DNA from: a virus | Strand: one strand, 5' to 3' | IMG/VR virus record: IMGVR_UViG_3300031521_000033 | Coordinates: 1-64,000 of that record | Length of the DNA stretch: 64,000 nt | Shown here: positions 1 to 64,000 of the stretch, in pieces | Position numbering within the stretch: position 1 is the stretch's first letter | Layout of the letters: each line of letters starts with the position of its first letter | The notes under the pieces: generated by a model | Told to the model about the DNA's origin: nothing | Databases searched by the model: none | What the model saw: the letters and a program-made list of their open reading frames with translations, nothing else | Translations under genes and position numbers: made by a program

Positions 1-68
1 TCTTCAAATCCTTCATAATGTCGTTCAGTTTGCTTAAAATCCATTGTCATTAATTATTTTCCCCCTTA

Positions 69-836
69 TTAATTAAAAAAATTCTTTAGAGCATCAGTAT
101 TACCTTTTGACGCTTTTTTACTGGCAACAATATCTGCTAGTAATTTATCTTCCATTGTTTTTTCTTTTGGTGCTTTTTCACTTCCTGCACCACTACCAGC
201 ACCCCCTTTTAGCTTTGCATCAACTAATTCCGGGCTTTCCTTTGCCCAATCAGCAATAAAATCAGAAACGGTTAATTCAGTACCATCTTTATCTGTAATG
301 AATAATTTTTCACCATTATCATCAAATTTAGCTTTATGTATAAATAAATCAACCATTTGATCTGATTTTATAACCCCTTCTTTTATAAGGGCTTTTTTAA
401 TTTCGGAACGTTTTAACTGATCCTGTCTTTTACCTTTTTCTGCGATGAGAGTTTTACTTGTTTCTTCGAATTTTTCTTTTAATTTCTTATTATCTCGAAG
501 TGTCTTAGTCAATTCTCTCTGCATCTCTTTAACTTCTTCTGGTGTTACGCTCCCACCAGTTTTACCAATTTCTTCCTTTGCATCTGCAACTGCTTTGTCA
601 ATATCTTCCGCATCCAAGTCAATATTAAATGCATCCGTTATAACTTCTACTTTTTCTTTAAATTCTTTAAGTTCTTTTGTACTGGCAACTACTTTACCCT
701 TTTCTATTTTTAAGTTGTCCTGTGACTGTTTAATTTTTGTTTGTACCGTATCATCATATTTTTTATATGTTTCTCTAAACTTTGCCGCTTGCGTTTCGTC
801 TAACCCAAGTAATTTTATTAAAGCCTCAATATCCAA
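69..836 (-). CDS. Capsid scaffolding protein
   Basis: Coiled-coil K/E-rich protein with a C-terminal GGAGSG linker, downstream of portal and minor head genes; RBS GGAGG. Confidence 0.75.
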   Translation of the reverse strand: MDIEALIKLLGLDETQAAKFRETYKKYDDTVQTKIKQSQDNLKIEKGKVVASTKELKEFKEKVEVITDAFNIDLDAEDIDKAVADAKEEIGKTGGSVTPEEVKEMQRELTKTLRDNKKLKEKFEETSKTLIAEKGKRQDQLKRSEIKKALIKEGVIKSDQMVDLFIHKAKFDDNGEKLFITDKDGTELTVSDFIADWAKESPELVDAKLKGGAGSGAGSEKAPKEKTMEDKLLADIVASKKASKGNTDALKNFFN

Positions 837-888
837 TCTATATATCCTCCTATTAATTTTATATACAACTAAATTTTGTCCTTATCTT

Positions 889-917
889 ATTATACCATAC
901 TTTTGGTAATTTGTCAA
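889..917 (-). promoter_or_regulatory. Sigma-A type promoter for scaffold/capsid genes
   Basis: TTGACA-17 bp-TATAAT with extended TG on the minus strand. Confidence 0.8.
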
Positions 918-942
918 TACTTTTTTAAAATATTTTTTTATT

Positions 943-2019
943 TTATCTTATTATTGGATCTTCGTAATAGTTCCAGTTGCTTAATGTTTTTTCCCAATCT
1001 CCTGTTTTTAAGTACTTGGATAAATTATCCATTGTAAACAACTTTGCTCTATCTGTCTCACTCAGTGAATTAATATAATTATTTACACCTTTTACATTTA
1101 ATTTTTTATTTGTATTTACATCTTCTTTAAGAACTTTTTCTAAACTACACATGCAATGTGGATGAGCCGGATATCTTGGTATTTTATTCTTTGGATAAAT
1201 ACCTTTTCCATATCCAATATCAGCCCCCGCATTTACATCGCAAATATCAAATGGAAATCTATTATGGATTGATGATAACTTCCATCTATATCCAAATATA
1301 TTATCATCATCTTTATCATTATATAACATACTCTCATAGGCTGCTCTTGCAACCTCGGTATTATTTAACGCCCTGTATTGGCTTCTTACGTTAATATCAA
1401 TAGCTTTATTTATAAGGTATGGCGTTATGGATGCTAATAAAATAGCCAACAAATCTTTTAACTTTGAATTGTCATCATCTGTAATTCTATTTTGCCTTAT
1501 TTTTATTTGCATATCCTGTAACTGATCAATTATATTATTATATGTTTTATCATTGGAAGTATCCATATCTTGATATAATAGTTTCATTTTACTGGATATC
1601 TCATTTACAACCGATAACGAATCTACATTTTTATTTGCGATTGTTATTATATTTGATACTAATAATTTACCCGCTAATACAACATCTTCTACTGTATTTG
1701 ATAAATTAGATTCAAGTATATTAACTCTTTTTTGTAAACTACTTGAACCTTTTACCCATGGCTTATTCAATATATCATTTCTAATAGTATCTGATTTTTT
1801 ATCGCGTATTTTATTTATAGCTGATAAAATACTATCTATCAGATCATCCGTAATAACTTTGTTGAAATTATAATCTTTTAGTGCCAACTTAATTGCACTT
1901 TTAATACTATTACCCTTAGACACCAATAAAATAATACTTTTAGTAAATTTTTTTGAATCTTTACTATAATCATTATTAAACTTCTGTATCAATTTTAAAA
2001 CATTTTCCATAATAATCAC
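943..2019 (-). CDS. Minor head morphogenesis protein (SPP1 gp7/MuF-like)
   Basis: TEVARA, DICD and PAHPHCMC motifs; follows the portal gene. Confidence 0.8.
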   Translation of the reverse strand: MIIMENVLKLIQKFNNDYSKDSKKFTKSIILLVSKGNSIKSAIKLALKDYNFNKVITDDLIDSILSAINKIRDKKSDTIRNDILNKPWVKGSSSLQKRVNILESNLSNTVEDVVLAGKLLVSNIITIANKNVDSLSVVNEISSKMKLLYQDMDTSNDKTYNNIIDQLQDMQIKIRQNRITDDDNSKLKDLLAILLASITPYLINKAIDINVRSQYRALNNTEVARAAYESMLYNDKDDDNIFGYRWKLSSIHNRFPFDICDVNAGADIGYGKGIYPKNKIPRYPAHPHCMCSLEKVLKEDVNTNKKLNVKGVNNYINSLSETDRAKLFTMDNLSKYLKTGDWEKTLSNWNYYEDPIIR

Positions 2020-2027
2020 ACCTTATC

Positions 2028-3503
2028 TTAAGCTGATGTTGACAGCACCGTTGGCTTAGTTTCTATTGGATCTTGTGCCGTACTGTCGGCCATAAGATTT
2101 GCTATCGTTGCATTAATTACATTATCGTCTTGATCCTTTAATGTATCCCTAATTACTTTTTTCTTCAACTCAATATTGTATGAAGGGCATATGTTTAATG
2201 CCAATCCCTGTGTTGCAACGTTTAATGAATCAATCGAATCCACAATACCAAATTGACTGTTATATGTTACTGTTACATTTGTTGCATCTAAATTTTCGCT
2301 CACGTATAAACCAAATATATTTGCAACTATCTGTTCAACACTCTCAAGATTCTGTGCAAACTCTGCAATCGTTTGGAATAAATTTGCATTGTCCCATTCT
2401 TTTGCTATTCCACTTTCCTGTGTTTGAACGCCTGTAACCAACTGCAAACTTGCCATTCTGTATATTTCTTGTACCATCCAAGTTATCTCGTCTGACAACA
2501 TCTTTGACGGGGCCGCATCTGGTGATATAAATTCTGGTTTCTGTGTTCCAGCTTTATATGCTAACAGATCTGTTGTACCAACGGCGATACTTTTTGCAGA
2601 TGCAAAATCATCCTCTTCACTAACCGGATAGGTAAGTAAACTAAACGCCTGATTTCTATTACGTTCTCTAAGTTCGCTGCATGCGTTGTATATGGCGTAA
2701 TTTGTACGGGCTATTGCATATATGTCTGATTGTGGTATAAGCCCTTCTGAGTCGTTTAAAGCACCATATATTGGAATTACTGGTATAATACCAATCTCGT
2801 TTGTTCCTTTCGTACTATCCCCATCTGCATCAACCTGATATGTATCATTTGTCCAAGTCCATGTTTCTGTGTATAATACCTTTTCTCCATCAACTATTTT
2901 AGTACTTCTAATGAAGTATTTTATGTAAATTAATTTTCCAAATTTATCAATAGCCCAATCAGTAACATGATCCGGTCTAACTAAATACAAGTATGGATAT
3001 AATCTGTTATCTTTTGCCGTTTTCAACGATACAGGTTCGGACGTATCTAATTTATCCATATCAACTACAATAAATTGAACCCCATGTAACTTTGCTCTTA
3101 TGGCGGCCCTCTTCATAAACCTATTCATTGATGTTCCTTTTCCGTCAACATTCGATAAAAAATCACCATAAAACTTTGAACCTGTAAATTCCCTTCGTGG
3201 TGAAGTTTTAAATATAGGATTAACATGTGCATCAACAACTGGTTTAACATAATTACAGTAATATGATAAACCTCTACGTCTATTGTATTTGTCTGCTGGT
3301 TCTCTTGGATGGGCTATTAAATATGCACCATCTTCAAAACCGCCGCTGGCTCTATAGCAATCATCTAACAATTTATATTTATTTGGCATTCCATGAAATG
3401 GTACTGATGCTAATAATCGTAATAGTAATGTTTCCTCTTCACTGCACACGCCACTATCCGGTTCATTTGAATCATAAATCTTTTGGTCATGTTTATTTGA
3501 CAA
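2028..3503 (-). CDS. Portal protein
   Basis: 491 aa between TerL and minor head; YYCNYVKPVVD, IPVIPIY and ESGIAKEWD portal-type motifs. Confidence 0.85.
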   Translation of the reverse strand: MSNKHDQKIYDSNEPDSGVCSEEETLLLRLLASVPFHGMPNKYKLLDDCYRASGGFEDGAYLIAHPREPADKYNRRRGLSYYCNYVKPVVDAHVNPIFKTSPRREFTGSKFYGDFLSNVDGKGTSMNRFMKRAAIRAKLHGVQFIVVDMDKLDTSEPVSLKTAKDNRLYPYLYLVRPDHVTDWAIDKFGKLIYIKYFIRSTKIVDGEKVLYTETWTWTNDTYQVDADGDSTKGTNEIGIIPVIPIYGALNDSEGLIPQSDIYAIARTNYAIYNACSELRERNRNQAFSLLTYPVSEEDDFASAKSIAVGTTDLLAYKAGTQKPEFISPDAAPSKMLSDEITWMVQEIYRMASLQLVTGVQTQESGIAKEWDNANLFQTIAEFAQNLESVEQIVANIFGLYVSENLDATNVTVTYNSQFGIVDSIDSLNVATQGLALNICPSYNIELKKKVIRDTLKDQDDNVINATIANLMADSTAQDPIETKPTVLSTSA

Positions 3504-3515
3504 TATATTACCTCC

Positions 3516-4838
3516 TTATATTCCAACCCTCATTGCCGCGTTTCTGATGTTATCTTTATCCCTATTTGTATATACTCCGTACCGAAACCCATCACAAGTA
3601 TGATCGTCAACTTCTTTTGGCGCATCAATTCCCTTTAATTGTGCTTTTTCATCCCATGAGTATGTTGATATTTGCTTGATGGTATTCTTGCACTCGTCAA
3701 CAACATAAAATCTGTCAGATCCAATCATTGTTGCAACTGTACGAATACCATCCAATACTGAATTTTGTGCATTTCTAACTTTCATTCTGAATCTTCTTAA
3801 CTGCAATCTAAAACTAGCTGCCGCCGGATCAATTAGTATCTCAATCTGTTTATAGTTTAATCCTGTTATTTTTGTATGTAGTGTTATAAACTCTTTCATA
3901 TCTTCTGAATAGTCTAAATCTGTTTTCTGAGATTCTTCTGTATGGCCATCATAATAATATTCTTTAACAGTGAAGAATTTTCCATCATATGTTTTGCACT
4001 GTAGCAGAAACACTGTTGCATTACCTGTACCATAATCGCATGCAACCCACCATTTTCTAACTTTATTAAATGGTACATCTTCTAATTTTATTACATGCCG
4101 TTCACTGACAAACATATCATATATAAGACCATCTGCAAGACACCACTGCCCTAAAATGAACCTCTTATAAAATACACCGCTGTAATTACGTTTATATCTG
4201 TCCTTAATTTTTGTTGATAATGAAGGGTTATCGTCCATATCAAAATGAAGATATATACCATTTTTTTCACTTAGTTTTTGTATAAGCTCTGTATAAACCC
4301 AATGGTATGGGCTTCCTGGATTACAGTTAATGAATATTTTACTATCTTCAACTGAGCATCTTCCTGTTGCTTGATTGTAAAATGATTCTGGCATTAAAAC
4401 TACTTCATCAAATAATACAGAACAGAATGTTGAACCCTGTACTAAATCCTGACTTGCCTCATCCTTGCCGCCGAAGATCCAAAACTTATTAACTACACTT
4501 CCCTTGAATATTTCTATGTAACTTAATGATATATTTTCCTGTATCTCATATCCAAGACTTATTAACATTTGCTTTAATGGTGAAAGGACATTACGTTTAA
4601 ACGCCCCAATTGTCTTACCACACATTCCAGCATCCATCTGGTTAAAATGACTCATTACATACAATATAAAAGATAATGTTAATATAATTGTCTTTCCACT
4701 ACGAATTGCGCCGTCTGCAATTATTATATCTTTATCTTTTACAGGGCTATTATCAGCCCAAAATGTTAATACTTTTAATTGCTTTTTTGAAAATGGTTTA
4801 AATTCAAATCCCTTTGTCTCATACTTCCTTAATGCCAT
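3516..4838 (-). CDS. terL: Terminase large subunit (PBSX-family)
   Basis: Walker A GAIRSGKT, Walker B LFDEV, NCNP coupling motif, nuclease CDYG and DDHTCDGFRY. Confidence 0.95.
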   Translation of the reverse strand: MALRKYETKGFEFKPFSKKQLKVLTFWADNSPVKDKDIIIADGAIRSGKTIILTLSFILYVMSHFNQMDAGMCGKTIGAFKRNVLSPLKQMLISLGYEIQENISLSYIEIFKGSVVNKFWIFGGKDEASQDLVQGSTFCSVLFDEVVLMPESFYNQATGRCSVEDSKIFINCNPGSPYHWVYTELIQKLSEKNGIYLHFDMDDNPSLSTKIKDRYKRNYSGVFYKRFILGQWCLADGLIYDMFVSERHVIKLEDVPFNKVRKWWVACDYGTGNATVFLLQCKTYDGKFFTVKEYYYDGHTEESQKTDLDYSEDMKEFITLHTKITGLNYKQIEILIDPAAASFRLQLRRFRMKVRNAQNSVLDGIRTVATMIGSDRFYVVDECKNTIKQISTYSWDEKAQLKGIDAPKEVDDHTCDGFRYGVYTNRDKDNIRNAAMRVGI

Positions 4839-5535
4839 CTAAATCATCATCCTTATCGTCCTTCCAAACTTCTAATGATTTAGAATTAATTGCTTCAAGA
4901 ATATTGCTACCAGCTTTTTCATCTTTAGCTTTTTCAGCTTGCCAACTAAAGAACTCTTTCAAACGGTCCCATGCCCATTTTTGATCTAATAGTTCAATTG
5001 ATACACCATCTCGGCCTTCTTTAATCTTGCTAATAAGGCTTGTATCCAAATATGCACTATCTTGTAATTCAACCTTATTAATCTTGCGAGTCATAACTTC
5101 TCCAGTGTCAGGATCTTTTACAACTCCACATAAATTAACAATTGGTATTACTTCTGATTTGAATTTAACAAAATCACCAATATTTGCATTTGCAACTTTC
5201 TGTAGAAAATTAACATACTGTGTTACATCTATTTCCATTGCATGTAGCATTATTTTCTTTACAGCTTTTAATTCTTTTTGTACCGATGGTTTTGCCATCA
5301 ATTTACAGCCTTCATATGTTGCCCTTGCTCTAGTTACTGTAGGATCGTTATCTCGATATGCCTTAAGATAAGCTGATGTTGCATTTCCGCTTTCAACTAC
5401 GTATAATACAAACTCTTTTTCCTTATCACTAATATTACTATCACATACATGTTCTATCATCTTATTTGTAATAGCTTTAGATTTTGATGGTTTAATATTT
5501 GCTTCAATGATATCATCTTTTTTCTTTCTCGCCAC
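4819..5535 (-). CDS. terS: Terminase small subunit (likely GTG start at 5535)
   Basis: HTH-type GNATSAYLKAY motif, C-terminal DGVSIELLDQKWA; RBS AAAGGAGG before GTG; upstream of terL. Confidence 0.85.
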   Translation of the reverse strand: MARKKKDDIIEANIKPSKSKAITNKMIEHVCDSNISDKEKEFVLYVVESGNATSAYLKAYRDNDPTVTRARATYEGCKLMAKPSVQKELKAVKKIMLHAMEIDVTQYVNFLQKVANANIGDFVKFKSEVIPIVNLCGVVKDPDTGEVMTRKINKVELQDSAYLDTSLISKIKEGRDGVSIELLDQKWAWDRLKEFFSWQAEKAKDEKAGSNILEAINSKSLEVWKDDKDDDLDGIKEV

Positions 5536-5564
5536 ATAATTACCTCCTTTATACACCTACATTA

Positions 5565-5593
5565 ATTATAACACATTTTTACTAATTTGTCAA
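5565..5593 (-). promoter_or_regulatory. Sigma-A type promoter for terS-terL-portal
   Basis: TTGACA-17 bp-TATAAT with extended TG. Confidence 0.8.
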
Positions 5594-5608
5594 TACCTTT
5601 GCACAAAA

Positions 5609-5660
5609 TAATAGCCATAATTAAGTTAACGAATAATCGCAACCTGATCATGGCTATTAT
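5609..5660 (-). terminator. Long stem-loop ending the tRNA transcript (terminator or processing hairpin)
   Basis: ATAATAGCCAT...ATGGCTATTAT perfect arms extended by G-U pairs on the minus strand, followed by TTT. Confidence 0.5.
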
Positions 5661-5694
5661 AAAAGGAGATAATAAAAATGAATAAGTCTGTTTT

Positions 5695-5753
5695 TGGGAA
5701 TTAATGGATTTGAACCATTTATATACGTGAATACAGCCACCAAGACTTTTCCC
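5695..5753 (-). pseudogene. Degenerate tRNA-like element
   Basis: Perfect T-arm AATGG-TTCAAAT-CCATT and GGGAA/TTCCC acceptor-like ends, but shortened D and anticodon arms and no CCA. Confidence 0.5.
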
Positions 5754-5756
5754 ATA

Positions 5757-5830
5757 TGGAGCACCACCACAGGATCTAACTGTGATTATGGCTTTACAAA
5801 AGCCACGTACTAACATTATACTAGTGGTGC
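5757..5830 (-). tRNA. tRNA-Thr(UGU)
   Basis: GCACCAC/GTGGTGC acceptor, TGGCT-TTTGTAA-AGCCA anticodon arm, CACAG/CTGTG T-stem, encoded CCA. Confidence 0.85.
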
Positions 5831-5838
5831 AGTAATAT

Positions 5839-5915
5839 TGGTGGGACCTGATGGGAACGATCCATCGACCTGTCCGTTATGAGCGGAATGCTCTAACCAA
5901 CTGAGCTAAGGTCCC
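5839..5915 (-). tRNA. tRNA with CAU anticodon (most like Ile2/lysidine type; Met not excluded)
   Basis: GGGACCT/AGGTCCC acceptor, GCTC-AGTTGGTTA-GAGC D arm, CTCATAA loop, A73 and CCA; resembles Bacillota tRNA-Ile2. Confidence 0.9.
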
Positions 5916-5921
5916 ATTAAT

Positions 5922-6008
5922 ATAGGTAATATTAACCCCAACCATCGTTAATATACTTGATGACCAATCAGTCTCATACATAATGTCATCCCCGTTGTTT
6001 CATCCTAT
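5922..6008 (-). ncRNA. Structured 5' leader of the tRNA transcript (three-way junction)
   Basis: ATAGG/CCTAT closing stem enclosing GATGAC/GTCATC and TATTAAC/GTTAATA hairpins, starting at the predicted +1. Confidence 0.45.
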
Positions 6009-6014
6009 ATTTAT

Positions 6015-6043
6015 ATTATAACACATTTTTACTTACTTGTCAA
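6015..6043 (-). promoter_or_regulatory. Sigma-A type promoter of the tRNA operon
   Basis: TTGACA-17-TATAAT, nearly identical to the terS promoter. Confidence 0.8.
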
Positions 6044-6049
6044 TACTTT

Positions 6050-7243
6050 TTATAAAACTAATTTTGTTCTTGTTGTTCCAACTGTGAAATAGAAACCATC
6101 ACTTGCTTTTTCAATTGTTCCATCTAACGCTCCTGCTGCAACTGCTGCCGCCGGAAGTAATGTTGATGTTCTAATTCTTACAGGTGACATTGTAAGCGGT
6201 GATGCTCCTAGTCCGCCGTTTAAAGTAGCCGCACCGCCAACACCTGTTGATAGATACATTAATGCTACAAAAGCTATTCCACCTGTCCCTGCGACCGCTG
6301 GTGATGCTAATGTTGTAATAGGTACACTTGATAGTACAGACATACCACTTGATGTTGTAGTGAGTACTGGAGTATTTGTAGTTGTCATTGATACAAGTCC
6401 TGATACATATGCCGCTGTTCCTGCTACAACTACCTGACCAACTACTGAATCTGATGTATGTGTAAATGCTATTGCTCCACCAATTGCTAATGCAATATTA
6501 TCTGGTGCATCAACTTTAAATGATGCTCTATTAGCAATAAAACTACCTGTTGCTCCTGTAGTTGAATAAAAACAACGTGCCGATGCATTTGAATGTAGAA
6601 CACTTACATTACCATCTAATAATTGTATTTTACTTGCAGAATTTGTATTGGTCCATACAATTGCATCTCCCACGCCTGATGGGGAAACACTATTAACAAA
6701 ACTATTTATTAGTTGTAAATTAGCTGCTGCAGATCCACTAAATGATAATGTTGTTCCTGATCCTGCGGTTGCTGCATTTTGCAATACAATATTTTCACCA
6801 ATAACTGTACCTGAAAATGAAGATACATGATTACCAATAATATAAACACCATATTTAACAGGTGATGTTATATTTACTCCTGCCTTTAGTGTTATATTCT
6901 CTGTGTACATACCAGGATATACACCTATTGTATAACCACTTGAAGCAACGTCTATGGCCCTCTGTACTGTTAAATAAGGTGAACCTAAACTACCATCACC
7001 TGCCGTATCATTACCATTTTTAGAAACATATAGATAATTACTTGGTTTGATCAAACTATCAACAGCTCCTTTAAGCCACCAACCATTTCCTGTGGCCGGG
7101 TTTATATTTTTATTACTCCACACATATTCTGTTTTAGTATCTAATTCAGTAAAATTGGCCAATTCATATATCTTACCTGTAGGCTTATCATCTGAAAAAA
7201 GACCACTATAATTAAGTTTATTTATGTCATAATAAACTGCCAT
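6050..7243 (-). CDS. G/S/T/A-rich beta-helix (pectin-lyase fold, DUF1565-like) protein; possible virion fibre or decoration protein
   Basis: LYVSKNGNDTAGDGSLGSPYLTVQRAID...VYPGMYTENITL is the typical N-cap of parallel beta-helix proteins; likely start MAVYYD with RBS AAAGGA. Confidence 0.6.
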   Translation of the reverse strand: MAVYYDINKLNYSGLFSDDKPTGKIYELANFTELDTKTEYVWSNKNINPATGNGWWLKGAVDSLIKPSNYLYVSKNGNDTAGDGSLGSPYLTVQRAIDVASSGYTIGVYPGMYTENITLKAGVNITSPVKYGVYIIGNHVSSFSGTVIGENIVLQNAATAGSGTTLSFSGSAAANLQLINSFVNSVSPSGVGDAIVWTNTNSASKIQLLDGNVSVLHSNASARCFYSTTGATGSFIANRASFKVDAPDNIALAIGGAIAFTHTSDSVVGQVVVAGTAAYVSGLVSMTTTNTPVLTTTSSGMSVLSSVPITTLASPAVAGTGGIAFVALMYLSTGVGGAATLNGGLGASPLTMSPVRIRTSTLLPAAAVAAGALDGTIEKASDGFYFTVGTTRTKLVL

Positions 7244-7274
7244 TAACACACATCCTTTTAATTTTATATAAAAC

Positions 7275-7301
7275 AAAAAGGACTAGTTTAAAAACCAGTC
7301 C
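7275..7301 (-). terminator. Rho-independent terminator closing the large ncRNA
   Basis: GGACTGGTTT-TT-AAACTAGTCC followed by TTTTT on the minus strand. Confidence 0.8.
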
Positions 7302-7310
7302 AAAATATAA

Positions 7311-7912
7311 TGATGCTTTTTCCAATCTCCACAACCATCCCCCAATATTACCATAGTAATCAAGTTTGAAAAGCATCTGAAAAATGGTTGCTTCCGTTTG
7401 CAAACGTTATTTTATTTAACATAAACCTAAATGGTTAAACCAACTGCTAATACAGCCTCACAAATGTTATAAAATGGACAATAGTTAACAGTATTTTTCT
7501 AATATGCTCAATTACATAACATTTTCTCTTCTCACATATTAAGGTGTTTCATGTTAATACGATTTTGGTAGGATTCGTAACCTCTAATACTAGTACTTGC
7601 TCACAAGTGAATGATATTCTAAATTAAAGCCCCGTCATTCCCGGAGGCTGATATTATTATTTGTTGTGGTGATCATCCACATTCATTCAATTCCTATTTT
7701 TACAGGTTGGAGTTCCTGACTTTGTTTATTCGCTTATGGCTGTTAGTTTTCAGTATTTTATTGGGTTCAACTAGTGAACTTCCCCTCATTTAACTGTACA
7801 TACAAGTATTACAGCACCACTCACTTATTTGCCTCGCTCTTTCGGGTGCGATATCCCAACTTCTTGGAAATGGGTTTAACGTCTCCATTCCGACCATGTA
7901 TGCATACAAGTT
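7311..7912 (-). ncRNA. Large structured ncRNA, ROOL-like (ROOL/GOLLD class) candidate
   Basis: ~600 nt with no ORF between a consensus promoter and a terminator; locally more G/C-rich; many stems (TGCATACA/TGTATGTA, TCGC..GAAA..GCGA, 3' GATGCTTTT/AAAAGCATC); size and tRNA-adjacent phage context fit ROOL. Family not verified by covariance model. Confidence 0.65.
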
Positions 7913-7999
7913 ATAGGATAATCATTCTCAAAATATTTTAGCATTAAAACTTATCCCATAAAGTGGGAATCTTTTTTGTTTCTTTTATCCTATATTATT

Positions 8000-8028
8000 A
8001 TTATAACATACTTTTACCTTTTTGTCAA
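8000..8028 (-). promoter_or_regulatory. Sigma-A type promoter for the large ncRNA
   Basis: TTGACA-17-TATAAT with extended TG; predicted +1 near 7993. Confidence 0.8.
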
Positions 8029-8137
8029 TAGATTTATATAATATATTTAATATAATATTTGCAAAGGTTATATCAACTTGGTTGCAAGCTGTTTAAGTAC
8101 TATTTTTTATATACTTTAGGGAATGTGAGTACTTGAT

Positions 8138-8235
8138 ATATAGAAAAATCCCTAGCATTTAGTAAAAATTAGTCCAATTTATAAATTAATAAAAATTGAA
8201 ATAGTTTAACTAAATGTTAGAGGATTTTTCTATAT
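8138..8235. repeat. Long imperfect inverted repeat (~98 bp)
   Basis: ATATAGAAAAATCC-CTAGCATTTAGT ... ACTAAATGTTAG-AGGATTTTTCTATAT. Confidence 0.85.
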
Positions 8236-8591
8236 TGATAAATTTCTTTAGTGAAAAGCTCGCACCTATCAATAGTTCTGTTTTTACAGAGCCAGACTAT
8301 TACTTAAGAACACTCAATGCCCGTGTTCATAATAGCCATCCCACATATGCATAATAATACACATACGTCACTGACCACCCTTGCCGAATTATATTGCCGC
8401 AATCGCAATCATACTGTAAGTATTATAAATAATTAACAGGTCCGTTACATTAGGATCACTGTTTACATCTATAATATATATCTTATAGCAAAGCACATTT
8501 ACAGATTAAGGCTGTGCGGACCATGACCAATTTCTTGTATATCAGAAATTTAAGATCTTATTATATAACGGTTAATATTAAATTTTATCTT
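8138..8591 (-). ncRNA. Second putative structured ncRNA, family unknown
   Basis: No ORF; own promoter at 8598-8626; serial stems GGTCCG/CGGACC, ACGTATGTGTA/TATGCATATGT, GGCTATTA..GAACAC/GTGTTC..TAATAGTC, TATTGATA/TATCAATA, ending in the long IR. Confidence 0.5.
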
Positions 8592-8597
8592 ATCTAC

Positions 8598-8626
8598 AGT
8601 ATACCACACTTTAACATATTTGTCAA
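8598..8626 (-). promoter_or_regulatory. Sigma-A type promoter (leftward)
   Basis: TTGACA-17-TATACT with extended TG. Confidence 0.75.
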
Positions 8627-8710
8627 GTGTTTTTTATTATTTATTTTAAATTATTTTTAACTACCTTATTTATATTATAACACAACTAAAGTTAAAAGTA
8701 AATATTTTTA

Positions 8711-8739
8711 TTTACATATTACATAAAGTATGCTATAAT
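8711..8739 (+). promoter_or_regulatory. Rightward promoter at the divergence point
   Basis: TTTACA-17-TATAAT with extended TG. Confidence 0.6.
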
Positions 8740-8878
8740 TAGTTTTAATAGTTTTTATTTTGTTTCCTATATAAGTATAAGGACTATGCAATAAAAACAG
8801 CACACAGGCAATACTACATAGCTTAAACTGTATTGCAACACTAAAATATATGTATTATATAGAAAGGAAGTCCATAAC

Positions 8879-9034
8879 ATGTTAAAAAGTAATATTCATA
8901 AGAAGATAACCAGTGAGGATAAATTTGCAAGAAAGTATTATTGTGATCATGCAAGACTAAATTCAATTAGGTTTGACAAGAAGTATAACAAACGTAAATT
9001 AAGAAGATACTTAAAAAATAAAATGAATGACTGA
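8879..9034 (+). CDS. Small basic hypothetical protein (51 aa)
   Basis: Not in the ORF track; RBS GAAAGGAAG; MLKSNIHKK...KMND. Confidence 0.55.
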   Translation: MLKSNIHKKITSEDKFARKYYCDHARLNSIRFDKKYNKRKLRRYLKNKMND

Positions 9035-9041
9035 AAAGTAC

Positions 9042-9070
9042 TTTACAAAAAGGTATAGTTGTGTTATACT
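9042..9070 (+). promoter_or_regulatory. Rightward promoter for the plus-strand accessory operon
   Basis: TTTACA-17-TATACT with extended TG. Confidence 0.6.
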
Positions 9071-9104
9071 ATAAATATAGTATAAATTAAAGGTGGTTTT
9101 TATA

Positions 9105-9272
9105 GTGGATAAAATTTATGGTAAGAAAACTAAACAAATGAACATTAAATTACCTATAGAACAAATGCACAAATTCCAAACAAAATGTGATGATGAGGGT
9201 ACTAATGTGTCAGCAAAGGTTAGATATTTTATTCTAAGATACTTGGAAGGTAGATTAATATGCAAGAATTAA
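9105..9272 (+). CDS. Ribbon-helix-helix (Arc/CopG-like) DNA-binding protein, 55 aa
   Basis: GTG start with RBS AGGTGG; KQMNIKLPIEQMHKFQTKCDDEGTNVSAKVRYFILRYL fits the RHH strand-helix-G-x-S-helix pattern. Confidence 0.65.
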   Translation: MDKIYGKKTKQMNIKLPIEQMHKFQTKCDDEGTNVSAKVRYFILRYLEGRLICKN

Positions 9273-9418
9273 AGACAGATGATATTGAGTATATGATTGA
9301 ATTTGCATATCAAACAATGTATATTCCTGACTCAGCGGCTAGATGCTATGATGCTGCAATGAATCAATTAGAAAAAATTAAAGAATATATCAAGGTGAAT
9401 AAAAATAATGAACAATAA
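9260..9418 (+). CDS. Hypothetical protein (52 aa)
   Basis: Overlapping-gene chain, RBS GGAAGG. Confidence 0.5.
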   Translation: MQELKTDDIEYMIEFAYQTMYIPDSAARCYDAAMNQLEKIKEYIKVNKNNEQ

Positions 9419-9587
9419 TGAGTTAGATCTAAACCATGAAATAAACGAAAATGTAAATGCAACAGCATCAATAACCGAAGATAAGGTTGCTATTGGTGTT
9501 GATTACAAAATATCAGATGCAACAATATTATCAGTATCAAAAAATAACAAAGGTGAATCAGCCGCAAAATTAACAATTAATATATAG
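9408..9587 (+). CDS. Hypothetical beta-strand-rich protein (59 aa)
   Basis: RBS AAGGTG; alternating hydrophobic strands. Confidence 0.5.
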   Translation: MNNNELDLNHEINENVNATASITEDKVAIGVDYKISDATILSVSKNNKGESAAKLTINI

Positions 9588-9601
9588 GAGGAAACTAACT
9601 T

Positions 9602-9952
9602 ATGACAGGATTAGAAATTTCAATGCAATTACAGGAATTAGATGTAGATATTAATTCTATTTATGAAACAATGAATACATCAATTTCAAAAACAGCAAAA
9701 GATGAGTTAAAAAAGGTATTAGCAGTATTAGGTGATAGGTATAGTGAATTATCTACAACCTCGTATCGACCAGTTAGTGGTGTTATTAATTGTAAGGGAG
9801 AACATATGGATTACTTATCTCTTAATGGGATTATGTGTAAGTTTACAAAAGATGACACAGCAGAAAATCTAATTAAAGAATTTAAAAATTATAATTGGAA
9901 ACGCGAAGTACAGGGTAAATTTGCAGAAGATGATGGGAGCCATGGAAATTGA
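9602..9952 (+). CDS. Hypothetical protein
   Basis: RBS AGGAGG; operon context. Confidence 0.7.
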   Translation: MTGLEISMQLQELDVDINSIYETMNTSISKTAKDELKKVLAVLGDRYSELSTTSYRPVSGVINCKGEHMDYLSLNGIMCKFTKDDTAENLIKEFKNYNWKREVQGKFAEDDGSHGN

Positions 9953-10149
9953 ACAATATTATGATAACATTAAAATTATCGGAAGAGCAGATTATTGCAC
10001 TTGGTGATAATGCAGAAAAAGAAGAATTTAAAAATGATAAAGAGTCTATGATTGGTTTATATAATTTGTTATTATATAAGAAAGTAAAAGAAATATTAGT
10101 ACCAGCGGATGCATTTATTGCAATTAGAAAGTGGGTTGGATTAGATTGA
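9949..10149 (+). CDS. Hypothetical protein
   Basis: TTGA overlap with the upstream gene. Confidence 0.6.
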   Translation: MNNIMITLKLSEEQIIALGDNAEKEEFKNDKESMIGLYNLLLYKKVKEILVPADAFIAIRKWVGLD

Positions 10150-10310
10150 AAAAAGCAAGTGAAGAAAAATTCTTCGAATGGTTTTATTTTAACTGTGACT
10201 TTGGACCTAGTGATTCAGATTACCGGGATAGAAAAGTTAAAGAGTTTGAAGAAGCAACAGGATTAAAAGCACCAGATGGTTTTGGAGAGGAATGGGAAAA
10301 TGCAGAGTAA
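10146..10310 (+). CDS. Small acidic phage protein (54 aa)
   Basis: TTGA overlap; WFYFNCDFGPSDSD...TGLKAPDGF. Confidence 0.55.
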   Translation: MKKASEEKFFEWFYFNCDFGPSDSDYRDRKVKEFEEATGLKAPDGFGEEWENAE

Positions 10311-10803
10311 ATATAAAGTTGGGGATAAGGTTAGGATTAAAAGTTGGGAAGAACTTTTAAAAATTGGTAAAGAGTGTTATGCAGATCAGTCTATATACTT
10401 TGAAGAGATGCATGGTTATTTAGATAGGGATGATAGTTCTTTATGCGGTAATGTATTCAAAATCAGAAGTATAAGTACTCTTGGTAAGTTCTTTGTTGAT
10501 GCCCCAACTCATGCTATATTTTGTGATAATATGGTAACACCAGTTACAGAAGAAGATAAAAAACCTGACCTATACTTAAAATATGTAAAAGATGACGTGG
10601 TTGAACATCCAAGTCATTATACAACAGGTAATATTGAGGTTTGGGACTATATTAATGATCAAAACTTAGATTATTTTCTTGGAAACGCTGTAAAATACAT
10701 CAGCCGGGATGGAAAAAAGGATAAATCAAAGGAAATTGAAGATTTAGAGAAAGCGGTTGCATATTTAAATAAAAAAATAAGTATTTTAAAGGAGAATGTA
10801 TAA
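10300..10803 (+). CDS. DUF3310 (T7 gp1.7/SaV-like) domain protein with an N-terminal KOW/SH3-like domain
   Basis: VEHPSHYTTGNIEVWDYI, GNAVKYISR, EDLEKAVAYL; N-terminal KYKVGDKVRIK. Confidence 0.8.
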   Translation: MQSKYKVGDKVRIKSWEELLKIGKECYADQSIYFEEMHGYLDRDDSSLCGNVFKIRSISTLGKFFVDAPTHAIFCDNMVTPVTEEDKKPDLYLKYVKDDVVEHPSHYTTGNIEVWDYINDQNLDYFLGNAVKYISRDGKKDKSKEIEDLEKAVAYLNKKISILKENV

Positions 10804-10805
10804 TT

Positions 10806-10952
10806 ATGCCACTGTCAAAAGGTAAAAGTAATAAAAGTATTTCAAAAAATATAAAAACAGAAATGGCAAGCGGTAAATCACAGGCACAATCAGTGGCAAT
10901 TGCATTATCTGTTGCTAAAAAGGGTAAAAAATCAAAGAAAAAAGGTAAATAA
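10806..10952 (+). CDS. Small basic conserved phage protein (MPLxKGKS...QxVAIAL family), 48 aa
   Basis: MPLSKGKSNKSISKNIKTEMASGKSQAQSVAIALSVAKK; RBS AAGGAG; missed by the ORF track. Confidence 0.7.
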   Translation: MPLSKGKSNKSISKNIKTEMASGKSQAQSVAIALSVAKKGKKSKKKGK

Positions 10953-10953
10953 T

Positions 10954-13161
10954 ATGTCAGATGAAGAAGTTTTTATACAAAACGCTAAAAATTACCATGA
11001 AAAGCATCCAGAGGTTGATATGGTTACTGCAAAGTATCAAGGTGCTTATAATAATTGGTGTTCTAAGATGTTTGATAAATATTCTGACTCTAATTATACA
11101 GTTGTATTCAGAACAGATGGAAAGGAGATTAATTAATGTTCATGGAAAACACAAAATTATATGTAACAGTTGAATCAAGGTATAAAATTGGTCAGCGGGT
11201 TTCAGATACATTTTTAGGTCATCAAAATGGTATTGTAATTGATATGAAGTTAGATGAAATAGATGATGTGTATTACTTTGTATATAAAATAGAATTAGAA
11301 TCAAGTGGTGAAACTGTAGAAATAAATGAGAGCAATTTAAAGGTTATTGACATTATATAATAAACGTGATATTATAGTGACAAAGGGGATAGTAAATATG
11401 AATAAATTTATTTGTAGTAAGTGTGGAACAGATATTAACTTAGAAAATGATAAATATGGGTATAGTCTGGATAGATGCCATGAGATTAGATTGGGAAGAG
11501 TTGGCTATGGTTCCATATTTGATGGATGTGATCTTAATTTTAATTTATGTGACGATTGTTTATATAAATTCATTCAATCATTTACAGAAAAAGGTAAAAA
11601 TAAAGTAATGCAATCAGGTTGTTGGCAAGAGTATAAACCGGACAATACAGTTGCGGAACAGTTGCGTGATTTTATAGGCAAGATCAAAGGAAATAAATAT
11701 TATATATTTGGAAGGAATAAAAAATGAAAATTATAAAATTAGTAAAAAATGGTCATGATAATTATTATGCAATGTTTGACAAAGAATTTCCAGTATTAAC
11801 ATATGAAAAGATTGGTTCAGATTATGTTGGATCAGTCAAAGATGACAATGGAAATGTTATATTAAGTAATGTATTAAAGTGGGAAAGTTGGCCCGGTGCA
11901 TTTGGTGGAAGAGAAATAACACTAAAAATGAAAGATGGTACTGATCAAGTAATTAAAGATTATTGGTATGATTGTGGGTATGATTCAAATGAAGGTGAAT
12001 TTATTTCGATTGGGGCCGGAACGTTAGAAGAACTACAAAAATGTTTTGTATATTATAGTCTAAACATTAAATTGTCCACATTTGAAGAAATGGTTAATGA
12101 ATATTTATCACGGGACAAATTATATGACTATAAAGAAGTAGAAGAATGGGCAAAGATTCAGTATAAATGGTATCCTCTTGTGGTTCACGGTAAAGTTCGT
12201 CCGTTTATGATGAATAAATTTGGTATGGTTGTAACAGCGGAAACCAAAGAACGTGTTTATACAGAACGATTTAATAGACGAAGAAAAGATGGTAAATTAT
12301 ATAATTATTTTAAAATGTCATATAATGATGGGACCAGATTAGTAAAATTAGAGGATACATATATTAATGTATGCCTAGAAACGCTCACAACGTACTGTAG
12401 AGACGAAATAATTACAAACTGTAAGCTAGATCCAGAAACAAATAAAGCACCACTTACAAAGGAACAACAGGATGAAATTAAACCAATTAAGAGTGATATT
12501 AAATTATTGAAGGATCTATTGAAACGGCACGATGCAGAAGATTTAATATCATTAACATTTTTGGAAGATCAATTACAAAAAAGAGTAGAGGAGTTTTTAA
12601 AATGATAACATTATATAATAAAGTAAATAATACAACTGTTGGCATATTTAATTCAATGGATGAAGCTAATGAGATTAATGATAATACAGGAAGGTTTACA
12701 CCAATTGATACTAACGTTACAAATTATATTATAGAAGCACAGGGTGTAGTTAGGGTAACACCTAGTAGAGAATTAGCAATAAGATATTTTGATCTTGGCA
12801 TGGCTACAATTAAAAAACTACAACTAGAAGAACAATTTATTGTGGGGGCTTGGTAATGGGACTTATATGGTGGATGTTATATAAATTAAGGCATTTTTAT
12901 TTAAGTGATGAAGATAGTTGTAGACTAACGATAGGCGTAGTATATGCAAAAAAGGGAACAAACCCATTTGAAAAAGATTATGAAGAACAAGTGGCCCTTG
13001 GAGTAAAAAATGGATTTGTACGGTATAAGTTCAGACATCCACAGGATCGATACAAAGAATGGATTGGTTGTTCATGTACATGCAGTTCTTACATTCTTAC
13101 AATATTTACCGATGATATGGAAATAATTGATATTGATTATTATGGAGTGATGGGTAGATGA
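10954..13161 (+). CDS. Chain of hypothetical proteins (10954-11136, 11136-11360, 11398-11727, 11724-12605, 12602-12856, 12850-13161)
   Basis: Tightly coupled ORFs with RBSs; no recognisable function. Confidence 0.65.
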
Positions 13162-13913
13162 GTGATGCAGATACAACAGAATCGCTTAGAGTAGCGTTAC
13201 GCAGTCGATATCAAATGCCTGAGTGGATATTAATGGAGGAAGTTGGAAATGCAACTGGTTGCCGCTGTAGTCGTTATGCAGATGCATTAGCATACAATCT
13301 TTATCCATCTAAGAACTACCAAAAGATTGGCTTTGAAATTAAAGCCTCAAAAGGTGATCTTAGGAGAGAATTAAAGGATGGTTCAAAGTCTGATGCAATT
13401 GCCAAATACTGTGATGAATGGTATTTGGTAGTTCCAAAAGGTTTATGCGATAACGAAGAAATTCCTTTAACATGGGGAATTATGGAATTAAATAATGACA
13501 AACTCAGAATAAAAAAGAAACCAGAAAAACTTGTTAATAAAATTCCATTTGATAATGACATTATTTCAGGAATTTTACAGTCCGTCATTAGACTTGCAAG
13601 AAATCGTTATGATTGGAATGCTAGTATTATACAAAGAAAACTCGAGAAGGAAAATGAAAAACATATTGCAGATAGAATTGCACAAAGATTATCAGAAGTT
13701 GAAACTGATCTTGCTGCATTAAAGGATATAAAACAAAAATTAGGACTAAGTTCATATAGACCAATTGATTCAGATGAATTTGTTAAAAACTATAAACTTG
13801 CACAGAAAATATCAGATCAGTATGTTGAGTATAGAGCACAATCACTTGAAACAGTTGCAAAGAGATTAATTGAGGATGCAACAGAATTACGTAAAATAGA
13901 AAAAGGAGAATAA
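13158..13913 (+). CDS. MmcB-like PD-(D/E)xK nuclease-fold protein
   Basis: EEV...RYADAL...GFEIKASKGDLRREL...K...YCDEWYLVVP. Confidence 0.7.
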   Translation: MSDADTTESLRVALRSRYQMPEWILMEEVGNATGCRCSRYADALAYNLYPSKNYQKIGFEIKASKGDLRRELKDGSKSDAIAKYCDEWYLVVPKGLCDNEEIPLTWGIMELNNDKLRIKKKPEKLVNKIPFDNDIISGILQSVIRLARNRYDWNASIIQRKLEKENEKHIADRIAQRLSEVETDLAALKDIKQKLGLSSYRPIDSDEFVKNYKLAQKISDQYVEYRAQSLETVAKRLIEDATELRKIEKGE

Positions 13914-13915
13914 TA

Positions 13916-14588
13916 ATGAAAATTGTTAAAGTATGCGGTACATGCGATTGGCATGATGAGTTTACATGTGTATGCTGTAATGGTAGAAGTAAATTTAGGG
14001 CTGATGTTACAGAATTAATTGGAACATGCAGATTTTGGACGGATAAAAACAAAAACGTATTAGGTGAAATATTTGCAAGCAGTTGTGGTAATGATGGTAA
14101 GCCAACTTTAGACAAGATTGGTTCAGATAATGTTAATACAAGAATACTAGAACAGTCTGTATTAAGAAATATTGTTCCTAAAGAATTTGTAAGTCAGGTA
14201 CATTTGAAAGGAAGTCTATAATATGAAAACAGGTATCGACGCATTTGGAGAAGAAGTATTAATTGGGGATCAGGTAGTTTATAATACAGGATATTCCGCT
14301 TATTCTAAAATAAATGGAGTAAACTACAAGGCATTAAATAAGGGAATTGTAACAAAGATTACTCCAAAGGGAGTTACAATAGGTAAATTAATTAATAGAC
14401 CATCAAATAAAATTTATAAAACTAATTCACATAGGATTGAATTTTTAACTAAAATAATTATAAATATGCAAGACGCACTTATAGAGTTAGCATATCTTGG
14501 AGGAAATATAGGAAGCTATGGAAATAGTGAGGGTAATAAAATTGCAATTAATGCATTGGAAAGATTTTATAAGGAAATTGAAACATAA
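13916..14588 (+). CDS. Two hypothetical proteins (13916-14221 Cys-rich; 14223-14588)
   Basis: RBSs, operon context. Confidence 0.6.
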
Positions 14589-14817
14589 TGTACAGTAGGA
14601 ATAAACAGTTTAAGAAAGCAGTTAGGATAATGGGATTATATGGAACCAATGTAAACAACAATATTTTTATACGCGCGTTGAATTATATCGATAAAATGTC
14701 TAAAGAAACTAAAATACTACTTGCAAATATGAAAAGGATATGATATAATGAGTAATAGAGAAATTGCAAAACAGTTATGTAAAGAATTTATCATAAGAAA
14801 AAAGGGGAATAAATGAA

Positions 14818-15627
14818 ATGGGATTTTTAGAAAATGTAAATTTGGAAAAGATACAAAGTAAAGATGATGATATTGTTGATGTATTATTTTATATTTCTGG
14901 TGGAAACTCCGAAGATAATAGAGTAATTAATATGCATAAATATGATATGTATAATAATGGAGTGTTTTTAAGATATCGTAATAGATTTGATGAACCAACA
15001 AGGCAAGAAATTTTAACCATGAAGTCAAAAGAAAGTTATCGTTATGCAGATAGTTATTTACGTGATAAAGTAAATAATGTTGTGAATGGTATACTAAATG
15101 GTTTATATAATGAATTAATTTGCCGTAGGCGGGAATGCATTGCTGAATTATTACAAACTGGAAAACTAGAATCAGTATTTGAATTTGACGGATCAAATAA
15201 GCCTAAATTATTTGAATATGAATTTGATATTAGTGAATCTACATTAGATGATTTAAAAGTTCCAGAAGGAAGTCGATGTGCAATTGTATCAATTAATACG
15301 TTTAAAAAAATAGTTGATTTAATAGGCGTAAAACTTGGTATTGGAGTTATTGCATCAAAATATTATAAAGATAATATAATTACATTTTTACCAACACTTC
15401 ATATTGGTGAGTTATTAATTGGTATTACACCAGAGGAAGCAGATAATTATAATAGGAATAATTATAAAACAAAAGTATTTGATAATACCGGAATCGCTGT
15501 ATCATGTTTTTGTCCTGAAACATCTCCGTCAAATTTAGAAATGATTATATCAACATTATTCTTACCGAAGTTGTCAAAGGGAATAGAAGATCAAATTAAA
15601 ATTGTAAAAATAAAGGATGATAAATAA
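14818..15627 (+). CDS. Divergent major capsid protein E-like protein
   Basis: DEPTRQEILT, RRECIAELLQTGKL and ITFLP..IGELLIGITPEEAD..TGIAVS..PSNLEMIISTLFLP resemble Bacillota Phage_cap_E segments; shorter than a typical MCP and outside the head module. Confidence 0.6.
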   Translation: MGFLENVNLEKIQSKDDDIVDVLFYISGGNSEDNRVINMHKYDMYNNGVFLRYRNRFDEPTRQEILTMKSKESYRYADSYLRDKVNNVVNGILNGLYNELICRRRECIAELLQTGKLESVFEFDGSNKPKLFEYEFDISESTLDDLKVPEGSRCAIVSINTFKKIVDLIGVKLGIGVIASKYYKDNIITFLPTLHIGELLIGITPEEADNYNRNNYKTKVFDNTGIAVSCFCPETSPSNLEMIISTLFLPKLSKGIEDQIKIVKIKDDK

Positions 15628-17820
15628 TATGCCAATAGAATTAGAAGAAAAACTACAAGAGGTAAATATTGGGCAAACAATAATTGACTTAAATGAAATG
15701 TTAGATTATTTTTGTACACAAAATAAATGTAACAATTGTAAATTAAATACAAAAAAAGGAAATTGTTTTAAAAATAAAGCACAAGAAAACATGGAAAAAA
15801 TAGTAAACAAATTTGAGGAAGAGGTTTAATATGAAAACTGATAAAGAATTAGAAAAGATTATTTATAAATGTAAAGATGCTCTTGATGAATATTGTGAGA
15901 ATTGTGCCGTGTGTACCCCATGCAAATTACAGACAATATCAGGTAAATGTGTTAAGGTTAAGGCGAATAAAAACCTACGTAAACTATTAAAATTATTAGA
16001 ACTGAAAACAGTTGAGGTTTCACTATGAAAGTATATGCAGTTTTTACAAATGAGTATGCAGATGGATGGGGGTGTTCATACCACTGCCATGGTATATTTA
16101 GTACAGAAGAATTAGCATTAGCTGCAAAGTATAAAGACGAAGCAGGTAATATATGGCCGGTAGGGCCACAAGATATTTGCTACATAGAACTAGATTCTAA
16201 AAATGTTGATGAGTATATAGGAGGATATAGCGAATGAATAACAGATTACGCGCAAGATTACATCACCATAAAATAAGAATTAATGTAATCCGATATATGG
16301 TATATTCATGAAGTTATGTCAGCAAAGGATTATGATCCTTGGTATGAATCAGATTATGGAGATTATAGAATAAGCAATAGTAACATTAAAGCGGTTGCAT
16401 ATTATCCTGAATCTAATCATGTAGAAGTGTGGTACAGATGAATACAATTACAGTAAACGAAGATAGACTAATACAGATATTAGAAATATTTTCAGAACAT
16501 GTTCCATGCCATAATTGTCCATGCAATAATACAAATATATGTAAAAATAGTGCAGTATTAAGTGGTGATTATTGTGATGATGGTATTATGGAGTATTTAA
16601 AAGAAGGCGTTGATAAATATGAATTATAAAATAGGGGATAAAATTGTAGTAGTAGATACAGAATTTACAGATTATGATAAATTAAAGGATAGAATATTTG
16701 TTATTTTACATATTACATCACTAGATTTTATGATATTTGAAGATGATTTATTGAAAGATATTATAAAAAATCAGAGTATTATAATTCAGTTATTAACAAT
16801 ACTAACAAAGAGGGTGTAGTATATGAGTAGAGAACCGTTAGACGATTTAAAAGAATTAGCAATAGTAGGAAAGTATACATGGAATACTAATGTAAATAAG
16901 GAATTTATAAAAGCAATTGAAAATTTAGAATCAGCACATTTTGTGAATGATTTAATTTCATTCAAGGACAGACGGCCAAATATTTCAGATAGATTTGTAG
17001 TATATGTAAATGCAGCACATAGAATATTAACGTGCATAAATGAGATAACATATGAAGATGAAAATAGTAATAAGTATGCATCTTGTTGTTTTGATGATCA
17101 GTATTATATTAAGATTAAAAAGGAGAAATTGCAATGACAGTAAAAGAATTAAAAGAAGAACTTGAAAAGTATGATGACAAGGATGAAGTATATTATTATA
17201 ATAATATTGAGGGTTATTTTATTGTTGAAGAGGTTGAAGAAGTATCAGATGGGGTGATATTGAAATGACAAGACTGGATAAATTAAAACAGGAATTAACA
17301 TCTTGTAAAACAATTGAAGATATTTGCAAGAAGATAGATGATATTATATATGACTGTAATTTATGTATCTATAAAAATGACTGCATAAAGTATGGTAGAG
17401 TAGATAGTTGCTCAGATGGTAAGAATAAATACTTTGAGCAGGAGTGCAAATAATGTTAATAATACTGTCTGTATTATTATATTCAGTTATGATATTACTA
17501 GAATATAAATATGATCTCATAAGAACAAAAAACATATTTGTTAACCTGTATATCATAATATTGGATGTGGCAATGTTATTACTTTTAATTAATATGATAG
17601 GAAATAAACTATGAAATACTATGTTGCAGATTTAGATAAACGTTTTTGTGATATTGATCCAGATGATAACGGCATAGCCACATTAAGATGGTTTATTATG
17701 AACCGGGCAAAAGAATATGGAGATCCTGATCCTGAATCAATGGCCAGAAGACTTAAAACAATGACAGACGAAGAATTAACGGAAATAATAGAATTATATG
17801 ATTATTTGGATATGAAATAG
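15617..17820 (+). CDS. Cluster of small hypothetical proteins, several Cys-rich (15617, 15813, 16025, 16429, 16610, 16823, 17265, 17611)
   Basis: Coupled ORFs with RBSs. Confidence 0.6.
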
Positions 17821-17823
17821 TAT

Positions 17824-17850
17824 AAGCATCCTACGGGGTGCTTTTATTTT
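17824..17850 (+). terminator. Rho-independent terminator ending the plus-strand operon
   Basis: AAGCATCC-TACG-GGGTGCTT followed by a T-run. Confidence 0.85.
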
Positions 17851-18070
17851 TGCCCAAATGACATTCATGGTCCATTTAAAATTTATACAGAGATTATATT
17901 AAAATGGATTTTAGATTAATGCCCCTAGGACTCCACAGGTTGAGTTATAATATACAATGCATATACTTATATACCTTACCATACAAAGTATCAACACGGG
18001 TGATTGTGAAGGGTAAGTTGTTATAATATCATTTGCCCGGGAGTATTAATGTGGCAGTTTTATAATATGG

Positions 18071-18164
18071 TAACAAGGCTGCAAAGTTGGAAGGCATTAC
18101 AGTAAGACATTTGGGAATAAGATAACAAGTTTTAAAAGTTGGAACGGTACACAGTAAGACATTT
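18071..18164 (+). repeat. Two direct repeats, 52-bp period
   Basis: TAACAAG-n5-AAAGTTGGAA-n6-ACAGTAAGACATTT at 18071 and 18123. Confidence 0.85.
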
Positions 18165-18240
18165 ATTGAAATTATAAAATTTTGTGATACACCCCGCATA
18201 CGTTTAAACTGAAAAAAGATTAAGGGTACGCCCCCCTACC

Positions 18241-18270
18241 ATTATACCATGGACTGTTGCAGCCTGTCAA
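18241..18270 (-). promoter_or_regulatory. Leftward promoter inside the non-coding region
   Basis: TTGACA-18-TATAAT with extended TG. Confidence 0.55.
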
Positions 18271-18885
18271 GAAGAATGTTTATACAGTTTGATGAATAAT
18301 AATGCACGTTGGCAAATATCCGATAAATACTCATTATCGGAAAAAAGTACACCAATCCTTTTGAATATAGGGGTTTGAAGGTTTTAAAACTGCATTTGCC
18401 TACGCTTTGCCAACGCATTTGGATTACTGAATTTATGCATGCATATTTGGGGGGAAAAAGTTAGTCATGTTTTGATACCCTATAGAATTACTCTTGATTT
18501 TATACTGCATTTTCAATAGGACTGATACAGGCATACAATATATTAACCTATATAAGTATAAAGGCATAGTAATAAAGTACGCTTAAAACACATTCTACGA
18601 GGTCATATTTACAGTTGATCCTAATATAATCTAATGAATTGCTGTTGCAGTCCTGTCGTTGTATACAACTCTTGCAATGTCCATCATACAAACACACAAC
18701 TGCATCAATATATTCCATATTATGTTAATTTAGTTGAATAATAGCTATTTTATAGGGTGCAATATATGCCTTTTACCTCATATCATAAACAATTCAGTCA
18801 ATTGTGTCCTATGCATACACACATTGCATGATCTAAATTGCTATTGGAGTGTTGCAAGTTGCCGTGTAGGCGTGTGTCAATCCCG

Positions 18886-18962
18886 CTTTTGCAATCATTT
18901 TTTGTAATTTGTGTATCTTTTAATACTATATTGACACCTTTTGCAATCATTTTTTTTGTAAA
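18886..18962 (+). repeat. Two direct repeats, 52-bp period
   Basis: CTTTTGCAATCATTTTTT(TT)GTAA at 18886 and 18938. Confidence 0.8.
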
Positions 18963-19483
18963 ATGTTTATACAATTGATAATATTATAATGCATTTGTAC
19001 TACAATCATGTAATTGTTGGTGTAATTACTCTGTAATGCAACATACTAACTCAATCTATCTATATAATCATACTAATATACCTATTATCCTTTACTTGTT
19101 ATATTCCTTATACTGTGATATAATTATAATGATAGTATTCTTATACTTAGTATTTATAAAGAACATTATACTTATTACAACTCTTATTCATACTCTTAAT
19201 ACAATGGGTTCTTATTCTCGCTCGGCTACCCTATATAAAGCCTTATATTCACTCTGCACGTCCATACTACAACTACCCTTATACTTATACCAATTCATAT
19301 ATTACTTTCTTTATATCAGCAGCCGGACTGTACAACATCAATACAATAGATAGTAATAATCTTATTTGCATATTTTACTTATTTGATTATATTCCTAATT
19401 AATAATATTCTTAATTAGTTTTATTATTATAAAGTTATATTATCAACTTGTTATATTATTATTATTATTTAAAAATGGGCAAA

Positions 19484-22400
19484 GAAAAAGCCTTACCATT
19501 TACTGATAAGACTTGATCTATTTTAATCATTTAGTTCTGTAAACCTTTGTTCGAGTAAATCCTGTATTTCAGCTGGAGTAACAAACCACTCTTTAGACTC
19601 TTTCAGATTTTTTGTGATAATAACAATATCATTTGAATTATAACTGTCATTTTGTCCTGCAATACACTCTATTTCTCCATCACAATCATATAAAACAATC
19701 ATCGCTTTTCCATCAAAGTCATTAAATTCATCACAAACATACTGTAAGTTCTTAATAGCTTCTTCTGTCATGTCTTCAATTGCAGTTGCGTGTCTTTCTA
19801 CACTCATCTCAACCACTCCTTTAATTTATCTTATAATTCATTATACATCTAATAAATAAGTCTGTCAACACTATTATTTAAAATAAATAAAAAAAAGAGC
19901 CTATCATTAGTTAATCACTTCCAATTCAATTATTTCAACTTTACAAGCCGTGTTACAAACAAATTTTGCAAACTTTTGGGCTTCTTCCTTTGTTGTAAAT
20001 ACTGCTTGAGAAGTTGATTCAACTCTGTCTGTAAAACGATTTAAATAAACTGGTTGATATAATTTCATGATTATCGATCTCCCTTATATTTTATTAGTCT
20101 ATTTCATAACCCTCTGAATTATAACTCTGACTGATTAGTATGTCAACAATTATTTAACCTTTACTATAAATCCAATACGGCATTGGTGTATGCCACTTTT
20201 CATAGGCTCTTGAATCAACTACTTGATATAAACTATTTCCAAATGGTGTACTTTGTATTTCGTAATAAGTATCCGTTTCTTCATTATAAATTGCCCATGC
20301 AAATTCATCGGATAAGACTTTTGCTATTTCCACTGTACAACTATTAGTGTCCCAAAGTTCTAAATGTTCGTGAGTATATCCAATTAGCTGTAATTCTGGT
20401 TTGTTACCAAATTTTTGAATGTGATCTGCTAAGTAATTATCATATGCACTCATGCTAATTTCTCCTTTGTTTTATTTACTATAATCATTATACTGCTGGA
20501 TAATTGTTATGTCAATACTATTTTAAATATTAATTAAATATTATTTTGACCTCGTAGAATCGTTTCTAAGCGATTTAATTTAACAATGCATATACTTGTA
20601 TAGGCTTATAGTAAAACATTTGATTAGCATAGCAATGCATAAGCAAAAAGCCCTTACTATGTATTAAGTAAAGGCTTAATTTATTAACTATACTCTAATT
20701 TTTCACAATTGGTAAACCACCACTCACAATTTACGCAACGTGTTAATGGTGGCATTTCTCTAATATTACAGTGCTTAGTTATCATATCACATCCTTCAAT
20801 ATCGCAGGATACAAAACATTTAGGGGGTTCATTATTAATTTGTCTCAAGATAGCAATCTCTTGTTTTGTCAAAGTACTCCATCCTTTCTGATTCTTCTAA
20901 CGCTAAATGACTTTTATATCTGTAATGCTTGTAATTATCCCCATGAAAAGCCTTAACTGCTCTTGTAAATCCATGATCTAAAGCCTTTTCAACAACATCA
21001 AGCAGGCATAAATCACGCATTGCATTATATAGAATAGTTATTTCAGTTTGAATAATATCCCCATTTTCAAGATAAGACTGCTTTTTATGTGGATCTGGTT
21101 CATTGGTATAATTCATATCATTGCATTTTCTAAGATAATACAATAATTCAAGTCGTGTATAAAAATACTGCTTTTCATTCTTTGTCATGATTAACATTCT
21201 CCTTTATATAATTACATTAGCGAATGATAGAGATAATTTATTCCCCATTCAATAGATTCATTGTTAATACCTTCATTGGCATCATGCCCGTGTTCAAGCA
21301 ATGTTAGTACGCAGAAACATTGCTTGTCTGATAATTCTTTACCATCTTTAAACACTATTTCTCTTTCTTCAATAATGTTTCTTACATCTTCAATTCCCCA
21401 TACAATACTAATTGTCATTTCTTTTTCGTTAATCATTTAAAACCACTCCTTAATTTTTTCTATAATTCATTATAACACTAAACAAATTAATTGTAAAGAC
21501 TTTTATTTAAATTTAATTTCTTTTTTTATAGGTTTCGCCTGTTTTATATTTCCATTCAATAGTATAGATTGCTTTACTCCATCCGTCATAATATCATCGA
21601 AAGCAACCAATATGATCCATTTGTCTAAATTGCTCTATAGCTGATTTTAAACTGACAGCTTCAATCAAATAAATAAATCTATCTTTAAGGAATAATTTAA
21701 ATACATATCTATTTTTCATATTATCAGCTATTTCATTAAACTATTTTAAAATGTAATTCCATGCAAAACTGGACTGCTTCTTGATACTCAAAAAATTGTT
21801 CATAATCAAATATATCTTGTAAATACCCATTCAAATACTGCTTTATTTCGTATAGTCCATTACTTTCAACCAATTTAATACTCATGTATAATACCTCCTC
21901 TTGATTAACCTAAGTATATCATACCTAAAATACACTTGTCAAGAAAATAATAAAAAATAAGCCCTACAATTAAGTAGGACTTTAATACTATTTCAATAGG
22001 TCTTTAATTCGTTGGTAATATAATACCCATTTTTCACAGTCAACGTCTGCATCATCACACGATGCGTAACAATTACCCATTTTATATAATAATAGGTATA
22101 ATTGATTGCTCTTGTCATAAAAACCTGCAATCTTTTCCCCTTTTACACCAATAAACCAAAATGATTCTCTGTCTTCTGGCTTAAATGGTGCTTTTATAAT
22201 TGGATTTGGGCAGTCAACAAAAAATCCAATATCGCCGGTGTCTTCAACCGTTGCCCATTGATCCTGTTCTTTGTTATAGCACTGTAAAATTGTTGTATCC
22301 GGTGGCTGTTTTATAAATCTAAATTCTTGAATACCTTCATTGTAATAATCACGCGTGAAATGCTCGGCAAATTTAACATTAAGTCCGGTTCTAATAATTT

Positions 22401-24430
22401 CCATAATATCAATATTTTTCATATTATTCCCACCTTTTAAAATTGTTTATCTAAATAAATTGTTGCATCATAAACTACTACATGCCCATTATAGGATCTG
22501 CTAAGTGTATAAGCGCAGCCATAGTCACCTAAAAAAGCATGCAATTCTTCAAATGATTTAAAGAAATGAGTTAAAGCGGAACGGCGCTTTTTACCATAAA
22601 AATGGATTGTTTTTACAAGCTCTATCATTGTTCTACTTGACTTTCAGCCTCAGCCAGGCAAGCATCATTTAACATGTAGTACATATCCTCGTAGTATACA
22701 CCCTCATAAGATTCACCTTGCAGGGTAAAATCAGTATACAATACACTATCAATCATGTACTGAGATTGAATAATTAAAGTTACCGCAAAGACTAAAGATA
22801 ATAAATGTTTCATCATTTTACAGTTCTTCCTTTCTATCATAAATTTCAAGAGAATTCAAAACATCTTCATTATCATCAATAAAACTTTGTGCTTCGCTAA
22901 ATGTATCAAATTCAGCTACTTGAACACCATCCCCAATTTCCCAATCTAAAACGGCATACACTTCAAACCTTTTCATAATTATATAACCCCCATATCTATA
23001 ATCTTAAATTCTTTTTGATAATGTAGCCGACCTAAAGCCATCAAAGCATATATACGTCGCTGTACCTCAACAATGTCATCATCATCAATGAAATAATCCC
23101 CGGATCTTAAAATAACTTTAAATTTTTTCAATTGCTTCAACTCCTTTATTAACTTCTTTAAGTATAACATCCCAATATTGCAATGTCAACATAAATTAAT
23201 TAAACTTTTGCACTAATTTTGTACCCCCATTTATTATTCGTATCAGACTCCCCACAAATAAATCAATAACAATATTTCCAATCATAAATAAAACACTAAA
23301 CATTGCGCCAAATATAACGCTAAAAATTATAATTATTTCCATAACATTCCCCCATTAATCATAAATATAATTATGTCCATCGGATCTAAGTACAAATCGC
23401 TGTGGTTTATAGGATACTAAGCGTAAAGCCCATTCAATAAATTTTGTCATAATATACCAATCTCCTTTTTATTAATGGAATATATCTAATTTGCACGAAA
23501 TCAATGCATCATGCAAATATTTATAATGTTTTTCATTGCTCATACAATCATGGTCATTGTCATACACAATCCAGTCATTATTACCACGTCTTACAATTAC
23601 ATTTAAATCTGACTTAATATATAAAACTTCATTATCAGTTGACATTAAAGATTATCTCCTTTCTTGATTATACTATCAGTATAGGGCTATATTTCCATAA
23701 TGTCAACATAATAATTTTATTTTGCTATTTTGTCATATTCTTGCAACACTCGAAACAATGCTTTAGGATTTGGTACTAGCTCACCGACAGTTCGAACAGT
23801 TCCAAATAAGTCAATGTAAATCTTACATGATTTGCGTAGTGAGGTAATTGTCGCAAATGCTTCACCTAATCTTAGCGTGCTAATTTCAATCCTATTATTA
23901 CCAAACATAATATTCACTGTATTAGTCCTCGCTTTCTTCATATCCGTATGAATCAATTAATTCTTGTAATTCATCCGGCAGGTCATAATTTTCGGGGCTT
24001 GCAATACATAAATCTGCAATTTTATCAATTGAATCTTCCATTTTGTTTTGAATATCATATTCGCTAAAACTTTCAAGGTTTTCATAGACGTTGAATTTGA
24101 AATAATCATCTGTCGGATTAAATGATCCAAAATGAATACTCCTTGCGATGTCCCAAGGTGTCTTTCCTTCCATATAATCATCAAAATCTTCCATATTAAT
24201 AAAATATAATTCGGATAAATTGTCGTCATAACTATTGATGTTTGAAACTAACTGCCGCAATTCGTCTGTGTTGTCTTTTAACCATTCAATTACTTTATTT
24301 CTTAATGTCATTGTTAACAACTCCTTTTATCTATCTGTACTTATATTATCATGCTATGAAAATGCTGTCAATACTTTTTATAAAAATAATTAAAAATAAA
24401 AAGCACCTAATTTGTTTTAAGTGCTTTAAT
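19484..24430 (-). other. Array of early-type cassettes (promoter - small ORFs - terminator)
   Basis: Near-consensus promoters at 19840-19868, 20118-20146, 20487-20515, 21469-21497, 21913-21942, 23678-23706 and ~24343-24371; hairpin terminators near 19490, 20650, 21960 and 24400; ORFs 19523, 20154, 20684, 20835, 21212, 21988, 22437, 22625, 22979, 23717, 23922. Confidence 0.75.
23922..24320 (-). CDS. Acidic early protein
   Basis: D/E-rich 132 aa behind its own promoter; FNPTDDYFKFNVYENLESF. Confidence 0.65.
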   Translation of the reverse strand: MLTMTLRNKVIEWLKDNTDELRQLVSNINSYDDNLSELYFINMEDFDDYMEGKTPWDIARSIHFGSFNPTDDYFKFNVYENLESFSEYDIQNKMEDSIDKIADLCIASPENYDLPDELQELIDSYGYEESED

Positions 24431-24448
24431 AGAAGGGAGTTGCAATTT

Positions 24449-25174
24449 TCAACTGTAACAATCAACTATGAAGCTTGCTACTGCTACGTTTGCAGGTATA
24501 AATCCATCTTTGATATCGGATAGTATTTCAAGTATAATTCGCATATGCTCAATGTCTTGTTTATTTCTGTATAAACTGTATAATATTGACAATACCGCAA
24601 TTCCTTCATTTTCATCAACATTCAATAGGGCTTCTCTTGATCCTGCTCTATTTCCAACAAATCCCATGCAGGTATCAAATATTGGTGTTTTTGCTAATGC
24701 TGCTAATGTGTTGATAGCCTCTCTATTGTTATATTCTTTGAGGAGGCCCAAATTTTTCTCTATTGTTGCTATTGTTGCTGTGTCCTCATTTTTTATTGCC
24801 TTTAAAACTTCTGGCTTAATGTGAGTTGTTTTAGGGGGTATTTTTATGTCCGTGCATATAAAGTGTTGCTTAAACTGTTTATACCCCTTAGAACGCTTGT
24901 CAAGGCTATCAAGGCACATTATAAGGATTGACCTTGACTTTATTGCTGCGTGAATCATGTTATCAATAAATTTTGGATCTTTTACATATTCCGGGCAGCC
25001 TAAGAAGTATATAAGCTGCGGTTTTGAGAATAGATTATTGCCTATTGTTGCTATTGTCTTCTCTGGATCAATAGCATAATTTATTTTAGTCTCAGGGTTC
25101 TTTGCTATTGTTTCAATGTATCGTATCTGCTTGCCATGGTCATCACCATATAAGATATAAATGTCCATTGTCAT
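24449..25174 (-). CDS. Clamp-loader delta (HolA)-like subunit
   Basis: IYILYGDD, NNLFSKPQLI and LDKRSKGYK match delta subunit hallmarks. Confidence 0.6.
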   Translation of the reverse strand: MTMDIYILYGDDHGKQIRYIETIAKNPETKINYAIDPEKTIATIGNNLFSKPQLIYFLGCPEYVKDPKFIDNMIHAAIKSRSILIMCLDSLDKRSKGYKQFKQHFICTDIKIPPKTTHIKPEVLKAIKNEDTATIATIEKNLGLLKEYNNREAINTLAALAKTPIFDTCMGFVGNRAGSREALLNVDENEGIAVLSILYSLYRNKQDIEHMRIILEILSDIKDGFIPANVAVASFIVDCYS

Positions 25175-26070
25175 TTATACCCATAATTTGAATGCAAAAA
25201 GTTTATTGATTGTTTAATATTATTCAATTCATATTTTAATTTGATGTTTTCGTCTGTCACTTCAATTAATCTATTTTCATAGTATTGTTCTTTGTCGGCG
25301 GCAAGTTCTTTTATTGGTTCTATTGTTCCATTCATCTCAAGATGCACTATTCCGAATGTTTGATCTGTATCGTCAACTATTTGCAATATATCTTCCCCAC
25401 CATACGATGAATGATTGCAACAATGACAGCCGACCGTTACTGCTGTTCCTCTGTCAAACTTTCTTAATTGATCTTCAATATACCCTATTGTTAAGTTTTT
25501 CATGATGCCCGACCTTCCCTATCCATTTGCCAAAACATTAAAATTACTATTGGAACAAACGAAGCAGTTACTATTGATCCTGCATTTTCAAATACTGTTG
25601 AACTAATTGAAGTAACCCATATTCCAAGTTCTGCCCCTACTAAAACTGCCTGTATTGTTAATAGTATTAAAGAACCTGTTTTAATTTTAACCATTATATT
25701 TGATCACCTTTCTATTAAACGTTTTATTTCTTGCTTGCAACATATAGCACATATTACCTCTTCTGCAATTCCCTTACTTGGAAACCCACCAAAACTTTCT
25801 AAAAGCATGTTTAAACTGTAAATCCACCATAAATCATCTTCACGTTTCCGGGCACAGAGCCACGTATATGCCATTATTTTCCGTACCCCTTCCATGATAA
25901 GTATGCTATTGTTATAAATATTACACCTGCCAATATACAATCCATCCCGGCACTTACTACTATTTGGTTCATCTTGACACCAAGCTCCATATAAGTTCTT
26001 CGGTTGCAATTATGCCAATTACAATTATTAATAATATAATAAGTTTCATATATAGTATCCTTTCTATTGT

Positions 26071-26376
26071 TTATTTATGAAGTAGAACCCATGTATCAAT
26101 AGCCCACGTATCAAATATATGTTGTTTGGACTTTGATGTTTCAATCAAATCATTTAATGCAGTTGTTGTACTGTGGATTGTTCTTGGATTATATCTGTTT
26201 TTCATCCTATCATACTGCTCTTCAATGACTGCAATGAAGAATTGATCTAACTCTATTGTATTGATTGAATCTGTCTTTAATTTTAACCTATTTGCAAATG
26301 AAAGTAAATCTTTTTTATCACATTTGCTAATATGATCTAACACATATGTTACATATTCGTATATTTCTTGCCTCAT
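26071..26376 (-). CDS. Hypothetical protein, possibly a delta-prime (HolB) C-terminal-like collar domain
   Basis: Helical; TTTALNDL..SKSKQHIFDTW resembles clamp-loader collar ends; weak. Confidence 0.3.
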   Translation of the reverse strand: MRQEIYEYVTYVLDHISKCDKKDLLSFANRLKLKTDSINTIELDQFFIAVIEEQYDRMKNRYNPRTIHSTTTALNDLIETSKSKQHIFDTWAIDTWVLLHK

Positions 26377-27604
26377 TCTTTAATTCCCCATTTCCTTTTA
26401 TAGTATTGTTCTAACTGAATATAACAATACTCTGTTACACATATATTATAAATAGGACAAGATAACTCACAAAAACCCTCTGTTGTGTCGGCTAGTCTAA
26501 TTACCACATCTGCCAATGCTTCATCATATTTTGACTCATTTTTAATTGCATCAATTGCTAATGCTATCGCGTGTTCAAAATGTTTATCTTTATCAAATAA
26601 ACGAGATTCAACTATTATAACATCATAAATGTATTGTAATCTTTCTATTGTTGTCATATTATTTACCCCACTATAAATTCTTGTTTCATTTTAGTACTTA
26701 GATTTTCATAATAATCATGCTGGCATTTTTCACAGTCATTAATGCATGCAAATATTACATTTTCATTTTGAGGGCAATTTCCATACCCTGCATTTGATTC
26801 AATATAGCTTATTAAATTCTCTATTAATGTTTCAATGTTGCTATTGGCTTTGTCTAATTTTTCTTCCAGTGTTGACATTTATTCAACCCCTAAACTTCAA
26901 AAGATACACCATTGTAGTATTTGTTAATTCTTTTCTAAATTCATGGCCAAAATCATCATCACATTCTAAATGTGCAATCATATCTTTTGCTAATATTTCT
27001 TGACCTAATACAATAAAATATCCATCCTCAACTCCAGAGTTAACTAATTCAAGCATACATTCTAATATTGTATCCTGATTAGCTTCATTAGATTGAAGCC
27101 TATCTAAAATATCATTGATAGCATCATTATACCCATCAGTATAATCTACTGTTAGAAATGTTCCTGTATTATCAACATCATAGTTATTTTTGTATTGAAT
27201 CAAGTGTGTTATTGCAATTCTTATACTATCCATTTTATTTTCTCCATTTCCTCATAATGTGCTTTTTAACCTTGATTGCTGGTGTAAATGCAGGTGAAGA
27301 CGTTCTTCTCATACACGTTGGGCAATTGCAGAGGAAGTATTTACATAAAATACAACTTCTTCCTTTAATCATTCTGATGTTAAACTGTTTATTAAAATAT
27401 CTATTCCTATGCTTATTTGATTTGTCTGTTGCAAAATCTGTCTTTCTAAGACCAGCAGCCCCAATTATGAATACTTTACCTACACTGGTTTCAATTAAAC
27501 AAAGTTTTCTTGGGCTGTCACGATACAAAATCGATCCATTTGATCAATTACCTTTACCCTATCTCCTACTTTTAACATTTAAAATTCCTCCTAATTAATT
27601 TTAT

Positions 27605-28099
27605 TTATCTTAATGCAAATTGACTTACAATAATTCGTTCTTCAATATATACTGGTTTTACATCTTTTGAGTCATTTGGATTTACTAATAGAATCCATGT
27701 TCCCTCTGCACTTGCAGGACTGTATAATCCATTAGGATCTGCTTGAGCAATTGCTACGGTGTGGTTATACCCTGCTACCTGTTGTGGGTTATTGTATTGT
27801 GTCGCTGCCGGAATGCCATACCCAATGCTTTTACCTAATAGTACAAGTTGTCCTGTCTGCTCTGCTACAATATAGGTATAAGTAGATAAATTTGCTTGAT
27901 CTCGTAGTTCAATAATTTCTTTCAAAATACGTTTTTCTTGAAAACTGGTTATTGCTGGAGTTCCAACTTGTGAGATGCTTTCACTTTGAGCTTGTTCTTG
28001 CTGCCGTGCTTCTTTGTCTTTACTCGTTTCATCAAGCCCACACCCAAATAAACCTAACGACATAACCCCAATTAACATAATTACAATAATCTTTTTCAT
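27605..28099 (-). CDS. Lipoprotein
   Basis: MKKII signal with lipobox LFGC; QADPNGLYSPASAEGTW. Confidence 0.8.
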   Translation of the reverse strand: MKKIIVIMLIGVMSLGLFGCGLDETSKDKEARQQEQAQSESISQVGTPAITSFQEKRILKEIIELRDQANLSTYTYIVAEQTGQLVLLGKSIGYGIPAATQYNNPQQVAGYNHTVAIAQADPNGLYSPASAEGTWILLVNPNDSKDVKPVYIEERIIVSQFALR

Positions 28100-28100
28100 A

Positions 28101-28439
28101 TTATCTTTCTCCTCTTCTTAATTTTTCTATGAATGCTCTTTGATATGGCTGAAAATCTAGTAAGTTATAATCGGCATATTCATGTAATATTAATGTTGCT
28201 AAAGAATCCTTATTTTCCGGGGTTGTTTGTTGATATTCCTGCATTTGTTTTGCTAAGTGCTGTGCCATGCCTTGAGTATATGCTTTTGATTGTTCAAATG
28301 TCTCTCTGCGTACCTGTTCATATTGTGGTGCGAATACTTTGTACAAAAAGAAATTGTTTCCTTGGATTAACCAAACTGGCAACAACAATAATACTACTGT
28401 AAATGCCCCGGCAATTGTCATTTTTAATAATGTTAACAT
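28101..28439 (-). CDS. Membrane-anchored protein paired with the lipoprotein
   Basis: N-terminal TM helix; VRRETFEQSKAYTQGM. Confidence 0.7.
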   Translation of the reverse strand: MLTLLKMTIAGAFTVVLLLLPVWLIQGNNFFLYKVFAPQYEQVRRETFEQSKAYTQGMAQHLAKQMQEYQQTTPENKDSLATLILHEYADYNLLDFQPYQRAFIEKLRRGER

Positions 28440-28928
28440 TTAAAATTCCTCCCCATCTTCATTAAATTTGTTTGCTAATTCGGCTAATTTATCTTTACTT
28501 GGTGGTGCTATGATATCAATTTTGCTAAGGTCATACTTAAGTATAGCACTCATTTCATCAATGTCAAGTACTCTTAGCATATATTTTCTATCATCTTGTG
28601 ACTCGCTGCGCTGTTCAATTTTGTGTATCATTGATTTAGCTGTTTCTAACATTTTATTGCTTTTTATTGTTTGTCCAATACTTTGAAGTGCTCTTAAATC
28701 ACCCTTTACATTTTCTCTGTCAACACGGGCATTAACTAGCATACTGACTAATTTATTATTTACAGATGCTTTTAATTTTCCCTTGCCAAGTTGTAAAATA
28801 TGTTCATAATCACTTATGAGTTGATCTGCTTTTGATAGTGATGTCGAATTTTCCTCATTCATTGGACTTACCATTTTCAGTAATTCTACTAGTTCCTTTA
28901 ACTTGATTTCTATTTCATCTATTAACAT
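28440..28928 (-). CDS. Coiled-coil hypothetical protein
   Basis: RBS AAAGGGG; promoter upstream near 28960-28986. Confidence 0.65.
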   Translation of the reverse strand: MLIDEIEIKLKELVELLKMVSPMNEENSTSLSKADQLISDYEHILQLGKGKLKASVNNKLVSMLVNARVDRENVKGDLRALQSIGQTIKSNKMLETAKSMIHKIEQRSESQDDRKYMLRVLDIDEMSAILKYDLSKIDIIAPPSKDKLAELANKFNEDGEEF

Positions 28929-29095
28929 ATTTGTTATCCCCTTTCTTCTATAAACCTATAATACCATACCATTTTAAGCTTGTCAAGCATATAAATAAAA
29001 AAAGAGCAAGAAATTAATCTCACTCTTTTTTGTATACTTATGTAATTGTATTCGGTAGAGTGTTGGTCTACCATAGAAGAGGATCACCGCCTTTC

Positions 29096-29278
29096 CTATT
29101 TTTTCTTTTTAGCTGTTACTTTCTTTAGTTTTGGATTTGATTTTTTCGCCGATTTTGAAGCCCCTCTGCTTGCACTTGCTACGATTGCACCTGCTTGCTG
29201 TTTTGTATATCCCTCTGATTCAACTTTCTTTTGTGCTCCCTCAAACCCGATATGTTTTACTTTTGCTGCCTTTGCCAT
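29096..29278 (-). CDS. Small basic conserved phage protein
   Basis: MAKAAKVKHIGFEGAQKKVESEGYTKQQAGAIVASASR; RBS AAAGGGGGTG. Confidence 0.7.
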   Translation of the reverse strand: MAKAAKVKHIGFEGAQKKVESEGYTKQQAGAIVASASRGASKSAKKSNPKLKKVTAKKKK

Positions 29279-29514
29279 TATATCACCCCCTTTCAAATCC
29301 AATCAAATACGTTCTTCTGGATGCTTTTCAAAATATACAATGTTGCTGAAATAAAATATTGTAAATAAAATCAGTAATGCCATTGCCCACCATCCAGCAT
29401 TATAATATAGTAGATAACAACAATATCCAAAACCACCAACACAAAATGTTTGAATTATTGCTTTTAGTAGTGCAGACAGTTGTGTCGTCATATCTGGATC
29501 ATTTTTAATCACAA

Positions 29515-30540
29515 TTAATCATTCCTTTCTATTGTTAATAATTCAGCTACAAGTTCTTCTTTTGCGGTTGTTGATTGTTTAACCCTGTATTGTAATGTTT
29601 TCAGTGACTTCATTAGTACTGTAATATTAGTATAATCCTTTTCATCTAATTTGTCAAGTATTTCCTTTGCTGAGTTAGGCAGCATTGTTTTGCTAATGTC
29701 TTTGGTTATTCTGTAAATGCTAATATCAAGGGTTAATCTAAATAATTCAACCACGAATTGATTCATATTTCCCCCGGACAATTGCACCTTATTCGCAGTA
29801 TCAATAACTACTTCTCCACACTTGTCAAGCCATGCAAATAAAATATCAAACATTAATTGGTATGATCCACCTGTGACTGCCTGTGTTACTGCTGGTGATG
29901 TTATTTTACCATTTGCATGTACTAGGTCAACTATTTGAATTGCGTTGCGCATAGATCCTTTGACAAGCTTTGCAATATGTTCAATTGCTAATTCATCATA
30001 TTCAATATGTTCTTGATTGCAAATATAAATAAGTCTATTTTTAATTCCTTCATTTGTAATAGGTAAAATATTGAATCGCTGCACCCGGCTTAAAATAGGT
30101 AGTGGTAATTTCTCTGGATTTGTTGTTGTTAAAATAAAACATACATGAGACGGGGTAAATTCAAATATTCTAAGTAGTGTATCCCATGCTACCTTTGATG
30201 ATATCCCCTGACATTCTTCAATAATATATACTTTCTTTTTATAATTTAATGGTTTTGTCATTGCATCTTCCACTAATTCTCGCATTGCATCGGCTGATCC
30301 GTTATTGGTTGCATCTACAATAATGTATGAATTATCTGTTTGATTGATCTCTTTTGCAAGGATGAATCCTATTGTTGATTTTCCTTGTCCTGCCCCTCCA
30401 ACAAATAAATAACATCCGGCTACTTTGTCCTGTTCCAGTTGTGCTTTTAATATGGCTTTTGTCAAGTCCTGTTCAACCACATCATCTAAATTATTTGGTC
30501 TATATTTTTGAGCTAAACTAATCATAAAAATGCCTTCCAA
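29515..30540 (-). CDS. dnaX: Clamp loader ATPase, DNA Pol III gamma/tau-like
   Basis: LAQKYRP, Walker A GGAGQGKST, KVYIIEE, FILTTTNPEKLP..ILSRVQ, GSMRNA. Confidence 0.9.
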   Translation of the reverse strand: MEGIFMISLAQKYRPNNLDDVVEQDLTKAILKAQLEQDKVAGCYLFVGGAGQGKSTIGFILAKEINQTDNSYIIVDATNNGSADAMRELVEDAMTKPLNYKKKVYIIEECQGISSKVAWDTLLRIFEFTPSHVCFILTTTNPEKLPLPILSRVQRFNILPITNEGIKNRLIYICNQEHIEYDELAIEHIAKLVKGSMRNAIQIVDLVHANGKITSPAVTQAVTGGSYQLMFDILFAWLDKCGEVVIDTANKVQLSGGNMNQFVVELFRLTLDISIYRITKDISKTMLPNSAKEILDKLDEKDYTNITVLMKSLKTLQYRVKQSTTAKEELVAELLTIERND

Positions 30541-30712
30541 TCATCCCCGCTGTTAATATCCCAAGTATATGGCGTACTATCATTAAGCATACAATTACCC
30601 GAAGGTGTAGATATCGGGCAAGTTTTACACCCTATATGTTTAACAGAGCAATTCATACACTCATCTTTTATGACTTGGACTGCTTTAATAATTTCTTCGC
30701 TTGTATGAACCA

Positions 30713-31147
30713 TTATACAATCACCCCATTGTTTACTTTTTTGATATATTCATCAATTTGTTCCTTTGTAATTCTGTCAGTTCTAAAGCAATTACCAAGT
30801 TTGCGTTTCATTAAATCAAAGTCACACTCTTTATCAAACTCGTCATCAAAAACACACCTATCATCTGTGTTGATAAAATAAAATTTATCCCCCTGCATTG
30901 CCCAAAATGGCTCTTGTAATTTTTTTACAATTTCATATTTACCTGACATGATGTCTGCAACACAAAACGTAGGACTATTTTTCCAAACATCTATCTCTTG
31001 GTTATCATCAGTTACCTGTATAATATTTCCGCTAATAACTCTACATTTTCCATACATCGTTGTATTATCTGATTTTTTCCTTAATTTAAACTCTTCATAA
31101 TATGAAATATCTAATTCACTTTGTGTATATACTATAACCTTATTCAT
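30713..31147 (-). CDS. Hypothetical protein, paralog of 34310-34762 and 21988-22422
   Basis: Shared PFWA...LGNCF.T..IT.EQI C-terminal domain. Confidence 0.7.
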   Translation of the reverse strand: MNKVIVYTQSELDISYYEEFKLRKKSDNTTMYGKCRVISGNIIQVTDDNQEIDVWKNSPTFCVADIMSGKYEIVKKLQEPFWAMQGDKFYFINTDDRCVFDDEFDKECDFDLMKRKLGNCFRTDRITKEQIDEYIKKVNNGVIV

Positions 31148-32414
31148 TTTTATTTACCCTCCAAATATATTATAATTTTTTTGTGTGATGCTCTGTTTTT
31201 GGTAATGGTTGTGTAACCTCTGCTGTGATCTTACTTAAAAATATTAAAAACAAGATAATTACAATGGTTAAAATCCATATCATAATACTACTTCAATTCC
31301 ACCAATAACATTACCTGATCTATCATATACTGTAAACTCTTCTTGGTTCCACGGTTGCAAGTCCGCATAATATCTTCTCATTTGTTTAATATTGTTGAAT
31401 GATACAATATAAAGCCAATCACTGCTATTGTATCTTAAATACACCACAAAATTAGGTTTATGTTTTGCTGTTTCGTTGTATGTTGTAACTCCACGATATA
31501 CCCCTATTCCCTTTTCCCACCAAGTCATGTTAACAATCCCCTTTCTTCAATATATTCATTATATTATTTATAACGAAGGAAGTCAAGGCTTTTATTTGCC
31601 TTTACCAATTCACCATGAATTTCATGTAATATGCACATAATAAAGCCGCTTGCACAAAATAAAAGTGGTAAATATGTTATTCCCGAATCTGTGCGATACC
31701 CCGTTACTAAATACACGATTGTCAGAAGTGTTAGTTCTACAAATAATTTCATAATGTACCGTCCTCTACATATTTAATAAGATGTTTTACGAGTTTGCCC
31801 ATTTCATTTAATTGGCCTACTAGCATATCCAGATTGTGATTCATTGGAAATACATATTGAACAAAATTAGTTGTATTTGTGATGCCCTCCTGTAACTGAT
31901 CTAAATATTCTTTATTGTTCATTAGCTTCCACCAACTCATAGGTTACTTTCATTATCATTGGACTGCCCAACGTGTAGATATCAAGATTTTCAACCCTAT
32001 CAGGGAACTTTTTTAAATGCATAATAGCTTCCTGTTCCGTGAATACAAGTGAACTAGTTTCAGTATTACATTGATATGTTCCTTTAATTGTATTAATCAT
32101 CACATACTGCTTGTCGGTATTTATAGGCTCTTCCTTTTCTATAAAATCACACATACTAAGTTCTTCTACATCTGGTGAATTAATGATTCCATATGTTTGA
32201 TATGATAAGCTACCACCATCTTTTGCCCGGAAAATAGCATAATTAATTGTTCGGTCATCCCAAACATTGGCACTATCTCTCGGTATTCTCCACTTAATAC
32301 CCAAAGATGCATAATATGACATCAGTTTATAAAATACATCCGGTGTTGATACATGTAATGCAATTAATCCTTTTAATGCTCTATCTAATCTAGTTTTTGA
32401 AAATTCTCCTAGTG

Positions 32415-32762
32415 TCATGGTTCTTCCTCCTCTAATTTATCAATTAATAATTTAAATAGTGTGCTATCAATAATATAATGAATAGGTTCTTTTGGCCCAA
32501 AATTAAATGCAATTGCGCTATAATATTTATTCATTCCTATCATTTCTTGATTCAACGTTGAAAACCATTCTTTTTTAATGCTGATTGAATTTGAACTTGT
32601 CATTTTTGTTTTGGCTTCAATGATAAATTTATCTGTTAAAATATCACCCTTTGAGAATGGTGTTGCACCTGAATTACTTGTACATTTTGCATTGGTTAAT
32701 GATTTTGCAATGCTGTTTTCTTGTTTCTTACTGAAAAATCGTGTTGTTCCAACTTTTGCCAT
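32415..32762 (-). CDS. Holliday junction resolvase-like PD-(D/E)xK nuclease
   Basis: KQENSIAK, SGATPFSKGDI, IIEAKTK. Confidence 0.75.
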   Translation of the reverse strand: MAKVGTTRFFSKKQENSIAKSLTNAKCTSNSGATPFSKGDILTDKFIIEAKTKMTSSNSISIKKEWFSTLNQEMIGMNKYYSAIAFNFGPKEPIHYIIDSTLFKLLIDKLEEEEP

Positions 32763-33617
32763 TATACCATTAACTCCCTTACAAGAATATCATTTTGACA
32801 ACTTGAGCAAAGTCCCCTTAATCTAAATCCACTATAATCACACTGTGTCATGTATAACACATTCCAACCGTTTGATTCAAAAAATTTGGTTGCTCTAGCT
32901 ACATCTACCATACCCTTTGTATTTGTGCATAGCAGATCACCACATTCAGTACATGTAATTGTATAATTATGAGTCATTGCTCTGCCACGCTGTAGCTATC
33001 TGGATGGTATTGTAAGGCCATTTCAATTCTACCCCCAGTTAAGTTATTTCCTTCTTCATCTTCAATATAATGATAAAGTCGATATTCCCAACCACATGTA
33101 CAATATGCTGAACCATGCTGCAGTCCCCAACTGTAATCGTTCCCCCCACATAATAAACAAGTATGTGGCTTATCTAACTTCACAAATCTGTTCATGTACT
33201 TATCAATAATATTAATCTGTGCTGCTGTTGGATTGATTCTACGACTTTTAATTAATGGTTCAATATCATAATAAGACATTCTGGTAAATTCCTGTTTCTG
33301 TAGTTCCACCAATCTTTCAATAATTTCTTCTTTATTCATTTTTCATTATCCCCTTATAATATATTTGATAGTAAAATTAATATTCCTGTAACTGTGATTG
33401 TGTATGCAATCCCTGCTGCATTTCCTAAACTTACAAACACTTCTATAATACTGAATGCAATTATACCTGCGACAAATGATCCTAATACCATTAAAAATAA
33501 TCCTCCTGCCATTACCACCTTCTTTCAGCTCCCTTCATTTATTTTATTGAATTAGAAAATATCTCATATTGTTTCCTCCTAAATATTCCCTGTATAATTA
33601 CTATACTACTATTTTGA

Positions 33618-33941
33618 TTAATTGTCAAGTGCTATTCCTAAATAATTACAAAGATGATATGCTTTACTTATCAGTGCATCGTCGTATTGCAAATTTGCAC
33701 CACTGTCACCTTTCCAATCTTTAAACATTTCATAAAACCTTACCGCCTTACTCTCATTTGGATAATCTATTTGCATTTTTGCCAATTCATGTGCTATTTC
33801 TGACCATCTTGCATCAGATATAATATTTACGTTCTTTTCGTAGTATAAATAACTGTGAAGTAAAATAGATAATCTCATTTGTTTAATCTTTGCCGCTATT
33901 GTTTCATCTAATGTTGAGGGCTTTTTTACTGAGAACAGCAT
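33618..33941 (-). CDS. Stand-alone NAD-dependent DNA ligase domain-Ia-like protein
   Basis: LHSYLYYEKNVNIISDARWSEIAHELAKMQIDYP resembles LigA Ia (H..YY....ISD.EYD.L..EL..LE..P). Confidence 0.6.
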   Translation of the reverse strand: MLFSVKKPSTLDETIAAKIKQMRLSILLHSYLYYEKNVNIISDARWSEIAHELAKMQIDYPNESKAVRFYEMFKDWKGDSGANLQYDDALISKAYHLCNYLGIALDN

Positions 33942-34309
33942 TTTAAAATACTTGCTTCCAATATAATACTACTGCACCCGGATTCCCGTCTTGAGCTAAT
34001 TTTTCCCTTATTTCCCTTAAGAATTTTTCCGGTTCTGTTACTGCACTATACTCAACTGTAGTTGCAATAAAATTACCAAATATGGCCCCTTGCAGATGAT
34101 CATAACATGTAAAACTTACAAAATATTTATTCATTTTTTATCCTCCCATTGGTCTCTAGTTTTAATATAATCTATTACTACATCAATATCAGATTCAAAC
34201 CGTACTATTACGCACGTATTAGGTTCTTCAAATGGGCAGCTATCACATATCTTTGTTATGCAAAGTTCATGTACTGCCTGTTTTGCTCTTAATAAATCAT
34301 CTACTGTCA

Positions 34310-34762
34310 TTATACTGTATCCTCATGTTTCTTTGCTTCTTTTACTATATATAATGTATAATCTTCCCTGTTAACTGCTTCTATAAATTTACCAATTTGT
34401 TCTGGTGTGATTTGTCTTGTTTTAAAACAATTACCCAATCTTCGTCTTACAACATCCCCAAAAGTACCAGTCCATGTTGTACTGCATATTGTCCTATCTG
34501 CCATATTGATGTAAAAATAGCCCTCATCTTCTTTTGCCCAAAAGGGCTTCTGGTCAATTACAATATCCCATCCACCCGTAATAAATCTACTTGCATCCGC
34601 AATATCTGATAATGTCCAGCACCCGCTCCCATTCTGCTCAATTTCATTTTTATCATTGAATCGGTAATAATTATTTAACAAAACATTTAAATCTGTCTTA
34701 ATTCTAAATGTATCATATGGATTAATATTTTCCCACATTCTGCTCATTTCTAATTTAATCAT
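34310..34762 (-). CDS. Hypothetical protein, paralog of 30713-31147
   Basis: KPFWAKEDEGYFYIN...RRLGNCFKTRQITPEQI. Confidence 0.7.
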   Translation of the reverse strand: MIKLEMSRMWENINPYDTFRIKTDLNVLLNNYYRFNDKNEIEQNGSGCWTLSDIADASRFITGGWDIVIDQKPFWAKEDEGYFYINMADRTICSTTWTGTFGDVVRRRLGNCFKTRQITPEQIGKFIEAVNREDYTLYIVKEAKKHEDTV

Positions 34763-35708
34763 TGTAATACTCCCTTTTTATAAATATTTGATTTACCATT
34801 TACAATTAATTCTAAATTATTGTGCTTTGCTATTTTTAATGCACCCGACCATAATTCTATAATATCAATTTCCCTTACTTCTGACAGGTGGTGCGTTTCT
34901 CCCTTATATCTATAATGTATTTCTGTTTCCCGGTAGTCTTTACCATTTTTACTGTAGTATGTGACTGCTGTTGTTGCGTTATTGTACGGTGTGATGCTGT
35001 AACCTAATATCATTCTGTTTCCTCCCAATTCATTGCAGATATTAGCAAATCATGCTGTGCGCTTGTTAAGGCTCCCATTTTTAATAGGTACTCATTTGGT
35101 GTGTGCATAAATTCCCATGTATTATCATTATTTATTACAATTACCATCATTGCTTTTGGAAATTCTTTTCCTTTTCTTACTGCATAATCCACAACTGCTT
35201 TTGTGGTTCCAGCTTTTCCAATATATGCTATTTTTTCTTGGTTATGTGCTCCCATTATAGCCCCATCCCCACTCCGTCATAAACTTGTGCAGCGTGTGTA
35301 TCACTAAGTAAATTTAGTAAGATTAATAATTGTTCTTCATTCAGTGTATAAATATTGTCCCCAAATGTGTATTGGGCCGGTAAATCTCCTCCGTATGTTC
35401 GAAGCATTCCCCCATATAATAAATTATCATACACAAATGTCCAATATTTACTATGTGATACTTCCAGTGGATCTGTCTTATTAATTTCTTTGTATATTTC
35501 ATGTTTCAGTAGATCTTTATATGAGGTTGATTTTAATATTCGTAATTCGTTTGCATGCCGTGTGTTCAATTCACCATATAACATACTCATAAGTTCTCTT
35601 TCATCTTTTATCATCATTATTTCCTCCTCTTTATATTTATAATAGCATACCTAAAATACATTGTCAACATTTTTGTACAAAAAAAAAGAGAAAGACTTTT
35701 AATCTTCC

Positions 35709-36830
35709 TCATTTGATGATTATTTCATTAAGTCCCTCATATAAATCGTTGAAAAATTCAGGATTATCTTTGAAATATTGGACTACATTTGCCTTACCTT
35801 GAATTTTAAGTGGTTTATCCGTTTCATCCTTATATGTTTCACCATTGAAAACAAAGGTATAATATCCTTGCCCTTCTATAAGCCCCATTAATAGCCCTTG
35901 TGTAAATGTGTCATCATACACATCAATACCCGTTTTATATTTTAAGGTATATTTGGCAAGTCTTCTATCTGGCATTGTAACTTTATTCTTAATTACGCTA
36001 ACCTCTACCATATTACCTGCTACATTTTCGGCTGCGTTTGTTAATTCTTTACCAACTTCATCAATAAATCTTCCTTTGTTAAACCTAATACGATATGAGC
36101 ATAAGAATTTCCACGCCTTACCACCAACTGTTTTCTTTGCCCCACATGGACTATTCATCACATCACGTTCCTGATTAATTCCAATAAACAGCACATTATT
36201 TTTGGCAATTTTCTGTGTCATATCTTTTCCAAATCTAGTTAAAGCACTTGAAATTCCAGCCATTGTTTTCTCTTCAACTGTTTTATCCATTTCCTGTTGG
36301 CTCAATAGTACTCCAATTGAATCTAATACCGCAAGACCAATTCCACCTGAATCTGTAATATCTTCAATCATATGAAATATTTCTTCCGCAGATTGGTTAT
36401 CAGGTTGTATGATAATTAATTCATCAACATTGACACCAAGTTTTTTTGCCCACTTAATATCTAATGTCCACTCAGCATCAACGAATAATACTTTTTGTGG
36501 GCCATCTGCCTGTAAGTCATTTAATCTCGCATCTTGGGTTTTATTTCGTTTTTCCATAGCTTCTAATTCTGCAATTTCATCTAACCACTCTTGCTTAAAT
36601 AGTTTTTGTGCATTCCCCACAATATCAAGTGTGGTGCTTGTTTTTCCACCCGACTCAATTCCGTAAAATTCTACCAATCTTCCTCTTGGCAGTCCACCGC
36701 GTGTTAAATAATTCATACAAGGTGAGCTAAATGGTATCTTTTTGTATGTATGCTCTATCATACCTGTATTTGCAATTTTACTCTTGAACTTTGTATTGAT
36801 ACTTTTTAATACTAAATCCAAATTTCCCAT
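35709..36830 (-). CDS. recA: RecA/UvsX-like recombinase
   Basis: GGLPRGRLVEFYGIESGGKTS, FVDAE, VLDSI, INQER, GGKAWKF, IKNKV. Confidence 0.95.
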   Translation of the reverse strand: MGNLDLVLKSINTKFKSKIANTGMIEHTYKKIPFSSPCMNYLTRGGLPRGRLVEFYGIESGGKTSTTLDIVGNAQKLFKQEWLDEIAELEAMEKRNKTQDARLNDLQADGPQKVLFVDAEWTLDIKWAKKLGVNVDELIIIQPDNQSAEEIFHMIEDITDSGGIGLAVLDSIGVLLSQQEMDKTVEEKTMAGISSALTRFGKDMTQKIAKNNVLFIGINQERDVMNSPCGAKKTVGGKAWKFLCSYRIRFNKGRFIDEVGKELTNAAENVAGNMVEVSVIKNKVTMPDRRLAKYTLKYKTGIDVYDDTFTQGLLMGLIEGQGYYTFVFNGETYKDETDKPLKIQGKANVVQYFKDNPEFFNDLYEGLNEIIIK

Positions 36831-36893
36831 TTAATTCCTCCTACCCCAATAATCAAACCAGTACTCAATTCAAAAATTTGTAACCAGTCCATA

Positions 36894-37406
36894 TTATTTC
36901 CTCCCGTCTTTCATGCTTAACACCATTTGCTGTATTCTCCCTGTTAACACCTTACGGCAGCTGTCATTGATGCGCTCCGCGTTTGCAATCTTACTTTTGA
37001 TAATCTTATATGCCCGGCTGTAAATAGCCTCTACAATCTGCTCCTGCTGCGTTTCACTACGTGCTTGTGAAGTCTTAGCCGCTACTGTTCCTTCAATCCG
37101 ATTAAATATATCATCATACTTATTTTGCTTTACTGAGTCGGCAATATCTTCCCTGATACCAACCCTTTCAAGTTCGGCTGATACGAAGTATAATAATGTT
37201 GCAACTGACAAGGTTACATCTTCCAATTCCCTGTCCGATATTGGCTGAGTTTCATATTGATCAAGGATGGTCTTAACATAATGAATATAGGTATCAAGTT
37301 CACTGGCAACTTTGTTTACTTCTATTGTTACTAATTCATCTATGATTTGCGATTGCTTTTCAACTTCTGTTTGCATTTTCATACACCACTTCCCTTGCTT
37401 CTGCAA
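36894..37406 (-). CDS. Possible UvsY-like recombination mediator
   Basis: Helical protein with EGTVAAK motif immediately upstream of recA. Confidence 0.45.
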   Translation of the reverse strand: MQKQGKWCMKMQTEVEKQSQIIDELVTIEVNKVASELDTYIHYVKTILDQYETQPISDRELEDVTLSVATLLYFVSAELERVGIREDIADSVKQNKYDDIFNRIEGTVAAKTSQARSETQQEQIVEAIYSRAYKIIKSKIANAERINDSCRKVLTGRIQQMVLSMKDGRK

Positions 37407-38093
37407 TTACACGAATCAAACCACAATATACTGAACAAGCACCTTTATAATCACCTGCATAAACTACTGTCATAAGAGGTTCATAATGATCTACTTTTAC
37501 TCTAAATAATTTGTCATCTATTCCATCCTGTCCTATGGATACTCTTAAAATATCATCCGTAAATATGCTCACAGGGTAGACACCTGAATCATCCGATCCA
37601 AAATCAATTAATCTATTCATTGAAATTACCTACCATTTCTTCAATATTGCAACCAAGTACTTCTTCATCACAACACGGGCAGATATAAAAACAATCAATA
37701 CCATTTTCCTCAATTGGGTAGTATTCTTCCACAAACCATCTACTTGTAGTATCGTTCCATTCTTCTCTTGTGCTTATAACACCACATTCTGGACATTTAT
37801 ACATTGTAACTTCCATTTTATTTTTCCTCCTCTTTCTTATTATATGAAAGTTGGTATGAACCGCCTGTAAAATAAAGTAATGCATTTCCTTTGTCATCTG
37901 TACATACAAAATTAGTCCCATACTCATCTGAGGTATCCCGTATTTCTGCTATAACTCCACCTATGTCACCATGTCCCATAATAACATTTTCGCCAACTTC
38001 CCAACTCACAGAACCACCTTCATCTCCATTTAACACTAATATACTAGCAATTTCACCATACTGTATGTTTTTCATTTTTATATCTCCTTTATA

Positions 38094-38897
38094 TTATACT
38101 TTGTACCCATTTTTAACTATATCATAAAAATCATTATCTGTAAAGACTTTCATTCCCCATTTTTCTTTTACCCCACTTAATTCAACAAAATGTGTTCCCG
38201 GGATTAGTGGTCTGTAGCCGCTTGACTTGCCATAATCAGGGTAGATTTGATAACTTCCTGCAAATATATCATATACAGTTTTTACAATTGGTTTTTTATT
38301 CGTTCTGTTGTGATCAATTATAATTTTTGGAATTACTTTGTTTAAATGGAAATGTTCTCTAAATACTAAATCTGCATGAAGATATTCAAAATAGTTTTCT
38401 TGTTTGCTGCCTTTGTGAATAACCCCACCAACATAGCAGTTTTTATTTACATTGATATAAAATAAGCACATACTTCCCATATACAATTTGGGATTACCAA
38501 GAAGTGTTGCAATAATCATTTCGGTATTGATGAATGTTTCATCTTGTACCCGTTTTGGATGGTTACCTGAGCATATGCCAATTAATCTTCCGGCTTCATA
38601 CAGAGGTTTCATATCCTCAACAATTGCATATAACTGCTTATCGCCAGATAACTTTTCCTCTAATACATTACCTTTGGAATTTCGCGTAATTGTGTTTGTT
38701 GAGTCCCCGCCTAGGATAACATATACATTTGGTACTGTTAATATAAATTCAACGGTTTTCTGCAAACTGGTACGATCATTTAATCCCGTATGTACATCAC
38801 TAAGCACGACTAGATATGCTTTATCAGCCTCAACTCTATGCCGGATAATATGACCCATTAATTCCTTTTCAAGTAATTTCTCTTTTTCAATAAGCAT
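38094..38897 (-). CDS. Calcineurin-like metallophosphoesterase
   Basis: SDVH, GGD, GNH, H and EHFH motifs. Confidence 0.85.
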   Translation of the reverse strand: MLIEKEKLLEKELMGHIIRHRVEADKAYLVVLSDVHTGLNDRTSLQKTVEFILTVPNVYVILGGDSTNTITRNSKGNVLEEKLSGDKQLYAIVEDMKPLYEAGRLIGICSGNHPKRVQDETFINTEMIIATLLGNPKLYMGSMCLFYINVNKNCYVGGVIHKGSKQENYFEYLHADLVFREHFHLNKVIPKIIIDHNRTNKKPIVKTVYDIFAGSYQIYPDYGKSSGYRPLIPGTHFVELSGVKEKWGMKVFTDNDFYDIVKNGYKV

Positions 38898-39353
38898 TTA
38901 TACACCCCTTAACAATTCCGTAAAATCATAATCATAATATATCCGTTTCTTTTTTCCTTTAATTACCAATCCAAATTTTATTGCATCCTGTGATGATAAT
39001 GATTTTTTACCCGAGTCTCTTAATTTAACCAATTCCTGTATTGTTATGAATGCTGTAATGTCTTTTTCAACAAACCATACCATTACACCTGCCACAATTC
39101 CATTTACTTTAGATGCTATTTCCAAACCTTCCCATTGATTTTCTCTAATCCCTGATGTAAAATTTAATGTGTTACTATGTATTGTTTTTAATTCTAATAG
39201 AAACATATGTGGATGATTATATACTACAAAATCTGCTGGCGAGTTAATACCCTTGAAACCTGCTGTCTGATCATAGATACGAAAAACCCATGTATGCTTA
39301 TACTTAGATAGTTGCTCTTTTACATTATCCTCAAAATTCTTTGCAAGACTCAT
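38898..39353 (-). CDS. RecU-like Holliday junction resolvase
   Basis: KNFE, SPADF, LELKT, IRENQWEGL. Confidence 0.75.
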   Translation of the reverse strand: MSLAKNFEDNVKEQLSKYKHTWVFRIYDQTAGFKGINSPADFVVYNHPHMFLLELKTIHSNTLNFTSGIRENQWEGLEIASKVNGIVAGVMVWFVEKDITAFITIQELVKLRDSGKKSLSSQDAIKFGLVIKGKKKRIYYDYDFTELLRGV

Positions 39354-39356
39354 AAG

Positions 39357-39750
39357 CTATTCACATCCTCCCGTTGCTTTATTATCAACTGTCCAATAAG
39401 CACCATTCATAATAATCAATTCCACAACACAAAACGTATTTTTACGCATGAAATGTCCTAACTGTTTCAATGCATTTGCTTTTGTTTTATACACCTTTAT
39501 TTGGGTATCTTTCGATCCATAATATGACCGATCAATCATATTGTAAATTGCATACATTTTATCAACCCCTTAATTCATTCGTACCAATTGTTTCATCTAA
39601 TACAATTTTAATCTTAACAACTTTAGCTTCATCAGGTCTATAATATCTATCTATTCTTGCCTGTGCCCATTTATAGGTTTTGAATACTTTAATTTCACTG
39701 TCTTTTCCCGCTAGATAAAAACCCATATTTGAAAAATATATTGCATACAT
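39357..39750 (-). CDS. Tandem paralogous small proteins (39357-39557, 39562-39750)
   Basis: Both read MYAIY...KD..IKV.KT...A. Confidence 0.7.
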
Positions 39751-39761
39751 ATTTATTCCTC

Positions 39762-40640
39762 CTATTTTGTTAATCTGATATCAAAATTATCTAATTTACC
39801 CTTTGATTTTAATATTTCCATTATTGTATTATAGCATACTTCTGGTGAATTTGCTTCATGTGAAATATGTGCTAAAAATATGATTCGTTTTTTAGTGTTG
39901 TCTAGTTCTGTTAATATATTTCCAGCTACCTTATTGCATAAATGCCCGGTATTGCTAACAATTCTATCTTTCAACTCTTGTGCATATGAACATTCATCTA
40001 ACACCACTGGATCATAATTTGATTCTAATACAATTACTTCCGACATATTTAACGACTCTTGAATTTCTTTTGTAATAAATCCTAAATCTGTAAATACGGA
40101 CACTGAAACATAATGTGAGCCACTTTCAATAAAATACCCACACGGACTTTCAGCATCGTGGGATGTTGATACCCCATAAAATGTAAGATCTCCTGCAAAT
40201 CCTACACATATCTGTTTTGAACTATCCTTCATTGATTTTAATTGGCCATATAATGATTCATCAATTTTTTCCTTTACTGCTTCTATTGTTCCCTCTTTTG
40301 ACCATACGGGCATTTTATATTTTTTCATTAACACAGGTAATGCTCTAATATGATCAATGTGTTCATGTGTAATTAAAATAGCTTCAATATCTTCAATGTT
40401 TACACCGAGTTCAGCTAATTTCTTTTTAACCTGAATTGTTGTAATCCCAACATCAACAAGGATCTTTGTACCTTCTATTTCGATATATGTGCAATTACCC
40501 TTGCTGCCACTTGCAAGTACTGCCACCCTTCCCCATTCTGCCTCATACAACTGACTATACGGTGGAACTTCATAATTTAATTTTGGTTTAATTTTTGCTA
40601 ATCTTTGCTTTTCACAAATTAACTGTAATAATTTTCTCAT
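39762..40640 (-). CDS. Metallo-beta-lactamase-fold hydrolase (YycJ/WalJ-like nuclease)
   Basis: LASGSKGNC, THEHIDH, SHDA, TDLG, LESNYD, GHL, LAHIS. Confidence 0.9.
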   Translation of the reverse strand: MRKLLQLICEKQRLAKIKPKLNYEVPPYSQLYEAEWGRVAVLASGSKGNCTYIEIEGTKILVDVGITTIQVKKKLAELGVNIEDIEAILITHEHIDHIRALPVLMKKYKMPVWSKEGTIEAVKEKIDESLYGQLKSMKDSSKQICVGFAGDLTFYGVSTSHDAESPCGYFIESGSHYVSVSVFTDLGFITKEIQESLNMSEVIVLESNYDPVVLDECSYAQELKDRIVSNTGHLCNKVAGNILTELDNTKKRIIFLAHISHEANSPEVCYNTIMEILKSKGKLDNFDIRLTK

Positions 40641-41737
40641 GCTGAATATTCTCCTGTGATAATTTTTACCTCATCATTGCAAAACACAATACTTCCTTTA
40701 AGTCCATATTCTACAATAACAGTATCAGAAACAATAGTAGAAAGAATTTGCTTAAGCTTATCAATAATGCCGACAAACTTAAAATCGACAGGGTTATTAG
40801 ACTCAATATAATTAATTTTTTCCTCACTCTTACCTTTACCATCTTCTATAACAACTCCACTACAATTAAATTTTAATGTTGCTGTGTTAATATCAAACTT
40901 TGACTTAAGGATCTGCATTCTTCTGATTGCCCCTGACAACTCACTCCTGCTTACTTTGCACATTGATGGGTAACTTATATCCAATACTGGTTTTACATCG
41001 TCAAATGGGAAGTCAGGTGCATACCCTTTGATATATACCATAAATGTATCTGTTGAATATAACAGACTATGGTCTTTTCCATATGCTAATGTGATATCAT
41101 CCTCTTTAAATCCTGTAACCAATCTAACTGTATCAGGTGTTAATGATAATTTGTTATCACATAAATGACTATAGCTAAGTGCAATATTACCACCATCACC
41201 TGTTACAACAGATCCATACCCTTGATAGTATGAATGTAATTTTCCTTCCCCAATTTGAGGACTTCCGACTGCAATTCCATTATACTTTAACGTCTTATCA
41301 TACTCAACTCTTTTAACAACTTCCTTTGATAAAAATCCTTCTTCATACTTAAACATAGGGTATTTAATTGGCTTGCCTGTTTCATCCGGTGGTAATTCAA
41401 TATTATATTTACCATTTGCCTTAACTGTTAGTACTAAATTTTCCGCTGTCAGCGTTACTTCATCTGTTGTAACTGTATTGATTAGTTTTTGAATTGTTTC
41501 AGTCTGTACAACACATTCCAGGCCGTCTTCAATTAATTCTTCCGTCTTTGAAATTACATAATTTGCACCGTCTGATCCCATAATTGATAACTTACCATTG
41601 CTTGCCTCCATTGCAATTAAAGCTGTTAATGGGTAAAGTTTATCCTGCTTGATTGATTTTGCCACTTGGTTTAACATGTTTCTTAAAATAGATGTCTTAA
41701 TTTTCATTTTTATTATCTCCTTTATCATATAATACAC
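40637..41737 (-). CDS. dnaN: Sliding clamp, DNA Pol III beta-like (likely start MKIKT)
   Basis: ~355 aa, GSDG / VTGDG strands, beta-clamp pattern, next to the polymerase. Confidence 0.75.
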   Translation of the reverse strand: MYYMIKEIIKMKIKTSILRNMLNQVAKSIKQDKLYPLTALIAMEASNGKLSIMGSDGANYVISKTEELIEDGLECVVQTETIQKLINTVTTDEVTLTAENLVLTVKANGKYNIELPPDETGKPIKYPMFKYEEGFLSKEVVKRVEYDKTLKYNGIAVGSPQIGEGKLHSYYQGYGSVVTGDGGNIALSYSHLCDNKLSLTPDTVRLVTGFKEDDITLAYGKDHSLLYSTDTFMVYIKGYAPDFPFDDVKPVLDISYPSMCKVSRSELSGAIRRMQILKSKFDINTATLKFNCSGVVIEDGKGKSEEKINYIESNNPVDFKFVGIIDKLKQILSTIVSDTVIVEYGLKGSIVFCNDEVKIITGEYSA

Positions 41738-41970
41738 AATCTTTTGCTAAAAACTCATACGCATCTTTGAATCCATGCAATTGCGCATGTTGATGTAATA
41801 CCACATCGATGTGTTCCCCACATAATTTACAAATACAATTTTTTGGTAAAAATCTATCATCAAAAGTATACTCAGACTTATCACTATTGTTCGTTTTAAT
41901 ACCCATAAGACATTTCTCCCACTCCATTTCTTTTGCCAACTTGGCAGACTCTATTCCTCCACGCATAATT

Positions 41971-44900
41971 TTAATCCTCTTTTTTCAACTCTATTAATTT
42001 TCCACCTTCATCAAAAGTGTATTCTTGACCATACCATACGAAGCTATATACTGCATCACAGATCAATTGAGCTTTTAAATCATTACCAGCACTTACCATG
42101 CATTCCTCTAATATCTTACCAACTTCTTGTGCATGCTCAACTGGGCATTCCATAATAATTTCATCATAAATCTGTAATAACATATGTGCATCTAATTCTT
42201 TTAACCGCCGATCTCCAGCTATTGTCCTATTGTATACTGCAATCATAGCCTTTTTTGTTAAATCTGCTGCTGTACCCTGAATCGGCGAGTTGAAACTTTG
42301 ACGTGTTGCCTGTGCAATAAACCCACCATTTTGTCTAATATTAACATGCTTTGTTCTTGCTTGCCTAATAATTTCATCTTTTTCTTTGTATGATCTTGTT
42401 TGGCTTAATGCTGTTAAATATGATGCTTTAATCTCATCTGATACATTTTCACCAAATTCAAAATCAGGTAATTGAATATCAGGAAGTCTACGTTTTCTTC
42501 CAAAAAATGTTTCTACATATCCGTTTAGTTTTGCACTAATTACAACATTTTCTAAATATCTTGAAAGTTCAGGATAAGCTCTTAAAACTGCATCTTGTAT
42601 TTCTTGTGCCTTTTTATTATCAACATGTAATTCTTCTGCAATTGCCGGTATTCCTTTTCCATAGATGATGCCAAGGCAAACTTTTTTGGCTTTGTTTCTT
42701 CTGTCCTTGCCTTCTTTATATGTTGTCCCATCTGCATTCTTTTCAACACATTCTTCATACTTAAATCCAAATGCAATACTTGCTACTGCTGAATAAATGT
42801 CCTTCTTATCTGCAAATGCCTTTAACATTTTATGATCATCTGCAATTGATGCAACTGCCATCATTTCCTGTTGCGAAAAATCACACCCTACAAATATCAT
42901 TCCATCTGTTGCTTTAAACATTGTTCTAATTTCTTCATTGTGACTTGGAATATTACTCAGATTTGGTTTTTTACATGTAAACCTTCCTGTATTATGACAT
43001 ATAACAGAATTAGCTATAAAGCTGTGCGTATTTGGCACATGAAAATCATATACATCATTTGTTCCAGTCTCAATTTTTGTAACTGGTAAATAAATATAGT
43101 TACAATACTGTAATGGTTTATCCATTTTATTAGTTGACATTGCACATGCCTTTTTTGTTTCAATCACCCCTACTTCCGTTATAAATGTATTGTAGCTAAA
43201 CCTTGATATTGTTATTCTATTATATTTATATTCGTGATATTTACTGTCAGTTCTGTTTATAGCAGATAGTATACCATAATTTAGTAAAGACCCCTGTATA
43301 AATTTAGCCGTTACATCATCTGTTATACTTAATTTTAATCTGTTCCCACATAAAGAGCTATCAAGTGTACACCCCTTAATAAATGCCTTTATAACACTCC
43401 ATGGGGACATTCTAATTTCTTTACATACTTTTTTATTCCTTGCCCCATGTTTAATATAATCATCAAACCATGAAATACCTTTGCTAGATACATATGTTTC
43501 CATTGTTGTATTTGCCTTTATAGTTTTACCATTTATACCGAATACACTGTTAAATAAGTATTTAACCCTGTTAATTACATCAGGATCATCATTTGATATT
43601 CTTATAGTATATGATCCATTTGATGTTCTTATACTACCATCTGCATTGTACACACCAAGTAATTCTGCTAATTCTTCTGTCATCACACCTGGTTTACTTT
43701 TTGGTATTACTTTACTTCGTGTGGTGGGAATATATGATGATTTTGAAAGGTTTACATAGTTAGCTGGGAACTTTTTAAACCCAAATGGTATTTCAACCAA
43801 ATCACCAATTGTTAGATCCTTTAGTAGTCTGAACTTTCCGGTTGTATACAACTTCTTGTCATAATTTATTCCTCGGTTAGTATGTCTATTAGCTAGTGTA
43901 TACCCCGACACTCTAATAGGATGATGGGGCGTTCCCTCAATTGTAATTCCCATTCTTGTAGTTATTTTAATCGTATCTATACTACTAAATTTTATAACCT
44001 TTGATGCTACTTCATACTCACAATCCTTATTCACAATTATAGTGTCCGTTGATTTAAAGGTATTATCCTCCACATTGCCAACTATATCCGATATTTCCTC
44101 ATACCCCTTAGAGGTAATTACTAGACTTTCCCCCGTAATGCAGTCAGCACCTACCGTATTGTAATTACCATGTATTCGTCCGTCACCTGCTTTAGCATTT
44201 TCAATTAGTGGATCTATATATGTTCCAATTAATTTGCTAATTCCTCTAATATTTAAAATAGCCTTTGCAATTGGTATTTCTGGTATTGTTTCTAATACTT
44301 CCACACCCGTTGGTCTTGTCATTTTCTTTGTCTTTTTATCCCGGACTGGCTTTAATACTTTAAGAACATCATAAAACATTGTAGCCAATTGCTGTGGGCT
44401 TGCTGGATTTGGTGGATATTCAATATTGTTGTGCTTTGTCTGGCATTGATACATTTTAATTTCTGGTTCTAATTCCGCGCAGCATCTTAAATATTCTTCA
44501 TGGTATTTCTTACCAATATTATCATATTTAATCTTTAATTCATATGCCCTTGCTAAGTCTAATTCTATCCCTCTGTCCATCATTTCTGCTGTTGGTGTTA
44601 ATACTGGTATTTCAATATTATAGAATATATCACAAACCCTGTCCAGCTTTTGTTTAATACATTCTGGTGTTCCCTTTGTAAGATATGGAAGTTGAAATCC
44701 AAATAATTCAAATGTCATTTCAGCATCATGTGCCGCGTATGGATAGCCTGTTTCAATTGGTAACATTGGAAATGGGATACCATCAAATAATTCGCCAAAC
44801 TTGAATATGTCTGCTTTACCATTTAATATATATTTGTTATGTAAAAATTTTAACCCATGTTCATCTTCATTTTCATTTAACAATCTCGATGCAATATATG

Positions 44901-45438
44901 TATCCCAATAACATGGTAAAATAACTCCTACTTGATGTTTAATTACTCTTCTATCAAACATGTAATTATGCCAAATAATTTTAATATTTAAATCAACAAT
45001 CATTTGCATAGCCTTTTTTATATCTTTAATAGATATTTGATTATCTACTTTTGCTCCTGTAATATATGATACATGATTTATTGGAATATAGCAAGCAACT
45101 TGTGAAGGTGAATATAAACTTATTCCTGCAATAACATCTTTGAATACATCTAATCCGCTTGTTTCTGTATCCATTGCGATTATTTCATCTTTTGTCGCTC
45201 TATCTATATATTCAAATAATTCATTTGCATCTCTAATTACATAATACTTTGCTTTATACTCCGCAAGACTGCTTTCTACCATAGCTTTAATTCCGGCTAT
45301 CTTATCAATTAGTGAATTTCCACCCTTTAGTCTTACCTTTGCACCCATACTCTCAATATCTGACGTCTTGCTTAATAGTAAAGAATCCCTACTCGAACTA
45401 TTGGCTCTTGTAGGGATCTTAACACTAAATAGACTCAA
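41971..45438 (-). CDS. polA: Family A DNA polymerase with 3'-5' exonuclease, intein-containing
   Basis: Exo DTETSGL, WHN..FD, YAAHDA; motif A DFSQQE, motif B RNKAKKVCLGIIYG, NSPIQGTAAD, motif C QIYDE. Confidence 0.95.
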   Translation of the reverse strand: MSLFSVKIPTRANSSSRDSLLLSKTSDIESMGAKVRLKGGNSLIDKIAGIKAMVESSLAEYKAKYYVIRDANELFEYIDRATKDEIIAMDTETSGLDVFKDVIAGISLYSPSQVACYIPINHVSYITGAKVDNQISIKDIKKAMQMIVDLNIKIIWHNYMFDRRVIKHQVGVILPCYWDTYIASRLLNENEDEHGLKFLHNKYILNGKADIFKFGELFDGIPFPMLPIETGYPYAAHDAEMTFELFGFQLPYLTKGTPECIKQKLDRVCDIFYNIEIPVLTPTAEMMDRGIELDLARAYELKIKYDNIGKKYHEEYLRCCAELEPEIKMYQCQTKHNNIEYPPNPASPQQLATMFYDVLKVLKPVRDKKTKKMTRPTGVEVLETIPEIPIAKAILNIRGISKLIGTYIDPLIENAKAGDGRIHGNYNTVGADCITGESLVITSKGYEEISDIVGNVEDNTFKSTDTIIVNKDCEYEVASKVIKFSSIDTIKITTRMGITIEGTPHHPIRVSGYTLANRHTNRGINYDKKLYTTGKFRLLKDLTIGDLVEIPFGFKKFPANYVNLSKSSYIPTTRSKVIPKSKPGVMTEELAELLGVYNADGSIRTSNGSYTIRISNDDPDVINRVKYLFNSVFGINGKTIKANTTMETYVSSKGISWFDDYIKHGARNKKVCKEIRMSPWSVIKAFIKGCTLDSSLCGNRLKLSITDDVTAKFIQGSLLNYGILSAINRTDSKYHEYKYNRITISRFSYNTFITEVGVIETKKACAMSTNKMDKPLQYCNYIYLPVTKIETGTNDVYDFHVPNTHSFIANSVICHNTGRFTCKKPNLSNIPSHNEEIRTMFKATDGMIFVGCDFSQQEMMAVASIADDHKMLKAFADKKDIYSAVASIAFGFKYEECVEKNADGTTYKEGKDRRNKAKKVCLGIIYGKGIPAIAEELHVDNKKAQEIQDAVLRAYPELSRYLENVVISAKLNGYVETFFGRKRRLPDIQLPDFEFGENVSDEIKASYLTALSQTRSYKEKDEIIRQARTKHVNIRQNGGFIAQATRQSFNSPIQGTAADLTKKAMIAVYNRTIAGDRRLKELDAHMLLQIYDEIIMECPVEHAQEVGKILEECMVSAGNDLKAQLICDAVYSFVWYGQEYTFDEGGKLIELKKED
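42991..44142 (-). mobile_element. Intein (384 aa) with LAGLIDADG endonuclease in PolA
   Basis: GAD|CITGESLV ... TPHH ... LLGVYNADGS ... VYDFHVPNTHSFIANSVICHN|TGRF. Confidence 0.95.
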
Positions 45439-45441
45439 ACT

Positions 45442-46302
45442 TTAAAAGTCTACCTTTGGAGTTGGTCTGTGTCTTGGTTGTACTTTTGTTTGTACAGGCG
45501 GTTGTTCAGGTGCTTTAGATGGAGGTTCAACTGCCGTTGCTGGTGGTGTTGCTGCAATTGGTTGTTTGGTCGGTTCTGATTTAACTTCTGTACTCGGTGC
45601 TACTGTTGCAGACGGAATTGAATTAAATGGCAAAAATCCCTGCTCGATATAACAATTCATTTGGTCTGCACTTGCATCCATCAATGTTGTTCCTAAAATT
45701 TCAGGTACTTCATATTGTACTAAAAGTGCTTCAATATCTTCTTTTGTTACCGGTGGGTAAGGTGTTCCATTTTCATCTGAATCACATGCATATAATTTGT
45801 ATGTAGTCTGCAAATCAGATCCAATACGTTCAATTTCAATTACTTTACCATATAAAGGTAAATTACGTTTTGCATATGGACTTAATTCATCTTTTACCCA
45901 ACCCATACCGCGTTCAAAATACTCATACTGATTGGTATTAATATTAACTAATTTTAAGAATACCTTTGCGTGTCTATGTCGACTATCCGATTTTCCATCT
46001 TCGCCTTTAAGGTGATTATATTCTTTACAAAATGGGCAATCATCGACGTGTCTGCCGTCCTCATTTAGACAATTTACTTCTTTCCAATATTTAACACCTT
46101 TTTTGTTCTCACATGGCACTTTATGAATGAAATATGCATCAACATCATCCACTGTAGCAGATAATAATCTAACTCGTGCGGTTTCATTTGATTTTTTTAG
46201 TGAAAAATATGGATAAAACTTAACTGGTGTACGTTCTGCACCGTCGTTTGCTTCTCTTGCTTCTTGATATGCCTGATATTGTCCAATATTAATTCTAGCC
46301 AT
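45442..46302 (-). CDS. Single-stranded DNA-binding protein (gp32-like)
   Basis: ARVRLL, H..C..CPFC Zn motif, IERIG..LQTTY, low-complexity tail ending in F; upstream of the polymerase. Confidence 0.7.
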   Translation of the reverse strand: MARINIGQYQAYQEAREANDGAERTPVKFYPYFSLKKSNETARVRLLSATVDDVDAYFIHKVPCENKKGVKYWKEVNCLNEDGRHVDDCPFCKEYNHLKGEDGKSDSRHRHAKVFLKLVNINTNQYEYFERGMGWVKDELSPYAKRNLPLYGKVIEIERIGSDLQTTYKLYACDSDENGTPYPPVTKEDIEALLVQYEVPEILGTTLMDASADQMNCYIEQGFLPFNSIPSATVAPSTEVKSEPTKQPIAATPPATAVEPPSKAPEQPPVQTKVQPRHRPTPKVDF

Positions 46303-46820
46303 TATTATTTATCCCCTTTTCTGTGCGCTGGTGCTTTCAGCCGTTTCATTCTGTTTTCTTTTGCCATTTTTGCGAATACCTGTTTGATCATTACGTATGG
46401 TTTATTTACCATTGTTTTCATTTTCATCATCCTTTTTCTTTTTATCATATGAGTTAATTAATGATTTCTTAATGTAGTTAATGCAATTGCTCATCGCATC
46501 TTAATATCCGGCCCTATATGCTTTGCGATTTTTAAGATTTGGCTGATTAAAAATTTTAATCTGATGTTCTTCTAAGTCCTTAATCTGCGATTCTGCAACT
46601 AGATTTAATGTCTTTTGTAGCTCTAATGCTTCTGCTTCTTTCATATGTTATTTTACCTCTTCCACTTCATCTATGCTAAATTCTGTAACAACACCTGCTC
46701 TGTCCATGATATCATCTGCACACATACTATTAAACTTATCTTCTGCATCATCTTCTGACTCTGCATCAATTTCAACACTTTCCCATGAACTTTCCATTTC
46801 AAAATAAACTTTAAATGTTT

Positions 46821-47114
46821 TCAATGTTTTACCACCTTTTCATATTTTTCTTTGAATTTTTCCGCTGGTACTACTGAAATATTTCCTTCATTATCTTTTA
46901 CAATATAATCATTCACTGCCACATGATATAATCCGTTACTATTTTCAAAAAATAGCTCACATGGTTCTCTTCCATCTGTACCTTTATCATAATATAATTG
47001 TCCTAATTCATGCAGTTGAACTGCCCAATCAGGTACATAATACCCATTCTTACCACGTAGATCACCATCATACTGGAATGTACTTACAAGTTCCTCTTTA
47101 CGTTTATAGATCAT
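46821..47114 (-). CDS. Conserved phage protein (PGDYG-like)
   Basis: VNDYIVKDNEGNISVVPAEKFKEKYE. Confidence 0.6.
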   Translation of the reverse strand: MIYKRKEELVSTFQYDGDLRGKNGYYVPDWAVQLHELGQLYYDKGTDGREPCELFFENSNGLYHVAVNDYIVKDNEGNISVVPAEKFKEKYEKVVKH

Positions 47115-47177
47115 TTTATTTCCTCCTTTTCTCTACTCTTATATAATACCATTTTAAAACTACTTTGTCAACTGTTT

Positions 47178-48191
47178 TTATGAATCTTTATATTTTAATA
47201 AAAACTCAGGATTGATTGCCTTGAAACTGATTCGATCATACCGATTATTAGCACAGGTGTAGGTAATAGGTCTAATTACAAGTCCTTCACGTTGAATATC
47301 ACGTAATGCTGATTTTCCTGTTGCCATTTTCACAATACTGTCAATATCATTTGATAGTAAATACTGATCCTCTAAAATAGGCACTGTCCTTAATCTAAGT
47401 TTATCCATAAGTGATACAAATTGTTGATACTGCAGGTATTCTTGTGTGTCAATATTAAATACGTTGAAGAATCTGATGCTATACCCTTTAACATCATATT
47501 TATTTTTTTGAATGCCCTCCCCAATTAATTCCCCCTGCAGCATAATATTTGGTAATACATCATGTACACTCCATAATTTATCTTCGAAATCAAGTAATCT
47601 CGCGATATTCCAGTATAAATTATTTTCTGTTTCTTTTAAATCAATATTTCTACTGCATACTCCAAATACACCATCTTTAAGATAACATGTAAAACTTGTT
47701 CCATCTAATTTTTCGGTAACATAACATCTTACACCCTTGTTATCATTTAATAGTCGCTGCAAATTTTGTACTCGGGTTTCATCACTTTTTGGAATCCATT
47801 CTGGAAATAACCCTTTTGCTTCGCCTCTTAAATTAGCAGGTAATTTTGGTTCATATTTTGTTGCACCAATTATTTCAGTTACATCTTGATCTTCCATATA
47901 TTCCCCCGGCGGTAGAATACTGTCTGGAAACACAATCCCTTGACTAATTTGTTTCCGAAGTCTAATTGTTCTAATCCTTTGCATATTGCCTTGGCTGTTC
48001 TTTAAAAACTCAAACTCTGGTTTGTCTGGCATAATTGTATCTACTTCTGCATATACAACATCATCACCCACTTTGAATTGATCTTTTAATACAACTACAT
48101 GCCAACCAAGAATTGTTGCCACTTCAATTTTATCTGCCCCTTCAATTGGCTGAATATCTAGTACTCTTTGAATGCTCACTAAATTTCTCAT
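47178..48191 (-). CDS. RNA ligase, DRB0094/Rnl2-like
   Basis: N-terminal PIEGADKIEVA..GWHVVV, RLRKQISQG, motif I TEKLDGTS, QGELIG, REGLV, SFKAIN. Confidence 0.92.
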   Translation of the reverse strand: MRNLVSIQRVLDIQPIEGADKIEVATILGWHVVVLKDQFKVGDDVVYAEVDTIMPDKPEFEFLKNSQGNMQRIRTIRLRKQISQGIVFPDSILPPGEYMEDQDVTEIIGATKYEPKLPANLRGEAKGLFPEWIPKSDETRVQNLQRLLNDNKGVRCYVTEKLDGTSFTCYLKDGVFGVCSRNIDLKETENNLYWNIARLLDFEDKLWSVHDVLPNIMLQGELIGEGIQKNKYDVKGYSIRFFNVFNIDTQEYLQYQQFVSLMDKLRLRTVPILEDQYLLSNDIDSIVKMATGKSALRDIQREGLVIRPITYTCANNRYDRISFKAINPEFLLKYKDS

Positions 48192-49323
48192 TTATTCATC
48201 CTCCCATTCCACGTCTGGATACTTGTTTTTAAGAAATTCAATATTGCTTCGCATATTTTTATACCACTGAATATCATAATCTTTCTGTTTTAATTCCTTA
48301 TTACTACGTACTTTTTCTAATTCTTCACGTACTAAAATTTTGTACTCATCTTCACAAAAACCTGTAATTGCCATAAATGCCTTTTTTGCATCCCTGTTAG
48401 TCAAAGACTGTAGAAATTCATCTCTATCAACTGGTTCATTTTCTATGTCGTTATCATCTTCTGAATGGTCTATTGTAATGTACATTGGATAAATACATAC
48501 ATTTTTTTCATTGTCCTCTACCACAATATATGAAATTGAATTTCCTTCCGGCAATCCAGAATATGTATCATAAATATGTGGAAAATGTACACCAATAAGC
48601 GTTTTTCCCTTTAGAGAACAATCACTACTCAATATAATAAGTTCTTTCATTAATATCTACCTCCAATTTTAAAATGTTGTTGTATGCTATCCCTAATTAG
48701 CCTTTTAATTTCATCCTCGTTATCGTCAACGTATTCTTCAATATATACTGATAGCGGACCAAAATCAATTGCATTCCTAACTTGTTCTCTAAGTTCATCT
48801 TTAATTATTGATCTTATTGTATCATCATCAATCTCATTTGCAATCTTACTAAATCTTTCTGCAAGTGGTTTTAAAACAATATATTTTTCTGTTTGATTAT
48901 TCATTTTCTAATCTCCTTATACGTATTAATTGAAAGTGCAACACACGATTTCCATGGATATTTACAAATAATCTGTTCACATCTTGTTATTTCTTTGGCT
49001 TGTTCATCTTCATCAAGCTTATCAAAATTATCAATATCCCATATAAGACTATCTAATAATTCATCCCAATCATCGTGCCTAAAATAAATTGTCCCATCCT
49101 TTGTAAAATACTTATCTATATATACTGCTGCTATTTCTCCTCTGAGTTCCCCATGGGAGTCTTGTTCACTTGGAAACATTGGTATTACTTCAAGTTCTGG
49201 ATACTCTTTATTTAATTGTGCTAACTTTTCAATTAACACCTTCTGGTCCATAAGTTTATTCAATTTATTCATTTTTATTATCTCCTTCCTTTTGTTATAT
49301 AATATCACGATACACAACAAAAG

Positions 49324-50337
49324 TCAACAAAAATATTTAATTAATTTTTCAAACTCTTCTTTTTCTAAATCATTTATATCTCTACCTTCGGGAACACTAA
49401 CATAATTTATCAACTTACAGTTTATCAATGCTTTTGTAATTCTGTCTTTTCCTTTATGTCCTGCTGTGTCATTATCTAATGCTATAATATATTTCCTTAC
49501 AGGTAGTTGTTTTAATTGTTCACACTGTGCTTTATTGCCTGTTCCATTTAATGCTACTGCATATTTACCATAACTCCAAATTGTCAATGCATTTATAATA
49601 CTTTCACAAATATAAACCTCATTTGGATATTCCTCTAATTGACTCAATTCATAAATTCCATATAATGGTTTTTCTACCCCAACTGGATAATTAAACATCT
49701 TTTTATCAATTGCTCTTCTTGCAATAAATAATACCTTTCCAGTTTTATCTCGGACAGGAAATGTTATGCATTCAATTTCGTTCCCATCTTCAACTAATTT
49801 GAATGATTTATCATACCCAACATCAAATCTTTCAATGGTTTCATCATTTAACCTTCTTTCATACATATATGGATGTGTAAAACGGTATGAATCCAATTCT
49901 ACCTCACTCACGCTGTCTGTACTAGTTTTTTCTACATTGCGTGATAGATTGCATAAGTCTATAGGCTTTCTATCGTCTACGGCAATTGTGAGGAACGTTT
50001 CTAAAAGCCACTTCTTACCAAACATTCCCATATCGTCATAGCCAAAACAATTGGATACTAATTCTTCAAAACTCTTTGTTGTCTTACATGTTTGACAATT
50101 AAATGTTCCAGCTAATACGGGTTCATTACTTCTCATGATATCCCTTGTTAAAATTCCCGCACTTGGATGACGCTCTTGACCATTTTTGTGGTAAGGGCAA
50201 GTTACCATGATGTTATCCCCACTTGATTTTATATCTCTAAATAATAGTAAGGGGTTATCCATATTAACTTGCCGCTTCAACTCTTTTATAATTGTCATTT
50301 CTGATTCAAGCAATGGATGGTTTGATACCTTGATCAT
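49324..50337 (-). CDS. dnaG: DNA primase (DnaG-like, Zn finger + TOPRIM)
   Basis: CPYH...C..C, ICESIINAL, ALDNDTAG, DINDL. Confidence 0.9.
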   Translation of the reverse strand: MIKVSNHPLLESEMTIIKELKRQVNMDNPLLLFRDIKSSGDNIMVTCPYHKNGQERHPSAGILTRDIMRSNEPVLAGTFNCQTCKTTKSFEELVSNCFGYDDMGMFGKKWLLETFLTIAVDDRKPIDLCNLSRNVEKTSTDSVSEVELDSYRFTHPYMYERRLNDETIERFDVGYDKSFKLVEDGNEIECITFPVRDKTGKVLFIARRAIDKKMFNYPVGVEKPLYGIYELSQLEEYPNEVYICESIINALTIWSYGKYAVALNGTGNKAQCEQLKQLPVRKYIIALDNDTAGHKGKDRITKALINCKLINYVSVPEGRDINDLEKEEFEKLIKYFC

Positions 50338-51278
50338 TTAATCTCTTCCCATTTAATTTTAACCATTCCCAATACTGCTTCCTCTGCACTCATTTGGACA
50401 GCATGGTCAAAATACCCTCTGCCCTGATTCTCTAATTCCGGTACGTTCATTTCAAATTCAATTGGTTCATTTAATGATATGATTACTTTAACTAGCATTA
50501 AAACATCTCCTTGTATGGTATAAATTTTCTAAAATTTGCTACCAATCCACTACGAGGTAATTCAATATAATCATTTCCATTTTGCAATCGCAGTAATCCT
50601 GATATATCTTCCTTACCGGTGTACCCACAATATTCCCAAATTGAACCTCTTAAGATGGTGTACCACATATATTCTTCATACCTTGGCATCCTAAACTGTC
50701 TTATACATTTGTAAAACATATCTAATCCCCCTTTATATGTACGTTTGTATACCCACAATCATCACATCTTGTTACAATTATATCCTCAATTTTACCTCTG
50801 TACACATCTTCCTTGCCATAAAAGGCTACCGCATCACAGCAACCCTCAATGATATTTTCCGATTTGCAGAATGGGCATTTTATGAATCTTGTATCGCTTA
50901 CACCTTCTAAAAATTCCTTTAATTGCTTAAACTTTGCAACTTCTTCAATCTCTTCATCAAATACTGCGACTTCATTTTTAGTGTTGTAGCTTTTAACTGC
51001 AAATTCTAACATCCTTCTTCTCCGTGTTAACCATGGTTTATGTTTTCCCATTTACTCACCCTTAAAAATGTGCCTTTACATATTCACAACTTTTGCAATA
51101 ACTAAAATATATATTGTCTACAATGCTTCCATAGTTTGCACTCCACTCTGCTGACATCTCACCATTACATATCGGGCATCTTTCTACATCATACACCAAT
51201 GAATTCAATAATGCAATAGCTAATGTTAAACTCTTTACTTCTTCACTGTTTGTACACCTTTTCATGGCTGCATATAAA

Positions 51279-51782
51279 TCATGAGATGCTTTTGTTACAT
51301 CTGTTGTCATTAATTTTCCCCCTCATCATATCTGTTACTATGTTACTTTTAATCCTTTCTGGATGTAAAATATACTTATTTGAATGAATAAATTTTATTT
51401 TTTCCTCTACCGTTAGACATATTTTACTATATTTAAATAGTTTATACATATCAACCCTTCCTAAATAAATAAATTTAGTTGGAGTAATAAACCAATGTTC
51501 ACTATTTTCTCGAAAATCCGAACAGTTTGGAGGTATATATGGAACTTCCTCTGTAAAATACAAATAAGGGTTTTCGTGAAAATACTTCTTAAAATCATCC
51601 ATTGCTGGTTTTTCTATTCCCATAATACCTCTCAAGCAATTAAGTACTGTATCCGACACACATATTCTAGGAATATCACCCTCTTCTGATCTACACCAAT
51701 TATACTCTTCGGCCGCCTTTGGTATTGATGGTTTTATAGTTGGTTTCTTACCTGTAAACTCTCTTCTGACGTGATACCACAT
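51279..51782 (-). CDS. Conserved phage protein, possible ADP-ribosyltransferase fold
   Basis: WYH ... PRICVSDTVLNCL ... D...SEHW pattern; weak. Confidence 0.35.
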   Translation of the reverse strand: MWYHVRREFTGKKPTIKPSIPKAAEEYNWCRSEEGDIPRICVSDTVLNCLRGIMGIEKPAMDDFKKYFHENPYLYFTEEVPYIPPNCSDFRENSEHWFITPTKFIYLGRVDMYKLFKYSKICLTVEEKIKFIHSNKYILHPERIKSNIVTDMMRGKINDNRCNKSIS

Positions 51783-51796
51783 CCCTATTTCCTCCC

Positions 51797-53068
51797 CTAA
51801 AATACACTTCCAAAGTTTTCTTTTTGAATTTCCTTTACTTCCTGATCCGGTATTTCTTCAATTGTTGGTATCCATGTAAAAATAGCATGATCAATATCCC
51901 ATGTATATAATACTTTTGATCCTGATTTACCGTATCTGTTTTTCTGTAGTCCTAATTCTAATGCCGGACCACACTGACGAATTGAAATAACCCTTGTTGC
52001 ACTATATGCAATACCATCTGAATCTCTGATATTTTCAAGTGTTACTTCCCCAACTACTCCATCTTTCTGCTTTGTTCCATTACGATTTGACTGCACAACT
52101 GTCAATATAGGAATTTTAAATTCTAACGACAGATTAAATAAATCTCTACTGATATTTGCTAGTGTTGTTGATTTATTATCTCCTCTTGCATATCTTTCAT
52201 CTTCCAAATATGAAATACCATCAATACATAAAAATGTCAAATGGTGAGTTATTATATACTGCCTCAATTTGCTTACTGTTATGGTATCGCCAAAATCATT
52301 TGGTATTGCTACATTAAATTCCTTTTCACTAATCTTTGTTACATTTTTAAGGTAATCTTCATACCCCTCTACCTCTGTACCTGTAATTAAAGCTGTATTT
52401 GAAAAACTTCCAACAACTGTATCAAATCTATACCCAATTGAATTAGCTGACATTTCTGGACTAATAAATCCAACGGTTTCCCCATTCTGCCATGCGGTTA
52501 CAGCTGTTTTTACTAATATTTGAGATTTACCTACGCCACTTCTAGCAAGCAGCACAATTAGTTCTTCACCTTTTAACCAACCATATGTCAATTTATCTAA
52601 TTCAGGAAACCCACTTGCAACTGACCAAATTTCACCATTATGTTTTGCTTTCCATGAATCAAGCCTAGATTGGTTGTGGTGAGCAATATCTATTCCTGTA
52701 ATAGAATATGCAGGTGTTAATGTTTTAGCAGTTTGTAGAAGGTATGACACAGCCTCATTTGCATTTGTAGTCAACAGATTTGCTGATTGCTGAATGACCT
52801 GTACTGTTTCTGTGTATAAATGTTCCTCTCGTAGCCTATCAATTAATGCGACATCTGGTTCTCTCACATCAATAAACTTCCAATTTGGAAACTTATCAAT
52901 GAATGTTTCTTTATCCATTACAACTTTATACTGCTTATAATGACTTATAATACTGTTAAACTCAGTTTCGTACCCAATCATATATTCTGACGTAATTGCA
53001 TTGTCAATAATCATATTGATATTTTTTGATAATAGTACTTTATTTATAAACTGTACTGATGAGATCAC
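51797..53068 (-). CDS. dnaB: Replicative DNA helicase (DnaB-like)
   Basis: ARSGVGKS, SPEM, IDGISYL, QSNR, SDGI, KNRYG. Confidence 0.92.
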   Translation of the reverse strand: MISSVQFINKVLLSKNINMIIDNAITSEYMIGYETEFNSIISHYKQYKVVMDKETFIDKFPNWKFIDVREPDVALIDRLREEHLYTETVQVIQQSANLLTTNANEAVSYLLQTAKTLTPAYSITGIDIAHHNQSRLDSWKAKHNGEIWSVASGFPELDKLTYGWLKGEELIVLLARSGVGKSQILVKTAVTAWQNGETVGFISPEMSANSIGYRFDTVVGSFSNTALITGTEVEGYEDYLKNVTKISEKEFNVAIPNDFGDTITVSKLRQYIITHHLTFLCIDGISYLEDERYARGDNKSTTLANISRDLFNLSLEFKIPILTVVQSNRNGTKQKDGVVGEVTLENIRDSDGIAYSATRVISIRQCGPALELGLQKNRYGKSGSKVLYTWDIDHAIFTWIPTIEEIPDQEVKEIQKENFGSVF

Positions 53069-53763
53069 GTTGCACCACCTGCCTTATAAACTGATCCCTT
53101 GCCACGCATGCCAACACCCTTTAATTCTAATACATAACCACTTTGTACACGATCGCTTACCCTGACATCTATTTTACTATCTAATATATCTGGTGGCAGA
53201 TTTCCTGTAAAGATTGTACTTAAACCATTTGAATATCTGTGATCCACAATACTTGATATTCCTGTATCATCATATTTTGACTGCTCACACGCACCAATAT
53301 CATCTAACACAACAAGTTCTCTTTCTCTTAAATTTGTCATGATCTCTTGTTTCTTTTCTACATTATAAAAATCCTTTAATGATAATAGTAATGTTGGTAC
53401 ATATTCAAACCACGCCCTTGACTTAAATCCATTTCCATAATGACAACATGCCAAATATGCTTGCATTAACTTTATACTCCAAACCGACTTCCCCGAACCA
53501 ACGTTCTCCCCATATAAATATAAAAAGTTACCATTTGATACAAAATTTACAATATCTTTTTTTATATTGGCGAGTTGCACAAATGCATCATAATCACAAT
53601 CCATTGGTGTTAACTTATTTACACCTTGTCGTGCTTTAGGTATATTTGATGTCTTCATAAGATAATCTATCTCCATATATCTTGTGCATGTAAATGTGCA
53701 GTTATCTTTGCAATTTCCATAAAATGGACAACCCTTATCTATATACTTAAATTCATATTCCAA
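53065..53763 (-). CDS. dnaC: DnaC/IstB-like helicase loader
   Basis: GENVGSGKS, LVVLDDIG, R..NGLSTIFTGN, RVSDR. Confidence 0.88.
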   Translation of the reverse strand: MEYEFKYIDKGCPFYGNCKDNCTFTCTRYMEIDYLMKTSNIPKARQGVNKLTPMDCDYDAFVQLANIKKDIVNFVSNGNFLYLYGENVGSGKSVWSIKLMQAYLACCHYGNGFKSRAWFEYVPTLLLSLKDFYNVEKKQEIMTNLRERELVVLDDIGACEQSKYDDTGISSIVDHRYSNGLSTIFTGNLPPDILDSKIDVRVSDRVQSGYVLELKGVGMRGKGSVYKAGGAT

Positions 53764-54058
53764 TTCATCACCTGCTCATAACTGTTTTAACTGTTCTTCA
53801 ACATTCTGCAATCTTCTTTTAAATATTTCTAATAATATGGGACGAATAGCTTCGTTGCATTCTTCATCAAGTTCTACAGTTGTGTGTATTTCATTAAATA
53901 CGGCATGCTTATACTTGTCTACTTTAAACTCATCATATAAAACCTGACATTTTATTACATTTTTTATCTCATTACTAAGTGGTTTAATAATATCTTTCCA
54001 CGCGTTAAATTGCCTAGTCAATTCTTCTACTTTATCTACATTATTAATATCCATTTTC

Positions 54059-55687
54059 TCACCTAAAATCGTCAAATAATATTGGAATACTTTCTTGGCA
54101 TTGCCCTAACAGATCCTTTGCAATAATCTGCATATCTGGATGTGCATGCGAATCGGTTCTTAGTTTAAAGAAATGTTGCCACTCTCTTACATTGCCTGTT
54201 ACAAATATTTCCGTTGCTAAACATGTTGGTAATACTGATCTTGCAATATCTGTACTCATTCCGCTTTCCAATAATTCCATATATGCATTTTCTGACTGTC
54301 TCATTGCAAATTCCCATGCTTTATTTGCAAGATACAAGTTTAAATCCTGTGCTACATCTGAATCTTCTGGTGACTTTAATCCTGATGGTTTAATAACTGT
54401 AATCTCACTTCCAAATTTACCTTTTGAATAATTACAATATCTTGTGCTGCTCTGTGCAAATGAGAATAGTCTGTGCCTTACAATTTCATGTGAAATGCCA
54501 CGATCACACACAATATCTGCTGAAAATACGGCATGTTCAATCATTGCACAATTTCCGCATAAAGATGGTATTTTGTTTTTACCCCTAACAATAATTATAC
54601 CAGTGGATACTTGTACACAATAAACTGGCAGGTTATCTACATTAATTATTACTACTTTACTATCTGGTTTCCGCGTGTCATTTACAATTATAGAATTATT
54701 GGCTTTTATTCTTACTCTATAAAGTGGTTTCCAATGAATATTGTCTAGTTTAGTCACATCCCCTATATATAAAGTATATCCTGCTAAACTACCATGATTA
54801 ACTAACCACTCAGCAACATAAGAAGAAGTTGTTCCTATATTTTTGCTCCAATTAGACTTGTTACCATCAGCATTGAATAATCCCTTAATGATCGATTTAA
54901 TTTTAATTGGGTCCTCCATATGTGGTAAGAATTTCTCTTTATCCCTTACATACCTACTATTAAATTCATTACCAATATTTTTCATAGTCAAAGTTATTCT
55001 GTTACCTTTTTTAATGCTATAGATAATTCCTAAATTGGTGGCTAAATTAATCAGATAATCTATTTTACGTTTCTTTTTTAAATGAAATTCTAATCTATTC
55101 CCATTCAGACGACTACCGTCTCCTATCCAAAATCCCACTAATTCCCACCAACAATCTATATCTTCCGGTATTCTACAGGCTGTAGGTGTATAGAACTTTC
55201 GTTCACCATTCGTTAATTTATTCCCATTATCTTGTTTATATTCAATCTCATCATTTTTAAATAATTTGTAGTTATAATTTGTTGCGTCACTAGAGATACT
55301 TCTAACTGTTCCAAACATATTATGACCTGCTGTTGTCATATAACCCAATGAACCAGAATAGTCATACATCTTACCAGTATAATTGTAACCTATCAGATTA
55401 TTTGGCATTTCAAACCCATTAAATGACCCATTTTGATTAACTGTTGCAACCTTATACTGTCCTTTATAGTCACTAAATTTAATAAATCCCTGCTCAGTCA
55501 GTATCTCTGTATCTCCATCATAACAGTGTCCGCTTTTAATTAATCCTCTGACCATCTTTTCAGCACTGCCCTCTTGAATCTTATCTTCTGATTTATAACA
55601 AAGTCTTGCTGCACGTTCAATCTTTTCTAACATTTCCTTACCACTCATATCCAGTAATAACTTTGCTGACGGTTCAATAATATTCAT
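54059..55687 (-). CDS. thyX: Flavin-dependent thymidylate synthase, intein-containing
   Basis: ARLCYKS, GH|..MIEH, RGISHEIVRHRLFSFAQSSTRY, ARSVLP, NVREWQHFFKLR, AHPDMQ. Confidence 0.95.
   Translation of the reverse strand: MNIIEPSAKLLLDMSGKEMLEKIERAARLCYKSEDKIQEGSAEKMVRGLIKSGHCYDGDTEILTEQGFIKFSDYKGQYKVATVNQNGSFNGFEMPNNLIGYNYTGKMYDYSGSLGYMTTAGHNMFGTVRSISSDATNYNYKLFKNDEIEYKQDNGNKLTNGERKFYTPTACRIPEDIDCWWELVGFWIGDGSRLNGNRLEFHLKKKRKIDYLINLATNLGIIYSIKKGNRITLTMKNIGNEFNSRYVRDKEKFLPHMEDPIKIKSIIKGLFNADGNKSNWSKNIGTTSSYVAEWLVNHGSLAGYTLYIGDVTKLDNIHWKPLYRVRIKANNSIIVNDTRKPDSKVVIINVDNLPVYCVQVSTGIIIVRGKNKIPSLCGNCAMIEHAVFSADIVCDRGISHEIVRHRLFSFAQSSTRYCNYSKGKFGSEITVIKPSGLKSPEDSDVAQDLNLYLANKAWEFAMRQSENAYMELLESGMSTDIARSVLPTCLATEIFVTGNVREWQHFFKLRTDSHAHPDMQIIAKDLLGQCQESIPILFDDFR
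54551..55525 (-). mobile_element. Intein (325 aa) with LAGLIDADG-type motifs in ThyX
   Basis: GH|CYDGDTEILT ... TAGH ... LVGFWIGDGS ... GLFNADG ... VYCVQV ... LCGN|C. Confidence 0.92.
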
Positions 55688-56237
55688 TAATCGATACTCC
55701 CTACTAATCTATATTTTAATCTTGCATAATTATGGATGATAAAAGAATTATACATTATCATTTCTATCGACATTATTTTGCCACCTCTAAATATTTAATT
55801 CCTATATTCTTTCCTCTTTTTATATACATCCATACACCTGTAATTGATCCCTCATCTATTACTGCCCTTTTTAGCATATGTTGTAGATCTGGTAAAGCCA
55901 TGCTATATTCTAGGTTATTAGTATCAGTTAGTAAAGCAGTTTCTGGTGTACACCCCCTTGCGATCCATTTAATCTTCATTGTGTCTTCCCATAGTTTATT
56001 TTCTTTATACACAGGTAATACTTGATAATCACATTCTGTATAATCTTCAAAACACTTATTGCCCCATTTACCATCTGTTGCTCTTATATACCATAATACC
56101 TTTTTATCTGCTGTCAGTGTTTGGTTTAATACCATTTTCGTTCCCCCCTCATCTATAATATCAGTATACCACCGTCTGCAATATATGTCAATATATAAAA
56201 ATAAAAAGATGAAGAAATTAATCCCCATCTTTTAAAT

Positions 56238-56435
56238 TTATCTTACATATAATCCGCATCTGCATGCTTGCAATTCCCTCATATATCTACAAGGGCAAAT
56301 AGTATCTTCATTCCTATTTGGCAAGCAGGGACAAAATCCATCATTCTTATTTAATTTGTCAATGATCACTTGCACATGATTAATATCTGGATTTGTTTTC
56401 ATATTATATTTAGTTGCAATTGTTTCTAACGTCAA
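56238..56435 (-). CDS. Ferredoxin-thioredoxin reductase catalytic-subunit-like protein
   Basis: CPC..CPC..CRCGLY triple motif (canonical CPC/CPC/CHC). Confidence 0.8.
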   Translation of the reverse strand: MTLETIATKYNMKTNPDINHVQVIIDKLNKNDGFCPCLPNRNEDTICPCRYMRELQACRCGLYVR

Positions 56436-58228
56436 ATATAAAACCTTCTCTCAGCCTCACGCTGTCTCGCTTCACTGAAATTCTTGATTCGTTTCAAATA
56501 CCCAATTACACGTGTTGCATAATCAATATCATCACTACCACATTTTATGCAGTATTTTTCAGTATTTGAATCAATATAACCACATTTGTTACATACACTA
56601 AATTTAACATTTATGGTCCAATATGGTACGCCATTAACTCGGCATAGTTCAAATAGATCTTTTGCTTGCTTATATGAAATTGTCTGACCTAATGCTAAAT
56701 GTAATGCTGATCCACCATCCAAGTATTGTGTAATCTCATTACCATGTAATTTAATCTTATCTAATATACTGGTATTTTCATCCTCTGATAAATAGAAGTA
56801 TGAATTATAACAATCTCTATTTACCTTTAATCCATCTGCTTTATCCCAATTTGCATTTTTAACCCCTAATGCTTCTGCCGGAACTTGTTCACAATTGAAT
56901 CTACACCCCGTTTCTTCCAGTGCTTTCTTATTATTCATTGACAATTGGTTTAAAACCTTACCTGCCCAAGTTTTGTATGTATCATTGTTTGATATTGTCA
57001 TTCCTAAGTATTCAGCCGCCTCAACAAATCCATTAATACCAATTGTCAAAAACTGCTTGTCAATATCCATAAATCCTGCCGTAAATGATGGTAACAATCC
57101 ATTTTTAATATATTCTACATATAATGCTTTATGTGCTAATAAATACTTATGCACACGGCTCTGAATTTCATCTAAGTCAACATTTGTCTGAACAATCCTA
57201 TTCATATTTAATGTAATTACCTGTGCTGAACCCGTTACAACACCACCTGCACCTAATGTATAACTAAACGTATTATCTGCTAATTTGTTCTGTAATCGGC
57301 AGCATGAACTCAAGCTATCAACACTATCTGACATATATACAAAGAATGAATTTCCTAGGCTCATTTCACTACTGCAAAATTCCATAAACTTTGTATCAAC
57401 AAATCCTGAATCACTAGTTAACATACTAGCTGTAACTACTGGAAATGTCAATAGTTCTTTTTCGCGCTCATGCCTAAACCAGCTCATGAATACCTCTTGT
57501 AGGTCTCTTGTACTTTCTAAATTTACGGTTGTTCCATCTGGATAAAAGAATCCTTTAAACATTTCTGCCATATATGGTTTATCAAATATTGATATGTTCC
57601 AGAAGCAAGATTGATTACCTCTTGCACTTGCGGGCTGATTTAACGCGTACACCACGCCCTGTAACTCTTGAATTACTTCGCTACGGTGCTCTGTTAGATA
57701 CCGTTCCCCATATTCCTTACGTGCAAAATAATCAAAGTAATGTAAAAATTCTACTGTTGCAATTGCTCCGGCATAATCTGATGTTACTTGATAAATAAGA
57801 TTTACAAATGATCCGCAAAAACTTTGTAAATTTTTTGGTGCTTTTGATACTCCACCAAGACATTTTGTTCCTTCTAATAAAAATGGATATAATGTAATTG
57901 AGGCACAATATGGTCTTAATGAACTTGCATCATGCGCATAAATTACATGTGATTCTAAATCTTTTATATACTGATTTGCCAATTCAGTCCCATACATTTC
58001 TGATATCTTATCACACACAAGTCTCATATTAACCTGTGTCATATCAACTTTATACAATTCTGATTCAATTGTTGCAATGGTCTTATTAATTATATTAGAA
58101 TTAGCATCAATCTCACTACCTGTTGCAGCATTTGTAGCCTTAATATAGCTTGAAATGAATTGACACTTTTCATTAATTTGCTTATCTGTTAATTTATACA
58201 ATTTATCCCCTAACCCCTCTGTAAACAC
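56432..58228 (-). CDS. nrdD: Anaerobic (class III) ribonucleotide reductase
   Basis: YAHD, SSCCRL, EQVPAE, C..CG...C..CGS, glycyl radical loop TRVIGYL. Confidence 0.95.
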   Translation of the reverse strand: MFTEGLGDKLYKLTDKQINEKCQFISSYIKATNAATGSEIDANSNIINKTIATIESELYKVDMTQVNMRLVCDKISEMYGTELANQYIKDLESHVIYAHDASSLRPYCASITLYPFLLEGTKCLGGVSKAPKNLQSFCGSFVNLIYQVTSDYAGAIATVEFLHYFDYFARKEYGERYLTEHRSEVIQELQGVVYALNQPASARGNQSCFWNISIFDKPYMAEMFKGFFYPDGTTVNLESTRDLQEVFMSWFRHEREKELLTFPVVTASMLTSDSGFVDTKFMEFCSSEMSLGNSFFVYMSDSVDSLSSCCRLQNKLADNTFSYTLGAGGVVTGSAQVITLNMNRIVQTNVDLDEIQSRVHKYLLAHKALYVEYIKNGLLPSFTAGFMDIDKQFLTIGINGFVEAAEYLGMTISNNDTYKTWAGKVLNQLSMNNKKALEETGCRFNCEQVPAEALGVKNANWDKADGLKVNRDCYNSYFYLSEDENTSILDKIKLHGNEITQYLDGGSALHLALGQTISYKQAKDLFELCRVNGVPYWTINVKFSVCNKCGYIDSNTEKYCIKCGSDDIDYATRVIGYLKRIKNFSEARQREAERRFYI

Positions 58229-58698
58229 CCTGTAATATCTTCAAGTTTACCTTCTGTAATTTTATATAGTATCTGATTTGTACCTTTTGTTGCAAGACCA
58301 CCTATATCCTCTTTATAACTTCCAATTTTCAGATAATCTAAGTATGGTATATACATTTTGTGATCTTCTAATTTGTCTAATCCACTGTATAGCCCAACAC
58401 AACAACATGTTTCTTTTACACTTTTTAATAACGCAACTAAAGTTGTTTCTGTAATTCCACCATTATTTGTACCACCCATAATAATAACTGCATTAGCACC
58501 TTTATATATTTCGTTATGGACCGTATATACTATGCTTTGTAAACTTGTTTTATCCGCCACACCACACCTTAAATGGTCTGAATGACATCCTTTACAGTTA
58601 TTATAACATTGTCCCATCTCAATAAATAGTGAAATTTTGTCCGGTAATTCTGTCAGTGTTACTCCCGTTGTCACAACCGGATATGTATAATTAATCAT
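58210..58698 (-). CDS. nrdG: Class III RNR activase (radical SAM)
   Basis: CYNNCKGCHS, MGG, YLKIGSY...TNQ. Confidence 0.92.
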   Translation of the reverse strand: MINYTYPVVTTGVTLTELPDKISLFIEMGQCYNNCKGCHSDHLRCGVADKTSLQSIVYTVHNEIYKGANAVIIMGGTNNGGITETTLVALLKSVKETCCCVGLYSGLDKLEDHKMYIPYLDYLKIGSYKEDIGGLATKGTNQILYKITEGKLEDITGCLQRG

Positions 58699-59058
58699 AC
58701 CCTTAATATCTTTCCATAATCTTTACATAATGCACATTGACTTATATTCTTATGAAATTCTTTCTTGCACGGTAATGAATCCAATAAGCATTCTCTACTT
58801 TTGCATTCTCTAATATACTCATAGCTAAACTTCAAACTTTCTTTATCAATTTTATACGATTCCGCTTTTGCATTATTTTTCATTTCAATACAAATATAAT
58901 TTGACTTTGGATTATTGCCTTTAATAATCTCATTTACTGAATTATCTACATCAATTAATTCTAATTCAACTAATTTTGTAAATACTTTTGGTACTTCTTT
59001 TTCATAACTGAATACATAACACATTTTACCTGTGTTTATATTTTTATATATTTCCATG

Positions 59059-59370
59059 TTATTCCTTTCTGTTAATGCTTGCTTCTTCACTAAATCCATC
59101 TGGGTAACGTTTTTTTAATTTATCAATATTTATCTGAGCAATCTCATTAAAGTCAATCCCTAATATTTCACATGTTAGTGCGGCATACCAGCAACAATCA
59201 CCAATTTCTTTCTTGATTGCATCTACATCTAATTTATGTCCGTGATATAAATGCTTTTTAATTATATCTGCAACTTCTCCTGCTTCCCCCGTTAAGCCTA
59301 AACCTGCGCATGCAAGATCTGCTTTACCTGCTGTTCTCATTGCTAATTTTTGATATTCGTTAAAATCCAT
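59059..59370 (-). CDS. MazG-like nucleotide pyrophosphohydrolase
   Basis: GLTGEAGEVADIIKK...KEIGDCCWY...NIDKLKKRYPDGF. Confidence 0.92.
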   Translation of the reverse strand: MDFNEYQKLAMRTAGKADLACAGLGLTGEAGEVADIIKKHLYHGHKLDVDAIKKEIGDCCWYAALTCEILGIDFNEIAQINIDKLKKRYPDGFSEEASINRKE

Positions 59371-59585
59371 ATACTATTTTACCACCCTCGCTGAGTCCAT
59401 TTTGTTTGCATACTGTTTCAATATTTCTTTTGCATTATCTCCGGCAGTCAACCCCATAATCTTAATTCTGCCAGTCTGTCTATTTTCTCTAATATATGGG
59501 TTTGTAAAGTATACTGTCCGGTCTGAAATAAACACCCTGTTGTTTGTTTCACTGTCAAATACTTCATCTTCACCAATAATAACCA

Positions 59586-60005
59586 TTAAAATTCCTCATT
59601 TCTTTTCATTTCTGATAATGCAACTTCTTTGGACTTCTTTGTTGATCTCTTTACTACATTATTATCAATTTTCATATCCTCAAATGCAACTGCTCTCCAA
59701 CCATGTAATATTGCCTTATTTACTTGTAATACCATTTGTTCCTCTGTTGGTAACTTCTTTAATAGATCTAAATTCTTCTGCCATGATATCTTACTTGGCA
59801 TGTTACGTTGTTCTTTTCTGTTTTTCAAATATTCATCTAATGCTGATTGAAGAGCTAAACTTTCTGGAAATGCTACTTGATTCATATCATATAATGATAA
59901 AACCTTATAATACTTTTTTATATTGGCTTCCTTACCAAATAGTGCCATATATTGTTGTACCTCCTCTGTATATATAATTATACCACAATATCTTGTATTT
60001 GTCAA
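59586..60005 (-). CDS. Replication initiator C-terminal-like protein
   Basis: EYLKNRK...L.LLKKL...VNKAILHGWRAV resembles C-termini of phage replisome organisers. Confidence 0.45.
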   Translation of the reverse strand: MTNTRYCGIIIYTEEVQQYMALFGKEANIKKYYKVLSLYDMNQVAFPESLALQSALDEYLKNRKEQRNMPSKISWQKNLDLLKKLPTEEQMVLQVNKAILHGWRAVAFEDMKIDNNVVKRSTKKSKEVALSEMKRNEEF

Positions 60006-61166
60006 GATAAAATTTTATACGATTTACTCCTAATTCCATCTAATTCCAAATTAATATTATTTAATTCTGATTGTAGAGTTTGAATTTTATCCATTACTGC
60101 CATTTGGTTTGATTTTACACAATCATAATTGCTTAATATATCCTTTAGATAAAGTATTTCAATATCTTCTTTTGGTTTAAGTGGAACTACTACAACCCAC
60201 TCAGCACAAAAAGTATATGAATCCACCGACAAAAACCTATCCGTTGCTTTCAAACTAAATCTTTTCAGACCATTTGTGTGCCAAACTTCATCTATTTTAA
60301 AGGTATGTCCGCAATATTCAAACATTTCATCTATCCATTTTAAGGCCAATGGATCATCATCATTGTCTTCCACTATTTCTGCCATTAACGATCTTGATTT
60401 AACAATTACATAATCTCCCACTTCATACATTATTTTTCATCCCCAATTGGTACATAATCAATCACGGTAATTGTTTTCTTAGTTTCAACTTTTTTAATTT
60501 CAATCGGCTGATCACAATAAAATGATTCACATTGTTCTGTTAATCCTTGACTCCATATCAAACTAAATAATCTTCCATCACATTCAATAATTGATTCCAC
60601 ATCTTGTGTCCATCTGTGTTGCTCACCATCAATATCCTCCATTGAATAACTTTGAAAATCCTCTAGTTCATTATCTGTTAAATCAACTCCACTGTCTATT
60701 TTTTTAATATAACCATCTAATTCTTTAAAATCACTCACTTTTCTGCCTCTCCTTCTGGTGGATTATTTACCATTTCAACTGCATCATTCACCTGTTCATC
60801 AACTGTAAGATTTGTTCTTTCCCACAGTTTTGCTTTTTCCTCTTCTACATTATCCTTTGCGGTGAGGCTTATTTCTTCCTGTGCTTCAAATGTAAACCAT
60901 TTCTTGCCAATTTCTAAACTCATACGGCTGCATGCTCGTAATAATGTTGTTTTTGCCATTTTAATATTCCCCCTCTCTTTCTATTAATTCAAACTGATTT
61001 AATGATTCCTGAAAATAATATTCTTCATTTTCAACTAAAAGTTCTAAATTGCCGCCGGGATAACTTTTAATATCAACTACTGTAAGAACTTCATCCTTTA
61101 AATCATCATATTCATAATCATCTTTATCAATAAATTTTACTTTATCTCCTGTACTAAATTCCATAT

Positions 61167-61790
61167 TTATTCCCCTCTTCTTATAATTGCTTTTGTTGTA
61201 TGATTAACTTTTCTGAATAAATTTGGGGGCAAATCCCCCCTCCTAATTCTTGCATGTAGCACATTCACAGCTATTCCCAAATATCTTGCCCATTCCGCGA
61301 TAGTTAAATGTAATCCATTAAAATCAATATATATGTTAGTTCTTCGGTTATTTGCCTGTTCTTTTGGGGTTGCCCACTTGCAATTTTCCGGTGAATAATC
61401 ACCATTTACATCTATTCTATCAATAGAATATTTTTTTGACGGTTTACTCCCTAAATCAGTATAGAAGTTCTCAAATGAATGTAGCCACCTGTCACATACT
61501 TTTATTCCTCTACCCCCATAGCTATTATACGATGGGTTATTTTTGTTACTGCACCTATCCTTTAATCCCTGCCATGTTTTATATTCTGGTGTTTTCCGCA
61601 TACCATGCTTATACCCTGTCATTCTCCCTAGGCAACCACATGACTTTGTGTGCTTCGATATTAAACTAGTTCCACGCACACTCTTAATACTTCCACATGA
61701 GCACCTACATACCCAATGGTATAGTCTATCATTATCAATATGCTGTACGGTTAATTCACCAAAAACCATATTACTTAAATCTTGTCCCAA
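61167..61790 (-). CDS. HNH homing endonuclease (likely TTG start at 61790)
   Basis: WVCRCSCG, TKSCGC, YGGRGIKVCDRW, SIDRIDVNGDYSPENCKWAT..QANN. Confidence 0.9.
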   Translation of the reverse strand: MGQDLSNMVFGELTVQHIDNDRLYHWVCRCSCGSIKSVRGTSLISKHTKSCGCLGRMTGYKHGMRKTPEYKTWQGLKDRCSNKNNPSYNSYGGRGIKVCDRWLHSFENFYTDLGSKPSKKYSIDRIDVNGDYSPENCKWATPKEQANNRRTNIYIDFNGLHLTIAEWARYLGIAVNVLHARIRRGDLPPNLFRKVNHTTKAIIRRGE

Positions 61791-61800
61791 TATTATCCCC

Positions 61801-62358
61801 CTATTGTAAAATATACACTGTCTTATGCTGAATACCCCGTGAAAATGCCTCCTCGGTTGTTCCAACTAATACATCAATTTTATCATCATTTATATAATTA
61901 CCCCTATCCTGAACAATAAAAATATGCCCATCAATCCTAACTTTAGTCCCGAATGGAATGTTATTGCCCATTGCTACCGTTGTCCCGACAGTAGCAATTT
62001 CTCCACTTGCGGTAACCCCCCTGCTGTTCCCACATTCTTCTGTGGATGCGGTATAGTATGATACCAACATTTCCCTTCTATCCCACGTTTGATTACTATC
62101 CATTTCCAATTTTCCTCTGCTGACTTCATCCAATCTTTCCTTTGTTGTAATAATTTCATTATTTAATTCCATATATTTATTATAAACTTCTTTACCATTA
62201 TTGTCAAGTTCTTTTTGGTCCTTATATATGCACTCAATCGTCTCAGATTGCGTTTTAAGCACTATTTCTACATGTAACATATAAGTAACCATACCAGTCA
62301 ATAAAATACCCACTACAAGCGTTGTGATAAATAAATATAATCTATTCATCTGTGTCAT
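61801..62358 (-). CDS. Membrane-anchored 3D-domain (MltA-type) cell-wall protein
   Basis: TM helix + coiled coil + SYYT..TASG..IPFGTKV..VQDRG..IDVL. Confidence 0.85.
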   Translation of the reverse strand: MTQMNRLYLFITTLVVGILLTGMVTYMLHVEIVLKTQSETIECIYKDQKELDNNGKEVYNKYMELNNEIITTKERLDEVSRGKLEMDSNQTWDRREMLVSYYTASTEECGNSRGVTASGEIATVGTTVAMGNNIPFGTKVRIDGHIFIVQDRGNYINDDKIDVLVGTTEEAFSRGIQHKTVYILQ

Positions 62359-62571
62359 TCACATTCCTCATTTCTTTTAATATTAATTATTTATACTTCG
62401 TAAGCATATATTCCGGGTAAAGTGGTGGTCTATAGTTTGCAATACCGTACATAAAAAGCTGTGAATCTTCATCATAATATACATCTGTAACTGTTGCACC
62501 AATTATTTCACCTGTAATATCTTTGACATTTACATGGCTCCCAATATCAAACTTTGATTCTTTTACAATTT

Positions 62572-62934
62572 TCATTTTAACAACTCCTTCCTAATTTTCG
62601 TCCAGTTTAATTCTGTGTTTCCCTTATCGTCAATGTACATATCTGCATATGGTTTTGGACTAGTTGATGAATCTGGATGGGCCTTTAACCACTCTTTTAA
62701 ATGATCGGGATCATTTCTATTCACAGCATCAAATTGTAGGCCGTGTTCATAACAAAAGTTTATTGCATCTAGTAAATATTGGTCTGTTCTGCAAGTCCAT
62801 AATATAACCTTACCGCCGTTCTTCCTAAATTTTATCATGGTGTATAATGCTACATAATTCGGTGTTCCAATTTCCGGGAATGTCTCTTCACATAAAGTGC
62901 CATCAAAGTCTACTGCTACAATCTTATATTTCAT
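62572..62934 (-). CDS. HAD-family hydrolase/phosphatase
   Basis: AVDFDGTL, LWTCR, KPYADMYIDDK. Confidence 0.88.
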   Translation of the reverse strand: MKYKIVAVDFDGTLCEETFPEIGTPNYVALYTMIKFRKNGGKVILWTCRTDQYLLDAINFCYEHGLQFDAVNRNDPDHLKEWLKAHPDSSTSPKPYADMYIDDKGNTELNWTKIRKELLK

Positions 62935-63434
62935 TTTTATTATTCTCCTTTTATTTGTCTATAACTTCTTTAAATATTTTAAGATCCTCTATTTTTAGGC
63001 GCGTCCGAGATTTCCGTCTTGATTCTTTCTTTGTTTTGCTATCATAAGCCTCAAGAAAGCATGTACAATTTCTTACCCCACATTTTACATAGTCATAACT
63101 ATTATATCTATGAAATAAATCCATATTATTACTCCTTTACTTATCTTAATGTTGGATTTGGATAATTATTAAAATATTTAATCCCCTTTGCAAGACCTTT
63201 ATCGACCATTTTTATTAGCAATTCCTCTGGAATACCTAAATTGTACATTGCCTCCTGTAATATATGATATTTTGATTGACTGTCAAGCATCTGATTCTTA
63301 TAATAAATCTCTTTTGAGTCATTAATTCCCTTAAAGTTGTATCTTACCAACTGGTATAATTTAAATTTTGCCGTCTCTTGTATAAGCATATTTTCTAATA
63401 TTTTCCTATCTGACCTATTCATTATTTTATCCCC

Positions 63435-64000
63435 CTAACTTAATAAATATTTTAATACTTCTTTACTGTTTATATCATGTTCTTTATCAACTATTGTATC
63501 TGACATATATTTCTTCTTTAATACTAATTCTTGTATTCTCTCATCAATTGAATTTCTGCATACTAGTGAAATAATATAACAAGTTGATTTAGTTCCTATT
63601 CTATGTATTCTATCCGCTGCTTGACTATAACTTGCATATGTATATGGTAAATCTAAAAATATTATGGTGCTTGCTGCTGTCAATGTTAACCCAACTCCCA
63701 TACAATCGGTAGTTCCAATTAATACCTTACATTTTGAATCAGTCATAAACCGATTTTTTTGCTCCATTCTGTTTTTTACTTTACCCGTAATTACTGCGGG
63801 GTTCCATCTTTTAAATCGTCTTTCTGCAATATCTGTAATTGTGGTCCAGTTTGAAACAATAATTACTTTTTCACCATTTGCAACCAATTCTTCTATTATT
63901 TCCTCTGCTCTATCAAACTTTGGTGCTTCCTTAATTGTTGATGATAATATTGATGTATCTGCTGTAACCTGTCTTAATCTAATTAGCATTGTAAGTGGAT
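63435..64000 (-). CDS. SNF2-family helicase, C-terminal part (gene starts beyond the window)
   Basis: KVIIVS, GVGLTLTAA, QAADRIHRIG, SIDERI. Confidence 0.9.
   Translation of the reverse strand, partial: PLTMLIRLRQVTADTSILSSTIKEAPKFDRAEEIIEELVANGEKVIIVSNWTTITDIAERRFKRWNPAVITGKVKNRMEQKNRFMTDSKCKVLIGTTDCMGVGLTLTAASTIIFLDLPYTYASYSQAADRIHRIGTKSTCYIISLVCRNSIDERIQELVLKKKYMSDTIVDKEHDINSKEVLKYLLS

Follow-up and report, generated by a model that had tools for sequence, protein, structure and literature searches.

The region described here lies upstream of the packaging genes in a 94-kb peat phage of Bacillota type, within a window comprising positions 1 to 64,000 of the IMG/VR record IMGVR_UViG_3300031521_000033. 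A search bearing on lifestyle turned up neither an integrase nor a serine recombinase in the phage, which is probably virulent and whose host is probably an anaerobic Bacillota from peat. The region is made up of four transcription units with strong host-type (sigma-70-like) promoters, lined up along the minus strand: two ORF-free units are followed by a unit containing tRNA-Met(CAU) and tRNA-Thr(UGU), and then by terS. An earlier note, made from the sequence letters, had placed three leftward units behind near-consensus promoters at 8598, 8000 and 6015, and this was borne out, as the -10 elements stop at exactly these positions and the pattern TTGACA-17-TGnTATAAT is matched at 11-12 of 12 positions. 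The promoter of the first unit (8626-8598) is a near-consensus match reading TTGACA-17-TGGTATACT; that of the second (8028-8000) is a perfect TTGACA-17-TATAAT with the TG extension; that of the tRNA unit (6043-6015), also a perfect consensus, is followed by a leader of approximately 93 nt (6008-5916); and that of the packaging operon (5593-5565) drives terS (5556-4819), terL, and the portal and head morphogenesis genes. A fifth, weaker copy is found on the minus strand at 8702-8674, in tandem with the promoter of the first unit. All five local copies belong to one 56-nt repeat family, and the extended-consensus pattern was observed 15 times in the window, compared to 0.22 expected.

The first two units specify RNA1, a transcript of approximately 455 nt (8138..8592, minus strand), and RNA2, of approximately 650 nt (7337..7993, minus strand). 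Both had been described as ORF-free, which held on inspection: 7277-9601 is the longest stretch without an ORF of at least 60 aa anywhere in the 94-kb genome, long frames were not opened in the RNA region by code 4 or by reading TAG or TAA as Q, and a visible ribosome-binding site is absent from every ORF of at least 20 aa there. The RNA2 unit closes (7270..7373, minus strand) with a hairpin at 7373-7318, followed by an intrinsic terminator at 7301-7280 and its T-run.

The third unit does encode tRNAs, as had been claimed. Two were identified on the minus strand by both Rfam and ARAGORN, each with an encoded CCA: a tRNA(CAU) at 5839..5915, assigned to Met by its anticodon although it could be Ile2, and a tRNA-Thr(UGU) at 5757..5830. 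Their RF00005 scores were 61 and 54.9 bits, against a cut-off of 29 bits. The codon read by tRNA-Thr(UGU), ACA, accounts for 63% of the Thr codons of the phage, and the two tRNAs may supply the dominant A-ending codons of the phage. A terminator-like hairpin with 20-nt arms, followed by UUUUG, closes the unit at 5608..5660 on the minus strand. The tRNAs lie approximately 1.4 kb downstream of RNA2, in the next-but-one unit.

Between RNA2 and the tRNA unit is a single protein gene (6050..7243, minus strand) encoding 397 aa. Its start, at 7243, is 27 nt past the T-run of the terminator at 7301-7280, and no promoter matching at least 10 of 12 positions was found between the two, in agreement with the earlier description of a gene without its own promoter directly behind a terminator. 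Transcription can therefore reach the gene only if it runs past the RNA2 terminator. In Pfam, the protein scored 18.1 bits against DUF1565 (PF07602), just below the 20.3-bit cut-off, while its 66% identical homologue P0006 scored 29.9 bits. An AF2 model was all beta, with pLDDT >85 over residues 70-320, and Foldseek matched it to 9rkv (E = 3e-6) as well as to pectate lyases and tailspikes. The closest solved fold is that of phage tail fibres (Agrobacterium phage 7-7-1, PDB 9rkv), at 19-21% identity. By its predicted structure, the DUF1565-related protein is a fibre- or tailspike-like right-handed beta-helix, sharing the parallel beta-helix fold of these phage proteins; its N-terminal region of approximately 65 aa is variable, whereas the C-terminal body is conserved.

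This protein had been proposed as a dedicated partner of the RNAs, a suggestion that did not survive examination of its homologues. In 66 clusters of homologues and 28 viral loci, no similarity to RNA1 or RNA2 was present at any, and tRNAs were near only two of the 28 viral loci, one tRNA each, approximately 5 kb upstream. A co-occurrence check set beforehand, which covered the relatives of the protein, thus found that the RNAs and tRNAs do not accompany them. In all five loci examined, which are from unrelated phages, the homologue was encoded within the head module and not in a tail module, a difference from the 9rkv tail fibres. Since homologues reside in head modules without a similar RNA nearby, the idea of a dedicated partner is unsupported. 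The gene appears to be a widespread fibre-like beta-helix gene that rides in the head modules of unrelated phages, and its product would be a head-module protein rather than an RNA partner; a tempting wrong lead is thereby removed.

Part of 7270-8600 was present in six RNA runs from six studies, and 18 or more DNA runs contained 53-100% of the k-mers. The RNA runs were picked for containing the RNA region itself, and portions of the surrounding 9-kb stretch without RNA contigs are no proof of silence. RNA2 was the deepest contig of this 9-kb stretch in 4/4 metatranscriptomes examined, which were from peat and permafrost, with contigs at 7647-8011 (depth 66), 7335-7882 (14.5), 7337-7974 (18.2) and 7341-7977 (14); assembled contigs give neither the strand, the true ends nor quantitative levels. 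Transcription of the region, which the earlier note had predicted, was thus evident for the larger RNA, present and locally dominant in the RNA libraries of four studies. In run X22, RNA2 was the sole part of the phage that assembled; uniform DNA carry-over would not produce such a pattern. The ends of the contigs fall together at 7974-7977 and 7335-7342, in agreement across runs and between two strains, and in all four RNA runs the contigs break at 7335-7342, within the loop of the hairpin at 7373-7318. The second unit makes a non-coding RNA of approximately 650 nt whose level, in natural RNA samples from peat and permafrost, is far higher than that of messages from adjoining phage genes, a discrete, abundant and ORF-free species with concordant ends in 4/4 RNA runs.

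Because the contigs are strandless, the same species could be a plus-strand RNA, antisense to RNA2 as drawn here, that starts near 7320-7340 and ends at a plus-strand terminator-like hairpin (7954-7968) and T-run. This hairpin and T-run (7954-7978) do coincide with the contig ends at 7974-7977, the T-run ending at approximately 7975-7978, exactly where two contigs end. No plus-strand promoter matching at least 9 of 12 positions is present near 7300-7340, however, where a lone TATAAT at 7306-7311 has no -35 element, whereas on the minus strand a perfect promoter is found 17-20 nt away from the opposite contig end. The base composition also fits that of other minus-strand genes. In addition, Read-1 adapter letters adjoin position ~7340 in the same orientation as the adapters that run X19 shows on contigs from genes known to lie on the minus strand, which hints that RNA2 is a minus-strand RNA. 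A plus-strand origin is accordingly considered improbable.

The earlier note had also described large, structured, hairpin-rich RNAs. For RNA2 this was not upheld, as its MFE z-scores of -1.6 (726 nt), +0.25 (641 nt) and -1.4 (5' 408 nt) are at chance level relative to shuffled sequence. Comparison with a single variant strain divided RNA2 into a 5' domain (7568..7993, minus strand; GC 36%, purines 59% on the RNA strand) and a variable 3' domain (7337..7567, minus strand) that accounts for 12 of the 16 differences listed between the strains. The 5' domain differed from the variant at 4-7 positions in 407 nt (1-2%), and the other sampled parts differed by 5-11%, with counts of 12/231 for the 3' domain, 13/216 for RNA1 and 22/202 for the portal gene. 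With this one variant, Fisher tests of the 5' domain against the other parts gave p values from 0.03 to 5e-8. Judged from these alignments, the 5' 400 nt of RNA2 appear to be under much stronger constraint than the remaining sampled parts, although the low divergence could stem from recent recombination between strains rather than from selection. The 16 listed differences carry no structural signal in this single variant (7 lie at unpaired positions, 6 are one-sided changes that keep the pair and 3 break a pair). A likeness of 7446-7430 to the D-arm of tRNA-Met (14/17) was rejected as chance, as it lacks a supporting stem and overlaps variable sites.

These data bear on whether the region is functionless spacer, in which copies of a promoter cassette would transcribe decayed or filler DNA where the divergent early and late regions meet, and RNA2 would be abundant owing to a perfect promoter and chance stability. 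A 56-nt promoter repeat family is what cassette duplication would be expected to leave, and both the chance-level folding energies and the lack of homologues in the searches made are compatible with it. Against this, divergence in the RNA2 5' domain is 3 to 10 times lower than in RNA1, the 3' domain or the portal piece of the same variant, the ends of RNA2 are discrete and reproducible in two strains, and gaps elsewhere in this compact 94-kb phage are few. We regard spacer as quite unlikely.

It is also possible, though unlikely, that RNA2, and perhaps RNA1, is a long late-operon leader under termination or antitermination control, with the abundant species as a terminated or processed by-product and the gating of the beta-helix gene, and possibly of downstream units, as its task. 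The processive-antitermination leaders of Bacillota and the PR'-6S RNA-tR' segment of lambda, in which a strong promoter, a non-coding transcript (6S, approximately 194 nt) and an intrinsic terminator precede the late genes, are models for such an arrangement. As in lambda, a promoter, non-coding RNA and terminator stand here ahead of structural genes, and the next gene requires read-through; the beta-helix gene, which lacks a promoter, begins immediately past the terminator, and the strong, constitutive-looking promoters of the region, each followed by a terminator, are just upstream of structural genes. A terminator-bridging contig in an RNA library (7048-7342, depth 3.4) reached approximately 5% of the upstream depth. 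Unlike the lambda segment, however, RNA2 is approximately 650 nt long with a conserved distal domain, and the tRNA and terS units are each served by a perfect promoter and need no read-through. A length of 650-720 nt also far exceeds that of known attenuators and antitermination leaders, the best-conserved part is the distal 5' 400 nt rather than the terminator-proximal portion, the abundant species stops before the terminator hairpin, and homologues of the protein gene occur in other phages without such a leader.

In order to place RNA2 in a family, cmscan was run with all 4227 Rfam 15 families, and only the tRNAs were above threshold in the whole window. At E<=10, searches of 3.6 kb and of a 711-nt query with lax filters gave, tRNAs apart, only chance-level matches to unrelated families. 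The ROOL model (RF03087, gathering score 99.1 bits) had no match in the region at its gathering score or at E<=10, and none on the whole 94-kb genome at E<=10; control genomes likewise gave none, which makes the genome-wide result weak taken alone. The kinship to ROOL or GOLLD raised in the earlier note was therefore not recovered. DNA similarity to phage GenBank records was limited to tRNA matches; no similarity was found in 33 compared loci or in four whole virus records; and among 399 genomes from the class to which an Oscillospiraceae MAG belongs, only chance matches of 25-32 nt were seen. Exact 20-22-mers of the RNA2 conserved core were absent from viral_contigs (two patterns) and genome_contigs (one pattern). 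No terS relatives were found in viral_contigs, and the best terL relatives in viral and metagenome contigs, at 38-44% identity, had no comparable island. In none of the collections searched was an RNA2 homologue found, and the family is so far that of one phage lineage. Several other candidates were rejected: GOLLD membership (no covariance-model match among the 4227 families), a phi29-type pRNA (no Rfam match, and a 94-kb phage with terS and terL, as opposed to a phi29-like phage, which replicates by protein priming and has no terS), a tmRNA (none at the locus), a DGR template/variable repeat (RNA2 and the protein gene share no repeat) and antitoxin-type tandem repeats (none at the locus).

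ROOL and GOLLD are abundant RNAs of 550-800 nt from Bacillota phages and prophages, without a known protein partner, found near tRNA islands in phages (10.1101/2024.12.08.627333). RNA2 resembles them in length, in being phage-borne and abundant, and in lying beside tRNA genes; the phage genome, which encodes terS, terL and portal, thereby matches the ROOL context (phage or prophage, often with tRNA genes adjacent). Unlike them, it has no covariance-model match, even with the lax-filter query, and its folding energy is at chance; ROOL and GOLLD have ornate, covariation-supported folds and form multimers, whereas RNA2 is known from sequence and contigs. In GOLLD, the 3' region is universally conserved and the 5' region less so (10.1101/2024.12.08.627333). 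RNA2 has the reverse pattern in the two sequences compared, with a conserved 5' part (4-7 sites/407 nt) and a variable 3' part (at least 12/231). That RNA2 is a divergent ROOL or GOLLD member, as its length and its place beside tRNA genes in a Bacillota-type phage might suggest, is extremely unlikely.

A parallel in arrangement is Staphylococcus phage K, in which lnc001 (~635 nt) and lnc002 (~1150 nt) are abundant, have their own promoter and adjoin tRNA genes (PMC9241854). In both cases, two long ORF-free transcripts with tRNA genes nearby occur in a large Bacillota phage that is virulent, or here probably so. The phage K RNAs, however, flank tRNAs in early or lysis regions, while those described here lie upstream of terS with a fibre-like gene between, and RNA2 was seen in environmental contigs rather than in a controlled infection. 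Neither lnc001 nor lnc002 matched an Rfam family above threshold, and comparison of RNA1 and RNA2 with KF766114 13000-15000 and 37000-39500 (blastn word size 7, nhmmer) gave short chance matches only.

We favour the reading, at a probability of roughly 0.55, that RNA2 is an abundant non-coding RNA of a new, lineage-restricted phage family, encoded beside tRNA genes and with a predicted trans-acting role. It would be a stable, end-trimmed RNA, its mature 3' end approximately 40-65 nt short of the terminator, and its ends could pair through AUUCCC (7971-7966) and GGGGAU (7342-7337). Sharing a promoter family with both phage tRNAs and with the structural genes, it may be produced alongside them. 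Slight read-through of the RNA2 terminator, of a few percent, would be the only visible expression route for the beta-helix fibre-like gene. On analogy, the most likely target would be the host translation or RNA-handling machinery during infection. A similar role has been proposed for ROOL, GOLLD and the phage K lncRNAs, where it is likewise unproven. Large abundant phage RNAs beside tRNA genes are recurring and functionally unexplained, and RNA2 adds a case without detectable kinship to these three that can be seen directly in the environmental RNA of several peat and permafrost studies made independently. With its conserved core and reproducible ends, the boundaries of RNA2 are defined well enough for synthesis and probing. 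More speculatively, and with considerable doubt, RNA2 could be the founder of a new class of large phage RNA: a stable particle of approximately 650 nt with a conserved 400-nt core, made in very large amounts together with tRNAs by virulent phages of anaerobic peat Bacillota, acting in trans on host translation or tRNA-directed defence, perhaps in multimeric form as with ROOL and GOLLD, with RNA1 as a second, independent island RNA.

RNA1 may be a second, weaker candidate non-coding transcript. It was weakly expressed, with low-depth RNA contigs at 8109-8371 and 8320-8535 only. Its 3' end is a 98-nt near-perfect AT-rich hairpin (8235-8138) with an A-run on one side and a T-run on the other, resembling a bidirectional terminator. 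The earlier description of hairpin-rich RNAs, which failed for the larger RNA, applied to RNA1 in part, as its folding z-score of -5.3 with this hairpin fell to -2.0 without it. Strain changes in RNA1, from one variant, comprised 7 that keep pairing, none that break it and one compensatory pair, and random substitution sets reached both marks in 4% of trials. The compensatory change, U-A to C-G at 8467/8430, is a weak signal from that same variant.

The window covers the initial 64 kb of a virus record of 94,209 bp. The two ends of the record share a 124-bp repeat, and the GC content is approximately 31%. Since no tyrosine or serine recombinase was found in the phage, its lifestyle is probably virulent, and a k-mer look-up placed phage k-mers in peat metagenomes from many studies. 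The best identity of its terL elsewhere is only 38-44%, making this an isolated phage, and no comparable RNA/tRNA island is present at the loci of these relatives. The island is located where divergent gene blocks meet, since the packaging genes on its left are all on the minus strand (terS at 5556-4819, then terL, portal and a head-morphogenesis gene) and a rightward operon begins on its right, with a plus-strand promoter at 8711-8739. The first gene of that operon, downstream of the promoter, is a very basic 51-aa ORF (8879-9034, plus strand) with a good ribosome-binding site.

The architecture proposed in an earlier note proved to be real. The three promoters that it had claimed are present on the minus strand, with the form TTGACA-17-TGnTATAAT, ending at 8598 (11/12 consensus match), 8000 and 6015 (12/12 each). 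terS is preceded by a fourth, perfect promoter ending at 5565, and a weaker copy in tandem is found at 8702-8674. The window has 15 occurrences of the extended consensus where 0.22 would be expected, and three of the five perfect copies are inside this 2.5-kb island. Locally, the copies belong to a 56-nt repeat family (5545-5600, 5995-6050, 7980-8035, 8578-8633 and 8654-8709, with an inverted member at 9042-9091) whose members are 64-80% identical, the similarity extending past the hexamers into the spacer and the start of the transcript. The transcripts of the tRNAs and of RNA2, the minus-strand unit from approximately 7993 to approximately 7340, both begin AUAUAGGAU, and in each a complementary sequence with which it can pair follows 70-90 nt further on (in RNA2 UUAUCCUAUA, in the tRNA unit CCUAUAU immediately ahead of the tRNA); a processing stem common to the two transcripts is possible. 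The claim that the region is ORF-free also holds, as nowhere else in the genome is a stretch lacking ORFs of at least 60 aa as long as 7277-9601. No substantial frame was opened by reading TGA, TAG or TAA as sense, and no ribosome-binding site is visible for any of the ORFs of 20-58 aa. The second largest ORF-free stretch of the genome (17821-19035, 1215 nt) is at a convergence of gene blocks.

Part of the region 7270-8600 was found in six metatranscriptome runs from six peat/permafrost studies. The runs were chosen for containing this stretch, and four of the six (X19 to X22) were placed on positions 3000-12000 as contigs, not reads, which do not themselves give strand, exact ends or levels. 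In all four the deepest contig is on RNA2: 7647-8011 at depth 66 in X19, where the other listed phage contigs have depths of 2-10, 7335-7882 at 14.5 in X20, 7337-7974 at 18.2 in X21, and 7341-7977 at 14 in X22. Besides RNA2, X22 assembled no phage sequence in the 9 kb and X21 almost none, a pattern opposite to that expected from DNA carry-over. Because X21 and X22 carry a variant strain (18-19 differences), the same RNA2 boundaries are seen in two strains. RNA2 is thus a genuine, abundant, unclassified phage non-coding RNA, an ORF-free product of approximately 650 nt that accumulates in situ from a perfect host-type promoter and has reproducible ends.

The abundant species spans from approximately 7993 (predicted start) or 7977 (observed) to approximately 7340, and stops 40-65 nt short of the end of the terminator, which we read as processing or trimming. 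All four runs, covering two strains, have a contig break at 7335-7342, within the loop of a hairpin at 7373-7318; the break may mark a site of processing or be an artefact of library preparation where a hairpin is stable. Just inside the two ends, AUUCCC (7971-7966) and GGGGAU (7342-7337) can pair, and this helix was picked by RNAalifold; a 6-bp helix is by itself not evidence. Read-1 adapter letters adjoin approximately 7340 in X21, and two adapter remnants in X19, on contigs that cover known minus-strand genes, are oriented alike. Assuming that the libraries were made by the usual dUTP method, RNA2 would be a minus-strand transcript with its 3' end near 7340. That it is instead transcribed from the plus strand, terminating at that strand's hairpin and T-run at 7954-7978, we consider quite improbable.

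The 5' domain of RNA2 (7568-7993) is its conserved core. Of the 16 differences listed between RNA2 and its counterpart in the variant strain, 12 fall within 7441-7567, and 7568-7974 contains four, or at most seven with unlisted ones added. Divergence elsewhere amounts to 13 substitutions and 11 inserted letters over 216 nt in RNA1, the minus-strand unit at 8592-8138, and 22 of 202 nt in a piece of the portal gene. The 5' domain is less diverged than each part compared (the 3' part of RNA2, RNA1 and portal), with Fisher p values from 0.03 to 5e-8 across assumptions. With two sequences only, the low divergence has one of two causes, purifying selection acting on a core of 400 nt or recent exchange of the segment; functionless spacer transcription is a rather improbable account of RNA2. 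The description of the larger RNA as hairpin-rich and ornately structured was not borne out, as the minimum free energy of RNA2 is indistinguishable from that of dinucleotide shuffles (z = -1.6, +0.25 and -1.4 with the ends set in three ways), and its substitutions carry no structural signal in the minimum-energy fold (seven unpaired, six one-sided and pair-keeping, three pair-breaking).

A cmscan search against all 4227 families of Rfam 15, which includes profiles for ROOL, GOLLD and OLE (10.1101/2024.12.08.627333), returned only the tRNAs, with just chance-level unrelated matches at E<=10, and the ROOL model had no match in the whole genome. Membership of RNA2 in a described family is therefore not detectable; the suggested kinship of the island RNAs with ROOL and GOLLD found no support, and that RNA2 is a divergent ROOL or GOLLD is very improbable indeed. 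No homologue of RNA1 or RNA2 was found in phage GenBank records, in four whole virus records, or by BLAST in 399 genomes of a Clostridia-type class; exact words from the RNA2 core found none in IMG/VR (two words) or in 185,579 species genomes (one word). The closest precedent in kind to RNA2 is in phage K, whose long, abundant lnc001 (13595-14229, transcribed from its own promoter) and lnc002 (37679-38832) are directly beside tRNA genes, and were likened by their authors to ROOL and GOLLD through context alone (PMC9241854). Like RNA1 and RNA2 they are without an Rfam family, but the two pairs have no sequence in common.

As the earlier note had described, a minus-strand gene for a 397-aa protein (6050-7243, with the ATG at 7243) lies directly behind the RNA2 terminator, a 9-bp hairpin with 4 GC and a T-run (7301-7280), with no promoter between. 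One X19 contig of low depth (7048-7342, depth 3.4) runs from the break over the terminator into this gene. RNA2 as a long cis-acting leader or attenuator is a possible but unlikely reading of this arrangement. We favour a stable, end-trimmed, trans-acting RNA2, which would be made beside tRNAs and structural genes by one promoter family and might act on host translation or RNA handling, by analogy with equally unproven proposals for its analogues; a small terminator leak would feed the fibre-like gene.

The protein has 66 homologue clusters with 44-70% identity over its C-terminal 330 residues, and one further marginal match (35% over about one third of the query). The N-terminal 65 or so residues are variable, and some homologues have collagen repeats or a CBM5/12-like piece in their place. 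An AF2 model gives a right-handed parallel beta-helix (pLDDT >85 over residues 70-320), and the best solved structural matches are tail fibres of Agrobacterium phage 7-7-1 (E = 3e-6), then pectate lyases, pectin methylesterases and tailspikes. For all five unrelated phages with typed gene neighbourhoods (loci L001, L007, L009, L016 and L023), the homologue is in the head module, between the terL/portal/head-morphogenesis genes and the protease/major capsid gene. Host phages of these DUF1565-like genes range from 25% to 48% GC, and MAGs of Tissierellia and Oscillospiraceae contain full-length copies in prophages. The proposed RNA-protein module, with the protein as dedicated partner, is unsupported: the 28 viral loci with homologues show no similarity to RNA1 or RNA2, no RNA-unit equivalents among their few ORF-free gaps, and tRNAs in two loci only, one each. 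The protein is read as a mobile, virion-type module, which may be a head fibre or decoration moving between phages, and nothing ties it to RNA. Two related contigs (L016, 1197-2036, and L019, 2057-2896) carry 840 nt without an ORF of at least 70 aa, and without an Rfam match or similarity to RNA1 or RNA2, approximately 4 kb upstream of the homologue.

Both tRNAs claimed for the island are solid, Met/CAU at 5839-5915 (61 bits) and Thr/UGU at 5757-5830 (55 bits), and their unit is covered at depth 7-10 in the RNA runs. The latter fits ordinary codon supply, since ACA makes up 63% of Thr codons in the phage; AUA makes up 43% of Ile codons. The CAU tRNA may be elongator Met or Ile2, some similar phage tRNAs being annotated as Ile.

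RNA1 was seen at low depth only (8109-8371 at 3 and 8320-8535 at 5.4). Its folding z is -5.3 with a 98-nt terminal hairpin (8235-8138) and -2.0 without it. The ten substitutions listed for RNA1 are all transitions; seven of them are pair-keeping and none pair-breaking in the consensus fold of the two sequences, where one pair is changed on both sides, from U-A to C-G (8467/8430, in helix 8476-8466/8432-8422). Random transition sets meet both marks in 4% of trials. The 11 letters inserted in the variant cluster at one hairpin tip (8349-8360), and together with the substitutions they hint at structure, short of proof. The 98-nt hairpin is near-perfect and AT-rich, and is bordered by an A-run at one end and a T-run at the opposite end. 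It adjoins the stretch with the highest AT content in the window (8525-8824, GC 15-22%) and is close to where both GC skew and the direction of transcription change; it may terminate transcription in both directions, or may belong to an origin or pac region.

Follow-up and report, generated by a model that had tools for sequence, protein, structure and literature searches.

A plausible non-coding transcript behind tandem promoters at the divergent junction of a phage genome, tentatively read as the leader of an RNA island

We found that positions 8138-8591 of a 94,209-base virus record form an ORF-free, promoter-preceded region, and we tentatively read it, with somewhat less than even confidence, as the untranslated, partly folded 5′ part of a long transcript running leftward through an RNA island, in which it would serve as leader or precursor and a long duplex as processing site. 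The feature is real and at the same time under-supported, and as a non-coding transcript it is plausible yet unproven. The first 64 kb of the record are hereafter called the window; the G+C content of the whole genome is 33%, and many peat metagenome runs contain the phage sequence. Among them, DNA runs X7-X18 share 57-96% of the sequence words of the region, and the phage also occurs in the peat metatranscriptome runs X19-X24. In the leader reading, transcripts would start at two tandem host-type promoters (8702 and 8626), and polymerase would run on through the neighbouring 657-nt RNA (7993 to 7337) toward a promoter-less beta-helix gene and the tRNAs. The leader would likely be cut off at the long AU-rich duplex at 8138-8236, and the minus-strand-specific domains at 8436-8575 and 8290-8372 would be the candidates for function. 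The coordinates of all features are collected in Table 1.

Table 1. Features in and around the ORF-free region; z values compare folding energy with shuffled sequences.
Feature	Position	Strand	Remark
ORF-free region under study	8591 to 8138	minus	first unit when reading leftward from ~8.7 kb
Upstream tandem promoter, TTTACT-17-TATAAT with TG	8674..8702	minus	76 nt upstream of the 8626 promoter
Promoter TTGACA-17-TATACT, extended -10 TG	8598..8626 (-35 8626-8621, -10 8603-8598)	minus	11/12 consensus positions
Domain A	8436..8575	minus	z -2.56 (4/300 shuffles as good); plus strand -0.84
Long-range stem GGTCCG with CGGACC	8439-8444 with 8518-8523	minus	
Alternative stem CCGTTA with TAACGG	8442-8447 with 8566-8571	minus	
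Domain B, two adjacent hairpins (8343-8368, 8295-8337)	8290..8372	minus	z -3.67 (0/300 shuffles); plus strand -0.62
11-bp hairpin	8343-8368		four pairs G-U, on minus strand only
Compound stem, 15 bp	8295-8337	minus	
Linker with 5-bp hairpin (UCUGU/ACAGA)	8237..8289	minus	z -0.95, not significantly structured
AU-rich near-palindrome, 99 nt (~98)	8138..8236	both	z ~-10 on each strand
AT-rich spacer up to the next promoter (8028..8000)	8029..8137	minus	no terminator-like site; z -1.0 and -0.6
Neighbouring ORF-free unit, preceded by a perfect consensus promoter (8028..8000)	7993 to 7337	minus	657-nt RNA
Terminator	7646-7630	minus	
Terminator	7301-7270	minus	strong; upstream of the beta-helix gene
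Beta-helix, tail-like protein, 397 aa	7243-6050	minus	
Perfect promoter preceding tRNA-Met and tRNA-Thr	6043..6015	minus	
tRNA-Thr and tRNA-Met	5757-5915		only gathering-level Rfam matches in the 64-kb window
Promoter preceding small and large terminase subunits	5593..5565	minus	
Promoter-in-hairpin windows	5565-5700, 21900-22000, 28950-29075, 56163-56275; genome 65128-65250	minus	

The preliminary description had reported a strong promoter followed by no ORF, and both statements held. The region remained ORF-free under genetic code 11, under code 4 and with TAG read as Q, and alternative genetic codes were rejected on this result. The largest ORFs in the region encode 34-48 aa and lack ribosome-binding sites and support from Pfam or PHROG; a small protein or type I toxin was rejected as well, no hydrophobic peptide with a ribosome-binding site having been found, and no trace of a decayed gene was seen in the region. 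The promoter is a near-consensus match on the minus strand, and its predicted start lies at about 8591, directed leftward into the ORF-free DNA. Genome-wide, 39 near-consensus promoter matches were obtained, 31 of them on the minus strand, like most genes, and most of the intergenic minus-strand matches have an ORF 2-100 nt downstream. The longest ORF-free runs among the intergenic matches follow the promoters at 8626 (1194 nt) and 8028 (596 nt). Given the match at 11 of 12 consensus positions and this genome-wide pattern of promoters and ORFs, we regard the 8626 promoter call as credible and the DNA downstream as untranslated.

The region lies within 7280-8879, the single divergent junction of the genome, where credible ORFs are absent. 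Small early genes, mostly without function by annotation, run rightward from a promoter at 8711-8739. Between 8200 and 8600, G exceeds C on the minus strand, as in other leftward genes, and the sign changes only near 8750-8800. The leader reading draws on this G excess together with the promoter, the minus-strand-specific domains and the absence of a terminator: the terminator scan returned none between 8591 and 8028, and because no terminator-like site precedes the next promoter (8028), transcription from the 8626 promoter may well continue into the neighbouring unit.

The same position also invites an explanation at the level of DNA, which we consider unlikely, namely that the sole divergent junction holds an origin or unwinding region, or a packaging or terminus site, in which the 99-bp palindrome acts as DNA (as a cruciform or a protein site) and the flanking promoters activate or prime. 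Such an element would fit a palindrome that folds alike on both strands and has no second copy in the genome. It would also fit the point at which transcription diverges into rightward early and leftward packaging genes, with a local change of sign in GC skew. An AT-rich stretch of the kind expected for unwinding at a replication origin is adjacent: among 200-nt windows over the 94 kb, 8551-8750 is the genome-wide GC minimum (16%), with 8601-8800 second. As to a packaging or terminus site, the two ends of the record share a repeat of 124 bp, a length close to that of an assembly overlap, and they may therefore not be the physical ends. However, the GC skew at the junction just tracks gene orientation, 8138-8591 contains no iterons and no repeat family or tandem array, and no initiator gene was recognised among the ten neighbouring rightward ORFs (9602-15627). 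A DNA element would, moreover, leave the minus-strand-only folding of Domains A and B unexplained.

The divergent promoters themselves show a further arrangement. The leftward promoter at 8702..8674 and the rightward one at 8711..8739 stand back to back as a 31-nt imperfect inverted repeat (8674-8704 with 8709-8739), and the pair (8674-8739) looks like a switch region. The first sizeable rightward ORF, at 9093-9272, has a weak repressor-type PHROG match (E 0.003).

We then compared the predicted folds of the two strands. All stems listed in the preliminary description are present, as written on the minus strand. In Domain A, CCGUUAUAU (8571-8563) pairs with AUGUAACGG (8451-8443) as the closing stem, for which GGUCCG/CGGACC is an alternative, and a 7-bp hairpin (8529-8550) and a longer one (8467-8506) are predicted inside. 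Domain B consists of two adjacent hairpins, and the overlapping 100-nt window 8276-8375 ranked seventh of about 3770 minus-strand windows after correction for GC content. The fold of the whole 454 nt scored z -5.87 for the minus and -4.20 for the plus strand; when the long hairpin was removed, the remaining 355 nt (8237-8591) had z -2.28 on the minus and -0.11 on the plus strand. The region thus folds better than shuffled controls as a whole and, on the minus strand, in its body, but most of the signal comes from the strand-symmetric hairpin at 8138-8236: since the hairpin alone gives z about -10 and the rest about -2.3, the headline value of -5.9 is mostly its contribution. As a background we used 36 sense-strand windows of 355 nt taken within coding sequence of this genome, with a mean z of -0.27 (sd 1.10) and a minimum of -2.21; the z of the body lies just beyond the lowest of them. 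By these predictions, the strand read from the promoter has structure of its own that is real but moderate, in addition to a large strand-neutral palindrome. The neighbouring RNA (7337-7993), which is well covered in RNA libraries, had an MFE z of only -0.23, indicating that fold scores discriminate poorly in this genome.

These values bear on whether the region has a function at all. It could be functionless spacer, that is, decayed or duplicated DNA that kept its promoter, with stems that are the chance yield of an AT-rich, G+U-rich sequence; we doubt this. The 59 nt around the 8626 promoter are 75% alike to the promoter region of the next unit (8002-8060), which is compatible with an old duplication, the z of the body is not far beyond the coding background, the library-covered neighbour itself scores about -0.2, and no relatives appeared in the searches made. 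However, Domain B falls within the 0.2% most stable GC-corrected windows, and does so on the strand of the promoter only, the 99-nt palindrome is far beyond chance, and the region showed no trace of a decayed gene. Furthermore, phage genomes are compact, and few ORF-free stretches lie behind consensus promoters in this one.

The strongest structure in the region is the long hairpin at 8138-8236. A terminal, near-perfect hairpin of about 98 nt had been described, and it stands as a structure but not as a terminator: an intrinsic (Rho-independent) terminator was rejected, given that the stem is AU-rich, no U-run follows and the site was absent from the terminator scan. On the minus strand the hairpin is followed by AUAUCAAGUAC and on the plus strand by UGAUAAAUUUC, with a U-tract in neither. 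In the stem, the outer 14 bp pair perfectly, one mismatch falls in the following 12 bp and the inner pairs are imperfect; the predicted folds of both strands have 26 pairs broken by only one 1-nt interruption (a one-base bulge in the plus fold), followed by the inner pairs. The calculated energy was -35.8 kcal/mol for the plus and -32.4 kcal/mol for the minus strand, the slight advantage of the plus strand coming from the outer mismatch, a G-U pair on that strand but A-C on the minus. This speaks against the leader reading, since the strongest structure is strand-symmetric, marginally better on the plus strand and no pointer to a minus-strand RNA; the hairpin could equally act as DNA. On the other side, the predicted duplex has the roughly 20 bp or more of nearly continuous pairing of an RNase III substrate, and it is by this resemblance that 8138-8236 would be the likely place of cleavage in the leader reading. 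The early transcripts of the Bacillus phages SP82 and SPO1, with their RNase III processing hairpins, offer a parallel. By analogy, both cases would combine a long, nearly perfect duplex between transcript units with strong host-type promoters and no U-tract, whereas the duplex here is longer, more AU-rich and slightly more stable on the opposite strand.

Downstream of the neighbouring unit, the beta-helix gene begins 27 nt past the strong terminator at 7301-7270 and has no promoter of its own. The put RNA of phage HK022, with two adjacent hairpins shortly after a phage promoter and ahead of the terminators to be passed for expression of downstream genes, resembles Domain B in layout only, in that two adjacent hairpins would lie downstream of a promoter and upstream of terminators. 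Domain B, unlike the put RNA, is about 220 nt from the predicted start, which we believe to be farther, and the host type differs. That the Domain B hairpins act in cis in this manner, letting polymerase pass the terminators at 7646-7630 and 7301-7270, would be no more than a guess, and we think it improbable.

RNA-library contigs from four metatranscriptome runs of four studies were compared with positions 3000-13000; such contigs carry no information on strand, transcript ends or level, and the libraries may contain DNA. In the region under study, one low-depth contig (8109-8371) was found, in a single run (X19), and, being strandless, it is no test of transcription; 8372-8591 has no contig cover in the four runs, for which contigs only were compared. 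Each of the four runs had cover over the neighbouring unit, at 7647-8011, 7335-7882, 7337-7974 and 7341-7977; in the last two cases (runs X21 and X22) it was a 97% variant. Two clusters of contig ends were seen, at 7335-7342 and at 7974-8011, and in one run position 7337 is followed by adapter letters. In the variant, substitutions cluster in 7441-7567 and none falls in 7692-7921. In run X19, the neighbour contig extends to 8011, passing the predicted start of the 8028 promoter by 18 nt on the upstream side, and another contig (7048-7342) spans the terminator at 7301-7270. These two contigs are compatible with some upstream transcription entering the neighbouring unit and with passage of the terminator.

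An alternative is a stand-alone, trans-acting structured RNA of about 450 nt from the promoter at 8626, of a new class as the preliminary description had suggested, with its 3′ end protected by the long hairpin, acting together with or in parallel to the 657-nt neighbour. We rate this as unlikely. Such an RNA would have its own promoter, two strand-specific domains and no ORF, and it would sit with tRNA genes and with an RNA seen in the contigs of four runs, a setting also described for GOLLD and ROOL (PMC5737381) and for the phage K long non-coding RNAs (PMC9241854); no known family matches it. However, a terminator is absent, no homologue was found in the searched collections, and the contig at 8109-8371 runs 29 nt past the proposed 3′ end while lacking the 5′ half. 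Similarity to the neighbouring RNA is absent too, and paralogy was rejected, as the local alignment score was below the shuffle mean. Nor was there a signal of special complementarity to it, the whole-length duplex energy having z +0.8 relative to shuffles. A bolder form of this alternative, a new kind of stand-alone RNA with Domains A and B as its core, would make the region the second part of an RNA island that precedes the packaging genes and comprises two long RNAs and tRNAs. Its partner might be the 657-nt neighbour, or it might help polymerase in cis past the terminators gating the beta-helix gene. This form, too, we hold to be rather unlikely.

Searches for relatives were made at several levels. 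With cmscan, run over the whole window with gathering scores and over 7200-9100 with E <= 10, the covariance models of ROOL (RF03087) and GOLLD (RF01998) gave no match, and the neighbouring RNA (7337-7993) had no Rfam match, these two families included. The earlier statement that the region matches none of tmRNA, RNase P, 6S, SRP and group I/II introns was borne out by the Rfam models and ARAGORN, the latter finding no tmRNA. Matches below threshold in the region were to models of plant microRNAs, a lncRNA and Enterococcus sRNA, all far below gathering scores, with those of the plant microRNAs lying on the AU-rich hairpin. In 50,697 phage records (INPHARED), blastn with 7280-8880 returned only a 70-nt promoter-like match, in Clostridium phage CS03. 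A diversity-generating (DGR) template or a repeat of another genome part was rejected, no copy being present elsewhere in the genome.

Relatives of the neighbouring proteins led to no comparable island. Those of the large terminase (IMG/VR, JGI metagenome contigs and GTDB genomes) had 23-44% identity, and the fetched loci lacked such an island; one of these loci has dense ORFs on both strands and no tRNA or Rfam match, and another lies on a Ruminococcus MAG contig. Relatives of the beta-helix protein are numerous, with identities of 44-70%. Among the best 30 loci with its homologues, none showed preceding ORF-free DNA or a nearby tRNA gene, and 80 IMG/VR loci around such homologues gave no match to the region or its neighbour by blastn or nhmmer. 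Exact 16-19-mers from the region hit 0, 5 and 14 IMG/VR loci, all of them chance by nhmmer (the five 18-mer loci checked for composition had 40-59% GC), while an 18-mer from the neighbouring unit hit 0. A covariance model built from the one sequence of Domain B matched nothing but Domain B itself in 488 kb. Homologues of the region in phage metagenomes, for which the preliminary description had named BLASTN and nhmmer as the means, were thus absent from the searched INPHARED, IMG/VR and JGI collections. With no relatives in these collections, no stem has covariation support, and the undescribed phage ncRNA class that the preliminary description thought possible is as yet without basis. Of the outcomes it had named as refuting (a known family, absent transcription, folding no better than shuffled controls), none was clearly obtained and none clearly avoided.

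In 399 Clostridia-class genomes, 27 of the 29 listed matches fell on 7979-8058, and the two others were short, chance-level matches in the AT-rich hairpin. The segment 7979-8058 comprises the promoter at 8028..8000 and its AT-rich upstream flank, and it matched 26 of the 399 genomes at 73-94% identity over 30-75 nt. These sequence matches fit a strong host-type promoter of a Clostridia phage and hint at a Clostridia-like host.

To our knowledge, only a small number of long non-coding RNAs encoded by phages have been described, and an established function is not known for any of them. Phage K carries two of them beside tRNA genes, one with its own early promoter and the other transcribed from a promoter upstream of a tRNA gene (PMC9241854). 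The likeness to these RNAs (lnc001 and lnc002 of the Kayvirus group) lies in a large phage of a low-GC Gram-positive host with two ORF-free units of several hundred nucleotides beside tRNA genes, and in one unit with its own early host-type promoter; the function of both phage K RNAs is undefined (PMC9241854). In contrast, no blastn similarity was found among the 50,697 phage records, a collection in which Kayvirus is presumably included, and the phage K RNAs are abundant by stranded RNA-seq (PMC9241854), whereas in our case good RNA-library cover is limited to the neighbour (7337-7993). ROOL and GOLLD are large, multi-stem, non-coding RNAs of phages and prophages, often next to tRNA genes (PMC5737381), and the ROOL-type setting near tRNA genes is found here as well (a 94,209-base virus record with tRNA-Thr and tRNA-Met at 5757-5915). 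ROOL averages 581 nt and GOLLD is longer (PMC5737381), compared with 355-454 nt for the region; unlike them, the region matches neither covariance model (E <= 10), shows no conserved architecture through relatives and lacks an abundance signal.

Given that the 657-nt neighbour recurs in peat and permafrost RNA libraries, the RNA island is a concrete study site in an uncultured, probably Clostridia-infecting phage. If the region is a functional leader or partner RNA, it would offer a testable case of RNA-level control of late or packaging gene expression; should it turn out to be spacer or a DNA element, only one RNA plus tRNAs would remain of the island, and the finding would be ordinary.

Elsewhere in the genome, two further minus-strand stretches of at least 390 nt without a same-strand ORF of at least 50 aa follow the promoters at 21942 and 60005 (21437-21913 and 59587-59977, 390-480 nt), and these could be further untranslated leaders or small genes. 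In addition, several of the most stable GC-corrected 100-nt windows of the minus strand coincide with near-consensus promoters, at 5593, 21942, 28986, 56191 and 65156.
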